From NCBI GenBank assembly GCA_907165135.1, contig OU015568.1:12462001-12526000 (forward strand): a stretch of 64,000 bases of DNA, in the 5' to 3' direction. Below are positions 1 through 64,000 of this stretch, in pieces (the first letter of the stretch is position 1; every line of letters starts with the position of its first letter). Both the position numbers and the translations under genes were made by a program. The stretch is from Oikopleura dioica. Taxonomy: Eukaryota; Animalia; Chordata. Under the pieces are notes generated by a model, which ran no database searches, was not told where the DNA came from, and saw only the letters and a list, made by a program, of their open reading frames with translations.

Positions 1-389
1 TTGTCTTTTCCTGGAATTCGAATCCAACTAAAATGAAGAATAAAGAAAACTATTCTTGAAGATTTCTTACTGGGAATAGTGATGAAAATAAATCCACCCT
101 CTTGAAAGTGCTCGACAGCTTGTCCATCAAGTGTCACTGACTTGTAAAAGAAATTCTCTTCGTTGAGCGCGAGGTATTCAAAGTCGCCCAAATTCCATTC
201 GAAATCAACTTCCACCACGCCTGAGTAAGCGAAGTTCTCTGAGTTCAAATCGTTGATCGTCAGCTCTACCCGATAGTTCTCAGGAATAACTCCGATAGAG
301 CCGTCTTCAGCTCTTGGTAGTCGGGACGAAGCAACCACATCTTGCCATGAGGCAAGAGCAGTGCCAAAAAGTAGCAGAAGAGGAATCAT
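1..389 (-). CDS. M1 family aminopeptidase (aminopeptidase N-like), 5' portion; runs off the window
   Basis: Manual translation MIPLLLLFGTALASWQDVVASSRLPRAEDGSIGVIPENYRVELTINDLNSENFAYSGVVEVDF: signal peptide plus the RLP...P.xY.l.l...F.G.V N-terminal M1 pattern. The catalytic HExxH is outside the window. Confidence 0.6.
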   Translation of the reverse strand, partial: MIPLLLLFGTALASWQDVVASSRLPRAEDGSIGVIPENYRVELTINDLNSENFAYSGVVEVDFEWNLGDFEYLALNEENFFYKSVTLDGQAVEHFQEGGFIFITIPSKKSSRIVFFILHFSWIRIPGKD

Positions 390-872
390 AGGGTGACATT
401 ATAACGCCGGTAGTTTTCTACTGAAAAACGAACTGATGCTTCGTTCTCATGATGACGACATGAGAACCATCATCTTATAGCTCCGAATTTTTCTTTCTAG
501 AGACACAAACATTCATCAAGTCGATTCTTTCCAAATCCGACTTCTGCAGTCAGTCGGGCAGACATAGAGGTGGGCTAACTTCAGAATCTCGAAAAATGCC
601 ACGGAAAAGTATCTTCCTGAGCTTGCCTTGTAATTGGACGGATTCCGACGTAACTGAGTCCAGCTGATTAGCTTTTTCTTTGAAGCAGGGATCTTTTTTT
701 CGGCAGGGATGATGGCAGAGATTTTTGAGAATTATCAAGGCGAAGAAAAGTAAGACTCAACTTATTTTGAAGATTCATTTCGTGATCATTTTCGATAAAA
801 AGAGAATAGTTTCAAAATTTAAATTATTGCTCAAGGGACTCTGAGAAGGCTCCAAAAAGCGATCCTCAGAAA

Positions 873-2516
873 ATGATGCGCCTTGCCCTAGAAATGTATT
901 CATTGGGACTTGTTGGAGGCAGTCAGGCAAACGATATCGCGCTGTTAGAGCCACCGAAAGAAACTCAAAGTGTGACAGAGACTGTGAGAGTGCCAAGTGC
1001 GGATTACATCGCTGAAATTATCGGGAAAGGAGGTTATTTCGGTCAAGCGTTTATTAACAACGAAAAACCATATATTCTAGGCATGAAAATCAAATATCTT
1101 CGACAGAAGACCAAAACGTACATCAAGACGCCAAGTCGATTTGAAAAGCCAGAATTCGTCATAACAGGTAATCCGATCACTAAAGTATATAAACCGACAT
1201 TGAATCTTAGGCCGGAAAGAAGATGTCGCTAAGGCAGCAACAGAGATTCGGGAAGCGGTTGAACATTTCAATGCCGTTCGTGCTGCTCGCTATTCGCAGC
1301 GTTTTAATCCTGAACCCTCGGAAGACGCCATCACTATCAAAGTAAGGTCAAAGTAGATTACATCTATGATCCCTAATGAAACCCAGGTTCGCGTGCCATA
1401 CAAAGTTGTCGGTCTGGTAGTCGGCGTCGGAGGAACTACCATCAAGAAAATCCAGCAGCAAACTCGCACTCACATTGCGACGCCAAGTCGCACAGGCGAG
1501 CCGATTTTCCTCGTCACTGGATTGCCAGAAAACGTCGAACTCGCCAAGCAAGAGATTGAAGAGTACATCGATGCAAAAACGGAAAATTCTAAGATCGACC
1601 GAGACCTTGATTTCGCAGCGAATGGCGTTGAAATTGGCGATGATGGAAAGACGGAGAATTCTGTGTAAGAACTTTTTGACAACAACAACGATGACAGAGA
1701 TCTTTCAGATTCGGTGATTCTTCATCTACAGCTCAGGAGCGGGCTTTCAAGGCTCTTCAACAATTGAGCTCTCTTTCAATCAGCATGAGGGAAAAAGTCC
1801 ACGAATACCTAGAAAAGTAATAATGCCCCTTTTTTACGTAATTTACGATCCAATTTAGCTTAAACAGAAGCTCCATCGGAAAAACTCATTTCGATCTTTA
1901 CAAGAATTCTTTGAACCCAATTTTGAACACACCAATCGTTGTACCAGAGGAGAAACAAATCGTCGTTAACCTCAACGTACCGTTTTTATAAATAATAAAG
2001 GAATAAATAACTTTAGGAGCTCGGAATTGACCTCAACAAAGACTTCCGCAGCAAGAAAAATTAGATGAGTTCAAAATAACCGCGGAAAACTCGTCTCTTA
2101 ATCCAACTGCAGCGGCGTTTACTCCGAAATCGGCGAAGATTATTGCACCCATTCAGAGCTCACCAAATGCAAAAGTCGCTAAATCGCCGAGTCACCACAA
2201 ATCTCCGAAGAACTTGCAGAAGATTTTAGGAAGCGATGGAATCTACATTCAAACGAAACCACTTGCAAAACCTCGCTCGACCCGCGATTTGCGCAACTTT
2301 CCGTATGGATTGGCTGAAAAACAGGCTGTTACCGGCAATAGTGGTGCAAGTCTGACAAGTCTTCTTCCAAGAAAACTCCCTTCATGTAACTGTCATTTAT
2401 TTTCTTATCAATTTGACTTTCCTTTTCTAGCTCCTTCGCCATCAGAAGATTCATTGTTCACTCTCGAGTCTGGATATGCAACTGAAGCTGGATTGCTCTC
2501 ACCGAAAATCGAGTGA
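873..2516 (+). CDS. MEX3: MEX3-like RNA-binding protein with two KH domains, multi-exon
   Basis: LRLALEM.SLGL N-terminal motif; KH1 [37 protein letters not shown]; KH2 VRVPYKVVGLVVGVGGTTIKKIQQQTRTHIATPSR. Short GT-AG introns join the ORF pieces. Confidence 0.9.
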
Positions 2517-2657
2517 TCTTCTGCAGAAAAAGTTAATTTTATAGCGAATTTCTATTTTGTACTACAGAGACTGGCTCGTTCCCGCTTACTGACACTAAAT
2601 TCATCCCTCGTTGCCGCCCAGTTAGAAAAATTTTAGCTCCCTTTTTTATCACATTTA

Positions 2658-3400
2658 TAGGGTTATAACTTATAAGATGAAAATTTGACCCGTTTTTCAA
2701 GCTTTGTTCAGGGGTCTTATGATACAGTTTTAGAAAGCTCAGAAGCTGAGCTTTCATTTGGGCTCAATTTCAAGTGGTCTGGGTCATGCCCGCAAGGCAA
2801 TTTATGGCACCGGAAGTTCTGAAATCAGCACTAGAGCTCTTCAATCGATTTTGGGTGCCGGGGTTCACTCGAAATGGCTCGAAAGTAGTCGCGTTAGAAA
2901 GCTCATCGTCTAAACTTACTGAAAAGCCAATATAATACTGCTGACTTGCCACCTACCGGCCTCTAGGGGCGCTAGAAACTCGATTTTCGCCCCGGAAATG
3001 GGATTTGTTGCACTAGAATTTGCCAATTTGGTAGAAATTTCAGGCTTATTATCGCGTTTCCTACCTAAAAATTCGTAAAATTTACTATTCTAGCGCCTCT
3101 AGCGGCCACTAGGTTGCGAGTCAGCAGTATTTTATTGGATTTTCAGAAAGCTTAGACGATGAGCTTTCTAAAACGCCTGCTTTCAAGCCATTTCGAGTGA
3201 ACCCCGGCACCCAAAATCGATTGAAGAGCTCTTGTGCCGATTTCAGAACTTCCGGTGTCATAAATTGCCTTGCGGGCATGACCCAGACCACTTGAAATTG
3301 TGCCCAAATGAAAGCTCAGCTTTTGAGCTTTCTAAAACTGTATCATAAGACCCCTAAACAAAGCTAGAAGAACGGGTCAAGTTTTCATCTTATAACCCTA
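2658..3400. mobile_element. Non-autonomous foldback/MITE, hAT-like (8-bp TSD)
   Basis: Inverted arms 2658-2977 and 3088-3400 starting TAGGGTTATAA; direct repeat CACATTTA at 2650-2657 and 3401-3408. Confidence 0.9.
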
Positions 3401-4950
3401 CACATTTATCATTTTCAAGCCAATTCTTATTTTTATACCTGAAAGTCTTAGAATCTAATAAATACACTGAAAAATTGAAGGCGCCATATATTTTTCTGTA
3501 ATGCAACAAACACATCCCATCAAAGAAAATAAGCATGTCAGGGTTTCTTTGTCTCGATGAAATGAATTTAACTTGATTTTGTGTAAATGCAGGCTTTCCA
3601 GCAGTTTTGCGTGAAGAGAATGAGGGTTACCGACGTCGATATAAACCGATTTTATCAAAATTATTATAGACTACCCCATTCCACCTTGTCGGAGTTAGAA
3701 AAAGCCGATCCTATTAATTCCTTCTTTGGCCTACCAATTGGTAATAGAACATAGTAATACTAAGAAAGTTATATTAAAAAAGGTGCCCAACTGATTGTGT
3801 ATGGTGCAATTTTGTTGGTTGTTGGCTGGATCGCGACTTTCTGGAAGCAACTTTGCGGCATTGTGAGAATATTATCCTTAAAATACTACAAAGTGAATTA
3901 CTACTGTAAGTGAATTATAGCCTCCAGAAACTCAAGATCGTGATTGTGACGATTGCTGTCTGATCCGTCCAGGAATCGAAGCTTCAGCCTGAAATATTTG
4001 GAAGAAGAACAATAAAATATAAATTTCTAATGTCAAGTCAGGAGTCTTACTTCTTAGAAAAATCTCTTATAGAAATCTGAGGGTTAAGAAGAAAGACACT
4101 GTACAAATCTAAATAACCTTGCTAAACTAGACTAGTCTTTGCAGGTGGAAGAGCTTAAAAATACCGTCACTCAGAGTTAAATTGGGTTGACTCGATTTAT
4201 GAACTTTCAAAGACATTTATATTTGCTTACATCCTTTTTAAATACTCTGACATTTCTCTTTAGCGTTTCTTTGGGTGGCGGGAAACCGCGAGCTAAACGC
4301 TGGAGCGAGAAGAAGCCGCGATTTCGGAGGCATGAAGTTGAACTTCGGCCAAAGTTAGGCGATTCACGCGGAATTCAAAAGTTATCAAAAGAGTTTACGT
4401 ACCAGTTACTGTGTTAAAGATTTTTGAAAGATAAAAAAAAATATTAAGTTTTTGATCTTAAAAAACTTCCGTAAATAATAGTCACGCCTAAAATTCTGAA
4501 GTTATATTCTAATTAATTTTTTCAGCATAAATCAATATTTAATTATTTTGTAGAAACTGATGAGCCTAGGTTTGAATTCGTTTTCCCTTTTTTCTTGCGT
4601 CTGTTGCGGTCTTGGTTGAGCTGCGCTCTTTGGTCCTACTTCCGAGCTCTTGGTTCCAGCGAGACGAGTGTGAGCATCTCGTGCCGCGTAGATTAGAAGC
4701 AATCCCGGTTCACGACCTTTCTAACGCCGCCTAGCGAGCATCTTGAGCACTCACGATTTCTTGTTTGTTCATTCATAAAGAAACTTTCTTGAGAAAAGAA
4801 TATGCTTGGAGGAAAAAGACTTTTGTCAGTTTTTCTTGCGCTCGCTTTTGGAAAGAAAACTTTTGAGAGCTCAAAATCACAAATTCAAGGAAAAGTTATT
4901 TATATCCCATCTGTTTTATTTTTGGAAATGTAAAATAACCTCAAAAAGAC

Positions 4951-5519
4951 TTGAAGAAGAAGACAGTGAAATGGTGTTCCGAGTACATGCCAGAACGATT
5001 CAGTGGAGATGAATTGCACAAGAAGACTTGCTCGAATCGATTCAACAAGTTTTACGGTAAGTTAATCGCTAATTTTCAGACTTGCGAAAGAAGAAAGCAA
5101 AAGGAAGCGACGAACACAACGAGGAGAAGAAGGCAGGCGCAGGATGCCGAGTTCGAGCACTCGCTATTTTCAGGAACGTTTAGAGAGAAGTAAAGCTAAT
5201 CACTTGAAGCATCTCCTGAAAACTGTAAAGTCACCTCTGAAAACCCGCAACCAAGAGCAAGAAAACGCTACCGAAAGAATTTCGACCTCGACGACGGTCC
5301 ATCCATTCTCGCGAAAGTCGGATTTTCCTTAACCTTTCTTTTCTAACGAAAATATACTAGTTTGGTCGAAGAACGAATCGTTTTATCATTCAAGAGATGG
5401 ACGGCTGCAAACGGGGACCGATGTACAAGAAAATCTTCACGAACGTGATTGAGCGCTTCCGAAATAAGCAGAAGATTATCCGCCGTCGCCAAGACCGTCT
5501 CGCCAAGAAGCAAGATTGA
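4951..5519 (+). CDS. Uncharacterised basic protein, probably multi-exon; structure uncertain
   Basis: Coding-like segments ending FGRRTNRFIIQEMDGCKRGPMYKKIFTNVIERFRNKQKIIRRRQDRLAKKQD*, with plausible splice sites. No family recognised. Confidence 0.35.
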
Positions 5520-6134
5520 TTTTGTTCAAGCCGATATTTATAAAGGTCAGTAAGACGAAAAGACACTGACTTACTCACTATCAATGCTTGTAAATAAACG
5601 CCCAAACATCAAAAAGAAAAATCATATCTTTCGAAATATCTTTCATTCTCTTCCTTGTTATCTAAATCTTGCTGAATTAATGGCATTATCTCATTTTCAT
5701 GCAGAAAGCTTGTCCAATTTTAATGCTAATTTTCTACGTGATAACGGCATTGTCCACCTGTTTAGCAGTAAAAGAGCTATCCAAAGCATGCCAAAGCTAA
5801 ATCAGATAAAGATAGGTGAAAAGCAGAAGATAAAGCAACCTACAAAATGTACAATACGAGAAAGTCCACTTATCAAAATTTGGCTGTCTACTCTCACATA
5901 AGTGCCTTTTATTTCAATTCAATTTCTCAAAATTTAGGCCTATTTCTATTCGGATTTATTCTTTGCTTATGCATTTGGATACTTTGCTGCAAGAAAAAAG
6001 AAACAGAAGAAAACTCTCGAATCCAAGCTGTTTGAAACTAACATCCGATAATAAATAGTATTTCATATTTGAGCATTTGCTGTTTCTGATTTATTCAAAT
6101 CGTTACATGTAAATGGAAGAACAGATGTATTTTC

Positions 6135-7221
6135 CTAGCAGTCTCCAGATTCCCCAACTCCTTCGTCATCTTCGTCTTCCTCATCGGACTCTTCTTGCAT
6201 GTTGTAGTACTCCATTGGAGTCGGCCAGAGATCGTCCTTGATCAGCTAAATCACAGGATGATAAATATGTTGGGAGGAAGGTCTTACGTTTCCGATCTCG
6301 TCGACTTCAGGGTCCACCTCACTCTGTAGCCATGCGATAAAGCCTTCGTCGGCTTCCGGAGCACCTAAGTTACACAGTCAGCCATGGTATAAAATGTAAA
6401 CAGCTTACATTTCTCCTGCATTTCTTTGTCCGTCCAGTCGATCGTGGTGATCTCGACGGTGTTGTCGCCTTCCTCGCTCATTGTCACTTTCTTCGTGACG
6501 CTCTCGTTCGTGAAATACGCGTTCTTCTTGAATTTCTACCGACAATTATAAATCTAGGACTCTGTAATTGAACTTACGAATTCCATCGAGTAGCCACTCT
6601 TGATGTCTTCGTTCTCAACGACATCGATGGTCTCCAGATGCTCGAGAATTTGCGCGTCATGCTCTGACATGCTCTCTGCGATGATAGGATGGTTCACCAA
6701 AGTCGTCAGCCAAAAGTTAGGGATCTGAATTTTACGAATAATTTGAAACGTAGAATTAATTTTTGTACCTCGGAAATAGCCTTGGCTCTCTTTTCGTACA
6801 GTGGCACTCGAAGCTTGTTGTACTTGATCTCTACTGCGACGATTTCCTCGGCAGACTTGCTGTGGATTTCATCGAGCCCCTTCTGGACCTCGTATACTTT
6901 TTCCAGGAGGGCGATTGACGCATCATCTGAAAAATACTTGCAAAGGCAAAATTCTAGCGGAAATTCTACAAAAGGAAAAATCTCCTATAAATTATAGGCT
7001 ATAATCAAAGAAATGATCAATCATATATTCTGTTTCAAAATATATGACGTACCGTGATTCTTTATGCGACTATTTACAACTAATTCTGCTAATTTCTCGC
7101 ATTTAAAAAGTCGCCATCTATTATACTCTCTAAGGAGTCGATGGAAAAATTTCGATCTGGTACCAGAAGGAATTTCAGCGCGGAGCTTCTTCTGTGGTGG
7201 TTCATCGTCGATGTTTGGCAT
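6135..7221 (-). CDS. SET: SET/TAF-I (NAP family) histone chaperone
   Basis: Spliced translation contains [63 protein letters not shown] and an acidic tail EESDEEDEDDEG. Confidence 0.85.
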
Positions 7222-7499
7222 TTTAACGAACTTTCGAAATCTCTGGCAGTGCTCTTAAAAATCAAATTTCGTAAATAAAAATCCGAAGCCGATGCGTCAA
7301 ATGCCCCACCCAGCAGGTGAAAAGAAGTTCTCCCACTCTTTTGTGAGAATAAAAAACAACAACAAAAGCATTTTTGGTAAGTATCGGCTTTGAGGTCGAA
7401 TGGGTTTGCTTTTGAAGAGAATGAACTGGTTTGAATATAATCTGGTTTGAATGGAATTGTTGAAGAATTGAGACATTTACAGAAGTAGGTAAAGACGTT

Positions 7500-10400
7500 T
7501 TAGGCGAAGGAGTAGTCCTGTGGAATTTCCGGTGAGCGCAGGAAGTAACGATTCATGGCGCTCATGAAACGCGTCTTGTAATTCTCTGGACTGATGATAG
7601 TCGGCGCAGCAGTGGAGACTGATGATTTTAGCTGAAAAGAGGTGTCGAAAGAGATCTAGAAATCAGATCCAAAACACCATGTCGAAACAAGAGTTTTGGG
7701 ATTGGCTAATCGATCTTGAATTATGGGAAACTGAGTTTAAGCCAATCAGAAGCCCGTAACTTCTGCCTTAGCGAATCAAAAGACCCCGTAAACTAGCAAA
7801 TATTGTTTAGGCCTATAAAAACAAGACTTATTACCTTTGATTCGACATATTTATCCCAAGTGTACGTTCGTAAATAGTCAATCAAGCCAACGACGATGTG
7901 ATTGTTTTTGTAATCAATGCCAATGAGCAAGGAGTAGTCGATGATCTGCGAGCGGCTCAAGAAATCAACATCATTGGCCAACGCCTTCATCAGTACGAGA
8001 TGAGCAGCCGAGTTCAAGTGAATCGGCGAGTGACACATTGACGAGATATAATTACTGTCTGAATGAATTATTGAGCGAGAGGTCGATTTCCACAGTTGAA
8101 AATTGAGCAGATTTTAAGCCATTTCGGGCTATTGATTCGTAACTTACCGAGAAGGACGTTATTCTCGAGGGACTCTTTCGTCATTCGATTACGCTGGCTT
8201 CCTTTTAGATCGAAAGTCTTGGAAATCATCGGCATGTTCCAGAACAAGTCTTCCATTACAACAAAGTCTGTTTTGGACGTAATACTCCTACAAATACTTT
8301 CATATCTGAAGATTTCTTTAAAAACAAACCGAGAGTGAGTTTTCAGCGAAATCCTAAAAGCCGAGTAAACTTTCACGATCGCACTTGGCTGTCGGTTTTC
8401 AACCCCTTTGATGACGTTCTTGATGTATTTAGGCCCGAAGCTTTCGACAGTTGCAGTCTCCTTTTCTTTTATCTGAAAATCGAGGTTGACAAGCAGCGCC
8501 GTCGCTGAAAATTACTATGCAAGAGGGGAGCTCCCGGGAGACCTCTCTTCTACCGAAGCCGAGAAGATTCACTACCATTATTGCCGTTTTTTTTTTTCTT
8601 TTTCAAATCGGCCAACCGAGAGGCCGCCGATTATAAACGATGGGCAACTGCGCAACATCTAGTAAAACGGCTGCTATTTCTGAGTCTGATCAGAGTGCAA
8701 TCATGAAAGAGAACGAAACGGAAGAAATTGGGAAAATTAAGAAAAACTGTCCGACTTGCGGCCAGACTGTCTTTGTTGAGCCATCGGCGAATGAACTCGT
8801 TTGGGGATCAAAATAAATGCATATAGTTACTGTAAATAAACAATTCCATACCTGCTTTATTAGAAATCGCGTGTCAAGAGTTCTGAACCAAGTTGCCCCC
8901 GATTTGCCTCCAGAAGACTTCCAGGTTTCGCAGCGAATTAGAGAATGAATGAAGTCTTCTTCCTTGAAACCTGGAAATTGATTGATAAGCTACCGATCGA
9001 AGGTTGTTTTTACCGATAGCTTTGCGTAATTGGGCGAATTCGGAATGATTGAAGACCTTGACCTTGAGAGAAACAGTCGATGCCTCGGCGTGGATTATGA
9101 GATCTCGGTCGACTACTTGCGCAAATGGTTCATTAGCGGAGCTAAGTGCAAAGGCTAGAGCAGAACTTGGCTCTTCTTCCCTCACCGTGACCTTTTTTCA
9201 GATTAATTAAATGCTCGTAAATCAGAAAAAGAAGTCACCTTGTATTTGCTCGAGTGTTGGAGGAGATAGTGAATGCTTCCTCGGAAGGGACTGACGACTG
9301 TATGGACGTTGTTGTAGAAAAGCTTCTGAAGGAAAGGGGTAATCGGGTTTGAGACGAAATGATCGTCTCGAGTTGCTCCTTTGTCCGTTGCATCTAACGC
9401 GTCTGAGCTTATTTCTTCGTAACTTTCAAAATCTTGGCTCACTGGATTTTCCTCGTTGGACGATTTCCGGACGCTGTCAAATTTGACTTGAATGCGAATG
9501 TTCCACATTTGAATGATTCCAATCAGCGTCTGACCAATTTCTGATACTTTCGAGAAGAATTTGGCGCAAGTCTCCCAGGGAATTAAGTCCCCAAGATTTT
9601 CCAAATCCTGTTTTGTCGCTGCCACTACATTTTCAAATCTAGTCCGTTCTTCGTTGTAGAAAATAATGATATCGTCACAGTCAAAGTTGTTTACAGTAAT
9701 TGCGGCGAGCTCCTGCTCCGCTTCTTTCAATTGGGTGTTGAGCTCATTTAATACTTTTTGGCCCTCGTTGCTAACGAATTCGAGGTCGGTCTTAATTGGC
9801 TCCACTGGATAAGTAGCTTGATCTTCGTAATAGGCAATCGAAGGCAACTTGACAAAGAATTGACGAAAGGTGACCAGCTTGAACGAGCAGAGCATGTTTT
9901 TGTTCGCGAAATAGACGGATGAACTTTCAATTCGCGACAATTGAGAAGGCATGAAAGCAGGTGCGGTTAGAATCTTGATGAAATACGCCATCGACATATT
10001 TGCTATTTTTTCATTGATAGGCGAGATCGCCGTGTTCGTTCCGTAAGAGTTGCTCCACATTAATAACTGATGAGTCGGGTTCTGATCGGGGAGTTCCTTT
10101 TAATCGCGCTCAACAAAATTGTACAATCATATTAGAACAGTTGAAGCCGATCGTTCATAGATGAAGCTATAAATAAATAATTTGATGAGCACGACCTTTA
10201 TGATGATATGAATCCCTTTTTCGCCAAAAACAATTCGCTTGATATGATTTCGTTCTGGCCTCGTGCAGACTTTGCAAAGCTTATCAGCTGACTCCCGTCC
10301 TATTAAATTCTGGACAAAGTCCGCGACAGACGAATCTGTCGAAGAATACGGGTGGAGACTAATTTCGACAGGGGCGGTACAGTAAGATGTCATCACTGCT

Positions 10401-12650
10401 CCTTGGCGGAGATAGAAGGTAGAAAAGAGGATTGGAAAAGGCTCAACTAAAGGTCTGATATCATGTACGGTGGATCGAGCCATTATTCCAGGGAAAACGG
10501 TGTTTGACTTTTGCTGACTACTAATCGTTGAAGGATAACTTCCAGTTGCACGAAAGCTCGCCATCAGATCATCCCTGCTTACATGATCGAGAATGGCATC
10601 AGGATCTGTCGCTTCGTGGTAGCATGTTTCTTCTGGCTCTGGAACTTTAAACCGATGTTGTTTCATCATGTCTCTTCGGTGATTCAAATTAAAGCGCTTC
10701 AACCCTTCCTGAAGGGGATCTTCGCTTCGCCGTGTTATGAGATAAGTATGATAGCCGCAACGAATGAACTCGGAGTTTTCCGTGCTGTTATTTGCTTGCT
10801 GCACAGGCGTACTGCTCAACTCAAAAACGAGGCTTGAGTTCTGCTCGTTTGAGACTTTGGAAGGCACTCGTTGATATTCAGTAGAGAAACGGCCTGTTAT
10901 ATCAGAACATTTACAGTAAAACTCGTTTCGTTTTGAAATAGTCGGGGCGTCGAGGGGAAACGAGTTGAGAAAGTGAACTTCCATTGACATTTGATGAACA
11001 CAAAGACACAGAAACATGATGATATCTTTTATGCAATCAAGTTGGGCAAGATCGTCAGAAAAAACGAGCAAAGAGACGAAGCTCTTAGGTATTTCGTTTT
11101 CGATGAAAAATATTGAGTCCACGCCGCAGACGAGTTTTTCTTCAAATGAAGGAGCGAGGCCGATTTTAGAGGTTTTTAGCTCTTCGAGGTTTGAGATGAT
11201 GTCTGATCCTGTTGCGATCGAAATGCGCTTTAGAGCTGTTTTCTTTACATTTACGACGACTTGGATGGATTTGTGATGGCTGAAGAATTGAAGAGCGTAG
11301 TTGCATATTGATTGAGAGGAAATTATTACGTCGGGTTTTCGTTCTAATATTCGTTTGCAGCAGAGATCGAGGAATTCTTTTTCCTGACGGATCAGTTCAC
11401 TCAAACTTTCGAGTCTCGTTTTGCCACCCATTCGGAAGTCAATTTTGCAATCAAGCAGGACAATCGAAACATTTTTTCGCACTGTTGTTTCTCGTTTCTT
11501 CGAAGTGTCTGTAATTAATTTCCCGCTGAAAATTACGCCATCCAACTTTTCAATATTCCCAATATTATCTTCTTTCGGTGAGATTATTTTCTTAATGTGG
11601 ATCATCTTTCTGACGTCAAAAGCTGCGGTTATAGAATCTGAGGAAATATTCTGGACGATCTGCGGGACGACGTCAATCAAGTTTCCAGACCATTTCTTTT
11701 TTATATCCCCATCGGAGAAGATTGACAACAACTTAGCAACCATGCTTTCAAAATGACGTCGATGAAAGTCAGAAATTGATCGACTCCAGTCTTCACTGGC
11801 CGAACTTGATCTAGATGACGATTGGCGGTAGACTGAAACAGTTTTCATCTTCTCGCTGACATTGTCCATGTACATATCGCTGATACAAGTCAGACAGTTG
11901 TCAGAACAAGCTTTTGGGACTCCAGTTGTGGTGCTTTCTGGAGACTCTGCGTAGTAATCTTCCCGCATATCGGGGATTACGGCCGAGCTGCTTATGGAAC
12001 TCGACGGTGAGCGGATCGGAATTTCCTGGCTAGATTGACGGGTCATAAGTGGATCACCACTCATTGTCCCTTCTTCGTTGAATTTATAGACCGCATCTTT
12101 CGAGAACTCATAGTTTGGGCCAAGAAGGAAACCAAGCTCGATCATGCGTTTTGCTTTCACCTCCGGATCAGTCGTTTTCGAACCCAGTTTCGTGATAATA
12201 TCATCGCCAGAAAAATGAGTTCGTCCTGCTTCGAAAACTCCATTCCTGAGGCTTTCGTAAAGCAGTTCGATTTCAACTTCTTCAAAAGAGTTGAAACCAA
12301 CTGGAATGGACTCGAAATCTTCGAATTCTTTGGAAAGAGACCGATTTCTCAATACTCGTGGGGTTGATGATATAGGTTTTGACTGAATTTTGCGTTGATT
12401 CACCATCTGGGCTTCCTAAAACGAGCATTAGAGAGATTCAAGATGCTCTTTTTTGCCTGGCAGTTATCACAGCATCTTTTATTTATCGGAAACGATCGGA
12501 TAGGAGCGCATTTCCAACAGAAAATCTGCCCACAAAACCGGCAATGATGTCTTCTTCGGAGAGTCGTAAATGTCTTTGAACAATTGTAACAAGCTTTAAC
12601 TGATTCATCAGACATCCAGTAGCTCGTCTCATTTTGTTTTGATTTTGGCT
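7500..12650 (-). CDS. PIKFYVE: PIKfyve/Fab1 PI3P 5-kinase
   Basis: FYVE (WMSD..CYNCSKTFTTLRRRHHCRFCGQIFC); CCT-like domain (HIKKI..LDGVIFSG..QEKEFL); PIPK motifs MEDLF, FDLKGSQRNR, IIDYSLLIG, IVVGLIDYLRTYTWDK, PTIISPENYKTRF. 5' end approximate. Confidence 0.95.
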
Positions 12651-12771
12651 CTGCGTCTTCTATGATTTCAGTGCTGTTACTTCAGAGAGGTCACGAGACT
12701 ACTTCCTTATGATGACCGCGTGATGGGTAGAGCTCACTAGAATTAAGAAGACTCGAATATTTAAAACATCG

Positions 12772-13245
12772 ATGGAGAGACTTTTCGATCAAGAAATAGG
12801 GCCCATTCCAGAGCTGATAGGTCGACAACTTACGATTGTCGACCTTCAAAACCTTCACAGCTCATTTCGATCACTCGATGCTCAAGATAATCTAAGCGGC
12901 TATGTTGAGAAGCGCGAGAAATTAGCAAGGAATACGAAGAATCCGTTGGAGTACATCATCGGAGCTGCTCCGCTATTTAATCACGAAACTATTGACCTCA
13001 TGCAAAAGGAGATTCTCGTGTTTCGCGAAAGAGAAAATTGTCTGTTTCAGGATTTCAATTTCGAGCTTCAAAATAACGACTTTGGAAGAAACTTTCATCC
13101 TAGAAACCCTGGTGACTGGAACCTACTGATAAGAACTGCGGAAAAAGAAGAAAAGAAGCAAAATTATTTGAAATACATTTCTCTTACATGCTCGAGCTAT
13201 CCCTGGGCGGATTATCTACTGAAAACTCACAAGTTCAAAAAGTGA
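12772..13245 (+). CDS. Hypothetical 157-aa intronless protein
   Basis: ATG-initiated 157-aa ORF with protein-like composition; no recognised motif. Confidence 0.4.
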   Translation: MERLFDQEIGPIPELIGRQLTIVDLQNLHSSFRSLDAQDNLSGYVEKREKLARNTKNPLEYIIGAAPLFNHETIDLMQKEILVFRERENCLFQDFNFELQNNDFGRNFHPRNPGDWNLLIRTAEKEEKKQNYLKYISLTCSSYPWADYLLKTHKFKK

Positions 13246-14397
13246 CCCTTCCCTTTCGGAATTAAAGAAACTTTTGATCCAGGAAGACGATTTCTTGGGC
13301 GTAGGTTCATCTTCGATCTCTTCGAATTTAATTTCTCGGCCTATCAATGCATCGAATTCAACTAAGCCCATAACATCTAAAACAAAATATATCAGTCTGT
13401 TCTATATTTAAAATATAAGTTTATATTGAATAGTTACAGTCTAAATCGCATTCTGTAATACAGCGAAAGTAAACTACTTGTCAATGTTCCACCGACGTTT
13501 GCAATCATAAACACTCCAACTAATACTGGAGCCATAAATACAAATTTATCCACATCATTTTGAACTGGATCAGGAATGCCCATGTACGGGCAGTAAATAA
13601 ATCGGTACGCAACAATCACTAGTCCAGTGAAGAAAGCTAGCTTCATCGCACGGTGCCGGTGTATTTCGCGACGATAAGGATTGATCTTGTAGTTTTTCTT
13701 CAAGGCGTAGCGAGATGTGTCTTGAAAACCTTCCGGAAGTTTCAACTAAATGAAAGTTAAATTTGAACTCTTCAAATGAGCAAAGAGTAATTATCTTTAC
13801 CGGAGCTTGAAATTCCAAAGAATCTTTGATGGCCTGATTGCAGAGAACTCTATCACCAGGGTGCTCCATTCTACCGTCTCTTAAAATTATTTAATGATGA
13901 AGTAAAGATATTTCTTAGCAACTTTTGTATTAGAAACTCATTAAAACATTTATAATACTGTAAGAGCTACCTGTGTGGTAGAACAATCGAATACGGCCCC
14001 ATAAACACCTTTGGCTTCACATTTTTCGGATCAACAACTTCCATATGTGCATCTGTATAATATCTAGCGCCACGATACTCTTCTGGGACAAGAGCTTTCA
14101 ACGGGACTTTTCGTTTATTATCGCCGGAAAGGAGCTGTTGTCGTTTTTCCTCGCGGAACTCTTTGTAAGGCTTGAAGAAATTCTGTCCGGGATCTTCGTA
14201 GCGCGGCCTGGTTGGGTCTGGTTTTGCTCGATTGAACCAGTTTGACTTTTTGGATTCTTTTTGCGCTGCATCGTCCTTTGAAAGATAGCTTTTAGATTCG
14301 ATTAGTGAATTCTACTTACCCATTCGTTTAGTCTCAAAAGCGAGCAGGAAAGATTTCTGACTGAACGATTTCGCCCTGCACAAATAGCTGTTAACAT
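13216..14397 (-). CDS. Probable mitochondrial two-TM membrane protein, multi-exon
   Basis: N-terminus MLTAICAGRNRSVRNLSCSLLRLNEW (Arg/Ser/Leu-rich, transit-peptide-like); two hydrophobic segments (KLAFFTGLVIVAYRFIY; FVFMAPVLVGVFMIANVGG); AG acceptor 1 nt before ATG. Confidence 0.55.
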
Positions 14398-14514
14398 TCT
14401 GTTCAAAATTATTTTGGAGGCTTTTTTAATGAATATGATTGCAGTTTATTTTAATAAAGATTGAAGAAAATGAGACGTAAAGGATAAAGATGGAACAAGA
14501 TAGCTTTTTTTAAG

Positions 14515-15673
14515 TTAGAAGATGATCTCCTTCATAATGAGTAGAAATAATAAGATTGCGACGGTCACGGCCATACATAAAATTGCTTTCATTTTTCGAT
14601 CTTTTCGTTGATACTGGTCCGCCTTTTTCAGCTGCTTTAGGCCTTCCTCTGTCTTTGTTGCCGCCATATCGACGTTATATTCAATTTGGTCTGTAATTGA
14701 TTCATGAATTCATAGTGAACCAAGAGCAATGTTTACCTAGAATAGTTCCTTGCTCGACGACGAAAGAAGAAATATCCCTGAATAGCTGATTCAAGTCGTT
14801 GATGGACTTTGAGATTTTGTTCAACTCCTTTTCTCTTTTATCGAGAAATTCCGTGTCGAGGGCGAGCTCCTGGCGTTGGAAATTCGCATCGAGAGCTTCG
14901 TCCGTCGCTATTTCGTAATCGCCCTGTAGATCCATCAAATCTGCAGTCCGAGTGTTTCTTAGAAACCGCTTTGTCGATAATTGAAAACGCAGTAAATTAC
15001 CTTTTTTGAAGTCTCCTGGAAAAGTTTCCTTGGCACTTTCGAAAACGCGTCGAATATGAAGATATTTCTTCAGCGTACCTAAAGAATTATTTATAGAGTT
15101 CTCGAAAAAACGAAGCGGCTACCTAGACGCTAAATTTCTCGCAATCTTTTCTTCCATCTTGTTCGCGAACTGCCTTGTTTTCACTCTATTCAAAATCTTC
15201 TGCGAGCTCATGAAGTTGTTCGAGAGCGTCTCGGTCATTGCTTCGATCTCTTCATTTTCGTCTTCGTCAATATTCTCATCGAAAGCGGGTCGATTGAGGA
15301 TTCGGTCGTTGTATTTTTCGAACTGAGTGAGTCCAGTGCCGATGGCGCCGAGGTGGTATTCCAGGTTGTCTTTGAATTCTTGGATTTGGAATTGATTACG
15401 CTCGAAGTGGACGATGTCGTCTTCTTGGTGGATCAGCACTTCTTTTTCATTATCAACTAGGATCATTTAGCTAAGGTTGAATCGGGTAGACAAGTGTGCG
15501 TTAGGCCTATTTGAATCTTGCGCCAGATATGCGCTGGTTTACTCGTTAGTTATAGAAAGTCTATTCCACCTGTTTAATCTTACTGTACCTTGATAGTAAT
15601 TGCTCGTTTCGGTGCTCGAACGATCTCTCAAAAGCTTGAATGCGGATGTCAAGTCCCGATGTATCAATTGCAT
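14515..15673 (-). CDS. STX16: Syntaxin-16 (Qa-SNARE)
   Basis: N-peptide RDLTSAFKLLRD; Habc RPAFDE..EEIEAMTETL; SNARE motif REKELNKISKSINDLNQLFRDISSFVVEQGTIL-DQIEYNV; C-terminal TM. Confidence 0.9.
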
Positions 15674-15908
15674 TTCTAATTCGCATGTTTTTATTCAGTA
15701 TTTTTTCTACACCAGCATTTTTTGTAATTACAAGTTATAGAAACGAGGATCAGATTTTTAGAATTGAATCAGATTTTCAGAGTGTAAGCGAATGGAAAGA
15801 ACATTTGAATGTTACAAGTACAATCAGGTAGAATTTCGAGATGAGGTACAAAAGACAGTTTTCTCTTCTTTTTAATTGGAAGTTTGACATTTATTTCTTT
15901 GATGATTT

Positions 15909-16398
15909 CTAGTGCTTCATTTGGAGCAAGACCTGGCGCATGCGAGAGCGGTCTACGCCGTCGTTGGAGTCTCGTTGGAGGTCAATTAGCTCGATTATAT
16001 TCGAAAATTGATCCTCCTTGGTAATTGGCGCCGGAGCTTTTTCCGCGTTTTCGGAGATCAGGTCGGAAAGATTCTCGAGTTGCTTCTTTCGCGAGGCGTT
16101 GAACTCTTCAATTTGGACCTGCGCCGTTTCTCTCCAAGTCTAAAAAGGAGAGATAAATCTTCTTCAATCAAGGGTCGATGAATTATTTATATAGCGAGAT
16201 AAGCTTCTTACTTGAGAAAAACGCTAAAGCGAAAATGTGACTTATAAAATGAAAAAACTCGATCTCCTCGTGAATGGTAAGCGTTAAGACTTCCTAAACA
16301 AAAAGCTCTAAGAGAGCATGAAAAATTACCTGTTCAGTGATTTCTTCGATTTTTGCGGCTTCTTCAGATCGTCGGATCATTTCTTCTGTGGCCTCCAT
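15909..16398 (-). CDS. CLT: Clathrin light chain, compact
   Basis: TWRETAQVQIEEFNASRKKQLE helix and C-terminal DRSRMRQVLLQMK, matching CLC W-R-E and D.SRMR.VL..LK motifs. Confidence 0.75.
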
Positions 16399-16495
16399 TC
16401 TAAATATAATGATATTACAACAAAATAACGAATACAATTTGAAGTTCAAATTTTGAACTATTTATAATCTTCTATCAGTAAAGCAGTCGGTTCAG

Positions 16496-17551
16496 TTAGC
16501 TTTTCTTTTCCAAAACTTTAAACATTCGAAAGGCTTTCAGTTCATCTGCCCATGCATGGTCCGGCCCGTTCAGAGGAGGACTTTCCGGAGTCATCTCTTC
16601 AAGATATCTGTCCAGCAAAATCGGGATCTCTTCTATGTGGCAGAGCAAAACTCTCGATCCAGGCTTCAAGCTTTGAAGGATGCACTCAAAGTCTTTTTTT
16701 CCGTTGTCTTTTGAGAACCATTGAAAAGGATTGTTCATTATCGTCAAGTCTGCTTTTCGAAGAATTTCTTTTGATTTTTCGCTTTTTGCATCTTCGTTGA
16801 CTATTTTTATTCGATCTAAAAATCTACAGATAAGTATTAATTATTGCTATCAAACTGACCTACATACATCTCAGATCAGAGTTCGATCATTTTTGTTGAC
16901 TCAAATCTTGATGCTTACCTTCCATTTGAAACTTTTCAACGACTCTATTTTGAATCTTGCACCATTCTTCGTCAATCTCAATTCCAACGATCTCTTTTGC
17001 CTTTGTCATCAAATGAGCTGCGTACAAAATGCATCCAGTACGAGAGCCGATATCCACCATGACTTCGAAGTCATTTATCTCATCTAAAAATGGTTTAGTT
17101 CTCTCGAAACTTCATTCATTATCTGACCGAAAAGAACCGTTAATTCATCCTGCGACATCGAGTGCGAGACCATTTCCAAATCGTTGATATTCTTGCTCTT
17201 GCAGTCGCCGCATTCTGAGGTCGAGAAATCCGTGATTTTCAGCACTTGATCTGGGTACAAAAATTCATCGACTTCGACGACCTCTTCTTCTTCATTTTCT
17301 GGTTTTCTGGTGATCTCGTTTGGTAGTTTTCCTCCCGGTGGCTCGATGTCCATACGAAGCGTGTCAGCAATTTGGATCAATGTTTCTTCAGTTTGGGTTG
17401 GCGCGAGGCTATCGATTTCGCCCTCCGCGAAACCTCCTACCCATCTGGCGAAGCGGCAGCGGTATTCCTCCGGCAGAGAGTTGTAAACATCCAAAAACCT
17501 GGTTTTCGCAACTCCCATGTGATCAGTTTTATTTTTGCTGGTGCTAGTCAT
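16496..17551 (-). CDS. Putative class I SAM-dependent methyltransferase with an upstream CxxC
   Basis: Spliced frame gives VMVDIGSRTGCILYAAHLMTKAKEIVGIEIDEEWC (motif I and acidic motif II), ECGDC upstream and MNNPFQWF downstream. Confidence 0.7.
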
Positions 17552-17695
17552 TCTGAACAATGACAAAATTCAAAATGAAATTAAAAAATAGATAAGCGCA
17601 GGCCGTTAAATCGGTGACTTAGGTTTGCAGTCTGGTGTACTCATTCTGTGAAAAACGAAATGAGAGACGTTGGTGGTATGAACGGAAATATGAAT

Positions 17696-20480
17696 TTATT
17701 CAACAAGACGTTCAGTTTTCGAATCTTTTAGTACGTGTTTCGCAGATTCTGAATCTTCGTTTTTCGGAGGAGTTATTGCCAAGAATTGAGTAGGTACGAA
17801 TCCGACGTTCTGCGAGCTGATGATTTTCACCTTTTAGGAATCTCTTGATGTTTTATTGACGATAAATCAGATCCGTGGTTTTTGAAATGATAAGTGAGAT
17901 TCCTTCCTTGCTCCAGTTTTCATTCGAGCTATCCTCTAGCACTTCCAGTAGATCTCCTTTCTTGCACTTGACAGCATCAGGAAAGTCGTTGCCATTTGAA
18001 TCTAGGAAATTACTTTTATGGATGGTTCGAGTGACCCGATTATCGAAGAAAATCAAGAGCTTATTGGTTACCAGTGCCGTCAAAGTCGTAAAGCATTCGT
18101 CCCGATTTGGGTTCACGTTTTTTATTGGCATTTATCTCATCATCCGGAGAAGGCTCAGAGTTTGATAGTGCCGGCTCGATTTTTTCGTACAGGTGAAGAG
18201 ATTCCAGTTCAGAGACAAAAGAATCTGCCAAACTTCCTGAAGAAATTTGTAAGTAAAAATTGAAATTTACCCGAAAACTCCGTTTTAAATTTTAAACCTG
18301 TTTCTAACTTATTCGGGTCGTATGGCTCATCTGGCGCCTTGACAGGACTGGGCGGTGATTGAGAAGGTCTTGGACTTATTCGTATGTGAGGATTGTGTTT
18401 GAACTTTTCCGAGGCGGCTATAGCATGTTGTTACATGATTATTGCAAGCAGTAAAAATCATGCAGCTGCTTACCCGGGGATGTAAAGTTGGTTTGCGGCT
18501 CCGGTTTTGTCTGAAGGAATGTCGTAAAGATAATTTGTTATTCTGACGATTCTAGTGATAAGTGGTTGCTTCCTCTGACTCATTTTGATAAAATTTGCTC
18601 CTTGGTTCGATTTACGCGTTTCTCAGAATAAGGCAGCCAATCAGCGCTTGGCGCGAAGTTTGAACTGCCGCGCCCCGCGTTTTTGCGAATTAGGAGTCAA
18701 TTTCGAGTCAAAAAACTCTTTTTAATTATAAATCTACAACATTGACTTACTCTGGAAGAAGATCCAGTCGAGACTGACCCGTTTTTCGAATTGAGAAACA
18801 TTTTGGGCTGCTTATCGGCTGGAATGCTCCGTGGGTGATCCTTCTTTACGTTATCGATGATAAGCCGGTGTTCGGCGGAGATGACGTCTGGGAAAGAGTC
18901 CTTATCGTGGTAGCACACGCAGCCACAAGCCGCAGACACCAGACGAACGCTGAAAAAATATAACAATTAGAGAAAAATGAAATCAAGAAAGACTGCTATT
19001 TGAACTGCTCGAAATGACTTTTGACCTGTAAACTCACAGTATTTTTAATACGTTTAGAAAGAATTGTCGCCTTCGAGTAAATTCGATAAAAATCCTTTAT
19101 GGGCGAGGATTTGAAAGTTTGGACCCGATCAATTTTGCTTGAAAGGTACAGTCAAATCGGAAAGTTCATGAGTGGAATTATTGGTTTGCCTGAAACTCTT
19201 TCTTTTTAAGCGAAGCGTCGCAGTCAAATTCGAACGTTTTCGAAATTCGCTTTAGAAAAGCAAGTAGATCCTTTCAGAATCTCTTTTTGGTCCAGAAAAA
19301 TGCTAATGAATACTTGAATAGCTCTATCTTTCTTTATTTTCAGCGGAAGAGGGTCTTACCTCTCCGTGAGAGAGTCTTTGGCATTGAGCTGAATCTGATT
19401 GACTCTTTTCAGAAGGTCTTCGTGGAGATCTTCGAGATTAGAGCAAATTCGTGGGAGGTAGTCCTCGAACGAGTTTTGCTGCTCGATGTTGAAATCATTC
19501 ACCATGTCTGTGTAATCGTTTTCAGCCGTTTCCATGCTCGAAACTTTGTATTTTCTGAAAAAGGGTTTAATAAAAATTTTCAAAAGTAAAATGTGCTTTC
19601 TAACCTTTCTCGGGCGATTCTTTCTTCTTTACTCAGGACCCCTTTTCCAGACTTTTTTGGTCTTTCAAGGGTCAAAAGAAAGATCCATTTCGACTAAAAT
19701 CTGAGACCAAACACTCATTTTTTACATAATTAATTTCAAAAAGGACTGTTATTTTTCGTTCAAAGCTGCGTTTTTAATTGAAAAAATCTATCTATACCTT
19801 TAGAATTTTCATAAAAAATGGTAATTTCGACCCTTTTTTATTGTTCTTATCAAATTTCATCAGCGCTTCGTGAGTTTTCTTGTATTCGTTGAAGTAAAAC
19901 TCTAGCTTTTCTTCAGCCTTGATTCTTCTAGCCGCTTGAATATTGTGATCCTTGATGAATTTTTCGTTTCTTTCTTTGATCGCCGTTTTCGTTTTATGAA
20001 TTGTTTTGATGACATTTTTCTCCAGAGTTGTCGAAAGTTGAGTTCTAGCGTCGATTTCTTTTCGGGCAAAGAGAATGAAGCTTTCCAGGGGATAAAACGA
20101 GGATAAAGGAACATATGGCTGCTAAGAGCTTTTTGGTGACTGCTAATCCCCTCGCCTGTCATAGGTTTTCTCAAGGAATCCCTCCTGCTTTTTGGTCTTA
20201 GACCCGTTCTTCGAGTTTTTCTTGAGGGACCCCCACTGGCGCGCCCAGGAGAGGAACCCTTGAGCGTCTTGCCCGACTGGCGATGTTCAATGACTAGGAT
20301 TATGTTAAATTGTGGTCAGAAGAGCGTTTCTTTCTATTCACTCACCGAGCGAGTCCAGACGAGTCAGAAACGTTTTCGCGAACTTCAACGTCTGTTCCAC
20401 GTACACGCTGTAGAGCTCTTCCAATTGGCACAGTTTTCGTAAGTCAGATTCAACGATGCAGTTCAGTTCTTTTTCATGGG
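17696..20480 (-). CDS. F-BAR + C-terminal SH3 protein (CIP4/FNBP1/NOSTRIN-like)
   Basis: F-BAR-like helix MVNDFNIEQQNSFEDYLPRICSNLEDLHEDLLKRV; SH3 KKGDLLEVLEDSSNENWSK-VKIISSQNVGFVPTQFL. 5' end approximate. Confidence 0.6.
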
Positions 20481-20519
20481 TTTAGTTTTATTCCTACGCA
20501 GGTAGAGAGCCCAAAGCTC

Positions 20520-21482
20520 GTGTAGAAAACCTGAGTCAGGGTCAAAGAAAACCATTTTTATTATTTAAAGCTCTTTCAGGCTCTTTCAGGCCTTCTACAC
20601 AGGCTACTGTGCCAAGAGTCGCGAAGATAGAAACGCGTTTTTAAGTCAAGTGGGTAGACAAAAAGTCGTCATAAGAGCATTACTGCGTCACTTTTTGACG
20701 CTTTCTCATTTTTCCTCCAGAAAATCAGATTTATCATCACTTTTTATTAATTTCTGTCAGTCCATTTCCTGGAAAATGACAAGGCAGCGCTCGCCAAGAC
20801 TTTTCCATTCTTTCAGTATCTGTCTCTTCTTCTTATCTCTGCTTGCAATAAAAATTTGTAAAAGCAAAACGAAAAACGCGTTAGTTTTAGTTTACGACTC
20901 TCGGACAACACGAGTGCTCGAGTTAATTTTAAGGGGTAGGGGCTTTTCGTAGCCTGTCGCCCATTTAATAGACCCTGTTGTAAAGGGGCACGATGACCTT
21001 GACGGGCAAAGAGGAAAAGAGAGGAGGAAGATCCTCTTCTTCCCATTTTGCCCTTTTGAGGTTTTATGACCACGGATAAGCAAAAATATTCTTTATTCGA
21101 CGAGGAAGAATTTCACGATTTCGAATTAATATTTTCGCATTTCCAAATTATACTCAATTCGTTAATTAAACCTCTTTTTCCGCCGCGAAGAGTACACATT
21201 TCCCATTTCCTAAATTGTCCAATTTCGGCCTTGTCGATCAACTTGTCTCTCCATTTGATGGAAGAGCTGCCATTTCCGACGAGTCGAGCCTAATCCGCTC
21301 GAAATCCGAGGCCTTCCTCCAGCTTTTCTTCCTTTCAAAAATACTTGATTCTTTCCGCATGGCCAGAGATCGAGTATTTCGCCAATTTCTAAGAAATTTC
21401 AATAAAGATTATTATTTACAGTCAAATATACAGACTGGACTCGGCAACCTAAATTTTAGGCCCTGACTCAGGTTTTCAACAC
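20520..21482. mobile_element. Probable non-autonomous DNA element with short (~22 bp) TIRs
   Basis: GTGTAGAAAACCTGAGTCAGGG at 20520 and its near-perfect reverse complement ending at 21482. No clean TSD. A related half-motif lies at ~22720. Confidence 0.5.
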
Positions 21483-22793
21483 AGAATGCCGAGCCCAATA
21501 CAAGCAATTGACAGTACAGACTTATACAGAGAAAATAGTAGAAAATATTCTATTTTGAAGCTCACTCTTTTGGTAAAGCTCGAACTTGATCTCAGTTAGT
21601 CACAGTGATTTAGTTACTCACATAGGTGCGAGGAAAAGGCCCATTTTCGCGTCTATAAAATTTTCGCGAAAATTTTATTTGAAAACTGCCCCTTGGGAGA
21701 ATTGTCAGCACCTGTTTCAAATTCAAAAACGAGCGGAGAGTAATTTTAATTTTATCGACCATTTTTCATTTTCGCTTGGTTGGGATTGGTCAAAAGAGAA
21801 ATATTGATTTATTTATTCCAAGGCTGAAATGTTCTCATTTTCGACAGAAAACGCCAGAAATTGACTGAAATTAACAATTTTTTGCGAGAGATAAAAAGAA
21901 AGAAAACGTCACGAAACGAACATTTTTTCGGTAAGAGAAAACAAATTTAATTACAGTCACCTTTTTCGCTTTTGTCTAATTTCGTCTTTGTTTCTCAAGA
22001 CTAGACAAATTTGAAGAAAAATAAAATACCGCGATTTTCTTCGATTTCTGAGATACCATTGTGGTCGCCTACGTAGTTCATAATTCAACAATTTTTCGTG
22101 TTTTTTAGTTATTACGTAATTGTTACGTCACTCGCTGCTCAGAAATCGGGAATCCGGTTGAGCTCAATGTTAGAATTTGATGGGTTGATGTCTAAATGCA
22201 ATTTTCTCATCAAATAAGAATCGAGAATGAAATTTGAAGATCTTATTGGACACGGTACGGAAAAAAGTGTCGAGTTGAAGATTTAGAAATTTTTACTTGC
22301 GAAAAGCAGGAAAAGTTAACATTAAAAATTCTTATAGAAATAAATTCTTATGGTTTACTGTCTTTTTTATGCAATTCCGTTTTTCAATTTTTCCCCTTTT
22401 GGGACAGAGCCAATAAAATGCGGACTAAAGTACTGAGAACAAAGAGGCGTGATTGCCAACAATCCGTCTCAAAAAGTTACTAATTTGACAGCTCATTTTC
22501 AATTTGATGGATCAGCCAGCTCCCATATACGATTTGTGTCCTTTTGAGTGGGTAATAGGTTTGAATCAAGAAGCCATTTTCGTATTAGACGGTGCTTTTC
22601 CCTTCTTTCGCTCAAAATTTGAAGGGAAAAAGGCTCTGGTCCAATAAGAAAATGCTCTGTTTATTCAAAACTAGTGCGCGATACTTGACTTCTGAGAATC
22701 TCAACTCAGCAACCTGTACGGAAAACTTGAGTCAGGGTTTCGAAGATCCCTGATGAAAAGCCGCGGAGCGGCGTCAGAAAATTACTATTTTAG

Positions 22794-23388
22794 GATGAAT
22801 TACCATAAGAATTTTTGGGCCAAAATTTTTTTTCCCGAAATAACACTATATTCTGAGAGCCCATATCAGAATTAGTAAATTCCCAAAGTTCTAGCGTGCA
22901 ATGACGTCATTATGACGTCATTTATGATGATTTAAGGTTCAAAAAAGGTCTCAAAAGTTGAAACTTTTTGACCGTCTTTGAGAGGGTTTTTGTTTGAAAT
23001 ACATTTTTTTCTTTTCAGAATCTCATTCAGCATGAAAACTGAACAATTACCCGGCAAAATTTGATCGAACCGACCGGTATTATTTTTAACCGCCAAAAAA
23101 ACCGGTCGGTTAAGTCTGATATCGGACGGTTAAATGTCGGGTGATTGTTCAGTTTTTTATGCTGAACAAGATACCGTAAAGAAAAAATTTTATCTCAAAC
23201 AATAACCGTCTCAAAAACGGTTAAAAAAATTTGCCTATTTTGATGCTAAAAGCGTCTTTTCTGTCGTCATAATGACGTCATCGGGCGCTAGAACTTTGGC
23301 AATTCACTAATTCTGACATGGGCTTACAGAATATAGTGTTATCTCGGGAAAAAAATTTTTGCCCCAAAAATTCTTATGGTAATTCATC
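22794..23388. mobile_element. Palindromic MITE, family A, copy 1
   Basis: Long inverted arms starting GATGAATTACCATAAGAATTTTT; central ACCGACCGGT...ACCGGTCGGT palindrome. Confidence 0.85.
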
Positions 23389-24756
23389 TTAGTCTTTTCT
23401 TAAATTTTGGCGAAGCCGCTTAGTGGAAACACTTCAATCGTAAATAAATATTCTCAATTGTACATTCAACAATTGATATCTCCGATTGTTATTCACTCAC
23501 TCGCATATTTTTACTACGAGAGTTTCAATCACTTCTCGGGTGCGCGTCAGTTAAGGCGTTTTTGCCATTTGCGTCTTTTAAGGCATTGCGTCTTTTAAGG
23601 CACTTGCGTCAGTTAAGGCGCTGAAAAATGACTAGTGGAATTCTGATATCAACTAGGGTCTGCTAGATTTCTTGATAAAATATTTCTTTACCAATTCCTA
23701 GGGTAAGTGCCAGAGTTAATATTTTCTCAAGAAAATCTTTTTATATTCAGTTATAAGCTGAACTGCTGGTTAATGATTGAATTTGAAGTTTTTCGTGATA
23801 GAATAAATTTATTATTTGTAAAAATAAAGGTTCGACACTAAAATTTTAGTTAATTTTCTCAGATCGTTTTCGATGTATTTGAAATATCTGAAATTTAAAT
23901 ATTTTGAATACGCTGTTATATTTGAGATTGAAATGAGGAGAATTTCAAGGATAGTTACAATCGAGGTAATTTAGCAGACCCTAGTTGATATCAGAATTCC
24001 ACTAGTCATTTTCAGCGCCTTAACTGACGCAAGTGCCTTAAAAGACGCAATGCCTTAAAAGACGCAAATGGCAAAAACGCCTTAACTGACGCGCACCCTC
24101 ACTTCTCAGTTACCCGGGCTTTAGTGTGTGTTTTAGCGTAAGAGTGCGCGTGTGTGCCTTAGGGGTAAACTAAAATTGCGATGACAGGAGCTCAGTTAGG
24201 AGCATTTTTGAGGGCGCCAAAACTCGAAAAAAAGATCAAGAACGAGATTTTTTAAATAGGAAAAAAATTGAAAAGAAAAATATTAAAAGATGAATTACCA
24301 TAAGAATTTTTTGGCCAAAAAAAATTTTTTTGAGAGAAGAACATATTCTGAAAGCCCAAGTCAAAATTAGTCGATTCACAAATTTCTAGGGCTACATGAC
24401 GTCATTATGACGTCATTAATTATTAATAAATGTCCGAAAAGGCTCCAAATTCATGAAACTTTGGAACGCTTTTTGAGGCGGTTTTTGCTGGAAATAGATT
24501 TTTCTATTGATGGCATGGTGTTCGCCATCAAAAACTACGTAGGGACCCGAGGTTTATTTTTCGAACCGACCGGTTTCAAAAATTGAACCGGTCGGTAATG
24601 GTTGATATTCAATGGTTTGATCCCGGGTCCCTACGTAGTTTTTCATGAAAAATCCGAATCCGTCGAGAAAAATATAATTTAAAAACGTTTTCGGCTCGAA
24701 AAAGCGTTCCAAAGACAAAATTTTCAAATCAGCCCGATGACGTCATAATGACGTCA
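22902..24756. promoter_or_regulatory. Cluster of perfect CRE palindromes (TGACGTCA) carried in MITE family A arms
   Basis: TGACGTCA at 22902, 22913, 23273, 24397, 24408, 24738 and 24749. Function untested. Confidence 0.4.
23538..24098. mobile_element. Foldback/MULE-like MITE with 9-bp TSD
   Basis: ~130-bp TIRs starting GGGTGCGCGTCAGTTAAGGCG, built from TGCGTC(T/A)(T/G)TTAAGGC subrepeats; TCACTTCTC duplicated at 23529-23537 and 24099-24107. Confidence 0.9.
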
Positions 24757-24864
24757 TCTGACCCTAGAATTCGGTGATTCTGTATAACTTTTTACGGGCT
24801 TTCAGAATATACAAATATCTCAAAAAAATTTTTTTCGCCCGAAAAATTCTTATGGTAATTCATC
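24289..24864. mobile_element. Palindromic MITE, family A, copy 2
   Basis: Same GATGAATTACCATAAGAATT termini; nested CTACGTAGGGACCCG/CGGGTCCCTACGTAG and CCGACCGGT/ACCGGTCGG palindromes. Confidence 0.85.
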
Positions 24865-24940
24865 AAAACGAAGTCGTTTAGACTGTCGAGAATAGCTGAA
24901 ATAGAAGAAAGAAGGCGAGTGCCCACCGCGCCACCGCTGC

Positions 24941-27503
24941 ATGACCCAAGGAGTTGGAAAAAACGGAAATATAAATGGCCAAGTTGCGCTACCCGTTGTA
25001 GAGGTACACAAGAAGCCACCCTGTAGATTCATCTCAAAGGTAAGAATTGCTGTTTTTGATAGATATTTGTGGAAATAAAGTAGGATGGGATTAAGTTGTA
25101 AATTCCAAATTTACCTGGCTCGTGAAATAAATCTAATTACCTCGGAATTAGCAGAGAGTCGATAGACTCAATTTTGCTTGGTGTAATCAATTTTAGTACA
25201 AGGTACGTCTGGTACGTCGTTATAACGCCAGATTTATGTCGTAAATTTTGAGAGAATCTGACGATTTTCCGAATAGATTCAGGATCCAACTAGATCCGGA
25301 ATTGCGGGTCATTCTTGAATTTTGATAATGATAAAGTTCACGAGTTGGAAGTCGTATTTCAAACAAAAACGCCTCGCCAGCACGTTATTACGTGAATTTC
25401 CAATTGTCCTTTAGCGTGGACAAACAGTACAAGAACACGCGATTGACAGTTGTAATTCATAGAAAAAGCAAATATCAAACAGTCGAAATAAAGGAAACAA
25501 AGTGCCCTTCACTAGTTTAGACATAAAATAACTCAAAATTCGGTATTTGGGAATTTCTTTCTAATGGATCATTTCTAGTCGGGTCGGTGCTCGATTGAAA
25601 ACTTGAACCAGCCACCATGGTTCTTTCGCTACATGGCAGATCCGCTGACGACCTGCATCGACTTGCGCTGGAGATATACGCTATTGATATTTGTGTTTCT
25701 ATACGTAGCTAGTTGGATGGTCTTCGCCGTTGTATATTACATTATTTCACTCATTCACGAAGATTTTCCATGGCAGGTTCCTTCCAACGCTGTGAGTAAG
25801 TATTTTTTCACTGTAATTACAATAGGGGAGTACAGTAACGAGACTTATTTCAGACTATACCAGTTGGCTGAACACCTGCGAGACACTTACAAATAACACG
25901 TGCGGAAACGAGACATTACTGGCATGCGCTAGCGACGAGTGCAGTCTACTAGAAGACTGCAGTAGCTGTCTGTCAGACGCGATCGAATGCGTGCGCAAAA
26001 TGAACGAGTACGAGGCCGCGGCGGGCGAGGATACTTGCTTCTCCGATATCAAAGATTTCACTTCCGCCGTATTATTCAGGTACTTTCCCACATCTTTAAG
26101 GAGGTAGATATCAAGAATAGGCATTTTCTGTCAGACTTTTCTCCCAAAGTTAAAATAATGACACCCTTATTTTACTTTGGAAACAAAAACTTTGAACCTT
26201 TCTTTATTTCCTATGGAAGCCGAAATTTCGATTTTCAAGAAAATTTTTAACAAAATTTTTCGTCAAAGATCGCTGACTTTCCGAAAATGGGCTTTTTGAC
26301 CACAATCGGAGGTGCCAGATTTGCATTGTAGCACCTCGAAAGCTCAAGAAATCCTAATTTTTGGCTTCCATAGGAAAGAGATAATTATCTGAAATAAATT
26401 TTGAGCAGAAAATAAGGGGGTCACTTTGTTAAAAATTTGAGAAAACACTGACAAGAAATCCGATTCTTGATATCTACCCCCTTAAGCCCGATACAGTAAC
26501 TGTTCAGTTATGAAACGCAAACAACTATCGGCTACGGTGGCCGACATCCAACAGAAAAGTGTCCCTCGGCAGTTTTCGCCGTCATGGTCCAATCCGTCCT
26601 GTCAACGATTATCGACGCTTTCGCCATCGGTTGGATCATCGCGAAAATTTCTCGGCCAAAAAAGAGAGCAGAGGTTCTATCCCTTCAGTTTCCCTGTTCT
26701 AAGAAATATTCAAGACGCTGCTGTTTTCGAACAAAGCAGTTATCAACATGCGCGACGGAAAGTTGTGCCTAATGGTTCGCGTTGGAAACTTGCGAAAATC
26801 GGTGCTGGTAGAAGCGAATATCAGAATGCAACTGGTGAGATCGCGGACGACTGAAGAAGGAGAACACATTCCTTTTGAACAAATTGATCTCGACATCGAC
26901 CTTGGGAATGATTCGGAGACGATATTCCTTGTCACGCCTCAAATTATCGTGCATCCGATTGAGGAAGACTCCGTAAGTGGAATCTTAATTTACTCCTTTT
27001 TACGGAAGATGTTAGCTTTTAGTCGCTATTTAATCATATTTTGAGTCCTTGTTGATTCCATTTTTAAGCCACTGTATGACATCGGCCCCGACGATTTGAA
27101 CAGCGACGCGTTTGAAGTGATCATCATCCTTGAAGGAATGGTCGAAGCCACTGGAGGCACAACTCAAGCTCGAGCGAGCTACATGCCAAACGAAATCGAG
27201 TGGGGCAACCGCTTCAAAAACGTCGTAACACGAGGACAGAAGGAAAAAGGTGAGCCCAGCTCAAGGGACTTTTCTTAATTGGCGTCTTTTAAGGTTACCT
27301 GATCAACTTCTCGCATTTTCACGAAACGTACCCGACCAAAAATCCGCCAAAATGCTCCGCCAAAGAAATGGATGAACTAGAAAACGCCGATAGTAGCGAC
27401 ATCTTTGCCGTAAGCAATCATCATCCTTTATGAATAATTTCGACAGTTATTATTTTAGATTGAAAAAAGTATAGAAAACGTGACCTCCACTAGCAGCAAC
27501 TGA
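24941..27503 (+). CDS. KCNJ: Inward-rectifier potassium channel, Kir2-like
   Basis: CRFISK-SGRC N-terminus; TTCIDLRWR; pore [18 protein letters not shown]; M2 IIDAF; [10 protein letters not shown]; LVEA; [16 protein letters not shown]. Confidence 0.95.
26100..26481. mobile_element. Intronic palindromic MITE with TTAA TSD (Kolobok-like termini)
   Basis: TTAA|GGAGGTAGATATCAAGAAT ... ATTCTTGATATCTACCCCC|TTAA, with an inner inverted TTCCTATGGAAGCC/GGCTTCCATAGGAA. Confidence 0.85.
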
Positions 27504-28280
27504 AAAACCAGAAGAAAAAAATGAATCTACAAAAAGAAAAGTTCCGCATCGTTCCGCTACAAATCCTTCCTCTTTCTATCTCCCTTTCTCTTCATTCTTG
27601 CTTTAACTTTTCCTTCATCCTTCTTTACAATTTGAAATTTGATAAGCTTCCCGAGTCTCTTTTAAAAAGGAATCTTCTGATGAAAAGAAATCTCATGATC
27701 GCTGTACATACATTATGCTCAAAAAAGAACCTCTTATCTCCTCTTATCCTCCTCTTGGAAAGTAAAATTTATCAAAACAGACGACAAAACAAAGTTTTGT
27801 TTTTTTTTTCCAAGAGACATTCCAATCAATTCCCAATTACGGAAAATAATGAAAAAAATGACTTATAAAAGTAATTATACCTTATATATTTGTGAATACA
27901 GTATTTATTGAATTCATTGTCTATTCATTCTCTCGCTTTTTACGAGTTCTCATTATTGATTGCAAGTTTAGATCCCATCTACTAAAATCCAATAATGGCC
28001 TTAATTACAGTTGAAATTTTCAAAGAAGGCCGTTGCCTGGCAACGCATTTTACGACCCCCAGTTCCGTCATTTTTCCAAAACCGGACAAATAATAATTGT
28101 TTTCAATTTCAATCAGTAGCCTCGATCTACCGGTTGGCCACGGGCCCCCAAAACTTGATTGGCTTTAGGTCGCAGCTGTGGCCTAGCGCCACCGTTTTGA
28201 ATCTGAGAAATCGTGTTTATTTTCTTCCATTTTACGCTAAGAGAAACGCGACATTTTTGTAAAAAAATATTTTTATAGAA

Positions 28281-30508
28281 ATGGATGATTATAATGGCGT
28301 TGATAGATTGCTATTCTTCGAGCAGTATTTAAAGAGATTGAGGTTTGTTCCTGTCATCTTATGAGCCCTTCATTGAGATGTTTTTCTAGGTCAGAGAAAG
28401 AAGACTTCTTCAAGGAAACCTTGGAGCGTCTTCTTTCGACAACATTGGAGCTCCCGTTTGTGGAAGAATGCCGCAAACTGTACATAAAAGAGCGGAAACC
28501 GAAAAAGTCAGGAAAGTGCTTCGGTGCGCCGCTGAATATGTACCAGTTTGAGCGGCTAGATCCGCTGATTCAAACGATCAGGATCGATATCCACAAAGAA
28601 GGCCTATTCAGGTACCGTTTGTTACCTCCTCTCATTTTCCCTAAGAAATAACACTTTTCAAAGAAAAGCCAAAATCTAAGGTTTATTTTGTAGAAAGCCA
28701 GGAGCAACGGCAAGAAAAAAAGAGCTTCGAAGAATTCTCGACTCGGGCGAAAAACCTCCAACGGAAATCAACGTCAACGACGCTTGCGACTTGATCAAGA
28801 TCTTCTTCCGCGAGTTGCCGCAGAACGTTTTTCCGGAGGAGCACTTTGCGACGCACATTTCCATCTCGGACATGAACCACGCCGATGGAACTGAGGACAA
28901 GCGGCGGCGGATTCAAACGCTCCAGGCGCTCTATCTCTGCCTGCCTGATGTAAACCGCATCGCGATTCGCATCCTGCTGCAGTTGTTGCACTCGACAGCG
29001 CGGCGACAGGAGGAGAATAAAATGTCGGCATCCTCGTTGGCGACGATCTTCCTTCCCGCCCTTCTTCCACAGGTGGTCGAACATGGCTCCTCGGCTGGAA
29101 TCACGAAGCTCTCACATCACATCACCTTCATGATTCGACACGCCAGGAAGATTATCATGCCGCCGATAGAGATCGTCAATCTAGTTCAAAAGTTCTACCC
29201 GGATTGTCTTAAAAACATGCCTCCTGCACCTCCAGCTTCTGGCAAAAGCAGACCAGGCGCAAAGGTAAAGCCTACATGAACTCCCTTTTCACTTACTTGT
29301 GTTTTCAGAAAACACTTTCTACCCGTCTAAAAGACTCAATCGTCAACTTTGTATCTCCAAAGAAAGGGCGCCGGGCGCCGATTCGCGATGCAAATTCTAT
29401 CTCTCATACGCTTCTTTTCCGCTCAGGCTCGGCCGATTGGACCAGTAGTCCCAAAGCGTTAGATCGACAGTGTCGCTCGAAGAGTGAGAAGATCCTCAAC
29501 AGGAAGAGCATCTTTGGTTCAAGAAGCGACATCGCTGATAGTGATGAATTGCCCTCGACCAGCACAACCGCCAATAGCGAGTATTCGAAATTCCGAGAGA
29601 TGCATAGGTATCAGCTTATTCCATTCTCCCGATTTCTAATGAATCTTTTAGCAAAGAAACGGCTTCCATGGGTTCTATGGCTAGTCTTCTTTCATCTGCA
29701 GCTTCCAACGATATTTTCGACGAGGCCAAGGCCGATTGCATCAGCCGAGCCTCGATCGACTACGCCGAGAAAAGCCAAGACGAGCTTCTCTCCGAAGAGC
29801 CAACAGAAGAGCCACAAATGAACGAGGAATCTAAGATCTCAGAAGAATCCACGGAAGACTACCACTCTGCCTCTGTCGACGAAATCCTCGACGAAGACAA
29901 TCCGGACGAGTCGAGCGAGCACTCTCCATCTGTTACCAATCCTCAAATTCCTTCCTCGACAAGCGGAAGTCTCATTTCCAAGAAACCCTCGGCCTCGTCT
30001 CTCTCGCAGTACGAAGAGAGCACGACGAAATCGTCAATGAAGGAGTGTCTTGACGAATCTACCTTAGAAGCCCCGGATATAAGAATCACTTCGATCGCTG
30101 ACTTGGTCAGGATGCGACAACAACACAAAGGTAAACAAATGCGATTTTTCTTCATTACCTCTTTCTAGCCGAGAGCTCCTCTCGACGCGTTCTAGAGCCA
30201 GTGTCCGAGAATAGCCCGTCTCGTTACTCGCCCAAGCCTTCCATGAAACGAGAAAGCCCGACGCATCCAAATGTCCAGCGAGAGCAAAAGCTGCAGAAGA
30301 CAGAAGAGAAGACAACTGTCACCCTTCCTCGACCGAGTAAGAATCTCTTTCAATTCCCTCAGCTCATTTTTTCATTTCAGTTGTGCGTGCTAGAAACTCG
30401 CCTGGCTTGTCTTCCTACCGCCGCGACTTGCGCCGTAACTCGTCAACGCGCATGGGTCCGTTGGCGGCCATGTCCATCCGCCAAGTCAAGAAGGAAACTA
30501 TTTTATAA
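28281..30508 (+). CDS. ARHGAP19: RhoGAP, ARHGAP19-like, with Ser-rich C-terminal tail
   Basis: FGAPL..EGLFR-KPG (arginine finger), NDACDLIKIFFRELP, QALYLCLPDVNRIAIRILLQLLHSTA..QEENKMSASSLATIF. Confidence 0.8.
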
Positions 30509-31025
30509 AAAAATCTCTTGTTCACAATTTTAAATTTTCAGTTACTTCACCAATTCACCAGTTTCACCGTAACCTATTTTAGCCAACCTCTTTTTCACCA
30601 TCCTTTTTTTAACCACTTCCCCACTTTTATTCACTTACATTCCAAAAGCACTTACTAGATTCTGCCAGAGCATATTTTTCCCTTCACTTTGAAAAGACTC
30701 TTCACCATTCCGATTTGAATTTTGTCAAAAAAGCTGCCCGTTAGATGAAATTCGAAAATTTGAAAACCTGACTCACAAAACCCTATCTTTAAAAAACATA
30801 ACACTGTGCTACGGTCGTCGTTTACTTTGATAGTTGAAGTAGGCGCCGCCAATTCTTGATCTTTGTAAATACGGTTATAATAAAAAATTCAAAACCGAAT
30901 ATTTCACAAGCCTTTCTTCTCCTTTTTTGAAAATTTTCAGGAATGTAGGAAAACTCGGGGTTTTAAATATCAAATTAGTTTATTTATACAGTACAGTAGC
31001 AATCTTCAAGTAGAAAAGAATACAG

Positions 31026-32700
31026 TTAGTTGAGCCATTTGTCCTCAAGTAGTTCTTTTGCTGATAAACGTCTACAAATGCTATATTTTCTTTTTCAAAT
31101 CTTTTAAACTAACCTTGCAGGATCAGGGTGAAGCATTTTTGACAGGAATTCAGCGAATTCTTCCGCTTCTTTTTCCTAAAAAAATATAAAAAATGAATAA
31201 AAAAGTGTTCTAACGTCGATTCCGCGCTCGACTATTCTTTGTTTGAGAGACCAAGGGTTGATGATCATATTCTTGTTTTTGAGTTGAAGTTCTTCATTGA
31301 AATAGTTTTTCGACTTTGATCCGTACATGATCAGTCTCTTTGGCCACTGATTGAACCCGTTGCCGATCATGAACTCTGTGTATAGTCGAGCGTGGTCTTC
31401 ATCCTTTGTCCAGTGCTGAGATGCTTTTGGTCGGAATAAAAGCGCGCCAACAGCAATTTCAAAGAGAGTGCATGCCATGCTCCAGATATCCGCTGACGTG
31501 TCGTATCCTGTTCTGAGGAACACTTCCGGACTCATGTACTGACGCGTCTGGATATCTGAAGCAAAGTGCTTGTAAGTCCAGCAGGCGTTGCCGATGTCAG
31601 CCAGTTTGCATTTTACTCCTTCACAATTTGGATCCAACAAGTCGGGCAGGAGAGACGAAGCTGGTTGCTCCAGGTCGACCTTTAGCGATTTAGTTTCAAT
31701 CTGTTTGGCTATCTGTCGATCGACGTGTTCTTGCAGGCGTTTCGCCTTTTCCGGATCAGGAGAGTCAACTTTATCGAAGGTTTTTGGTTTGAAGGAGGCC
31801 ACGTGACCAGCTGAAGGAGCATCTTCACCGCTACGCTGCCAGTTGTACGCTTCGATCGCCAGGCGATAGACGTATTCTTTCGAAACTTGAATGCTATTTT
31901 TGTTAGAAAAGAGGTTGAAAGTCAGTCTTGAATCAAGACTCTTGATCTACCAAATATTTTCTGGTTTGATATCCGTATGGATAATTTTACACTTTGAGTG
32001 TAGAAAATCCAGACATCGAATGGATTCCCGCGCGATTTGTTTGACCACGGGAAGAGGGATCCCCTGGTATTGACTTTTTTGAAGAAATTTGTAGAGGTTT
32101 GGCCCCAGAACGCCAAAGACCATCACAAAGTGTGTTCCGAAAATGGAGTCGACTGTGAAGTAGTTTAACAGAGTTGTGACGGATCTTCGCGCTAAAATCG
32201 TCTTGAAAGTGAAGTAGGATATAAAAGCTAAACCTTCGTGGGAATCTGCTTCTCTAATGCATTCTAACAGGTCAACTTCGTCTTTTGCAGTCTCATAGTA
32301 TGATCTTTTTGATTTCATCACCTGGATATCATACAAAAAATCATCATTCAAAACAATTACCTTTAACGCTGCGAACATTTTACGCTTGTTGTCCCATGCC
32401 AGCCAGACTGTAGAAAACGCTCCCCATCCAAGTTTCCTGATTATCTTGCCTAGATATCAGGTATTCTGTGAAGAGAACTGTTCATTTTCATTAAAAACTA
32501 TCCTGATATCGCTCATGAAAAAAGTCTCCAACTTCTATCGGACAATACCCATTTTTCTCATATTCATTTGAAGCCTCTTGCTCATCATTGTCAGACCCAA
32601 GTTTTTCCTCTGCGTAATCATCTCCATCTGCCTCCTCGTACTCGTATTCAGAGTAGTACTCTCCCTCGTCAGAATAATAATCCTTAATTTCCCGTTTTCT
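31026..32700 (-). CDS. SRPK: SR-protein kinase (SRPK1/2-like); N-terminus may extend to ~33700
   Basis: LGSDNDEQE..GYCP, IRKLGWGAFSTVWL, IIHTDIKPEN, KLADIGNACW, IQTRQYMSPE, DIWSMAC, KDEDH. Confidence 0.95.
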
Positions 32701-34215
32701 AATTCTCTCTCCTCTTCTTTTCTACCTGAATCGTCATTAGATAAGAATAAAGCTTTTTTGACACTTCCGGTCGCTCAAATTTTGATGGGTCCAAACAAAT
32801 CAGAGAAGAAACATTTATTCAACAGTGAATTATCAAAAATAGTGAAGAACTTTATAGAAATGAGCTGATTTTTTTTTCATAATCAAGTGAACTTTGGTAT
32901 CGTTTTTGTCGCTCGTCGCAGATTTCCTGAATGATACTTTCTTATTTGAAGAATCTTAGAAGACTAACCTTGGCTTCGCCCTCCTAGCAAAACTGGCTTC
33001 ACTTGCCCAAGTCTTCGCTGAGATCTGAGTCTTTCGAGAGCATTATTTCTAAACATCAAACTTCAAATTTTTGTCATCAATTGTCAAGAGTACCTCATTC
33101 TGACAGTATCAACAATCGAGCGTCGACTGAACTCTTCATTCGTGAAATTTTTGTTTGAAACTCCTTCTTGAGATCGAGCAAACATTTTCGAAGTATTGGC
33201 TATACTGGCGCGTAGCAGAGGACTCGGCATTGGAACTTTTTCCGTTTGAGGGCGTCGCGGTGGTTTGGAGCTTTTTGGAATTGAAAATGATGGGTAGGGT
33301 CCATGATCTGTGTATGGCCGCCCTGAAGAAAACGATCTTTAAAATATGTTGAAATATCTTGGAAAAATACGGTCAAGGACTGGAATTGTTGTTTCTGAAG
33401 TCTTCGGCGTCATCAAAATATCTCTTCTCTGGTCGTTGTCAAATCCTCTAATGTCAGTCTTAGACGAGTTCGGAAATCTGTACTCTTGAGTTTTCGGTGG
33501 AGCTTTTCTTGAGAGAACACTTTCTCTTGACTCCCTAGTGGTTCGAAATGACGAGCTAGAAGAAGTATGGAATGGTGCTTTTGTCGGTCGGTACGAGTTT
33601 CGGTCAGGATATCTGTTGATTCCGTGATGGGCGCTGTCATGATAAAGAAATCGAGCGTTGTACACTTCTTTTTTCGGTCGATTCAGATCTTTCAGAAATA
33701 TAGGAGAGAAGGATTGATGAGAAAACTACCTGTATATTTGAAATTATTGTCTGGCGCCCAGTTGACCAATCTATGAGTTGACATAATTCTCTAATTTAAT
33801 AATTCTGATTTCTTCTTGTAAAGCTAGAGTTGTCTCTTTGTCCCGGCCTTTGTCTGCCTTCTGTTAAATGGGAAATGCCCTGATGAATAAAAAAATTTGG
33901 ATAATCCAGTTTCAATCAAGTTAGACAATGCCTCTGTCAAGTAACACCGCCCCTTCGACTCAAGCTGAAATCGCTGCTTGTGCTCAGTATACACACCAAT
34001 TTACTTGCTCTTCAGAGATAGCAACGGGCGCCACTGTTGACAAAATAACATCCTCAATAAACACATTATGCTATCGAAAGATTTAAAGACAAGTGGCTAT
34101 AGGAAATCGCTTTCGACACTGGTATTTTGTAATTCTCTTCCTTTATTTCATGGGAACTGAAACAGATGATCATTTTAAACTCAGAATTTAAAGTTAAATA
34201 AATTCAAATTTTCTG

Positions 34216-36629
34216 ATGCTTTTTCTTTCGATTTTGCTGGGCGTTGCCCTCGGAATCGAGCACTTTCCCTCGAAATGGGGCTTTGGGGATGAGATTGCGC
34301 CGTATGAGCTAGAAGATTTGACGGCTTTGGAGGAATATGTCAGACGGCCAGATCCTCATTTTCGATATGAGCTTTGGGAAGAGTGTTCTGAGAGAGAAGC
34401 TACCTATAACATCTACTGCTTTAAAATGTGGTCTCAACAGTGGCTCAATGAAAGGTAAAATGGAGTTACAGTACAGTATGCATTTTATTTCTAGTGTTTG
34501 GTATTCTCCTCATCATGAAAATGCAGTCTGGTGGCACTGGATGGTCGTCATTGTGCCACGAAAATTTGACGAGGACATGAAGAATCACGTGTACATGCAG
34601 ATTGAAGCTGGCAGCAACGGAAACAACAACTACCCGAATATTCATGACAACGAAGACATTGACGCGGCTAAGATTCTTGCTGTCGGCGGTGGTATTGTCA
34701 CTTCTATTATCTTTCAAGGTACCTTCTTTTTATACTTTTATTCGTCATTCAATTAAATAAGCAAATCATGAATTTCAAAGCAGAGATCAAAAACTTGTGG
34801 GTTTCCTCGATAATTTTTCATCGCCTCGATCATTTTTGTCTGAAGTTCCCGGTGGATTATTTCCATTTTGATCAGGTCATCCGTTATTTTAGTTGACTAA
34901 AATAAGTGTGGTTGTTTTCGATTTCGAGACTTCTCAAACCAAACCCTTTCTTTTTCAGCAAGCAAATTATTTCTGAGCTTTGAGTTTTCATATTCCAAAT
35001 TAACAATTTTGACTGTTTTAGCATCATCATTGATCATTCATCAACTTCCTTTCGTTGTTTCTCTGTTCTTTGAATTTCATCCGACATGGCAGTACCAATC
35101 TCTACAAGGCCTTTCAAAAAGCCCGCTGTCTGTATTAGTTTTCCAGTATAACTTTCCAAGGACATTTTTATCTTGAAATTGAGCGTCAAAACAGAAATGC
35201 ATTCTATTTTATACGAAAATCATGATTCAACAGCAGGTGATCTTTCAACAGTGCCTTCGCAACCTCAAGTGCTTTCTGCCTTTAGGCGGTTATCAGATCT
35301 ATAATGATTAACTGATTTAAGTCCCGAATCAACGAATCAAGTTCTACGACGATTGGTGGTACGAGAACGGCGAGCCTCATGGTAGAAAAGAAGATGAATT
35401 CTGCGGCTACACTTGGCGTCTTTTTATGAATGACTTGACTGGCGAGCCTATGCCAGAAATGGCCAAGGGTTGGGGTGAAGAGATCATTGCTTACTTCCCA
35501 ATGACCAAGGCTGCTACGAAGGGACTAGACCTTTTGGAAGAGTTTTTGAAGGAAGAAAAGAACATAGACGTAGAGGGTTTCCTCGTCGCTGGTGGATCGA
35601 AGCGAGGTTGGACCACATGGTTTACCGGAATTGTTGAACCAGTGAGAGTGAAAGCAATTGCTCCAGTTGTTTTGGACGTTTTGAACATGCATACGAGCTT
35701 GAAGCACAGTTTTATGATGCTCGGCAACTGGTCCTTTGCTTACGAAGACTTCTACCGCGAGAATATTACCCAGAACATCGATACCGAGGAGTTCTTTGAG
35801 CTCATTCAGCATATCGACGTATTCACTTATCGAAAGAAGCTGGCTAATATGCCGATCGTTGCTGTCACGTGCTCTGGAGACCCGTTTTTCATGATTGACG
35901 ATTCTTCTTTCTATCTCGAACAAATGAAGGAACTCGGCGAAATTCATCGGTATTTGATGGGAAATTGCGAGCACTCAACTTTAGGTAAAATATCTCAACG
36001 AGTCTTCAATTATTACGAATTCAAGGACATTCGTTGACCAACGGAAACATGTTCCGAAATATCTTTGCTTGGTTTAAAAATCTGATTCTCGGAAACAAAT
36101 CCCCGGGAATCTCCTGGGAGCACGGATTCAACGGCGATATTCTGTGGGCGACTTTGACCATCGAAGGCGATTTATTGCCAGACGAGGTGAATATCAAGTA
36201 CAGTGAGACTGTTGAGGAAGAACGAACGACGCTTTGGAGAAAAGACTGGCGATGGACAATTCCAGAGAATGAGTGGGATCTTCCCGGTTATCATGAATCG
36301 GACAAATACCCAACTTCAAAGAGTGAAGAACGGGGAGGCCAGCCAGTGCTCATTCGCCCGGTCAAAGTATTTCCTCGAAAAGCGATTGGAGTTGATGAAA
36401 AAACTTATGTAAGAGCATCAATAAAGTTTGTTATGTTATTTTTTTTAAGTATTTCGAAATGAACATCCCAAGCACCGGTTGGTTGGCATTTTGGTTCGAT
36501 GCGACTTTCACGCTTCCATCTGGTGACGAGTTTACCACTTCATCTGATACCTTTATTGGCCCTGATACATACTTGACTTCCGAGCCTGTTTGCTTCGGAG
36601 AAGGAGAATGCAGAGGAGGCCTGGTCTAG
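34216..36629 (+). CDS. Secreted PqaA/AprA-family alpha/beta hydrolase
   Basis: Signal peptide; TALEEYVRRPD; SQQWL; WWHWMVVIVP; FPMTKA; VAGGSKRGWTTW; RVKAIAPVVLD; GNWSFAYEDFY; SGDPFFMID; NCEHS. Confidence 0.85.
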
Positions 36630-36675
36630 CAATATTTTCAATAAAACAATTACAGGCTTGATTGTTTATTTGGTT

Positions 36676-37356
36676 TCAGTCGAAAAGTCCGAAGCAGCCG
36701 TCAAGGTCTGAATCTTCTTCCGACGCTTCATTAGTTTTTTGCTCTTTCTGAACCTCAGGGGAGCTTTTTTCATCAGAATTCTCATTCGCAGAAGCAGTTG
36801 CTCTAGAACTCGACATTGATTCTACAAGCAAGTTGACATCAAGATCTTTTGTACTTTCGGCAAAGGCATCAATAATTTCATTTTCCACTAAAAAAAATCT
36901 GGTAAAATTCGAGGTCGGAAGAGTTTGAACAATAAAAAAGAACATCAAGAAAGAATTAACGAGTGTTTATTACCTATTAAACCAACACTTTGAAGAAGAG
37001 CGTCTATATTTTTCACATTAATTTCACATCCTCCATCTGCTAGAATGAGCGAAATGTATCCTAGTGCAGTTTCACTGACTAAAAAAATAATAGGACATAT
37101 TTTTTGATGCAAGATAGAACCTTGAGGAGAAGCAAAACGAACACTTTTGGAAAGGCCTTCTACCATGTCGACATCTTCAAATGAGTCATCCAAGTCGACC
37201 ATGGTTAAATTTGAAGGAACATCTTCCAATTCGTTGTAAACGAACTCATCTAAAAGATTGCAATGAAGAATTATGAGTTCTTTTTTAATTACCATCAATC
37301 TGATTGGACTTGACTCCCTCAAAACCATCATCAATGAAACCCTCGGCGTCTGACAT
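36676..37356 (-). CDS. RPLP1: Divergent 60S acidic ribosomal protein P1-like with N-terminal extension
   Basis: ALGYISLILADGGCEINVKNIDALLQSVG (P1-type helix) and C-terminal EEDSDLDGCFGLFD*. Confidence 0.7.
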
Positions 37357-37772
37357 TTCCCAATTTCTCTTTTTTCCTGAATTATCTTCGCTGTTGAATT
37401 TGTTTATTCAAAAAATGATCATCAACTCGATGATCAAGTTCGAATCAAGGGTGGTAATCAACACGTAGCTCGACTCTTTTGAAGAAATAATAAAAAACTC
37501 CACTTTTTGGGTTTGCGTTCTCTCTTACTCATCAGAACCGGCATTTTACGATCATTAGCCAAATCAAAACGTAGAAAGAGTCGGACGCCCGGAGATATTT
37601 TCCCAGTCGTGCTTATTCAGCATATTTAATTAATAAATTATAATTAAACAAACAAGGAAAAAGAAATTTCATCGAATAAATTTCAGTTATCGCTGGTACT
37701 CTTCCTTGATTTCAGTCATTTTTCACAGTTTCGATCGGTCCCTCGCCTGGTGAAAATTTTTGCTGATGCTTA

Positions 37773-38185
37773 CAGTCAAAACGCACAATTCCGGAACGCA
37801 CAATTCCGGAGATTTCGGGTCGAGCCGAAAAAATTTTGAATCGCACAATTCAGGAGATTTTCGACAAAAAATTGAACTTCGGGCATTTTTTAAGAAAAAT
37901 ACTGGGAATCTCGGCTTGTGTTTTTGGTTTTTTCATGTTTTTCTGTAAAAGAAATGTCAGCTTTATGAAATCTTTGCTATTTTTTGGCATTTTCAAAGGA
38001 GGAAACCTCGAAAACTCGGTTTTTAGGATAAGATGTCAGTGCTGTCCATCCAAAAAGGGCATTTTGAGCTTCACCCCATAAATCAGATTTTTTGAGAGGA
38101 GAAAAATTTTTTATCGAAAATCCGCACAATTCCGGAGATTTTGCCACTTTCGCTGAAAAAGTTCCGGAATTGTGCGTTTTGACTG
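37773..38185. mobile_element. Tc1/mariner(pogo)-type MITE with TA TSD
   Basis: TA|CAGTCAAAACGCACAATTCCGGAAC ... GTTCCGGAATTGTGCGTTTTGACTG|TA; internal repeats of CGCACAATTC(C/A)GGA. Confidence 0.9.
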
Positions 38186-41100
38186 TATATGTCTAACAAG
38201 AATTTTGACATGTAAAAATTTCACCGGTTGACCGATTGCGTAATGAAACACGCCCGTCATTCACAATCCCTTCCGCGTGCGTCCAACTGTCCCGCCCTCC
38301 AATTCCGCCGCTGTTGCCATGTCCGCGTAAAAGTTGACTCCTTGCTTGACATGTTCGATGGCCTTTTCGCCAATTTTCGGATCCATGGCATTTTTCCTCT
38401 ATAAAGTCGGAATTTTCGAGGAGCCGGCTCAAAGTGCCCATTATCCCGCTCGGTGAAGGTGTCAAAAAACCGTTCACTGGAGCACTTTTCGGTTTTGCAT
38501 TTATAAACAAACAGGCGGGTTTCGCAGTAACTGGTGGTTATTTTCGCACGCGGCCTTTGAACCGGGAAAAAACTCCACCGCCAAATGTGCATTTATTAAC
38601 GCAAACAAGTGTATGGTTCACCAAAAACGCCGCCTTTGTAGTTTGAAGTGAGCGTTCTATTTATTCTGAGACGGGAAATGTGACGGCTTCTTTCGTATAA
38701 TTATCTTTTTTAAATTTCTCTGAAGCGAGAAGTTCCGTTTTCTTATTAGAATCGGTCGTTTCTTGAAGCTTCAATATTTTATCTGGACGAAGTAAAGCTG
38801 TCACGGAAAGTGGAGCAGCAGTTTACTAAAAGTGCCCCTCTTTATGATTTATTGTCATTGAAATAACGCCAAGTGACACATTGGGCACACGGGCCTCCCC
38901 CTTTCCAGGTGCCGAGGATCGATCAAATTCACGTAATTAGGGTCGTTACCGAATTAGGTCCAGTCCTGCCACTGCTGACCGCTCGGTTTAGAATTTCTCG
39001 ACTCCCACTTTTCGCCTCCAATTTTAAATTATTTTCCAGAGCCGGAAAATCGAAATAAATACACCTGCCAGGCTTGGCCAGACAGACCGGAAGCTCAAAC
39101 ATGTGTCCGAATGAGGATTAAACGCGGATTTGCCATACTCTATTGGCTCCTCGGCCAAGCATGGGGGATTTGGAAGAAGCGGTTTCTCCGCTATTTTCAT
39201 TCGTACCAATATTTTTAAATATTTCCAAGGCTCGCTTTCCATGTTCTTAAAAATACAAGCTCAAGGCCTTTTGGCTCATTTATCAACGAAGCTCTTATTT
39301 CCTTAGGAAAGCCTGATATCCACTTAATCCTTTGTGCATTGTTTGGTGTCATGATCCTCTCTTCGGGTGTAAGTTAATATTTTAATTGAATGCCTCCTTT
39401 TATCAATTCATTTGGATCTTCTCGCTGGATCTTCGCCAGTAAGTTGACTTTCTGTCGAGTGCTTCTGACTTTCGCCGCTTTGTAGAGGAAGTTTTATATT
39501 GAAAAATATTCTGTTTGCAGATGTTTGATCAAAAGGCTAGAAAAAACTACTTGATTGATCAAAAGAAAAAGCTCTTACTGTAGCTCTGATAGAGAGGCGT
39601 CTCAGATAAATCTGAAAGGATCAAAACCCTTGGCAGGAAGTCACGTGCCGGCCTTATACGACAAAGATCTGAAGGAAAAAGGTACCCCAGCGGAAGCCGT
39701 AACCGTGCGCGCAATCATTTCCGATTTCCTACAGCGAGCGCAATAAACACAATTAAAAAGGTTTTCTCCAAGGTGCCCTTTATGGCATTTTTAGCTTGAC
39801 TCATAAAAATATTTCAAAGGGCCCTTCATCACTTGTGCGAAAGGACGAGCGGGATCACGTGTGAAGGACAGCCAGTTTCGAGGAATTATCAAAATGATGC
39901 TTTCAATAAATCAAAAGTTTCTTGTTACTAACCATTTCTCCCTCGATTGGAAAAGAATTTGAGGTCAGTAAAGTCCCGGATAATTCCACATCCGGGTTAT
40001 TCCTCCGTTTTAATCCGCTGTTTTCGGAATCTCTTGGCTCGTGAATATTACGCAAAAGCCATATTTTTGGAAGAAGCTCTATTTCATAAACAGAAAAAAA
40101 AGTAAGGTGATGGGTTGGCATTTTGGGTCAGTGGCCTAATTAGTTTAGGGGATGCAGGAATTTCAGTGAGGGATGATCCAATTTGCTTCGATTAAAAAAA
40201 CGGGGTCCAAATTTCAGTTGCAAGATGCGATTATTTTCAATTGATTCGATGGAATTTCTCATTTTTGGAACTTTGTGATGTGTATTTTTGACATTTTTGA
40301 AAGGGCCTCCAAATTGCAAATTCCCTTTGAGCTTATTTTTATCAGAGCTCTTCAGATCTCCCCATAAAGGGCCTGATAACCTTCTCATCATCCTTTCAAA
40401 AGCCCCATAAGAAGAAAAAGAAGACGAAGAAAACGTTGGGCGAGATCAAAGTCAAAAAAAAAACTCAAGTGGCGGCGCCCAAAAAACCAAGACCTCTCAC
40501 CAAGAAGACTTCTACTTGTCTAGTTGAGCACATTATTTTTATTTATTGTCAATTGGAGGAGGAGCGTGAAGTGTTGGGGCTCTTGAGACATGGCAGTCGA
40601 GGCGCGTGCGATAAGCTTATCTAGGCGACGGGAGGAACATGGCGGAAATGGGAAGAAGGAGATTTTTTAATTGTTTTGAGATGCGTTTTCCCAGCTGCTG
40701 TTCTTGGGAGGTTTTCTTCGTTGTCTTCAATCTTGAAGTAGGCATATTACCGAAAATATGGGGCTTTATGGGGACTCTCAGCCAATGAGAGACCATTATA
40801 ACTTATCTTAGCCAATCAGAGACAAGTAAAAATTTCTTCAAACCCTATATTTGGTGGTCCAGTTTTTCCAAAATTCCATAAATTATTTCAAACAATGCAC
40901 CACTTGAAAAAGTTATATCGAACTATAAGAGCTGCTATTTGCCCCTGTCAGCGCTTATTCATCGCGATGCGACATTTGACATTCGACAAGAATTCTTAAA
41001 ATTTCCGAACTGTGCTCCACGTGACAATTCCCTTCACTGAAAACAGAAACGAACGTGGGGAGCACTTCACTTCCAACTATTCCTATTATTCATTTTTGGT

Positions 41101-42159
41101 AAGACATTTGAGCCGTGGAATTTGGTGATGGTCCATCACTGATGGATGATCTTGCAATCGCTCTTGCATTTAGACATCTCGCCAACCGCTACTTCCTTTT
41201 GTTTGAGTACTTGGAAGAAGCATTTGAAAAACTTGGAAGAGGAGAGAAAACTAGAACTTTTGAAGTGCACACAACTGTTTGATTTTGGAAGTGATAAATG
41301 GTGTGCAAGCCACAGCGGGGTATCCTTATCAATCTTGGCAAATCTTGAATTTGGCTATTATTATGCATAAAAAGATGGCGGTAGAATCTCTTAGACTCGC
41401 ATATAAAACTTCGATCGACTGTTTTTTCATTCAATTCCGAAAATGAAACGAAAAACGCATTTTTCTTTAGGAACTTGTCGATAGCAATTCTGATATTTGG
41501 AAATATTTTATAAAATGGAAGCCAAAAAATTATCAATTTTTTCGTAAGACAATGTAGATACCCTGTCTTTATACGAAACGTGAAATAAATTAAAATTTAT
41601 AACGTCTTTTGAAGCAATAAAACTCAGCAGAGCAAAACCCTTACAACAAGAACAAAGTAAAGCTAAAATGTCCTATCTTTCATTTCAAAAATTGTCATTG
41701 TGCATTGAACCATGTTCTGGTACAATTTCAGAGCAGGCAGGTATTTTATTTTATACGAAAAATGACACTATAAGTCGACGAGCACCGCCTTTGACGGTTT
41801 CGAAAAGCTAAACAAACTACTCGCGGCGCAACAAACGTCAAGAAAAGCGACAAACTTTCCATCAAATGAGCGAATTTCAAATATTATTTCAGGCATAACG
41901 CCCAGTTTATTCTACTGAAGGAGAGAGGCTTGTTTATTGTTGACCGCGCGGGACTACCGTTTCCCAGTTTTTAAAATTTATAAATCCATTGTCAGATCAA
42001 CCAGGAACAGAATTCTAGAGTCCGCCTTCTAGTTGAGAAACTTGGGAATAATCTGCTTTCGCTAAAGAATGTTATTCTGTAACAGCCTTAATTTCCCCGA
42101 ACACGGGTTTGACTAAACACCATCTTCCGGTGTTCCGGAAGCGGAGCATGAAATCAAAT

Positions 42160-42560
42160 TCAAACTGAATCGACTAAATAACGTAGAACAAATAATTGAA
42201 GAAGTCTTCGGAGGACTAAATACTTCCCGGATTTCAATTGTCTCCGGAACCCTTTTGCGCAATGATCCGTTCTGCGCGTATTTTTGTTGAGAGATGGGAT
42301 AATCCGTTCCTTGAGGATATTAATCGACTCCCTCAAATCCTTCAAAGTGGCTATTCTCCTCGATTTCCAAAAGAGCGTATCATAAATTCACCGAGGTCAG
42401 TTCTATCAACTATTAAGGTTAGCCATTGTAGCCAACCTTCATCCTTTTCCTCCAACAGCTGCGCCATGAAATGATACCCGATTGATCCGCGGCGGCGTTT
42501 GGAGAGGCTGAGTTGCGAGTTAGCTCATCCCCGGCAACGATCAAAGCCGGCCTTGTCGGT
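42160..42560 (-). pseudogene. Possible decayed Tc1/mariner transposase C-terminal fragment
   Basis: Interrupted frames give IATLKDLRESI...CAKGFRRQLK, loosely resembling the T.eeLk..I...SFRRRL tail of Tc1-like transposases. Weak. Confidence 0.25.
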
Positions 42561-45500
42561 CAGAGGCTCAAGGTCTTGTAACATTATTCCGGCTGATTAG
42601 AAATTATTTCTTCAAGAAAATTCGGATCATCCCCTAGTTCATAGGCCAGCTGCGGGGCCTTTATAAGAATTAAAAGAGTTTAGTGTACTCTAAAAAATTA
42701 TTTATAATGAAAATAAGGGTATCACTATAATAATATTTCTTCATAATATTTCGCTCAAAAGCCAGTTATCTTTTTCGTTTTTTTGAGTTTTTAGGTGTCA
42801 AATATTTTTGCTGAAATTCAACAGGTGTTTATTTCGCGAATTTTCAACCCTTTCCTCCTCGGCGTAAATATCACTGTATAAATGTAACACCACTGTTGAT
42901 TATCCTTGATCTCCGCTGTTCCCTTTCACGTGACTTATCCTTCAATCATATTTTCCAAGACTCTACTAATCACAGCTAAAGGCTTCCGTGGCTTATGGGC
43001 TCTTTATGAGCCAGGCTTTGAAGCCAATCTCTAAATACGGGGCGGCCATACCCTTAAGAAAATATCGGCCACTGGTCGTAATGTCTAGTGTACGATTTCG
43101 CGGACAATGAGTGCGCGAAAATAATAGGCCCGCGGAACAATTTTTAATGCATAGTTATACAAAAGAGTTTGGACGGCATTTCTGGGGCGGAACAGAAATT
43201 TAAGGCGTTAGCCAGGTGAACAAATTTTGAAAGGATTTGAATTTGACCTTGATTTAAAATCGCTGTAAAATGAAATGGGAAAAATCAAGATGGAGGAAAC
43301 TTTTGAGTTTTTCAAAAAAAAATGAATCAAGTCCGTAAATTCGCGATTAAGAAATTTTTGGCAAATGATAAAAATTTCCTTATGTGTTTGATAAGATTTG
43401 GAGCTCGTGATCTGGGCTTATCTCACCGCCCAGTTGATGCACCTGCTTTTCTCCACCGCAGGAAGACTCCTACGCCGCCAAAAAGGGGTGCAATTTGGTA
43501 CCACGGAGCAAAATTAGCCCCGGATTAGTGGCTATTTCAAATTTCAAAGGCGAAAACTCCAAGCTCCCTCGGAAGTTGGGAATTCAAAAGCCCTAGATAA
43601 TAATATTGGCCGTTCTTTTTAGCAAGCGGAATTAGACATTTTCGAGGACCGAGATAAGCTCTTCAAAATTTTCGCCAAAATTCGCCTTCTTTTTTTTCGG
43701 GCGCCTATCAAAAATGGATGATCTGTTTTTGATCCCTTATTACATCAAGAAGTTCTTGCGGCGTCTGGCTCACCACTTCTGAATACAGTTCTTTGGAATC
43801 AAAAATGACCGAAATAAACTTCCTTCGCTAGCAATATTTATCAGCGGTTTATGTTAACCACTGTATACCCCTATTTTGATCCACCAGTTTTGGTGTCAAT
43901 AAAAAGCTCTCTCGCCCTATCTAACCTTGATAAGTATTTATAAAATTCACACAAATTGATATTGATCAAGTCCTATCGTCTGCAAAATCATTCACAGTGG
44001 GCGATTTTGGATGAGTTTCGCGATTCGCGTTTTTAAAAATTGGGTCTCGCAGCTGCCCCCTAGTTTATGCGCATTTCGGGCTCCCTGCTGCGCGACGAAT
44101 TTGTAAATGCGCCTCTTCGATAAGAAATTGGTTGATTTGTTATCAATGAAAAATTAAAGGGATAAATAATTTTTGCTCAAGAATATTCGGACTAAAGACT
44201 TCTAGACTCAATACTTGAGTGCTTGAGTAAGCTCAAAGCTGACCGTCAAAATCACAGCAATTATGGCTGCGCTTTGAAGTGAGTGCTTTGAACAATTTAT
44301 GAAATTATGTCGGACAAGGGGCAGATAACAGTCAAACTCCCTGAGCGAAAGAGAAACTCACGGACGGGACAAATTGCGAGCAATTATTTTGAAACGCCGC
44401 CAAACTCGGATTTTCGGATTTTCTGAAAATTTCTAAAATAAAATCCACTCGCCCTTGATTCGACTTTCAATACGCATTTTTCTTTTGCAAGTATTGTTTC
44501 AAAAATGGGGATGAAAAAGTTCCCCGCTTGCCGAATTAACCCGTCAGCGTAAAATTGATAATTGCTCTGAGCACAAAGGCAAGAAACTATCGATCACGTG
44601 GTCCTTCTTTTTTAATTTTTACGGTGCGCGGGCCTCTTTGGGCCATAAAAGGGTTGAGGAAAATTTTCACAGTCCTCAAAGGGCATCAAAGCAGGTCCCT
44701 CGAGCAGTTGTGGTTAATTTGTTTTATTAGCTTGACGTGCCGCGCATGATTTATTGAAAGTTTTCAGGAAAGGGCTGAAAATAGTACCCTTTCCGGGGTC
44801 ACCCATCAACCCCCGGACAGATAATCTGACTCGGCGCTTTGATCGTTTTTCGACTCAAAGTCGGCGCGAAATTTAAAAAACTTGAGAGCTCAGCCCGGAT
44901 AAACAAATTTACCACTAAGTGGAGTTAAAAGCCGGACAGGTTAATTACTTGAGTACATTTTTTGCGCGATGCCAAATCTGTTTGTTGTTAGTTTAACCTT
45001 CTTTCCGTGAAAATAAATTTTTAAATTACAGGCAGCAGACATTTCAATTCAGGTTAAAAATTGATCGTACAGACAATTTAGAAATGTCTCTCGTCTGAAA
45101 AAGAGATCAATGATTTTCTCATCAGACAATATTATTCTTTTCGGGATAAACAGGCGATTTCGAGAATAGAATAGAATGCTGCTTTCTTTTTGTAGCCACG
45201 TGATCAATGCCCATTCCATTTCCAGGATTTTAGGATTTCTCGATTGCTCGATTTCGATACCATTTCAAATAGAAACAAAATTCTCAATTGGCCCTCTTGA
45301 GCAAGCGGATGCTCCAGTAAGTGCCAATTGCGCTATTGGAAGTGATACGGATTTGTGTTATCGACGCTCTCTATGCCCAAAATCTACAAAGAAACAGGCG
45401 CAGTTTTTGGGCACAGAGAAAGTGATAACGCAGAGTTGCTCGTCTTTGATGCAGCCCGCTTATGCTTATCGATATTCTTTAATGGGAGAGGCTCTTCTTT

Positions 45501-47286
45501 TTCTCATCGTAAAATGCGTAAATATGGCTCTTTTAGGACCGCTCGATCTTTTGGAAAGCTGCGCGTATTTGATCGTATGCTTTTCTAGTAAAAAACTGTA
45601 GTTTAAATTTCAGAATGTTTTTTTAGGGTTCAAAAATTGATCTGTTTGGTATTAATGAGCTCTTGAATTTTTTGGTGAGAAAGATGTTTAGTCTCTCGGC
45701 GGTCAAATTTTATGTAAAAATTTCAAACTTGGCCGCTGGATGAGACGCATCGCAAATTACAGCGGAAGTGCCATTTGGCGCCGAAAAAGCGCTGAGAAAT
45801 TTCGACCAGCGAATCCGGTAATCTGCAATTTGCTTGGCCAGTGGTAGTTAGTTTTGTCTATTACGTGATTATTTCCGACTTGAAAATTACTGCTCTTCTC
45901 TTTCTCGATTGTTCAATAAGAAGAGGCATTATATTCAAATTAAAATTATTAGTCGAATAATTCAGATATCTTGATCGCTTGCCAAGAAGTTTTTTAGAGT
46001 AACCACTACTGGTAGGCTCTCTGCGGGGGAAGTGAATCCACACTCAACGCACCTAATTTCGCGCAAAATTTACATTGTCAAATAGAATTTGAATATTTAG
46101 CTCGCTCAGCTGTATCCACTCTTCCAGGGCGACTATCCAGGGTTGAAGGGTAATCGACTTGAAAACCGGATGGAGGAGTATTTGCGCTTTTGCTTTGGAT
46201 AAATTAGGCGAAACGAGGAAACTTCGGTTTTTGGGTTTTGAATGCGGTTTTTTAATTATTTTATTTATCTGATAGATTCTCTGGGCTTAGTTAAACATCT
46301 CTGCCTGCCAAAAAACGCGAAATTTTCTTCATAGAATAGAGCCGAAACAAAACCCCTTCGCGTGAAAATTGTCAAATTACGCACTTATCCGCCTTTGATG
46401 TGCGCTGAAGATTGCATAATCTCCTCCTCTTCGGTTTCAAAAAACAGGTGCATCAAATGAAAAAAACGGAACACCAAGAACCGGAAATATCGATTTTATG
46501 CTTTGAGCATTTAGATTCGGCAGTTCAAGGCGATTATGGTAAAAAGGGGTGAAGAGGGGAAAGAGTTGCAGCTGGGCGATAGATGCTGGGAACAGGGGGA
46601 AAATAGTGATGGGGATCATTAGAGAAGGTGACAATTTCCCAGGAAACGATGCAATTTCGCGCGTTTTCGATAAAAAAAGTTTCGTCATTTCATTTATTTT
46701 GAGATTATTTCTCCATTTCTGTGAGCATGAGAACATTGATCTAAAAAGACTGTGCCAGATAAGTTACAGTACAAAAAGCCTTGACGCAGGGACTTAAAAT
46801 GCGCATGAACTCTTAAAAAAAGTTTTAATAAAATTATCAATTAATCTGCACGTCAGAATTCAAACAGAGTAAAAGTGCCACTTCGATGCAGTCATCTTTT
46901 GAATAATTCGGCAATATTTTCATTCGTCTTCGCTGTGGCCCAGGCGTCGTTTCCCCCCGGGCGCGCGAACAAGGCAAAAAAGAGGCGAGTTTGTTTTAGC
47001 AATGATTTTTTCAAGCATTGCTTTCTTAGCATTATTCATTAAAATTCTAAAAGGCAAAACAAACTCGAAAGAATCAGAAGAGGCCAGGAGGAGTGCGGAT
47101 AAGCCGTATCACAGGCACTCTTGGCGAGGCTTGAGTGGAAGTTGTTTTATTTTATTACTCGCATTTAATTCTTTCTCTAAGAGTTGATAAGGGTGTCACC
47201 GCCTTAAATTAAGGGTTTCCGCCATTGTCGCATTTTTCGCTTGGGAAAAGCCTGAAAAGTCTTATGCTCCAATTTCCCCTCATTAA

Positions 47287-48038
47287 GGATATAGCCTATG
47301 AAATTGAACTTTCATAGCGCCCAAATGCGACGTCGGATCATTTTATTTCAAAAAGAATCCTATCTAAAAATGCATGCAGAACTCGATTCTGGTACTTTTT
47401 TAAAAATTTTCATAAGAATTTTTCTCTGTAGAGCGTTTTGAAATCTTACGATCGCGATTTCTCGAAATATTTACATTAAATCGGTCGAGTTTTTTTGATA
47501 GATAAGTAATCTAGACCCTTATCTACAATATTGTGGGTTCGGTTTTCTCTTATCCCGACAAAAACCGATTTTAGAGCCATTTCCATGAGGCTTCCTCGGC
47601 GCGTGAATAGTGTAAAAAGCGCTGCGCTGGGTGCTCAATCTCTCGACTCCTCTTTCCCGAGAGAGTCTGCGCGTTTGAAAGAGCGCTCTGATTGGTTGGA
47701 CACAAAAAAGCGCGCATGGAAGAAAACCAGGAGCAAGAAAGAGGATAACACTAGAATAAAAATTTGGCCGAGTTTGAAAGTTTTTAAGCCACAATATTCT
47801 AGTTTAGCATTTTGCTAATGCAGTCATTGGTTTAGTTTTAGCGATTTAATGTAAATATTTCGAGAAATCGCGATCGTAAGATTTCAAAACGCTATACAGA
47901 GAAAAATTCTAACGAAAATTTTTAAAAAAGTACCAGAATCGAGTTCTGCATGCATTTTTGGATAGGATTCTTTTTGAAATAAAATGATCCGACGTCGCAT
48001 TTAGGCGCTATGAAAGTTCAATTTCATAGGCTATATCC
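47287..48038. mobile_element. Non-autonomous element with ~197-bp TIRs and TTAA TSD (Kolobok-like)
   Basis: TTAA|GGATATAGCCTATGAAATTG ... CAATTTCATAGGCTATATCC|TTAA; arms 47287-47483 and 47842-48038 are nearly identical. Confidence 0.9.
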
Positions 48039-49054
48039 TTAATTTATTGTTCCTCCCAAATTAAGCCGTTCCAGTCTTCAGAAAAAGAACCTAACGAGCA
48101 TCACAAAGCCCCTTAATCCCATCTCATGTGTCCCCTTATTTCATCGCGGCTCAAGTTTTTCATTTAGCCCCCATTGTGCCCCACTTCGAGGCTAAGCTCA
48201 AGTCGGCTTCCGACAGTTTGGGGTTAAAAATTTAACACGGAACGGAACCACCACCCGGAAATGGCGGATTATCCACATAATAAACACTTCGAAGAGAAAA
48301 AGGCAAAAGTGTCGAGCAAAAAAAGGTGAAAGAAAGTTGGCAAAAACGAACAAGAATTAAATTTAATAATATGGAAATGCGAAGTGCCAAAAAGGATCGT
48401 GTTTTTCCTGTTTTCAAATAGCGACGCCAGTATTGCATTTTTTTCTGAAAAAAGGTTTGCTTAAATTTGGAATATTTTTCATCGACAATAATAAAAAAAA
48501 TCTTCGACAGAAATCATTTTTATTAGGAATCGGGGATCATTTTTGTCCATGTGAAAATTGACTGTAACTTCAAGTGACAGGCCAATAAGTCCAAATTCTC
48601 ATTACAGATATCGTCAATTATGCATGTTTTTCAAGGAACCTTCATCCTAAACCCCAAAAGATCCAGCTGCGTTCTTCGAAATTTCAATCCACTTGAGCAG
48701 GAGCAAGCTGTAGCGTCCAGTTCCGTCGAGCAGCTCGACTCTACCCATATTAGCCCTTGCGCGCCATCATTTTGCGAAAGCTCCTTCTTCCGAAAAATTC
48801 GCGTGCGCGCTCTTTTGCGACCTCTAGTCCGCTTTGCGCTATTGCGCGCTGCCGTCGATCCTTGAGTCTTTATTTTTTGCTCAATACAATAAAGAAATAT
48901 TGAAAAAAAGTAGCGGAAATTGAAAGATAACCGCAAATTCGTACTTTTCAAAAACTAACAAAAACAAAACCGAGACAAGAAGAAAAAAAAGAGATTATTT
49001 GAATGAAGCACTAAGAAAACAACAACCAACCAGAACACACAACAACTAGAAATC

Positions 49055-52000
49055 ATGAAGATATTCTTTCTGACTCTTCTTACAGTGGGCTACTGTAAAG
49101 GAAGGCCGTTCTTGATCAGGAAACCAGCGAATCAGGTGGCAAATGTTGGAGATACCGTTGAGCTACGATGCATCGTCGGAGGCCAGAGAATGGTCGAATA
49201 CGTCAACAAGGCGGTACAGTGGGTCGATCAGACACGCGGTCAGACCATCAACACATTCGCCGGCGGAAGAAACATCAACAAGAAGGTAAGAATCAAGTGC
49301 AAGCAGCATACTTTTTTAATTTCCGATTTGTAAAAAGAGCCCTTTCGACCATTTTCCACGCTTTTCGAAAGCTTCATGTTAACATACTTTTTTGTATAAA
49401 AATTCTTGCGTACAAATTAAGCGCGAAAAATTTCATTTTATTTACGAGCGCATCGGCGAATCGTACCCACACCTGGCGGTTATCGCAGTGGTTAAGTGAC
49501 ACTAACCGCCGAGAACTAATATGGCCAAGAACATAAAAGGCGGATCGGGAATCGGTCTAATCCCGTGGCTTATTTTTCCCAGGCCTTGACCTCCATCTCC
49601 CGGGGTCAATAGAATTTCTCGGCCAGCGAAGGTCAAGGGAGAGGATCAAAAGCTAATTTCCGGCGGTGTTATTTTTTCTCGCGTCTAAGTGATGTGGCCA
49701 AATTTGAAACCAATAAGTCAACAGACTTTTACAGTAGCCGACTTTCGGAAAAAGAGCTGTTTTCATACGAAACTTAGGCAGTCAAAAGGCCGCGACAAAC
49801 ACCTTTTAGAGAAGCCCTTTTTGATTTTGAAATCAAATCAAGCTTGTTCTTATATTTTCAGGCTTGAATAGTAATGTCCTGATTTTATTTGCGCTGACAG
49901 ACAGTCCTTGTTTTGGAAATTGAAATTAACCTAAAAATTAAAGAAGTTAATTACGAGTTTAAATATTTTTTGGCTTGAGAAAGGACCAAGGATTACCGCC
50001 AGCTTTATACTCGCTCCTTTCTTTTTTTCAATCATAAAAACCAGGCGAGTGCCCTTGGCTCCAACAGATAGGGACTAAAGCAACAATTAAAATCATGCGT
50101 TTTCGGTCCAGCAGTCCCTTAGGGAGGCAATGGATGCATTACTATGGGAATCCATTATCTGGTGGCTTGATTAAATCGGCTCAAAGTCAAGGAGGACTCA
50201 AAGTTACCGTTATTTTCTTGCTTCTTCTTTCCCAGTGTCCATCTGCTGCTTGGATTTACTGTAATCCAAGCGGACGTATGTCGATTTTTTTCCTATCGGG
50301 TTTCTGATTATTGGCCCATTTTAGTTAAAATTTACGAGGGTTTTTATGAATTTAGGGTGTTTGGGGAAGAATAAGGGGTAAAACGTTTAGGGGTGACGCG
50401 CGTGCTGATGGATTTATTTGATGCAAATACGATTGCGTGATATTTTTTGGGTCTATATCAAATCTCGGGATAAGCGTGTTTGGCAGTGGGTGATAAGTGG
50501 GATACAGTCGCGCGATCATCAAGCTGGAAAAGCCCAAATATCTTAATGTCAATCAAATTACTGTCCCGAAGAAAATCGCAATCAGATCGTCTCGTGTATT
50601 TTGCGCACAAGCTCAGGTGTCTACTAGACTTTCCCAAACGCCCATGTTTTCGGTCAACTTTTGGTCTAATTTTCTCGTTCTTGAGCATAAATAAAGAATG
50701 CCTCATGATTTCGTAATGGCCGTTTTTATAAAGCAAAATATGAAGAGAAGAAGCAGAAAGAATCCCAAGCGCACATCAGTCGCCAAAATTAAAGGCTACA
50801 TGTCAGACTTGGTTAAATTTTTATTCTTTCTTGTCAAGAAATGCGGTACGCGTGATTTCGCAAAGGAGAAGGCTCAATAAAACACGGCCCGACTTCCGTG
50901 GCGATGCATTTTTCTTCAGTTTTTCCAAATAATGATTGTGGACAATTGGCCGGGATTAACGAGGATTTGAGCCACTTTTTAGCGTCACCTGTTTGAAGCT
51001 CGCCGAATGGGCGAATTAAATTTGCCGACAGCATGGCTCCAACTTTTTAAAAGTAAAAATTTGTAGGGAAAAAGTTGTAATGATACTTCTACTATTTACT
51101 CATCAACAAAAATAATGTCACATGCGACGCAACTTCGCGCTGTCGTGAGAAAGTGTGCTAAACATCGGTTCGCTGATCTATCAAGTGACTAGTTGTGTAT
51201 TTGGCCATGTCCGAAAGTGTTTCCATCTGCCAATATACCCTTAAGTTTTTGGAACATTGGAAGCTTTAGCAGCTTTCTGACCCACTAAGAGACACTATTG
51301 AATTTCCACTTTTACGTAAATTTTATGGCTAATTTGGAAATAATAGCAAAAGCAACTTTCTCCTTGGAGTCAGCATAAAATTCGATCCTCGGCAGGCCAC
51401 TTTCTCACGGACCCAGAGACCTTTGTCTTTTTTTCAATAGTTGTGAGTCGTATCGTAAGTTGTGTCTTCATGGGCCTTTTTTGTGCCACCGGTTCCGAGT
51501 TTTGAGAATAATTCATAGCTATTATTACTATTGAAATGGATGGAGTGAGGCTTTGAACTTCGACCTCTGTTTTATTAATGAATTAATGGCTGTTAATGTA
51601 GATTCTGCAAGTTCCAATATTTGAATATGCACTTGGAGGGAGCGAGGGAAAGTACTGTAATCGTATGAATATTGAATAGACCACGAAATGGGTTTTAATT
51701 AGATTCAAACGACTTCTCTCAGTAGTTACGTGTACCAAACTAGTAGATAATTCAACAAAGAAGCTTTCAAAGATTCATAACATCAGCAGAATGCACCCGC
51801 TCTTGTGCACAGTAAACTGCGCCTGGTCTCTTTTTTTAGATTAGAAGTAAATAAGAACCGCACTGTAAATTAAATCATCCCATATCAATCCTAATTTATC
51901 CATAAGATAGATTGCTTACATTCAATTTTTAGTACAATGAGCGATACGAAATCGTTGGCGATGAATCCCTCGGCGACTGGACTCTCCGAATCAACAACCT

Positions 52001-55000
52001 GGCTGAATCCGACTCTGGCAACTACCAGTGCCAAGTCCATCACGGCCATGGGCAGGCCTCGGCAAAAGTACTCGTCCGCGTCCCGCCAAAGAAAATCCTC
52101 ATTTCCGGCACCGATTCTGAAGGGAACCTGGCTCACGTCCCGGGCCAAAGGTCAACTGTTCAGGCACGGGGTTTGCTTTTTTTCTAGAAAATTACGGCCC
52201 ACTTAGAAACTGTCAAAGCAGCTTGGATAATGGTCAAAATTATAATTAGGGCCCTAAATGTCACAAATGTCCCGAAATTTGCGCTCTCTGACTTGACAAA
52301 ACGCCAAGGAAATCCGGTTGATTATGATTTTCTTGGAATTTTTATTAGCGATCGACGATCGTCAAATTTTCAGGCTCAAAAGAGTGAGTGTTTTAAAATT
52401 TTTAATGTTTATTTAATAATCACCCAGAAATTGGCAGGTTACGCTTGTGTAAATAGCCTTCAACACCCGACCGCCAAGAAGGTTTGTTTAGCATTTCTGA
52501 AAAATATTCCCCCTTCCAAACAAGGTCAAAACATGACATACTGGCCATCCTCGCCTGGCCGCCACCCAAATTTTAATTTTGCATTTTTCGCAAAGAAAAA
52601 AATTCTATATCGTAAGTGTGCAGTTTTTTCGCACGTCAGTCCTCTGTTTGGAGTCAAATAAAACTTGTCTTTTCGCCGAGGTGCGAATGTTTATGCATTT
52701 TATTCTCCTTGGCCTTGATTTGCAAGAATATACACAAATTAATCAAAGAAAAGGGTCACTGGGAATCGCTCTGATTGGCGACTGGCCGTTTTCCAGGGGT
52801 CACATAAGGGTCGGAAAATCAAATCAAGCGATAGATAATTTCAGGGAATCAGGGAAATGGCACTTCTGATGCTTTCTCAGCGTTAGATGTCAAATTTATA
52901 GCGAGATTACCGTTTTTACTATTCAAGATTTCCGACTCTCTTTCTTAACATTCCAACAAATAAACCCCGATAAAAGTGCGAAATCGTCAATTCTCGACCA
53001 GCTGGCCTCATCAAATTCTACCGCGATGGCGTCGAGGTCGCAAAAGCCGGCGAACAAGTGGACTCGTGTGACAAGCAAACGGGAATGTGCAATTCGGCGG
53101 CGGATTTTGATTTCCTACCGACAGATCAAAGGTTTGTTTTACCCAAATATGTGGCGAAAGCACTCCATTTTGCTTGCCGAGCTTTTTTACAAGTTATTGT
53201 AATGGCTACCAAACAAACTCGAGAGCGGGAAATATCCCATGCTTCCGGGGAGCATTCAAAAATGTAAATTTGTGAATAATGGACCCGCCTAGCATCCCTA
53301 TTCTCAATTGCGTAAATACAGTAGCTTCGGTATCAGTAGAAAGCCCCCGCAGCTTTATCCCCTGGCTCATCTTGAATCTGAATCTGTCCCTCTTCAAAGA
53401 CCGCCTGTCTTCCACCCAGGGTTCCACCTCGACTTTTAAAACTTATAAATTTATCCATCGATAAATAAAATTTAAAAAGCCACTTTCTCCCAGGCTCGCT
53501 CACTTGGCGGTAATCGAATATCTCCTGCGCCATAAAACTCAACCTTTCTTTTTTTCCCACCCGCAGCTTTTTTCGCCCATTGATCCAAAGAGTAATAAAT
53601 CGAACGGGGAAAAGAGGGCCGCAACTGAAATTTCGGATCGATAACGGAACTTCCCTAATTGCCAATTAGCCTGATTTTCTGTTCTGGCGTTTTTGGGTAT
53701 TTGGGCCTTATGCACCTTTATTCAATCAATTACAGTAACTGTCTGGGGGTTAATGGCCGTATTGTCTGTTGGAATAATTATTACGGTAGCGGAACCCAGC
53801 TTCGTTTGATTCTTTGTGAAGAAAGTAAAGAATGGAACATCTGAAGTTCCATGAATTGATGCCTTCTCCGTCAGTCAAATAATTTAACTCATTATTTGTG
53901 AATTATGCCACTGTGTTCTGTTCACGGCTCAATTCCCGTTGGAACGCCGCCAGATTCGCAATACTTCTATACTCAAACAGTATCGACGGAAATTCTGATC
54001 CAAGGAGTCCAACAAGGATCAACCGAATCGGCAACTCCTCCCTGTTTCGGTCTCTTTTTAGCGAAAAGCTGCGGCGCTGGGATAAGCAGGGATGAGCAAG
54101 GTGGGCTTGTTCCGCTCAACCCTTTTCCAAAATCGAAAGTGGATATTGAACTCTTAGCGAAAGCGCACGTGCGTTTCGATTTCTTCAAAAGGGTTATCCT
54201 CCCAAATCTTCAAAAATTGCAATTTTAATCAAATCAAAATCGCAAAAAATCGAAGTTCAAATCCGCTAAATTTTCTGTTTTTAGTGGCAATGAAAACATT
54301 GAATGCCGAGTTTACCACGACGCCCTTGTCGATCAACAATTTCTCGCTGTTTCGACACGATCTTATCCGATGAGCGAGCCACGTGCTAGCATTGCGAGAT
54401 TGGAGAACGCGAAGTTCGGAAACGATCAGGTAACTTGAAAATGATCCTCAAAAATTAGGCACGTGAGAGTCGCCGTCAACGATCAGATAATGCTCCAATT
54501 ATCCCAACAACTCATCCATTTTTATTGACCCTGGTTCCTAGCTATAGTTTTTCATTAATTGTAACAGTAGTTGTCCAGTAAAACGGCCATGGCAATTATT
54601 TGCAGGCCACAAGATTGAGTATTGAGCAGGATAAAGGCTCAATTACTCGATGAGCTGATTGATCAGAGATTCATCCTTTTGAGCGATTTCTAATCAATTT
54701 TTCAGGCCCAGGATGGGGAAATCGTCTCGTACCGCTGCGCCACTACTGGACATCCAGCTCCAGCCCGTTTCTACTGGAACATCAATGGTGAAAAGTCAGA
54801 AATTTCTTCAAACGAAGTTTTTACCACCAAAATCGCGAAGCAGAACGAAGACAGGGCATTCAAAGTCACTTGTCAAGCGGAAGCCGAGTTTAACAACAGA
54901 ATCCTCAAGTCCAACATCGCCGAATCATCATTATCCGTCCTCTGGGGTCCAGTTGCTCTGCCAAAGTCGGAAGAAATCGAGCCTGTGATTGTCACTGAAG

Positions 55001-56410
55001 GTGCGCCGTTTGAGCTCAAGTGCCCGTTTGATGCTTTTCCCATGGCGGAAGTCGCGTGGACGAAAAACAATGATGCCCTGGAGGGTGAGTTCTCGTCGAT
55101 TTTGGCTTTGAACTCTGCCGCCGCGGGCGATTCCGGTCGCTGGACTTGTCAAGCCAAAAATCCAGTCACTGGTCTTACAGCAGAGCAGACTTTCGAAGTC
55201 ACTGTTCTTCAAAAACCAGTGATTATTTCGCCAGAGAAGCAAGAAATCGGCAAGAATGCATCGCGACCGATGATTTTCTGCTCTTTCAAGTTTCATTTCT
55301 CCTCCGAAAGCTTCTCCAACGTGCGCTGGTTCGTTCAAAAAGAGGATGATTCGAGCATTGAGGCGATCCAGCTTGAGCCGGGCAGCCCAGCCACTTCGGC
55401 AATGGTGAGCGATGAGAAGTGGATGATCCGCTGGACGGATGTGACTTCCGACTCTGCCACTTCGCTGCTGACGATTCTCGACGCAACAGAGGAAGACCTT
55501 GACGCCAAGTATATTTGCCAAGTGTCGAACGATATTGGAATGACGACCGGAGAATTCGAAATCAGCTCTGGACTAGCGAACGCTACCCTGGCTATTATTT
55601 CTGGAGCAGTTTTGGTTCTAGCGCTGATTTGCGTCGCAATCATTTTAATGAAATGCAACCGGGAAAAGAAACACGTGACTAAGGAGCGAAACGGAAAATT
55701 GACTCCCGATTTGATTCAGGTAAAATTGAAATTTGTCCTCGTTGATTTCAAAGCTTCTTTTTAGCACACTGTTCCATCAATGCCCCCAGCACTTGACTAT
55801 CAACTCGGACACCGCCAAGACGCTGAAATCCACATTTCCGACGCTGATCTTCACCAGGGCCCAACTCGCAGCTGGATTCACAAGCCTGACTCAACTTGCT
55901 CCGGTCCAGACGACGGATACTCTACCGAGCGAGGCGAGAGCTCAAAAGCTGGTTCTGGATCGAAACTGCCAAATGTGATTCCTTCGGCTGAAATCATAGA
56001 GGACGACATGCGATCTGAGGAGTTTGATCGCTACGAAATGGCGAATGAGCATCGACTTACTTCTGAGAAAATGTACAGTTCCCTTCAAGGCTCGAGTAGA
56101 GTCCCGGTTTTTGGACGATTTTCCACTCTTCAAAATCGACATGGCCACGTGAGTTCACTTAAAATTATCAATAGAAACAACTAGATTTACTCTTGAAATG
56201 GCGTTTTTTAACATTTTGATTCAGAAAATCGAGTCTACTCTCCGCCCATCAAGCGCACAGCCTCAATTTATCCCCCCAATGAGCGAGTCTTTGGAAGATC
56301 TTAGGCACACAATGCCCGAAGGATCAGAATCCTCTGACGATACCTACAACAATAGCAATCAGGTAATTGAATATTCATTTTATAATGAACCAGCTCTTTT
56401 TGCAGCTTAA
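49055..56410 (+). CDS. Type I Ig-superfamily receptor with five Ig domains (KIRREL/NEPH-like)
   Basis: Signal peptide; Ig1 split across exons at ~49100 and ~51935 (VELRCIV..VQW / RYEIVGDESLGDWTLRINNLAESDSGNYQCQV); further Ig exons at ~52975, ~54285 and 54706-55730; TM LAIISGAVLVLALICVAIILM; Ser-rich tail. Confidence 0.75.
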
Positions 56411-56738
56411 TACTTTTATAATTTATTAAATCGATCGTCTTTTATCCGAGAATTTACGCTTTCTTCTAGCCTCTGCTGAAAAATGCTTCTAAAAACGCTT
56501 CTGCCAATGTTTTTCTTCAAACTCGACCAACGACTGCCCGCTCGGTCTCTCACGTGTGAAAACATTCCAGCTGAATTTAAGAAAAATGCTCCGTTCAGTT
56601 TGAAACTGTAAATATATTTTATTGTACAGATGATTCATCACCAGTTCAACCTTTTTGCACAACAATAAATAAATTTGACTTTTGTCAAGAAATATAAAAT
56701 TCTTCAATTTTTCATTAATTTTTGTGGGAATTACGAAT

Positions 56739-57070
56739 AGGTTCGTGAGGACTAGGTTCGTGTGACTAGGTTCGTGATTGGGTCTGCCAGAGTATTGAAA
56801 TCGGCCTATATTTTGGGGCAGTAAGGGAAATGGGTTGATGACTAGAGTCGTGTGACATCTAGAGGTTCGTGAAATTTAAAAAATGAAAAAATTTCACGAA
56901 CCTTGTCCCACGAACCTAGTCATCAAGCCATTTCCCTTACTGCCCAAAAATGGTGAAGATACAAAAAAATACATATAAAAATCCAAATTTCACGAACCTA
57001 GTCACACGAACCATTTTTTCCGACATGGCACCCACAAACCTAGTCACACGAACCTTGTCCTCACGAACCT
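56739..57070. mobile_element. Small foldback element made of ACTAGGTTCGTG subrepeats
   Basis: AGGTTCGTGAGGAC at the left end, GTCCTCACGAACCT at the right end; repeated GGTTCGTG/CACGAACC units plus an inner TTTTGGGGCAGTAAGGGAAATGG/CCATTTCCCTTACTGCCCAAAA palindrome. No TSD found. Confidence 0.75.
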
Positions 57071-57262
57071 GGTCATCGGTCTCAATTTTTGTAACTCCGT
57101 ATTTTGTTATCGAGAATCATGGTAAAAATTGTATTTACAGTTTTCACTTTACAAAAACGAAATCATGAGGTAGGAATCAGGCAAGTTTGTAATAAAGATT
57201 ATGCGCGTCAAGATCTGTAGAAGAACACCAATCGCTTATCCAAACTCCTTTTTCTACAGCTT

Positions 57263-59247
57263 TTATAAGCTCGTTCTAAAATGTTTTATTACAAAAACTG
57301 CATTATAACAGCCGCTTACCTCGCTTTTATACCGTTCAGTTGCAATCTGAGGCATCATTCTCCGACTTTCCGCTTCAAGAATCGCCTCCATTTCCGACAA
57401 AATCAAATACTCCTTTTCAGTTAGGCTTTCAAACGCCAGCAAATTCACCGATTCCATCGGGTCCTGCTCCAAATTAAACAACCAGTAATCATACTCTTCT
57501 GAAATGAAAGGCATCCCGAATCTATTCTGTATCAACACGGGCGGGGTGATTTCAGAAGGACTTTGCCAGGTCCAGTCCTCGTTGATTGCAGAAAATGGAA
57601 ACATATTCTTACGTACGTTTCTGACAGCTTTTATGTACTTATACTCGTCTAGTCGGATTGCTGCCGAGTATACTGTACTCGAATGAGTTGACTGATTGAA
57701 TCGCCAGTTCGCGTGTTGGAGGAAAACGTTGCTTTGGATCTCCCTCGATGGTTTAGGTGACTGGTCGATATGATAAATTGTCTCTCGTCTCTTGCTCCTC
57801 CCAACTTCTCCAATCATTGAGTCCCACAAGTTCAGTCCGTCCAGTTGGTCAGTTACCAATGAATCCGTCGGGTCTGCAAGGCCTAAAAGACTTACCATCA
57901 AGTCAGCAAAATGAACTGTTTCATCGAAAGTCGACCGCTTTAGGTCGTTTTCTTTAAAAACTGGAGAGACGATAAAACCGGGAACTTTGTTTCCTCCATC
58001 AAAATAATCGCCTTTCATTCCTCTCAGAGGATAGTTGGATCCTCCAGGAGAAGTGGCGCCATTATCTGAGACAAAGAGGAGAACCGTGTTGTCCCAAAGG
58101 CCCGGGGTTTCTCGAATCTTATCATAAAGGCGGCCGATATGGAGGTCTAAGTCGGATTAATTGTAGATTATTTTGAATAAGTTCATGTTAGTTTTAATCC
58201 GTTGCCATATCATAAATCACATTCAGATAATTCCTGCGCCTTCTGGAAAGCAAAGTCTCGTTAGCATAGGCATCATCCATGTTTTCCGGGACGATATGGG
58301 GAGCATGAGGGGCGTTGTACGAGACAAACAGTAAATTACCACCTTCGGTATCGAAATTGTCAATTTTATCGATTGCTTGGTTGGTGAAATCGGAAGTTGT
58401 GTAAACCCCGTTTTTGTCCTTCAGGATCGTTTCTGTGCCATTTTCGACTTTTCGATAATCAAGTGCGACTTCTTCCGCGTTGAATTTTGACTCATGAGTT
58501 AGATAATTCACGGCTCCAGAGTAGAAGCCATAGAAGCTGTCGAAGCCGCGCTCGGTTGGGGTCAAGTTTTGGTGACAAAAACCACCATGCCATTTTCCAA
58601 TAAAGTGATTTTTGTAGTCTAGTTTCTTGAGCTTCTCTGGAATGAGTTCTACTCCCAGGGGGATCCCATTCACTTTTGTTGGATTAAACGGTGCTCCGTC
58701 CAAGCCCAATCGCCAAGCGTAAATTCCAGTCTACGAGAAAACTAAGGCGAAATCTCAGTTAATTTCATACCAGAAGAGCAGCTCTAGAAGGCGAACAGGT
58801 GCTGTGAGAGTAAAGATTGGTAAACGTTCTTCCTTGTTTTCGAATTCTCTCCAAATTCGGCGTCTTCACGAACTTATTATTCCAACTAACATCCGCCCAG
58901 CCAAGATCATCAGCAATAATGATTACAAAATTATATTTATCGAACGTGTCAAATTTCGCTCTTTTTCTAACTTCAAAAGAGGAACCTCCTGACCCTTCAA
59001 AGCTTTCTGTGATGTTGGGGGAATCTTGAAGATAAGCGAGCTTAGGGTTGTGTTGTTCTTCACTTCTTTCAGCGTGTTTTTGGATAATTTTTTCGATCGG
59101 TTCTACTTTATTTTCATAAATAACGATAAAAAGTGCTGAACTGGCGATTCCAGCCATAATTAAAACGGTGATGATATGAGACCAAACATCAGAGCTTCGA
59201 TCTTTCGAGGGATTTTCTCTATTATTTCTATCTCTCTTAATTTGCAA
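57263..59247 (-). CDS. ARSB: Arylsulfatase B/I/J-like sulfatase
   Basis: IIADDLGWADV, TPNL, CSPSRAALL-TG (FGly motif), IGKWHGG, RGFDSFYG, YNAPHAP, SDNG..GSNYPLRGMKG, WLFNLEQDPME. Confidence 0.92.
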
Positions 59248-59689
59248 TAGATTTGAATCCCGAAACTATCATTTTAGATGCTTTCTTCGGCTAATTAGGA
59301 AAATAAGCAAATTTGATTTTGTCAAGATTTTCACGTAAGAAAATGGCGGAGAAATTAGCCGCTCCACCTGTGTGCGGGCTGGAGTTTGATAAGCTAATAA
59401 TTTTGCGATTAATTGCGCCTGATCCATGAAATTCTAGCGACCGACCATGGGGTTAGCTCTAATTTGTGATGCATAATGTAGAATTTGTTTATAACGTGCA
59501 GAATAAAATATTGCTCATACAAGGATAATAAGTTTTTTAAAACTTTTATTGGTCGAGTTCAGGATAAATGGGCAGTCAGTTTCAGTGAATATAGCTTTGT
59601 GTAGAAAAAATGTATCAGTCGCAGTGAAAAAACTTGGAGAAACGCAACAGCATGCAAAACTAATTCAGTCGATGATTATCCTAGATTTC

Positions 59690-60854
59690 TTGTTTAATAG
59701 CACTAAAAGATGATATGATGAATTTCATATCAGTGAGTCAAATACTAACGATCTTTCTCCATGGCTCTGCGAGTTTGAAGCTTTGTTATTGTGATCCTCC
59801 TCATCTGACAGTTTCTTTAAATTATTTAAAACTTGAAGAAAAAATTATCACTACCTCATGAGGAATAGTGCATGTGTGATTCTGTCGATCTCCAGGAATA
59901 ATTTTATAATTACTTGGATCATTGATTGACTCGCTTGTGAATTCAAGTCGGCGTCGCTGGCGACCGTCAGTCGACTCGTATGATCGAATCATTTCTTTTG
60001 GCTTGAGAATAGCTAGAACATGCTTCGCGGAACATTTGCTACCTAATGCACGGCTAAAACTTGCAAATTATTTCTCAAAATTTAAGCTTTAACTCTTACT
60101 TTGGACAAGTCACTGAGATTAAATCATCATAAGTACGAACACTTGCTCCATTGTACTGCCGCGACTGCCAGTTTCCATCGATCAACTTTTCCGCAATCAA
60201 GAAATTACGACTGATCGGTCCTTTAGGCTCGATTTGGAGGATTTTCGGATGATCGATGACTTGATTCTTAGCTTTATCTTGAATTTCATGAAATTGTTGC
60301 GTAGTATCTTTCCGTTTTTGATGAGTATCGTTTGACTTCTTTGAAGGCATTGATTTCTTGTTTGAGTTCGGAAAAAGTTTCTTCGCTAAGTCAAACTCTT
60401 GGGAATCGTCCCGCTTTCGTTTTTGTGATGGCTCTTTCTCGCGTCTTGGTGGAGGTGGAGGTGGAGCTTTTCTTAAAGGTGATGAGACTGTAGATGTTGC
60501 TTCCATTGTAGATTTTGGCTCAGAAGTCGGCGGTTTTGATGTGGTTGAATGGTTTGAATTGACGGCTGATCCCGTTGTTCCAGTGATAACTACTGCATCT
60601 ATTACCAGATTCATTTATTTCAATACGGGCTTACCACAATCGTTTTTAGAAGAAAGTTTGCAATAATCTGCATTTTCTGAATCCTCAATTTTTTTCATCA
60701 GAAATCTTAGAACTTGAATATCGTCAGCACTAGCAACCTTGTTTTCACGTCTTTTACGGTCCAGCAAATCGATTTGCTCAGTTATTTTAGAGTGCCAGAA
60801 TTTTTGCTCATCTTTTAATATATCTCTCAGTGAATCTTGATCAGGTGCCTGCAT
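59690..60854 (-). CDS. Uncharacterised multi-exon protein with a Pro/Lys/Ser-rich middle region
   Basis: ORFs 60615-60905 and 60096-60614 are joined by a 36-nt GT-AG intron; further coding-like exons lie at ~59850-60045. No family recognised; 3' end approximate. Confidence 0.5.
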
Positions 60855-61173
60855 TTTACGTATCTTTATGCTTGCTGAATATGTAACATTGCAAATTGAA
60901 AACATTTACGTCGGGCGTCTAGAGAATATATGGCGCTTTGAAAGGACATGCATTTATTGCAAGTTTTTGAACGATTTCAGTCAATAGTAAATCAAAAGAG
61001 AGTCGAAAATTACTGGAGTCATTTGGTGGTGCCGCCTCCGGCCGTGATAGAGCGGTTTTGGTGAAATAAGAGCAGCCACTTGCATTGCGCCGCTCCGTGT
61101 TTTTTCGACTTCCAATTTAATTCTGAATGATGAGCTGGAATTTTTAACCATCAAAAAATATTAGCCAAGAGAA

Positions 61174-63795
61174 ATGATTAGAAATATTTTGCTATTAAAA
61201 TTAGCATCAGGTGCGCCGCTGCCACCAGAAACCACTGCGCCCGCTTCAATTGAGACTTTTACGCTCGCTGCTCAGGAATGATTAAAAATTGATCTATCGT
61301 TAATTTAATTCAGAATTTATAAAAATCATGCAAAAGGAACTTCAAACAACCGCTGAATCTATCGATGACTTTTTAGAAAACGTCGAAACCGACACTACGC
61401 CTGCCACAAATTCTGAAGATGATGTTTTTATCACTACTCCCCAAACTGACCTTGACGAAATAGAAAAAATGTTGACAGAGGATCAAATTAGTCAAGATCA
61501 TGAATTACAGCAAATCGAAGAATTGGAGAAACTCGATGCTGACGATAAAACAGAGGAAGATACTACTGAAGCGCCTGAAACAACAACCACAACAACAACC
61601 GAGTCAAATACAACGACATCGAAAGATAGTGAAGAAGAAAGTACAACAACTAAAGCCCCCGAGACTACAAAAACTGCCAGTCAAAAGTCAGAAGAAAATG
61701 AAGACGCTATTTCAAACAATTTAGAAGAATCTGAAAATATCGAAAATCAAGAGGAAACTGAAGTGCCTTCAAATGCTATCGAATCTATTGAAAATCCAGA
61801 GACAGAAACTGAGGAGAGTCCAGAAGAACCTATCGATACTGAGGAAGTTGAAACCGAAGAAGTTGTCGAGGAAACAGACGTTGCTGAGGCTGAAGTACCC
61901 GCAGAAAATGAGCCCATTGAGTCGGTTCCCGAAGAAATTATCCAAGCACCAGAAGCTCAAGAAATTCAAGAAGTTCCTGAAGTTGTCCAAGAAAGTATTG
62001 CCCCCGAGTCTCATATTGAAGAAAACGAAATAGTTCAAGAACAATTACCAGAAGATAATACCGAAATTTTAATAAGCGAAACCTCCGAAAAACAAGAAGA
62101 ACCTGAAACCGAGAGTGTTCCAGAGACAAAAGAGCTATCTCAAGAGGAAATTCTCGCCCAAGCGTTGATATCAGCAATGAAGTCAAGTGGTGGTCTTGAC
62201 ATCCAGAATAGCATTCAGGCACTTTTAAATCTTCAGCAAGCAAATCAACAACCTGCGGCAGAGGAAAGCAAAGTTGAGGAAACTGTTGAGCAACCGATCG
62301 AAGAGCCCGCTCCGGTAGAAAAACTCTCAGAATCAGTTGCAGAAGAGCCAACTGTTGACAAGCAAGAAGAAATTACTGAGCAGGAACCAAGTGTTGCTGA
62401 TGAAGAACCAGTCGCTCAGGAGTCCTTGGAACAAGAAAACCAACCTTCAGCCATTCAACTCACTAATGAGCTTCAGCCAATCCCAGTCAATGAAGCGCCA
62501 GAAGCCGCAGAAATTTCAGAAGTTCAAGAACCGAGTGAATCGGTCGCTGAGGAAGAAGCACCAGTTATATCGAGTGATGAGTCTACAGGAGAAGAAGAAC
62601 CTCAAAATGAAGCTTCCGAAGTTGTTGCTGAGAATCCAGAAGTTTCAGATTTGTTGGCAAAGTCGGAACAGAAAATCGAAGGTTTTGATGGTTTATCCGA
62701 AGCGCAAAAAGCTCAAATTCTTGCTTTCATTAAAAATTCTGTTTTGCCGGGCAAAGATGAGGAATCGCCAGTAATTTCTGATGAAAGAATGGAAGACGAT
62801 GGAGAAAACAACGAAATCATTCCAGAGCAGATCGACGATCCTGCTGATACTGGCTTTGGCTCACCAGAAGATGTAGTCCAGCCGCCTACGATATTGAACA
62901 GTCCAGCCGACATTCAACCGGAGAAAATTGACTCAAGTTTGTATGAAGAAAATACAGGAGGAAAAGTGGTCGAGTACGATGATGACGAGTACAATAATCT
63001 CAACGAGGTCGAATATGTTGAACCAGATGCTAAGGAGCTTATGAGCTGGTAAGATTTTATCTCTTTACAGACTATTACTTCAAATACTTTCTAGGGAAAA
63101 AGAAAGTAATCCAACAGAAATGCCAAAAGTTGAAAAAATGCGTACTCCTCCGCCAGCTATCTTCAAACACTACGAACAAGAACCTCAATATGACTCGTTA
63201 AAAGCTGCCGGATCACGTGACCATTACATCGATATTCAAACTGAGCTTGAGAGGTAAGTTCGTTAATTCAAGTTGTATATTCTGACTTTTCTTAGTTCTG
63301 GGGATCACTCTGAAATCATAGAAGAGATTTTCCAAGACAAACCTAACGAAATCGACTCCATCTTTGACGCACCTCCAGTCGAGCTTCCTGAGCGTTCCAA
63401 ACTTCAAGTAGAAGACTTGATTGCTCAAAAACAGGTTCGACCAATTTCAGAAAAGTTTCTTATCAAAACAAATTTCAGCAAGACTTGCATGAGGATAAAT
63501 ATAGAGCGCTGGAAAGAGAGGAAGAAGAAAACACCAAAACTTCGCATAAAGGCTGGATGGTGTTTATGATGGTCATTGGCATTTTATTTATTGCGACTAC
63601 AAGAAGAAAGGTAAATTTTTCCAGAAATTTTTGATTAATAAATGTTTCTAGGTTCGAAGATTAATGCCAGCTTCAAATCGTCAAAGGGCATCTTCATTCT
63701 CCAGCAGACAAAAAGGGCCTCTGATCGCCGAAAAGAGGGGTAAGGAGTCTTCCTCTGAAGATGAAGGAGACATTTCTGGCTTTGAGGACTTCTAG
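61174..63795 (+). CDS. Large Glu/Thr/Pro-rich single-pass type I membrane protein
   Basis: Signal-like MIRNILLLKLASG-AP; 574-aa acidic low-complexity exon; spliced TM GWMVFMMVIGILFIATTRRK; tail ending ESSSEDEGDISGFEDF*. Confidence 0.7.
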
Positions 63796-64000
63796 GTGCC
63801 AAAAATATTTATTCTCTAAATATGAAACGTAAACGAAAAACGTATATTCTTGCAAATATAGTATTTATTCTTGAACTGAACTTGCGTAACCTTCTCTTTT
63901 TTTCTTTGAACCTTGATTGTGTTCAACCTTATTTTTAAAAAACAGGTAAGCTTGTTGAGCTCAGAACTCTTTTAATTTTACCGAAGTTTTAGCGAGCGAC

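What the first reader, a model, noticed from the sequence alone, without database searches (positions are those of the whole stretch)
25770..26040. Kir2-like channel with a ~60-residue, seven-cysteine extracellular turret insertion
Seen: between M1 and the conserved pre-pore Cys the spliced frame reads [89 protein letters not shown]. That is 74 aa versus ~12 in Kir2.1, with 7 extra Cys and three N-glycosylation sequons (NYT, NNT, NET). This frame is absent from the ORF track. The GYG filter and the rectification residues (IIDAF, LVEA, ILEG) are intact, so the channel looks functional. Inference: a disulfide-bonded extracellular cap, analogous to K2P caps, which I do not know from characterised Kir channels. 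The odd Cys count allows inter-subunit bridges, and it could be a ligand, redox or toxin-shield module.
Basis: partly seen in the sequence, partly recalled or inferred. Interest (0 to 1): 0.75.

Follow-up and report, generated by a model that had tools for sequence, protein, structure and literature searches.

The report
Kir channel with cysteine-rich outer crown
A potassium channel gene of the planktonic tunicate Oikopleura dioica carries a real, transcribed, conserved extra domain of about 60 residues, rich in cysteines and acidic residues, on the outside mouth of its pore; sea squirt and vertebrate versions lack it and its function is untested.

Summary
The window is Oikopleura dioica OKI2018_I69. 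It holds an 8-exon Kir2-type gene (CDS 24941-27503, + strand). Its M1-to-pore loop is 71 residues, against 9-20 in ascidian and vertebrate Kir2-like proteins. The loop has 7 extra Cys and 3 N-glycosylation sequons.

Intron-less marine metatranscriptome contigs from sibling lineages carry the insert, so it is in mature mRNA. Skipping the exon would break the frame and remove the pore-helix start.

The insert occurs in 13 sequences that form one clade (100/100). Eight have 7 extra Cys with fixed spacing and five have 5, so the count is odd in both groups. All carry a loop net charge of -8 to -11. Non-synonymous change is well below synonymous change (pN 0.14-0.18, pS 0.75-0.86), yet the insert evolves about 6 times faster than the channel core.

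AlphaFold2 predicts a small helical domain (pLDDT 73-87 within the full-length model). It has no Pfam or PDB fold match, and only 4 relatives among 1.84 billion representative proteins.

A K2P-like cap and inter-subunit disulfides remain untested. My reading: a lineage-specific, disulfide-stapled, acidic, glycosylated extracellular crown on a Kir2 channel. It is a new variant of a known kind. This scan had not noted it before on other DNA.

The parts
24941..25039 (+). Exon 1: start codon and N-terminus ([33 protein letters not shown])
   Evidence: ORF list. 100% tblastn match of P0012 residues 1-33. Metatranscriptome contigs align up to 25039 and then jump to 25577.
25579..25795 (+). Exon 2: N-terminal part, M1 helix and the first residues of the long loop ([10 protein letters not shown]); phase-1 donor A|GTAAGT
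   Evidence: Pfam IRK E=4e-19, profile positions 5-69; translation.
25774..26035 (+). Coding span of the 71-residue turret loop (F96-T166), interrupted by the 58-bp intron 25796-25853. It holds 7 extra Cys and 3 sequons and has net charge -10.
25854..26079 (+). Exon 3: Cys-rich insert plus the canonical pre-pore Cys (TGC 26036-26038) and the pore-helix start ([14 protein letters not shown])
   Evidence: Single copy in the genome. No Pfam family. Only 4 relatives in 1.84e9 representatives. Present in spliced metatranscriptome contigs.
26080..26507 (+). Intron 3, almost entirely a ~391-bp palindromic MITE (TIRs 26096-26121 / 26460-26485)
   Evidence: The Norway orthologue has only about 45 bp here.
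26508..26673 (+). Exon 4: pore helix end, TIGYG filter, second canonical Cys (EKCPS), M2 with IIDAF, RPKKR
   Evidence: Pfam IRK E=6.5e-17, profile positions 93-141.
26674..26714 (+). 41-bp intron (GTTCTA...CAAG)
   Evidence: The reading frame KKRAE|[15 protein letters not shown] is restored only by removing it. The transcript alignment shows a 41-nt gap.
26715..26972 (+). Exon 5: cytoplasmic IRK_C domain, first half (includes LVEA)
   Evidence: Pfam IRK_C E=6e-31.
27069..27249 (+). Exon 6: IRK_C second part (includes ILEGMVEAT)
   Evidence: Pfam IRK_C E=1.2e-20; sequence at the donor.
27294..27409 (+). Exon 7: C-terminal part ([12 protein letters not shown]...DIFA)
   Evidence: matches P0012.
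27459..27503 (+). Exon 8: last 14 codons ([14 protein letters not shown]) and the TGA stop

Best explanation
This is the Oikopleura dioica orthologue of the tunicate/vertebrate Kir2-type strong inward rectifier. In the appendicularian lineage its M1-to-pore turret has grown by about 60 residues into a small, mostly helical, acidic, N-glycosylated, cysteine-rich extracellular domain. Shown: the exon is real, spliced into mRNA, single-copy, under purifying selection, and restricted to one clade. Also shown: the Cys pattern, one sequon and a net charge of about -10 per subunit are conserved, and the core channel motifs are intact. Inferred: the Cys form 3 intradomain disulfides (2 in the 5-Cys group) and leave one unpaired. 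Four copies would then form a rigid, negatively charged crown (about -40 per tetramer) around the outer pore mouth. Such a crown would raise the local cation concentration and change the access or block of external ions and peptides. The odd Cys may link subunits or a partner.
For: - Gene model and insert.
- Kir2 affinity: best PDB matches are Kir2.2 and Kir2.1 (E=5.5e-112). The alignment breaks exactly between query residues 95 and 164 of P0003, an orthologue 93% identical to the window's protein. Foldseek puts Kir2.2 on top.
- mRNA evidence: intron-less contigs L046-L050 (a Tara run and JGI samples) encode 432-434-aa proteins with the insert and align to the window exon by exon.
- Conservation: the Norway genome (L052) and metagenome contigs of a divergent species (L053-L056) keep Kir-then-RhoGAP synteny, and the two aligned here (L052, L053) keep all 8 Cys.
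- Selection: insert pN 0.14-0.18 against pS 0.75-0.86; core pN 0.025.
- Distribution: 13 insert-bearing sequences against 10 without. Loop length is 69-80 against 9-20 aa. Cys count is 7 or 5, and the spacing is fixed within each group.
- Single clade at 100/100 support.
- Net charge -8 to -11 in all 13 sequences, against 0 to -2.
- AF2: the insert has pLDDT 73-87 in the full-length model, with helices 107-115, 124-131 and 146-163.
- The two groups differ by exactly two Cys, as expected if Cys are gained or lost as disulfide pairs (inference).
Against: - There are no functional data of any kind.
- There is no RNA evidence from the Okinawa strain itself. The mRNA evidence comes from sibling lineages.
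- Disulfide pairing, quaternary arrangement and any effect on conduction are inferred only. The tools return no coordinates and no multimer model.
- The isolated domain folds with only middling confidence (pLDDT 68.8; three of the five models score 44-51).
- The insert evolves about 6 times faster than the core.
- Other O. dioica Kir paralogues carry unrelated long turrets, so part of the length may be tolerated rather than selected.
- The Norway annotation (P0011) models an insert-less form.
Confidence: 0.6

Rival explanations
1. The Cys-rich segment is removed by an alternative 3' splice site in the functional mRNA, so the working channel has an ordinary short turret. This is how the Norway annotation CBY08896 (P0011) models it: ...SNSV|DTCFSDI...
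For: P0011 lacks the segment. In the Norway DNA and in three other lineages, an in-frame AG (GAAG|AC or GAAG|AT) lies just before the canonical Cys codon.
Against: The window has GG, not AG, at that position. Its only in-frame internal AGs would leave ragged partial deletions. All full-length transcript-derived proteins seen (P0003, P0014, P0016, P0020 and P0025-P0034) contain the insert. The short-junction pattern was not found in the JGI contig collection, which holds at least four long-form contigs (a weak negative). Purifying selection and invariant Cys show that the segment is translated. P0011 also lacks the N-terminus, so it looks like a homology-guided model.
Confidence: 0.04
2. The domain is mainly a docking or assembly module. 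It would bind an extracellular partner (matrix, house component, auxiliary subunit or neighbouring cell) or control folding and ER export, and would leave permeation essentially unchanged.
For: Conserved sequons and a conserved unpaired Cys fit a partner-binding or quality-control role. In Kir2.1 the canonical extracellular disulfide is described as crucial for folding (abstract of PMC10274791, seen).
Against: No similarity to any known adhesion or binding domain: Pfam gave none, Foldseek gave no hit at E<=0.001, and VIA gave Z<=4.3. No partner is known. The conserved high negative charge right at the pore mouth is more simply read as electrostatic.
Confidence: 0.2
3. The insert is a redox or metal sensor. 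The unpaired Cys, four per tetramer, together with the acidic residues, would bind metal ions or respond to oxidants and so gate the channel from outside.
For: The Cys count is odd in both the 7-Cys and the 5-Cys groups. The loop is strongly acidic.
Against: Purely inferential. Odd parity could also reflect an inter-subunit bond or a buried free thiol. There are no His-rich or other metal-site motifs.
Confidence: 0.08
4. The insert is a largely neutral loop expansion. The Kir turret tolerates insertions in fast-evolving appendicularian genomes, and the Cys are kept only so that a long loop does not misfold.
For: Paralogues L040 and L045 have an unrelated, Cys-free long turret. The insert's dN is about 6 times that of the core.
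Against: Length, Cys spacing, one sequon and net charge are held constant across lineages whose synonymous sites are saturated. pN/pS is about 0.2.
Confidence: 0.08

Closest known systems
Kir2.x strong inward rectifiers (chicken Kir2.2, PDB 3JYC/3SPI; human Kir2.1, PDB 7ZDZ)
   Same: Same family and subfamily-level similarity. P0012 is 48% identical to Xenopus and Latimeria Kir2.2 over the alignment, and the Foldseek model alignment to chicken Kir2.2 shows 43-45% identity. It has the IRK and IRK_C domains, TIGYG, the canonical extracellular Cys pair, RPKKR, the M2 Asp (IIDAF) and the cytoplasmic Glu residues (LVEA, ILEG).
   Different: In Kir2.x the loop from HGD to the first canonical Cys is 11-12 residues with no extra Cys. 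Here it is 71 residues with 7 extra Cys, 3 sequons and net charge -10.
Ascidian Kir2-like channels (Ciona intestinalis, Phallusia mammillata, Styela clava, Clavelina lepadiformis predicted proteins)
   Same: Nearest named relatives outside the insert-bearing clade, at 50-52% identity, with the same core motifs.
   Different: Their turret is short (9-14 aa, 0 Cys) and they have long C-terminal tails. They fall on the other side of a 100/100 branch.
K2P (KCNK) extracellular cap
   Same: Same position in the subunit (first outer helix to first pore helix), similar length (about 60 residues according to PMC4436565), predicted helical, and involving Cys. The unpaired Cys here could play the part of the K2P apex Cys.
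   Different: K2P channels are dimers of two-pore subunits with one cap Cys per subunit. This is a 2TM/1P Kir that should form tetramers, with 7 extra Cys per subunit. No sequence or fold similarity to a K2P cap was found. Cap geometry is untested.
Cysteine-rich or extended S5-P turrets of Cav, Nav, NALCN and hERG channels
   Same: The general principle of a lengthened, sometimes disulfide-bridged, outer loop that reshapes the vestibule and drug or toxin access (PMC4436565).
   Different: These are different channel superfamily branches. No homology of the insert was detected, and this one sits in a Kir.

Membership tests
Inward rectifier K+ channel (Kir/IRK; Pfam PF01007 + PF17655) | IRK transmembrane domain and IRK_C cytoplasmic domain | tested here: met
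   Exons 2 and 4 hit PF01007 (E=4e-19 and 6.5e-17). Exons 5 and 6 hit PF17655 (E=6e-31 and 1.2e-20).
Inward rectifier K+ channel (Kir/IRK; Pfam PF01007 + PF17655) | K+ selectivity filter T-I-G-Y-G, with the conserved Glu of the pore helix and Arg after the filter | tested here: met
   [12 protein letters not shown] in exon 4. These columns are invariant in alignment A1.
Inward rectifier K+ channel (Kir/IRK; Pfam PF01007 + PF17655) | Canonical extracellular Cys pair (Kir2.1 C122/C154 equivalents) | tested here: met
   C167 (DTCFSD) and C199 (EKCPS) are invariant in all 23 aligned sequences. The bond itself was not tested.
Kir2 subfamily (strong rectifier) | M2 Asp (Kir2.1 D172) and cytoplasmic Glu residues (E224, E299); PIP2-site basic cluster | tested here: met
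   [18 protein letters not shown] and RPKKR are present. The residue numbering is from established knowledge of Kir2.1.
Kir2 subfamily (strong rectifier) | Closest similarity to Kir2.x among solved Kirs | tested here: met
   Kir2.2 E=5.5e-112 and Kir2.1 2.1e-107, against Kir3.2 1.9e-92 and Kir6.x about 1e-83.
Kir2 subfamily (strong rectifier) | Strong inward rectification of currents | not testable with these tools
   Needs electrophysiology.
K2P-type extracellular cap | Two-pore-domain (4TM/2P) subunit forming a dimer | tested here: not met
   There is a single pore domain between two TM helices, the Kir architecture.
K2P-type extracellular cap | Helical hairpin above the pore axis, closed by an inter-subunit disulfide, forcing lateral ion entry | not testable with these tools
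   Helices are predicted, but no multimer model or coordinates were available. No K2P chain appeared among the fold matches.
PSI (plexin-semaphorin-integrin) domain, a lead from memory because of ...[12 protein letters not shown]... | Match to Pfam PSI or to the PSI fold | tested here: not met
   No Pfam family at E<=1 for exon 3. There are no PSI chains among the Foldseek or VIA matches of the isolated-domain model.

The most novel reading that the evidence does not exclude
Appendicularian Kir2 channels have convergently evolved a K2P-like closed cap. Four acidic, disulfide-stapled helical domains would be cross-linked through the conserved odd cysteine, roofing the pore so that K+ enters through lateral portals. 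This would give a tetrameric Kir a new mode of extracellular gating or block protection. The Norway-type internal acceptor might allow the cap to be spliced out in some lineages.
Probability: 0.12. Interest if true: 0.8.

Novelty: new variant of a known kind. Interest (0 to 1): 0.55.

Why it matters
The outer vestibule of Kir channels is thought of as a short, conserved turret held by a single disulfide. It sets sensitivity to external cations, drugs and peptide toxins.

A natural Kir2 orthologue with a 60-residue, conserved, highly acidic, multi-disulfide domain grafted at that site is a ready-made experiment. It shows how much extracellular architecture a Kir pore tolerates, and it lets one ask whether surface charge or a cap changes conductance and block.

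It also adds a case of lineage-specific domain invention in the fast-evolving appendicularian genome. It corrects one public gene model: the Norway CBY08896 model omits the segment.

Tried and rejected
- **PSI-domain idea (from memory):** no Pfam hit and no fold match. Rejected.
- **Similarity of the insert to anything else:**
  - phmmer over 1.84e9 representatives found only 4 appendicularian-type fragments or proteins.
  - The ESM Atlas feature search gave no usable hit, and its structure rows are generic helical bundles.
  - The own-genome search found only the exon itself.
- **Exon skipping:** it would shift the frame (exon 2 ends in phase 1; exon 4 supplies one base) and would delete the pore-helix start. 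Rejected from the sequence itself.
- **Short isoform:** the internal acceptor of the Norway model is absent from the window. The junction pattern was not found in metagenome or metatranscriptome contigs.
- **Transcript evidence for the long-turret paralogue L040:** the metagenome-contig scan found nothing.
- **Paralogue turret lengths:** single-intron enumeration left several paralogues (L039, L044) ambiguous. Only L040 and L045 are supported, by cross-paralogue conservation.
- **Literature:** four searches found no description of a long Cys-rich Kir turret or of appendicularian Kir channels.
- **Survey of all animal Kirs for long turrets:** not possible, because the protein search lists only the best 120 hits.
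- **Joined spliced model:** I did not build the joined spliced protein for any search. Searches used single exons by reference and the database protein P0012, which the tools returned. One local script concatenated exons only to check the frame. It had an off-by-one error and was not used further.
- **Not human:** the contig is not human.

Full report
**What is in the window**

The window is G000:C1:12462001-12526000 of a 64.3-Mb, 19-contig assembly. The protein look-up identifies it as Oikopleura dioica OKI2018_I69. The gene is annotated there as Oidioi.mRNA.OKI2018_I69.PAR.g12020.t1 (CAG5088946.1, returned as P0012, 435 aa). The contig is not human.

Three-frame translation and exon-wise Pfam scans give an 8-exon Kir gene on the + strand:
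- Exon 1: 24941-25039.
- Exon 2: 25579-25795.
- Exon 3: 25854-26079.
- Exon 4: 26508-26673.
- Exon 5: 26715-26972.
- Exon 6: 27069-27249.
- Exon 7: 27294-27409.
- Exon 8: 27459-27503.

Exons 2 and 4 match Pfam IRK profile positions 5-69 and 93-141. Exons 5 and 6 match IRK_C. Exon 3 matches no Pfam family.

**Check of the observation**

Exon 2 ends [13 protein letters not shown] plus one base, before a GTAAGT donor. Exon 3 follows a TTTCAG acceptor. It encodes the Cys-rich stretch, the canonical pre-pore Cys and the start of the pore helix. Exon 4 begins [10 protein letters not shown]. P0012 has exactly this sequence.

I measured the loop from the invariant Asp of HxD to the canonical Cys:
- Here: 71 aa, 7 Cys, 3 sequons.
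- Ciona, Phallusia, Styela, Clavelina, an unnamed relative, Xenopus and Latimeria Kir2-like proteins: 9-20 aa, no Cys.

The filter, the M2 Asp, the cytoplasmic Glu residues and the RPKKR cluster are intact.

**Is the exon really used?**

Skipping exon 3 is impossible for a working channel. The phases do not match, and the exon carries the canonical Cys and the pore-helix start.

Proteins of 432-434 aa that contain the insert (P0003, P0014, P0016) lie on contigs of 1.7-1.9 kb. These come from JGI marine samples and a Tara run, ERR1719444. The contigs align to the window exon by exon with all introns absent. This includes the 58-bp intron inside the loop and the 41-bp intron after M2. They are therefore spliced mRNAs of sibling lineages, 93% identical in protein.

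The older Norway annotation (P0011, CBY08896, 324 aa) omits the segment (SNSV|DTCFSDI). The Norway genome itself contains the intact exon (L052). The short model uses an internal in-frame AG (GAAG|AC). That AG is present in the Norway DNA and in three other lineages, but not in the window, which has GAGG|AT. A search for the short junction in the JGI contig collection found nothing. This is a weak negative. I read the short form as a homology-guided model; a minor isoform in some lineages is not excluded.

**Conservation**

phmmer of exon 3 against 1.84 billion representative proteins found only four hits, at 76-81% and 50% identity. All are of this kind.

The 50% hit (P0004) lies on Tara and ENA metagenome contigs. 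On those contigs IRK, the Cys-rich exon, IRK_C and then a RhoGAP gene follow in the same order as in the window, and on the contig aligned here (L053) all 8 Cys are kept.

A full-length search with P0012 returned ten more unnamed proteins on short (1.6-2.1 kb) contigs, read here as transcripts, at 62-83% identity, then ascidian and vertebrate Kir2 proteins.

In the alignment:
- 13 sequences carry the insert.
- Eight have 7 extra Cys, with spacing C-x5-9-C-x7-C-x4-C-x5-C-x2-C-x6-C-x15-C(canonical).
- Five have 5 extra Cys, with spacing C-x6-C-x12-C-x7-11-C-x10-11-C-x15-C(canonical).
- The two groups differ by exactly two Cys, as expected if cysteines come and go as disulfide pairs. Both groups therefore keep an odd count.
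- One sequon just before the third Cys (N-x-T-L) is kept in all eight 7-Cys sequences.
- Loop net charge is -8 to -11 in all 13 sequences, against 0 to -2 in the ten proteins without the insert.

The 13 sequences form one clade with 100/100 support. The insert columns were part of that alignment, but core identity agrees with the grouping. The sources do not name the species behind the unnamed sequences. Calling them appendicularian is an inference from their similarity, tiny introns and synteny.

**Selection**

I made exon-wise codon comparisons of the window against the Norway genome, two transcript lineages and the divergent species:

| Region | pS | pN |
|---|---|---|
| Insert (three O. 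dioica-type lineages) | 0.75-0.86 | 0.14-0.18 |
| Channel core (three O. dioica-type lineages) | 0.61-0.63 | 0.025-0.028 |
| Insert (divergent species) | 0.95 | 0.36 |
| Channel core (divergent species) | 0.87 | 0.084 |

Synonymous sites are near saturation or saturated. The insert is under purifying selection, yet it evolves about six times faster than the rest of the channel. The Cys, the length and the charge are held.

**Structure**

AlphaFold2 with a 50-sequence alignment gives a Kir2.2-like model, and Foldseek's top hits are Kir2.2 entries (E=2.7e-34). In that model the insert has pLDDT 73-87 and is mostly helical: helices 107-115, 124-131 and 146-163, plus short turns.

The insert modelled alone reaches pLDDT 68.8. 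It has no Foldseek hit at E<=0.001 and no VIA match above Z 4.3. The ESM Atlas gives only generic helical look-alikes.

No coordinates or multimer models were available. Disulfide pairing and the arrangement over the pore are therefore unknown.

**How it most likely works**

By Kir topology the loop is extracellular, and conserved sequons agree with that. The best-supported reading is a compact, disulfide-stapled, glycosylated and strongly acidic domain. Four copies would ring the outer mouth of a Kir2-type pore.

The conserved charge (about -40 per tetramer) points to an electrostatic role. That role could be concentrating K+ or binding divalent cations in seawater. A rigid crown would also alter access for blockers and toxins. 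The conserved unpaired Cys could link subunits or a partner. These functional steps are inference.

The rivals are a docking or folding module, a redox or metal sensor, a tolerated neutral expansion, and a spliced-out segment. They are listed separately with their tests.

**Comparison and novelty**

Membership in the Kir family and Kir2-level similarity are met on every sequence feature tested. Rectification itself is untested.

The insert works, at most, like a K2P cap or like the extended Cys-rich turrets of Cav, Nav and NALCN channels (PMC4436565). It is not a member of those families: this is a one-pore-domain Kir and shows no fold similarity to them.

Four literature searches found no description of such a Kir turret or of appendicularian Kir channels. 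The gene model itself is public. I class the finding as a new variant of a known kind.

**Limits**

- There is no RNA evidence from the Okinawa strain itself.
- No survey of all animal Kirs for long turrets was possible.
- No profile search with the insert alone was possible.
- Searches were run exon by exon and with database proteins. The joined spliced model was not built for any search. One local frame-check script concatenated exons and was not used further.

**Seen in passing**

- Intron 3 is a MITE.
- Paralogues L040 and L045 share an unrelated, Cys-free long turret.
- Another paralogue (L043) has about 4.2 kb between its M1 and pore exons.

Noticed in passing
window 26080-26507 (TIRs 26096-26121 / 26460-26485): Intron 3 of the Kir gene is almost entirely a ~391-bp palindromic MITE with TTAA at both ends. 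At least 40 near-full-length copies at 80-97% identity lie elsewhere in the genome. The Norway orthologue has only a ~45-bp intron here, so the insertion is lineage-specific.
   Followed up: partly
L040 (G000:C1:5125500-5129000) and L045 (G000:C4:13882000-13888000): Two other O. dioica Kir paralogues share conserved in-frame sequence at both ends of the turret. It runs for at least 33 aa after the M1 'RGD' and for 22 aa before the canonical Cys. This is an unrelated, Cys-free long turret of at least about 55 aa, so turret expansion happened more than once in this genome. No transcript evidence was found.
   Followed up: partly
L045:3364-3444: The L045 paralogue shows an in-frame TAA inside M2 (MIL*CLAG). 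It may be a pseudogene, or the stop may lie at an unrecognised intron boundary.
   Followed up: no
L043 (G000:C5:6938500-6946500), about 1230-5518: In this Kir paralogue about 4.2 kb separates the M1 exon from the pore exon.
   Followed up: partly
L052:3124-3520 (Norway O. dioica, FN653033.1) and protein P0011: The public Norway gene model CBY08896/CBY33847 (UniRef E4XAY7) omits the Cys-rich segment and the N-terminus, although the genome encodes both. The model probably needs correcting.
   Followed up: yes
window 26674-26714: A very short (41-bp) intron with a weak GTTCTA donor lies between M2 and the cytoplasmic domain. Transcript alignments from sibling lineages confirm it.
   Followed up: yes
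window ~28790-29280 and onward (+ strand): A RhoGAP-domain gene lies directly downstream of the Kir gene. The Kir-then-RhoGAP order is kept in the Norway genome and in metagenome contigs of a divergent appendicularian-type species.
   Followed up: partly
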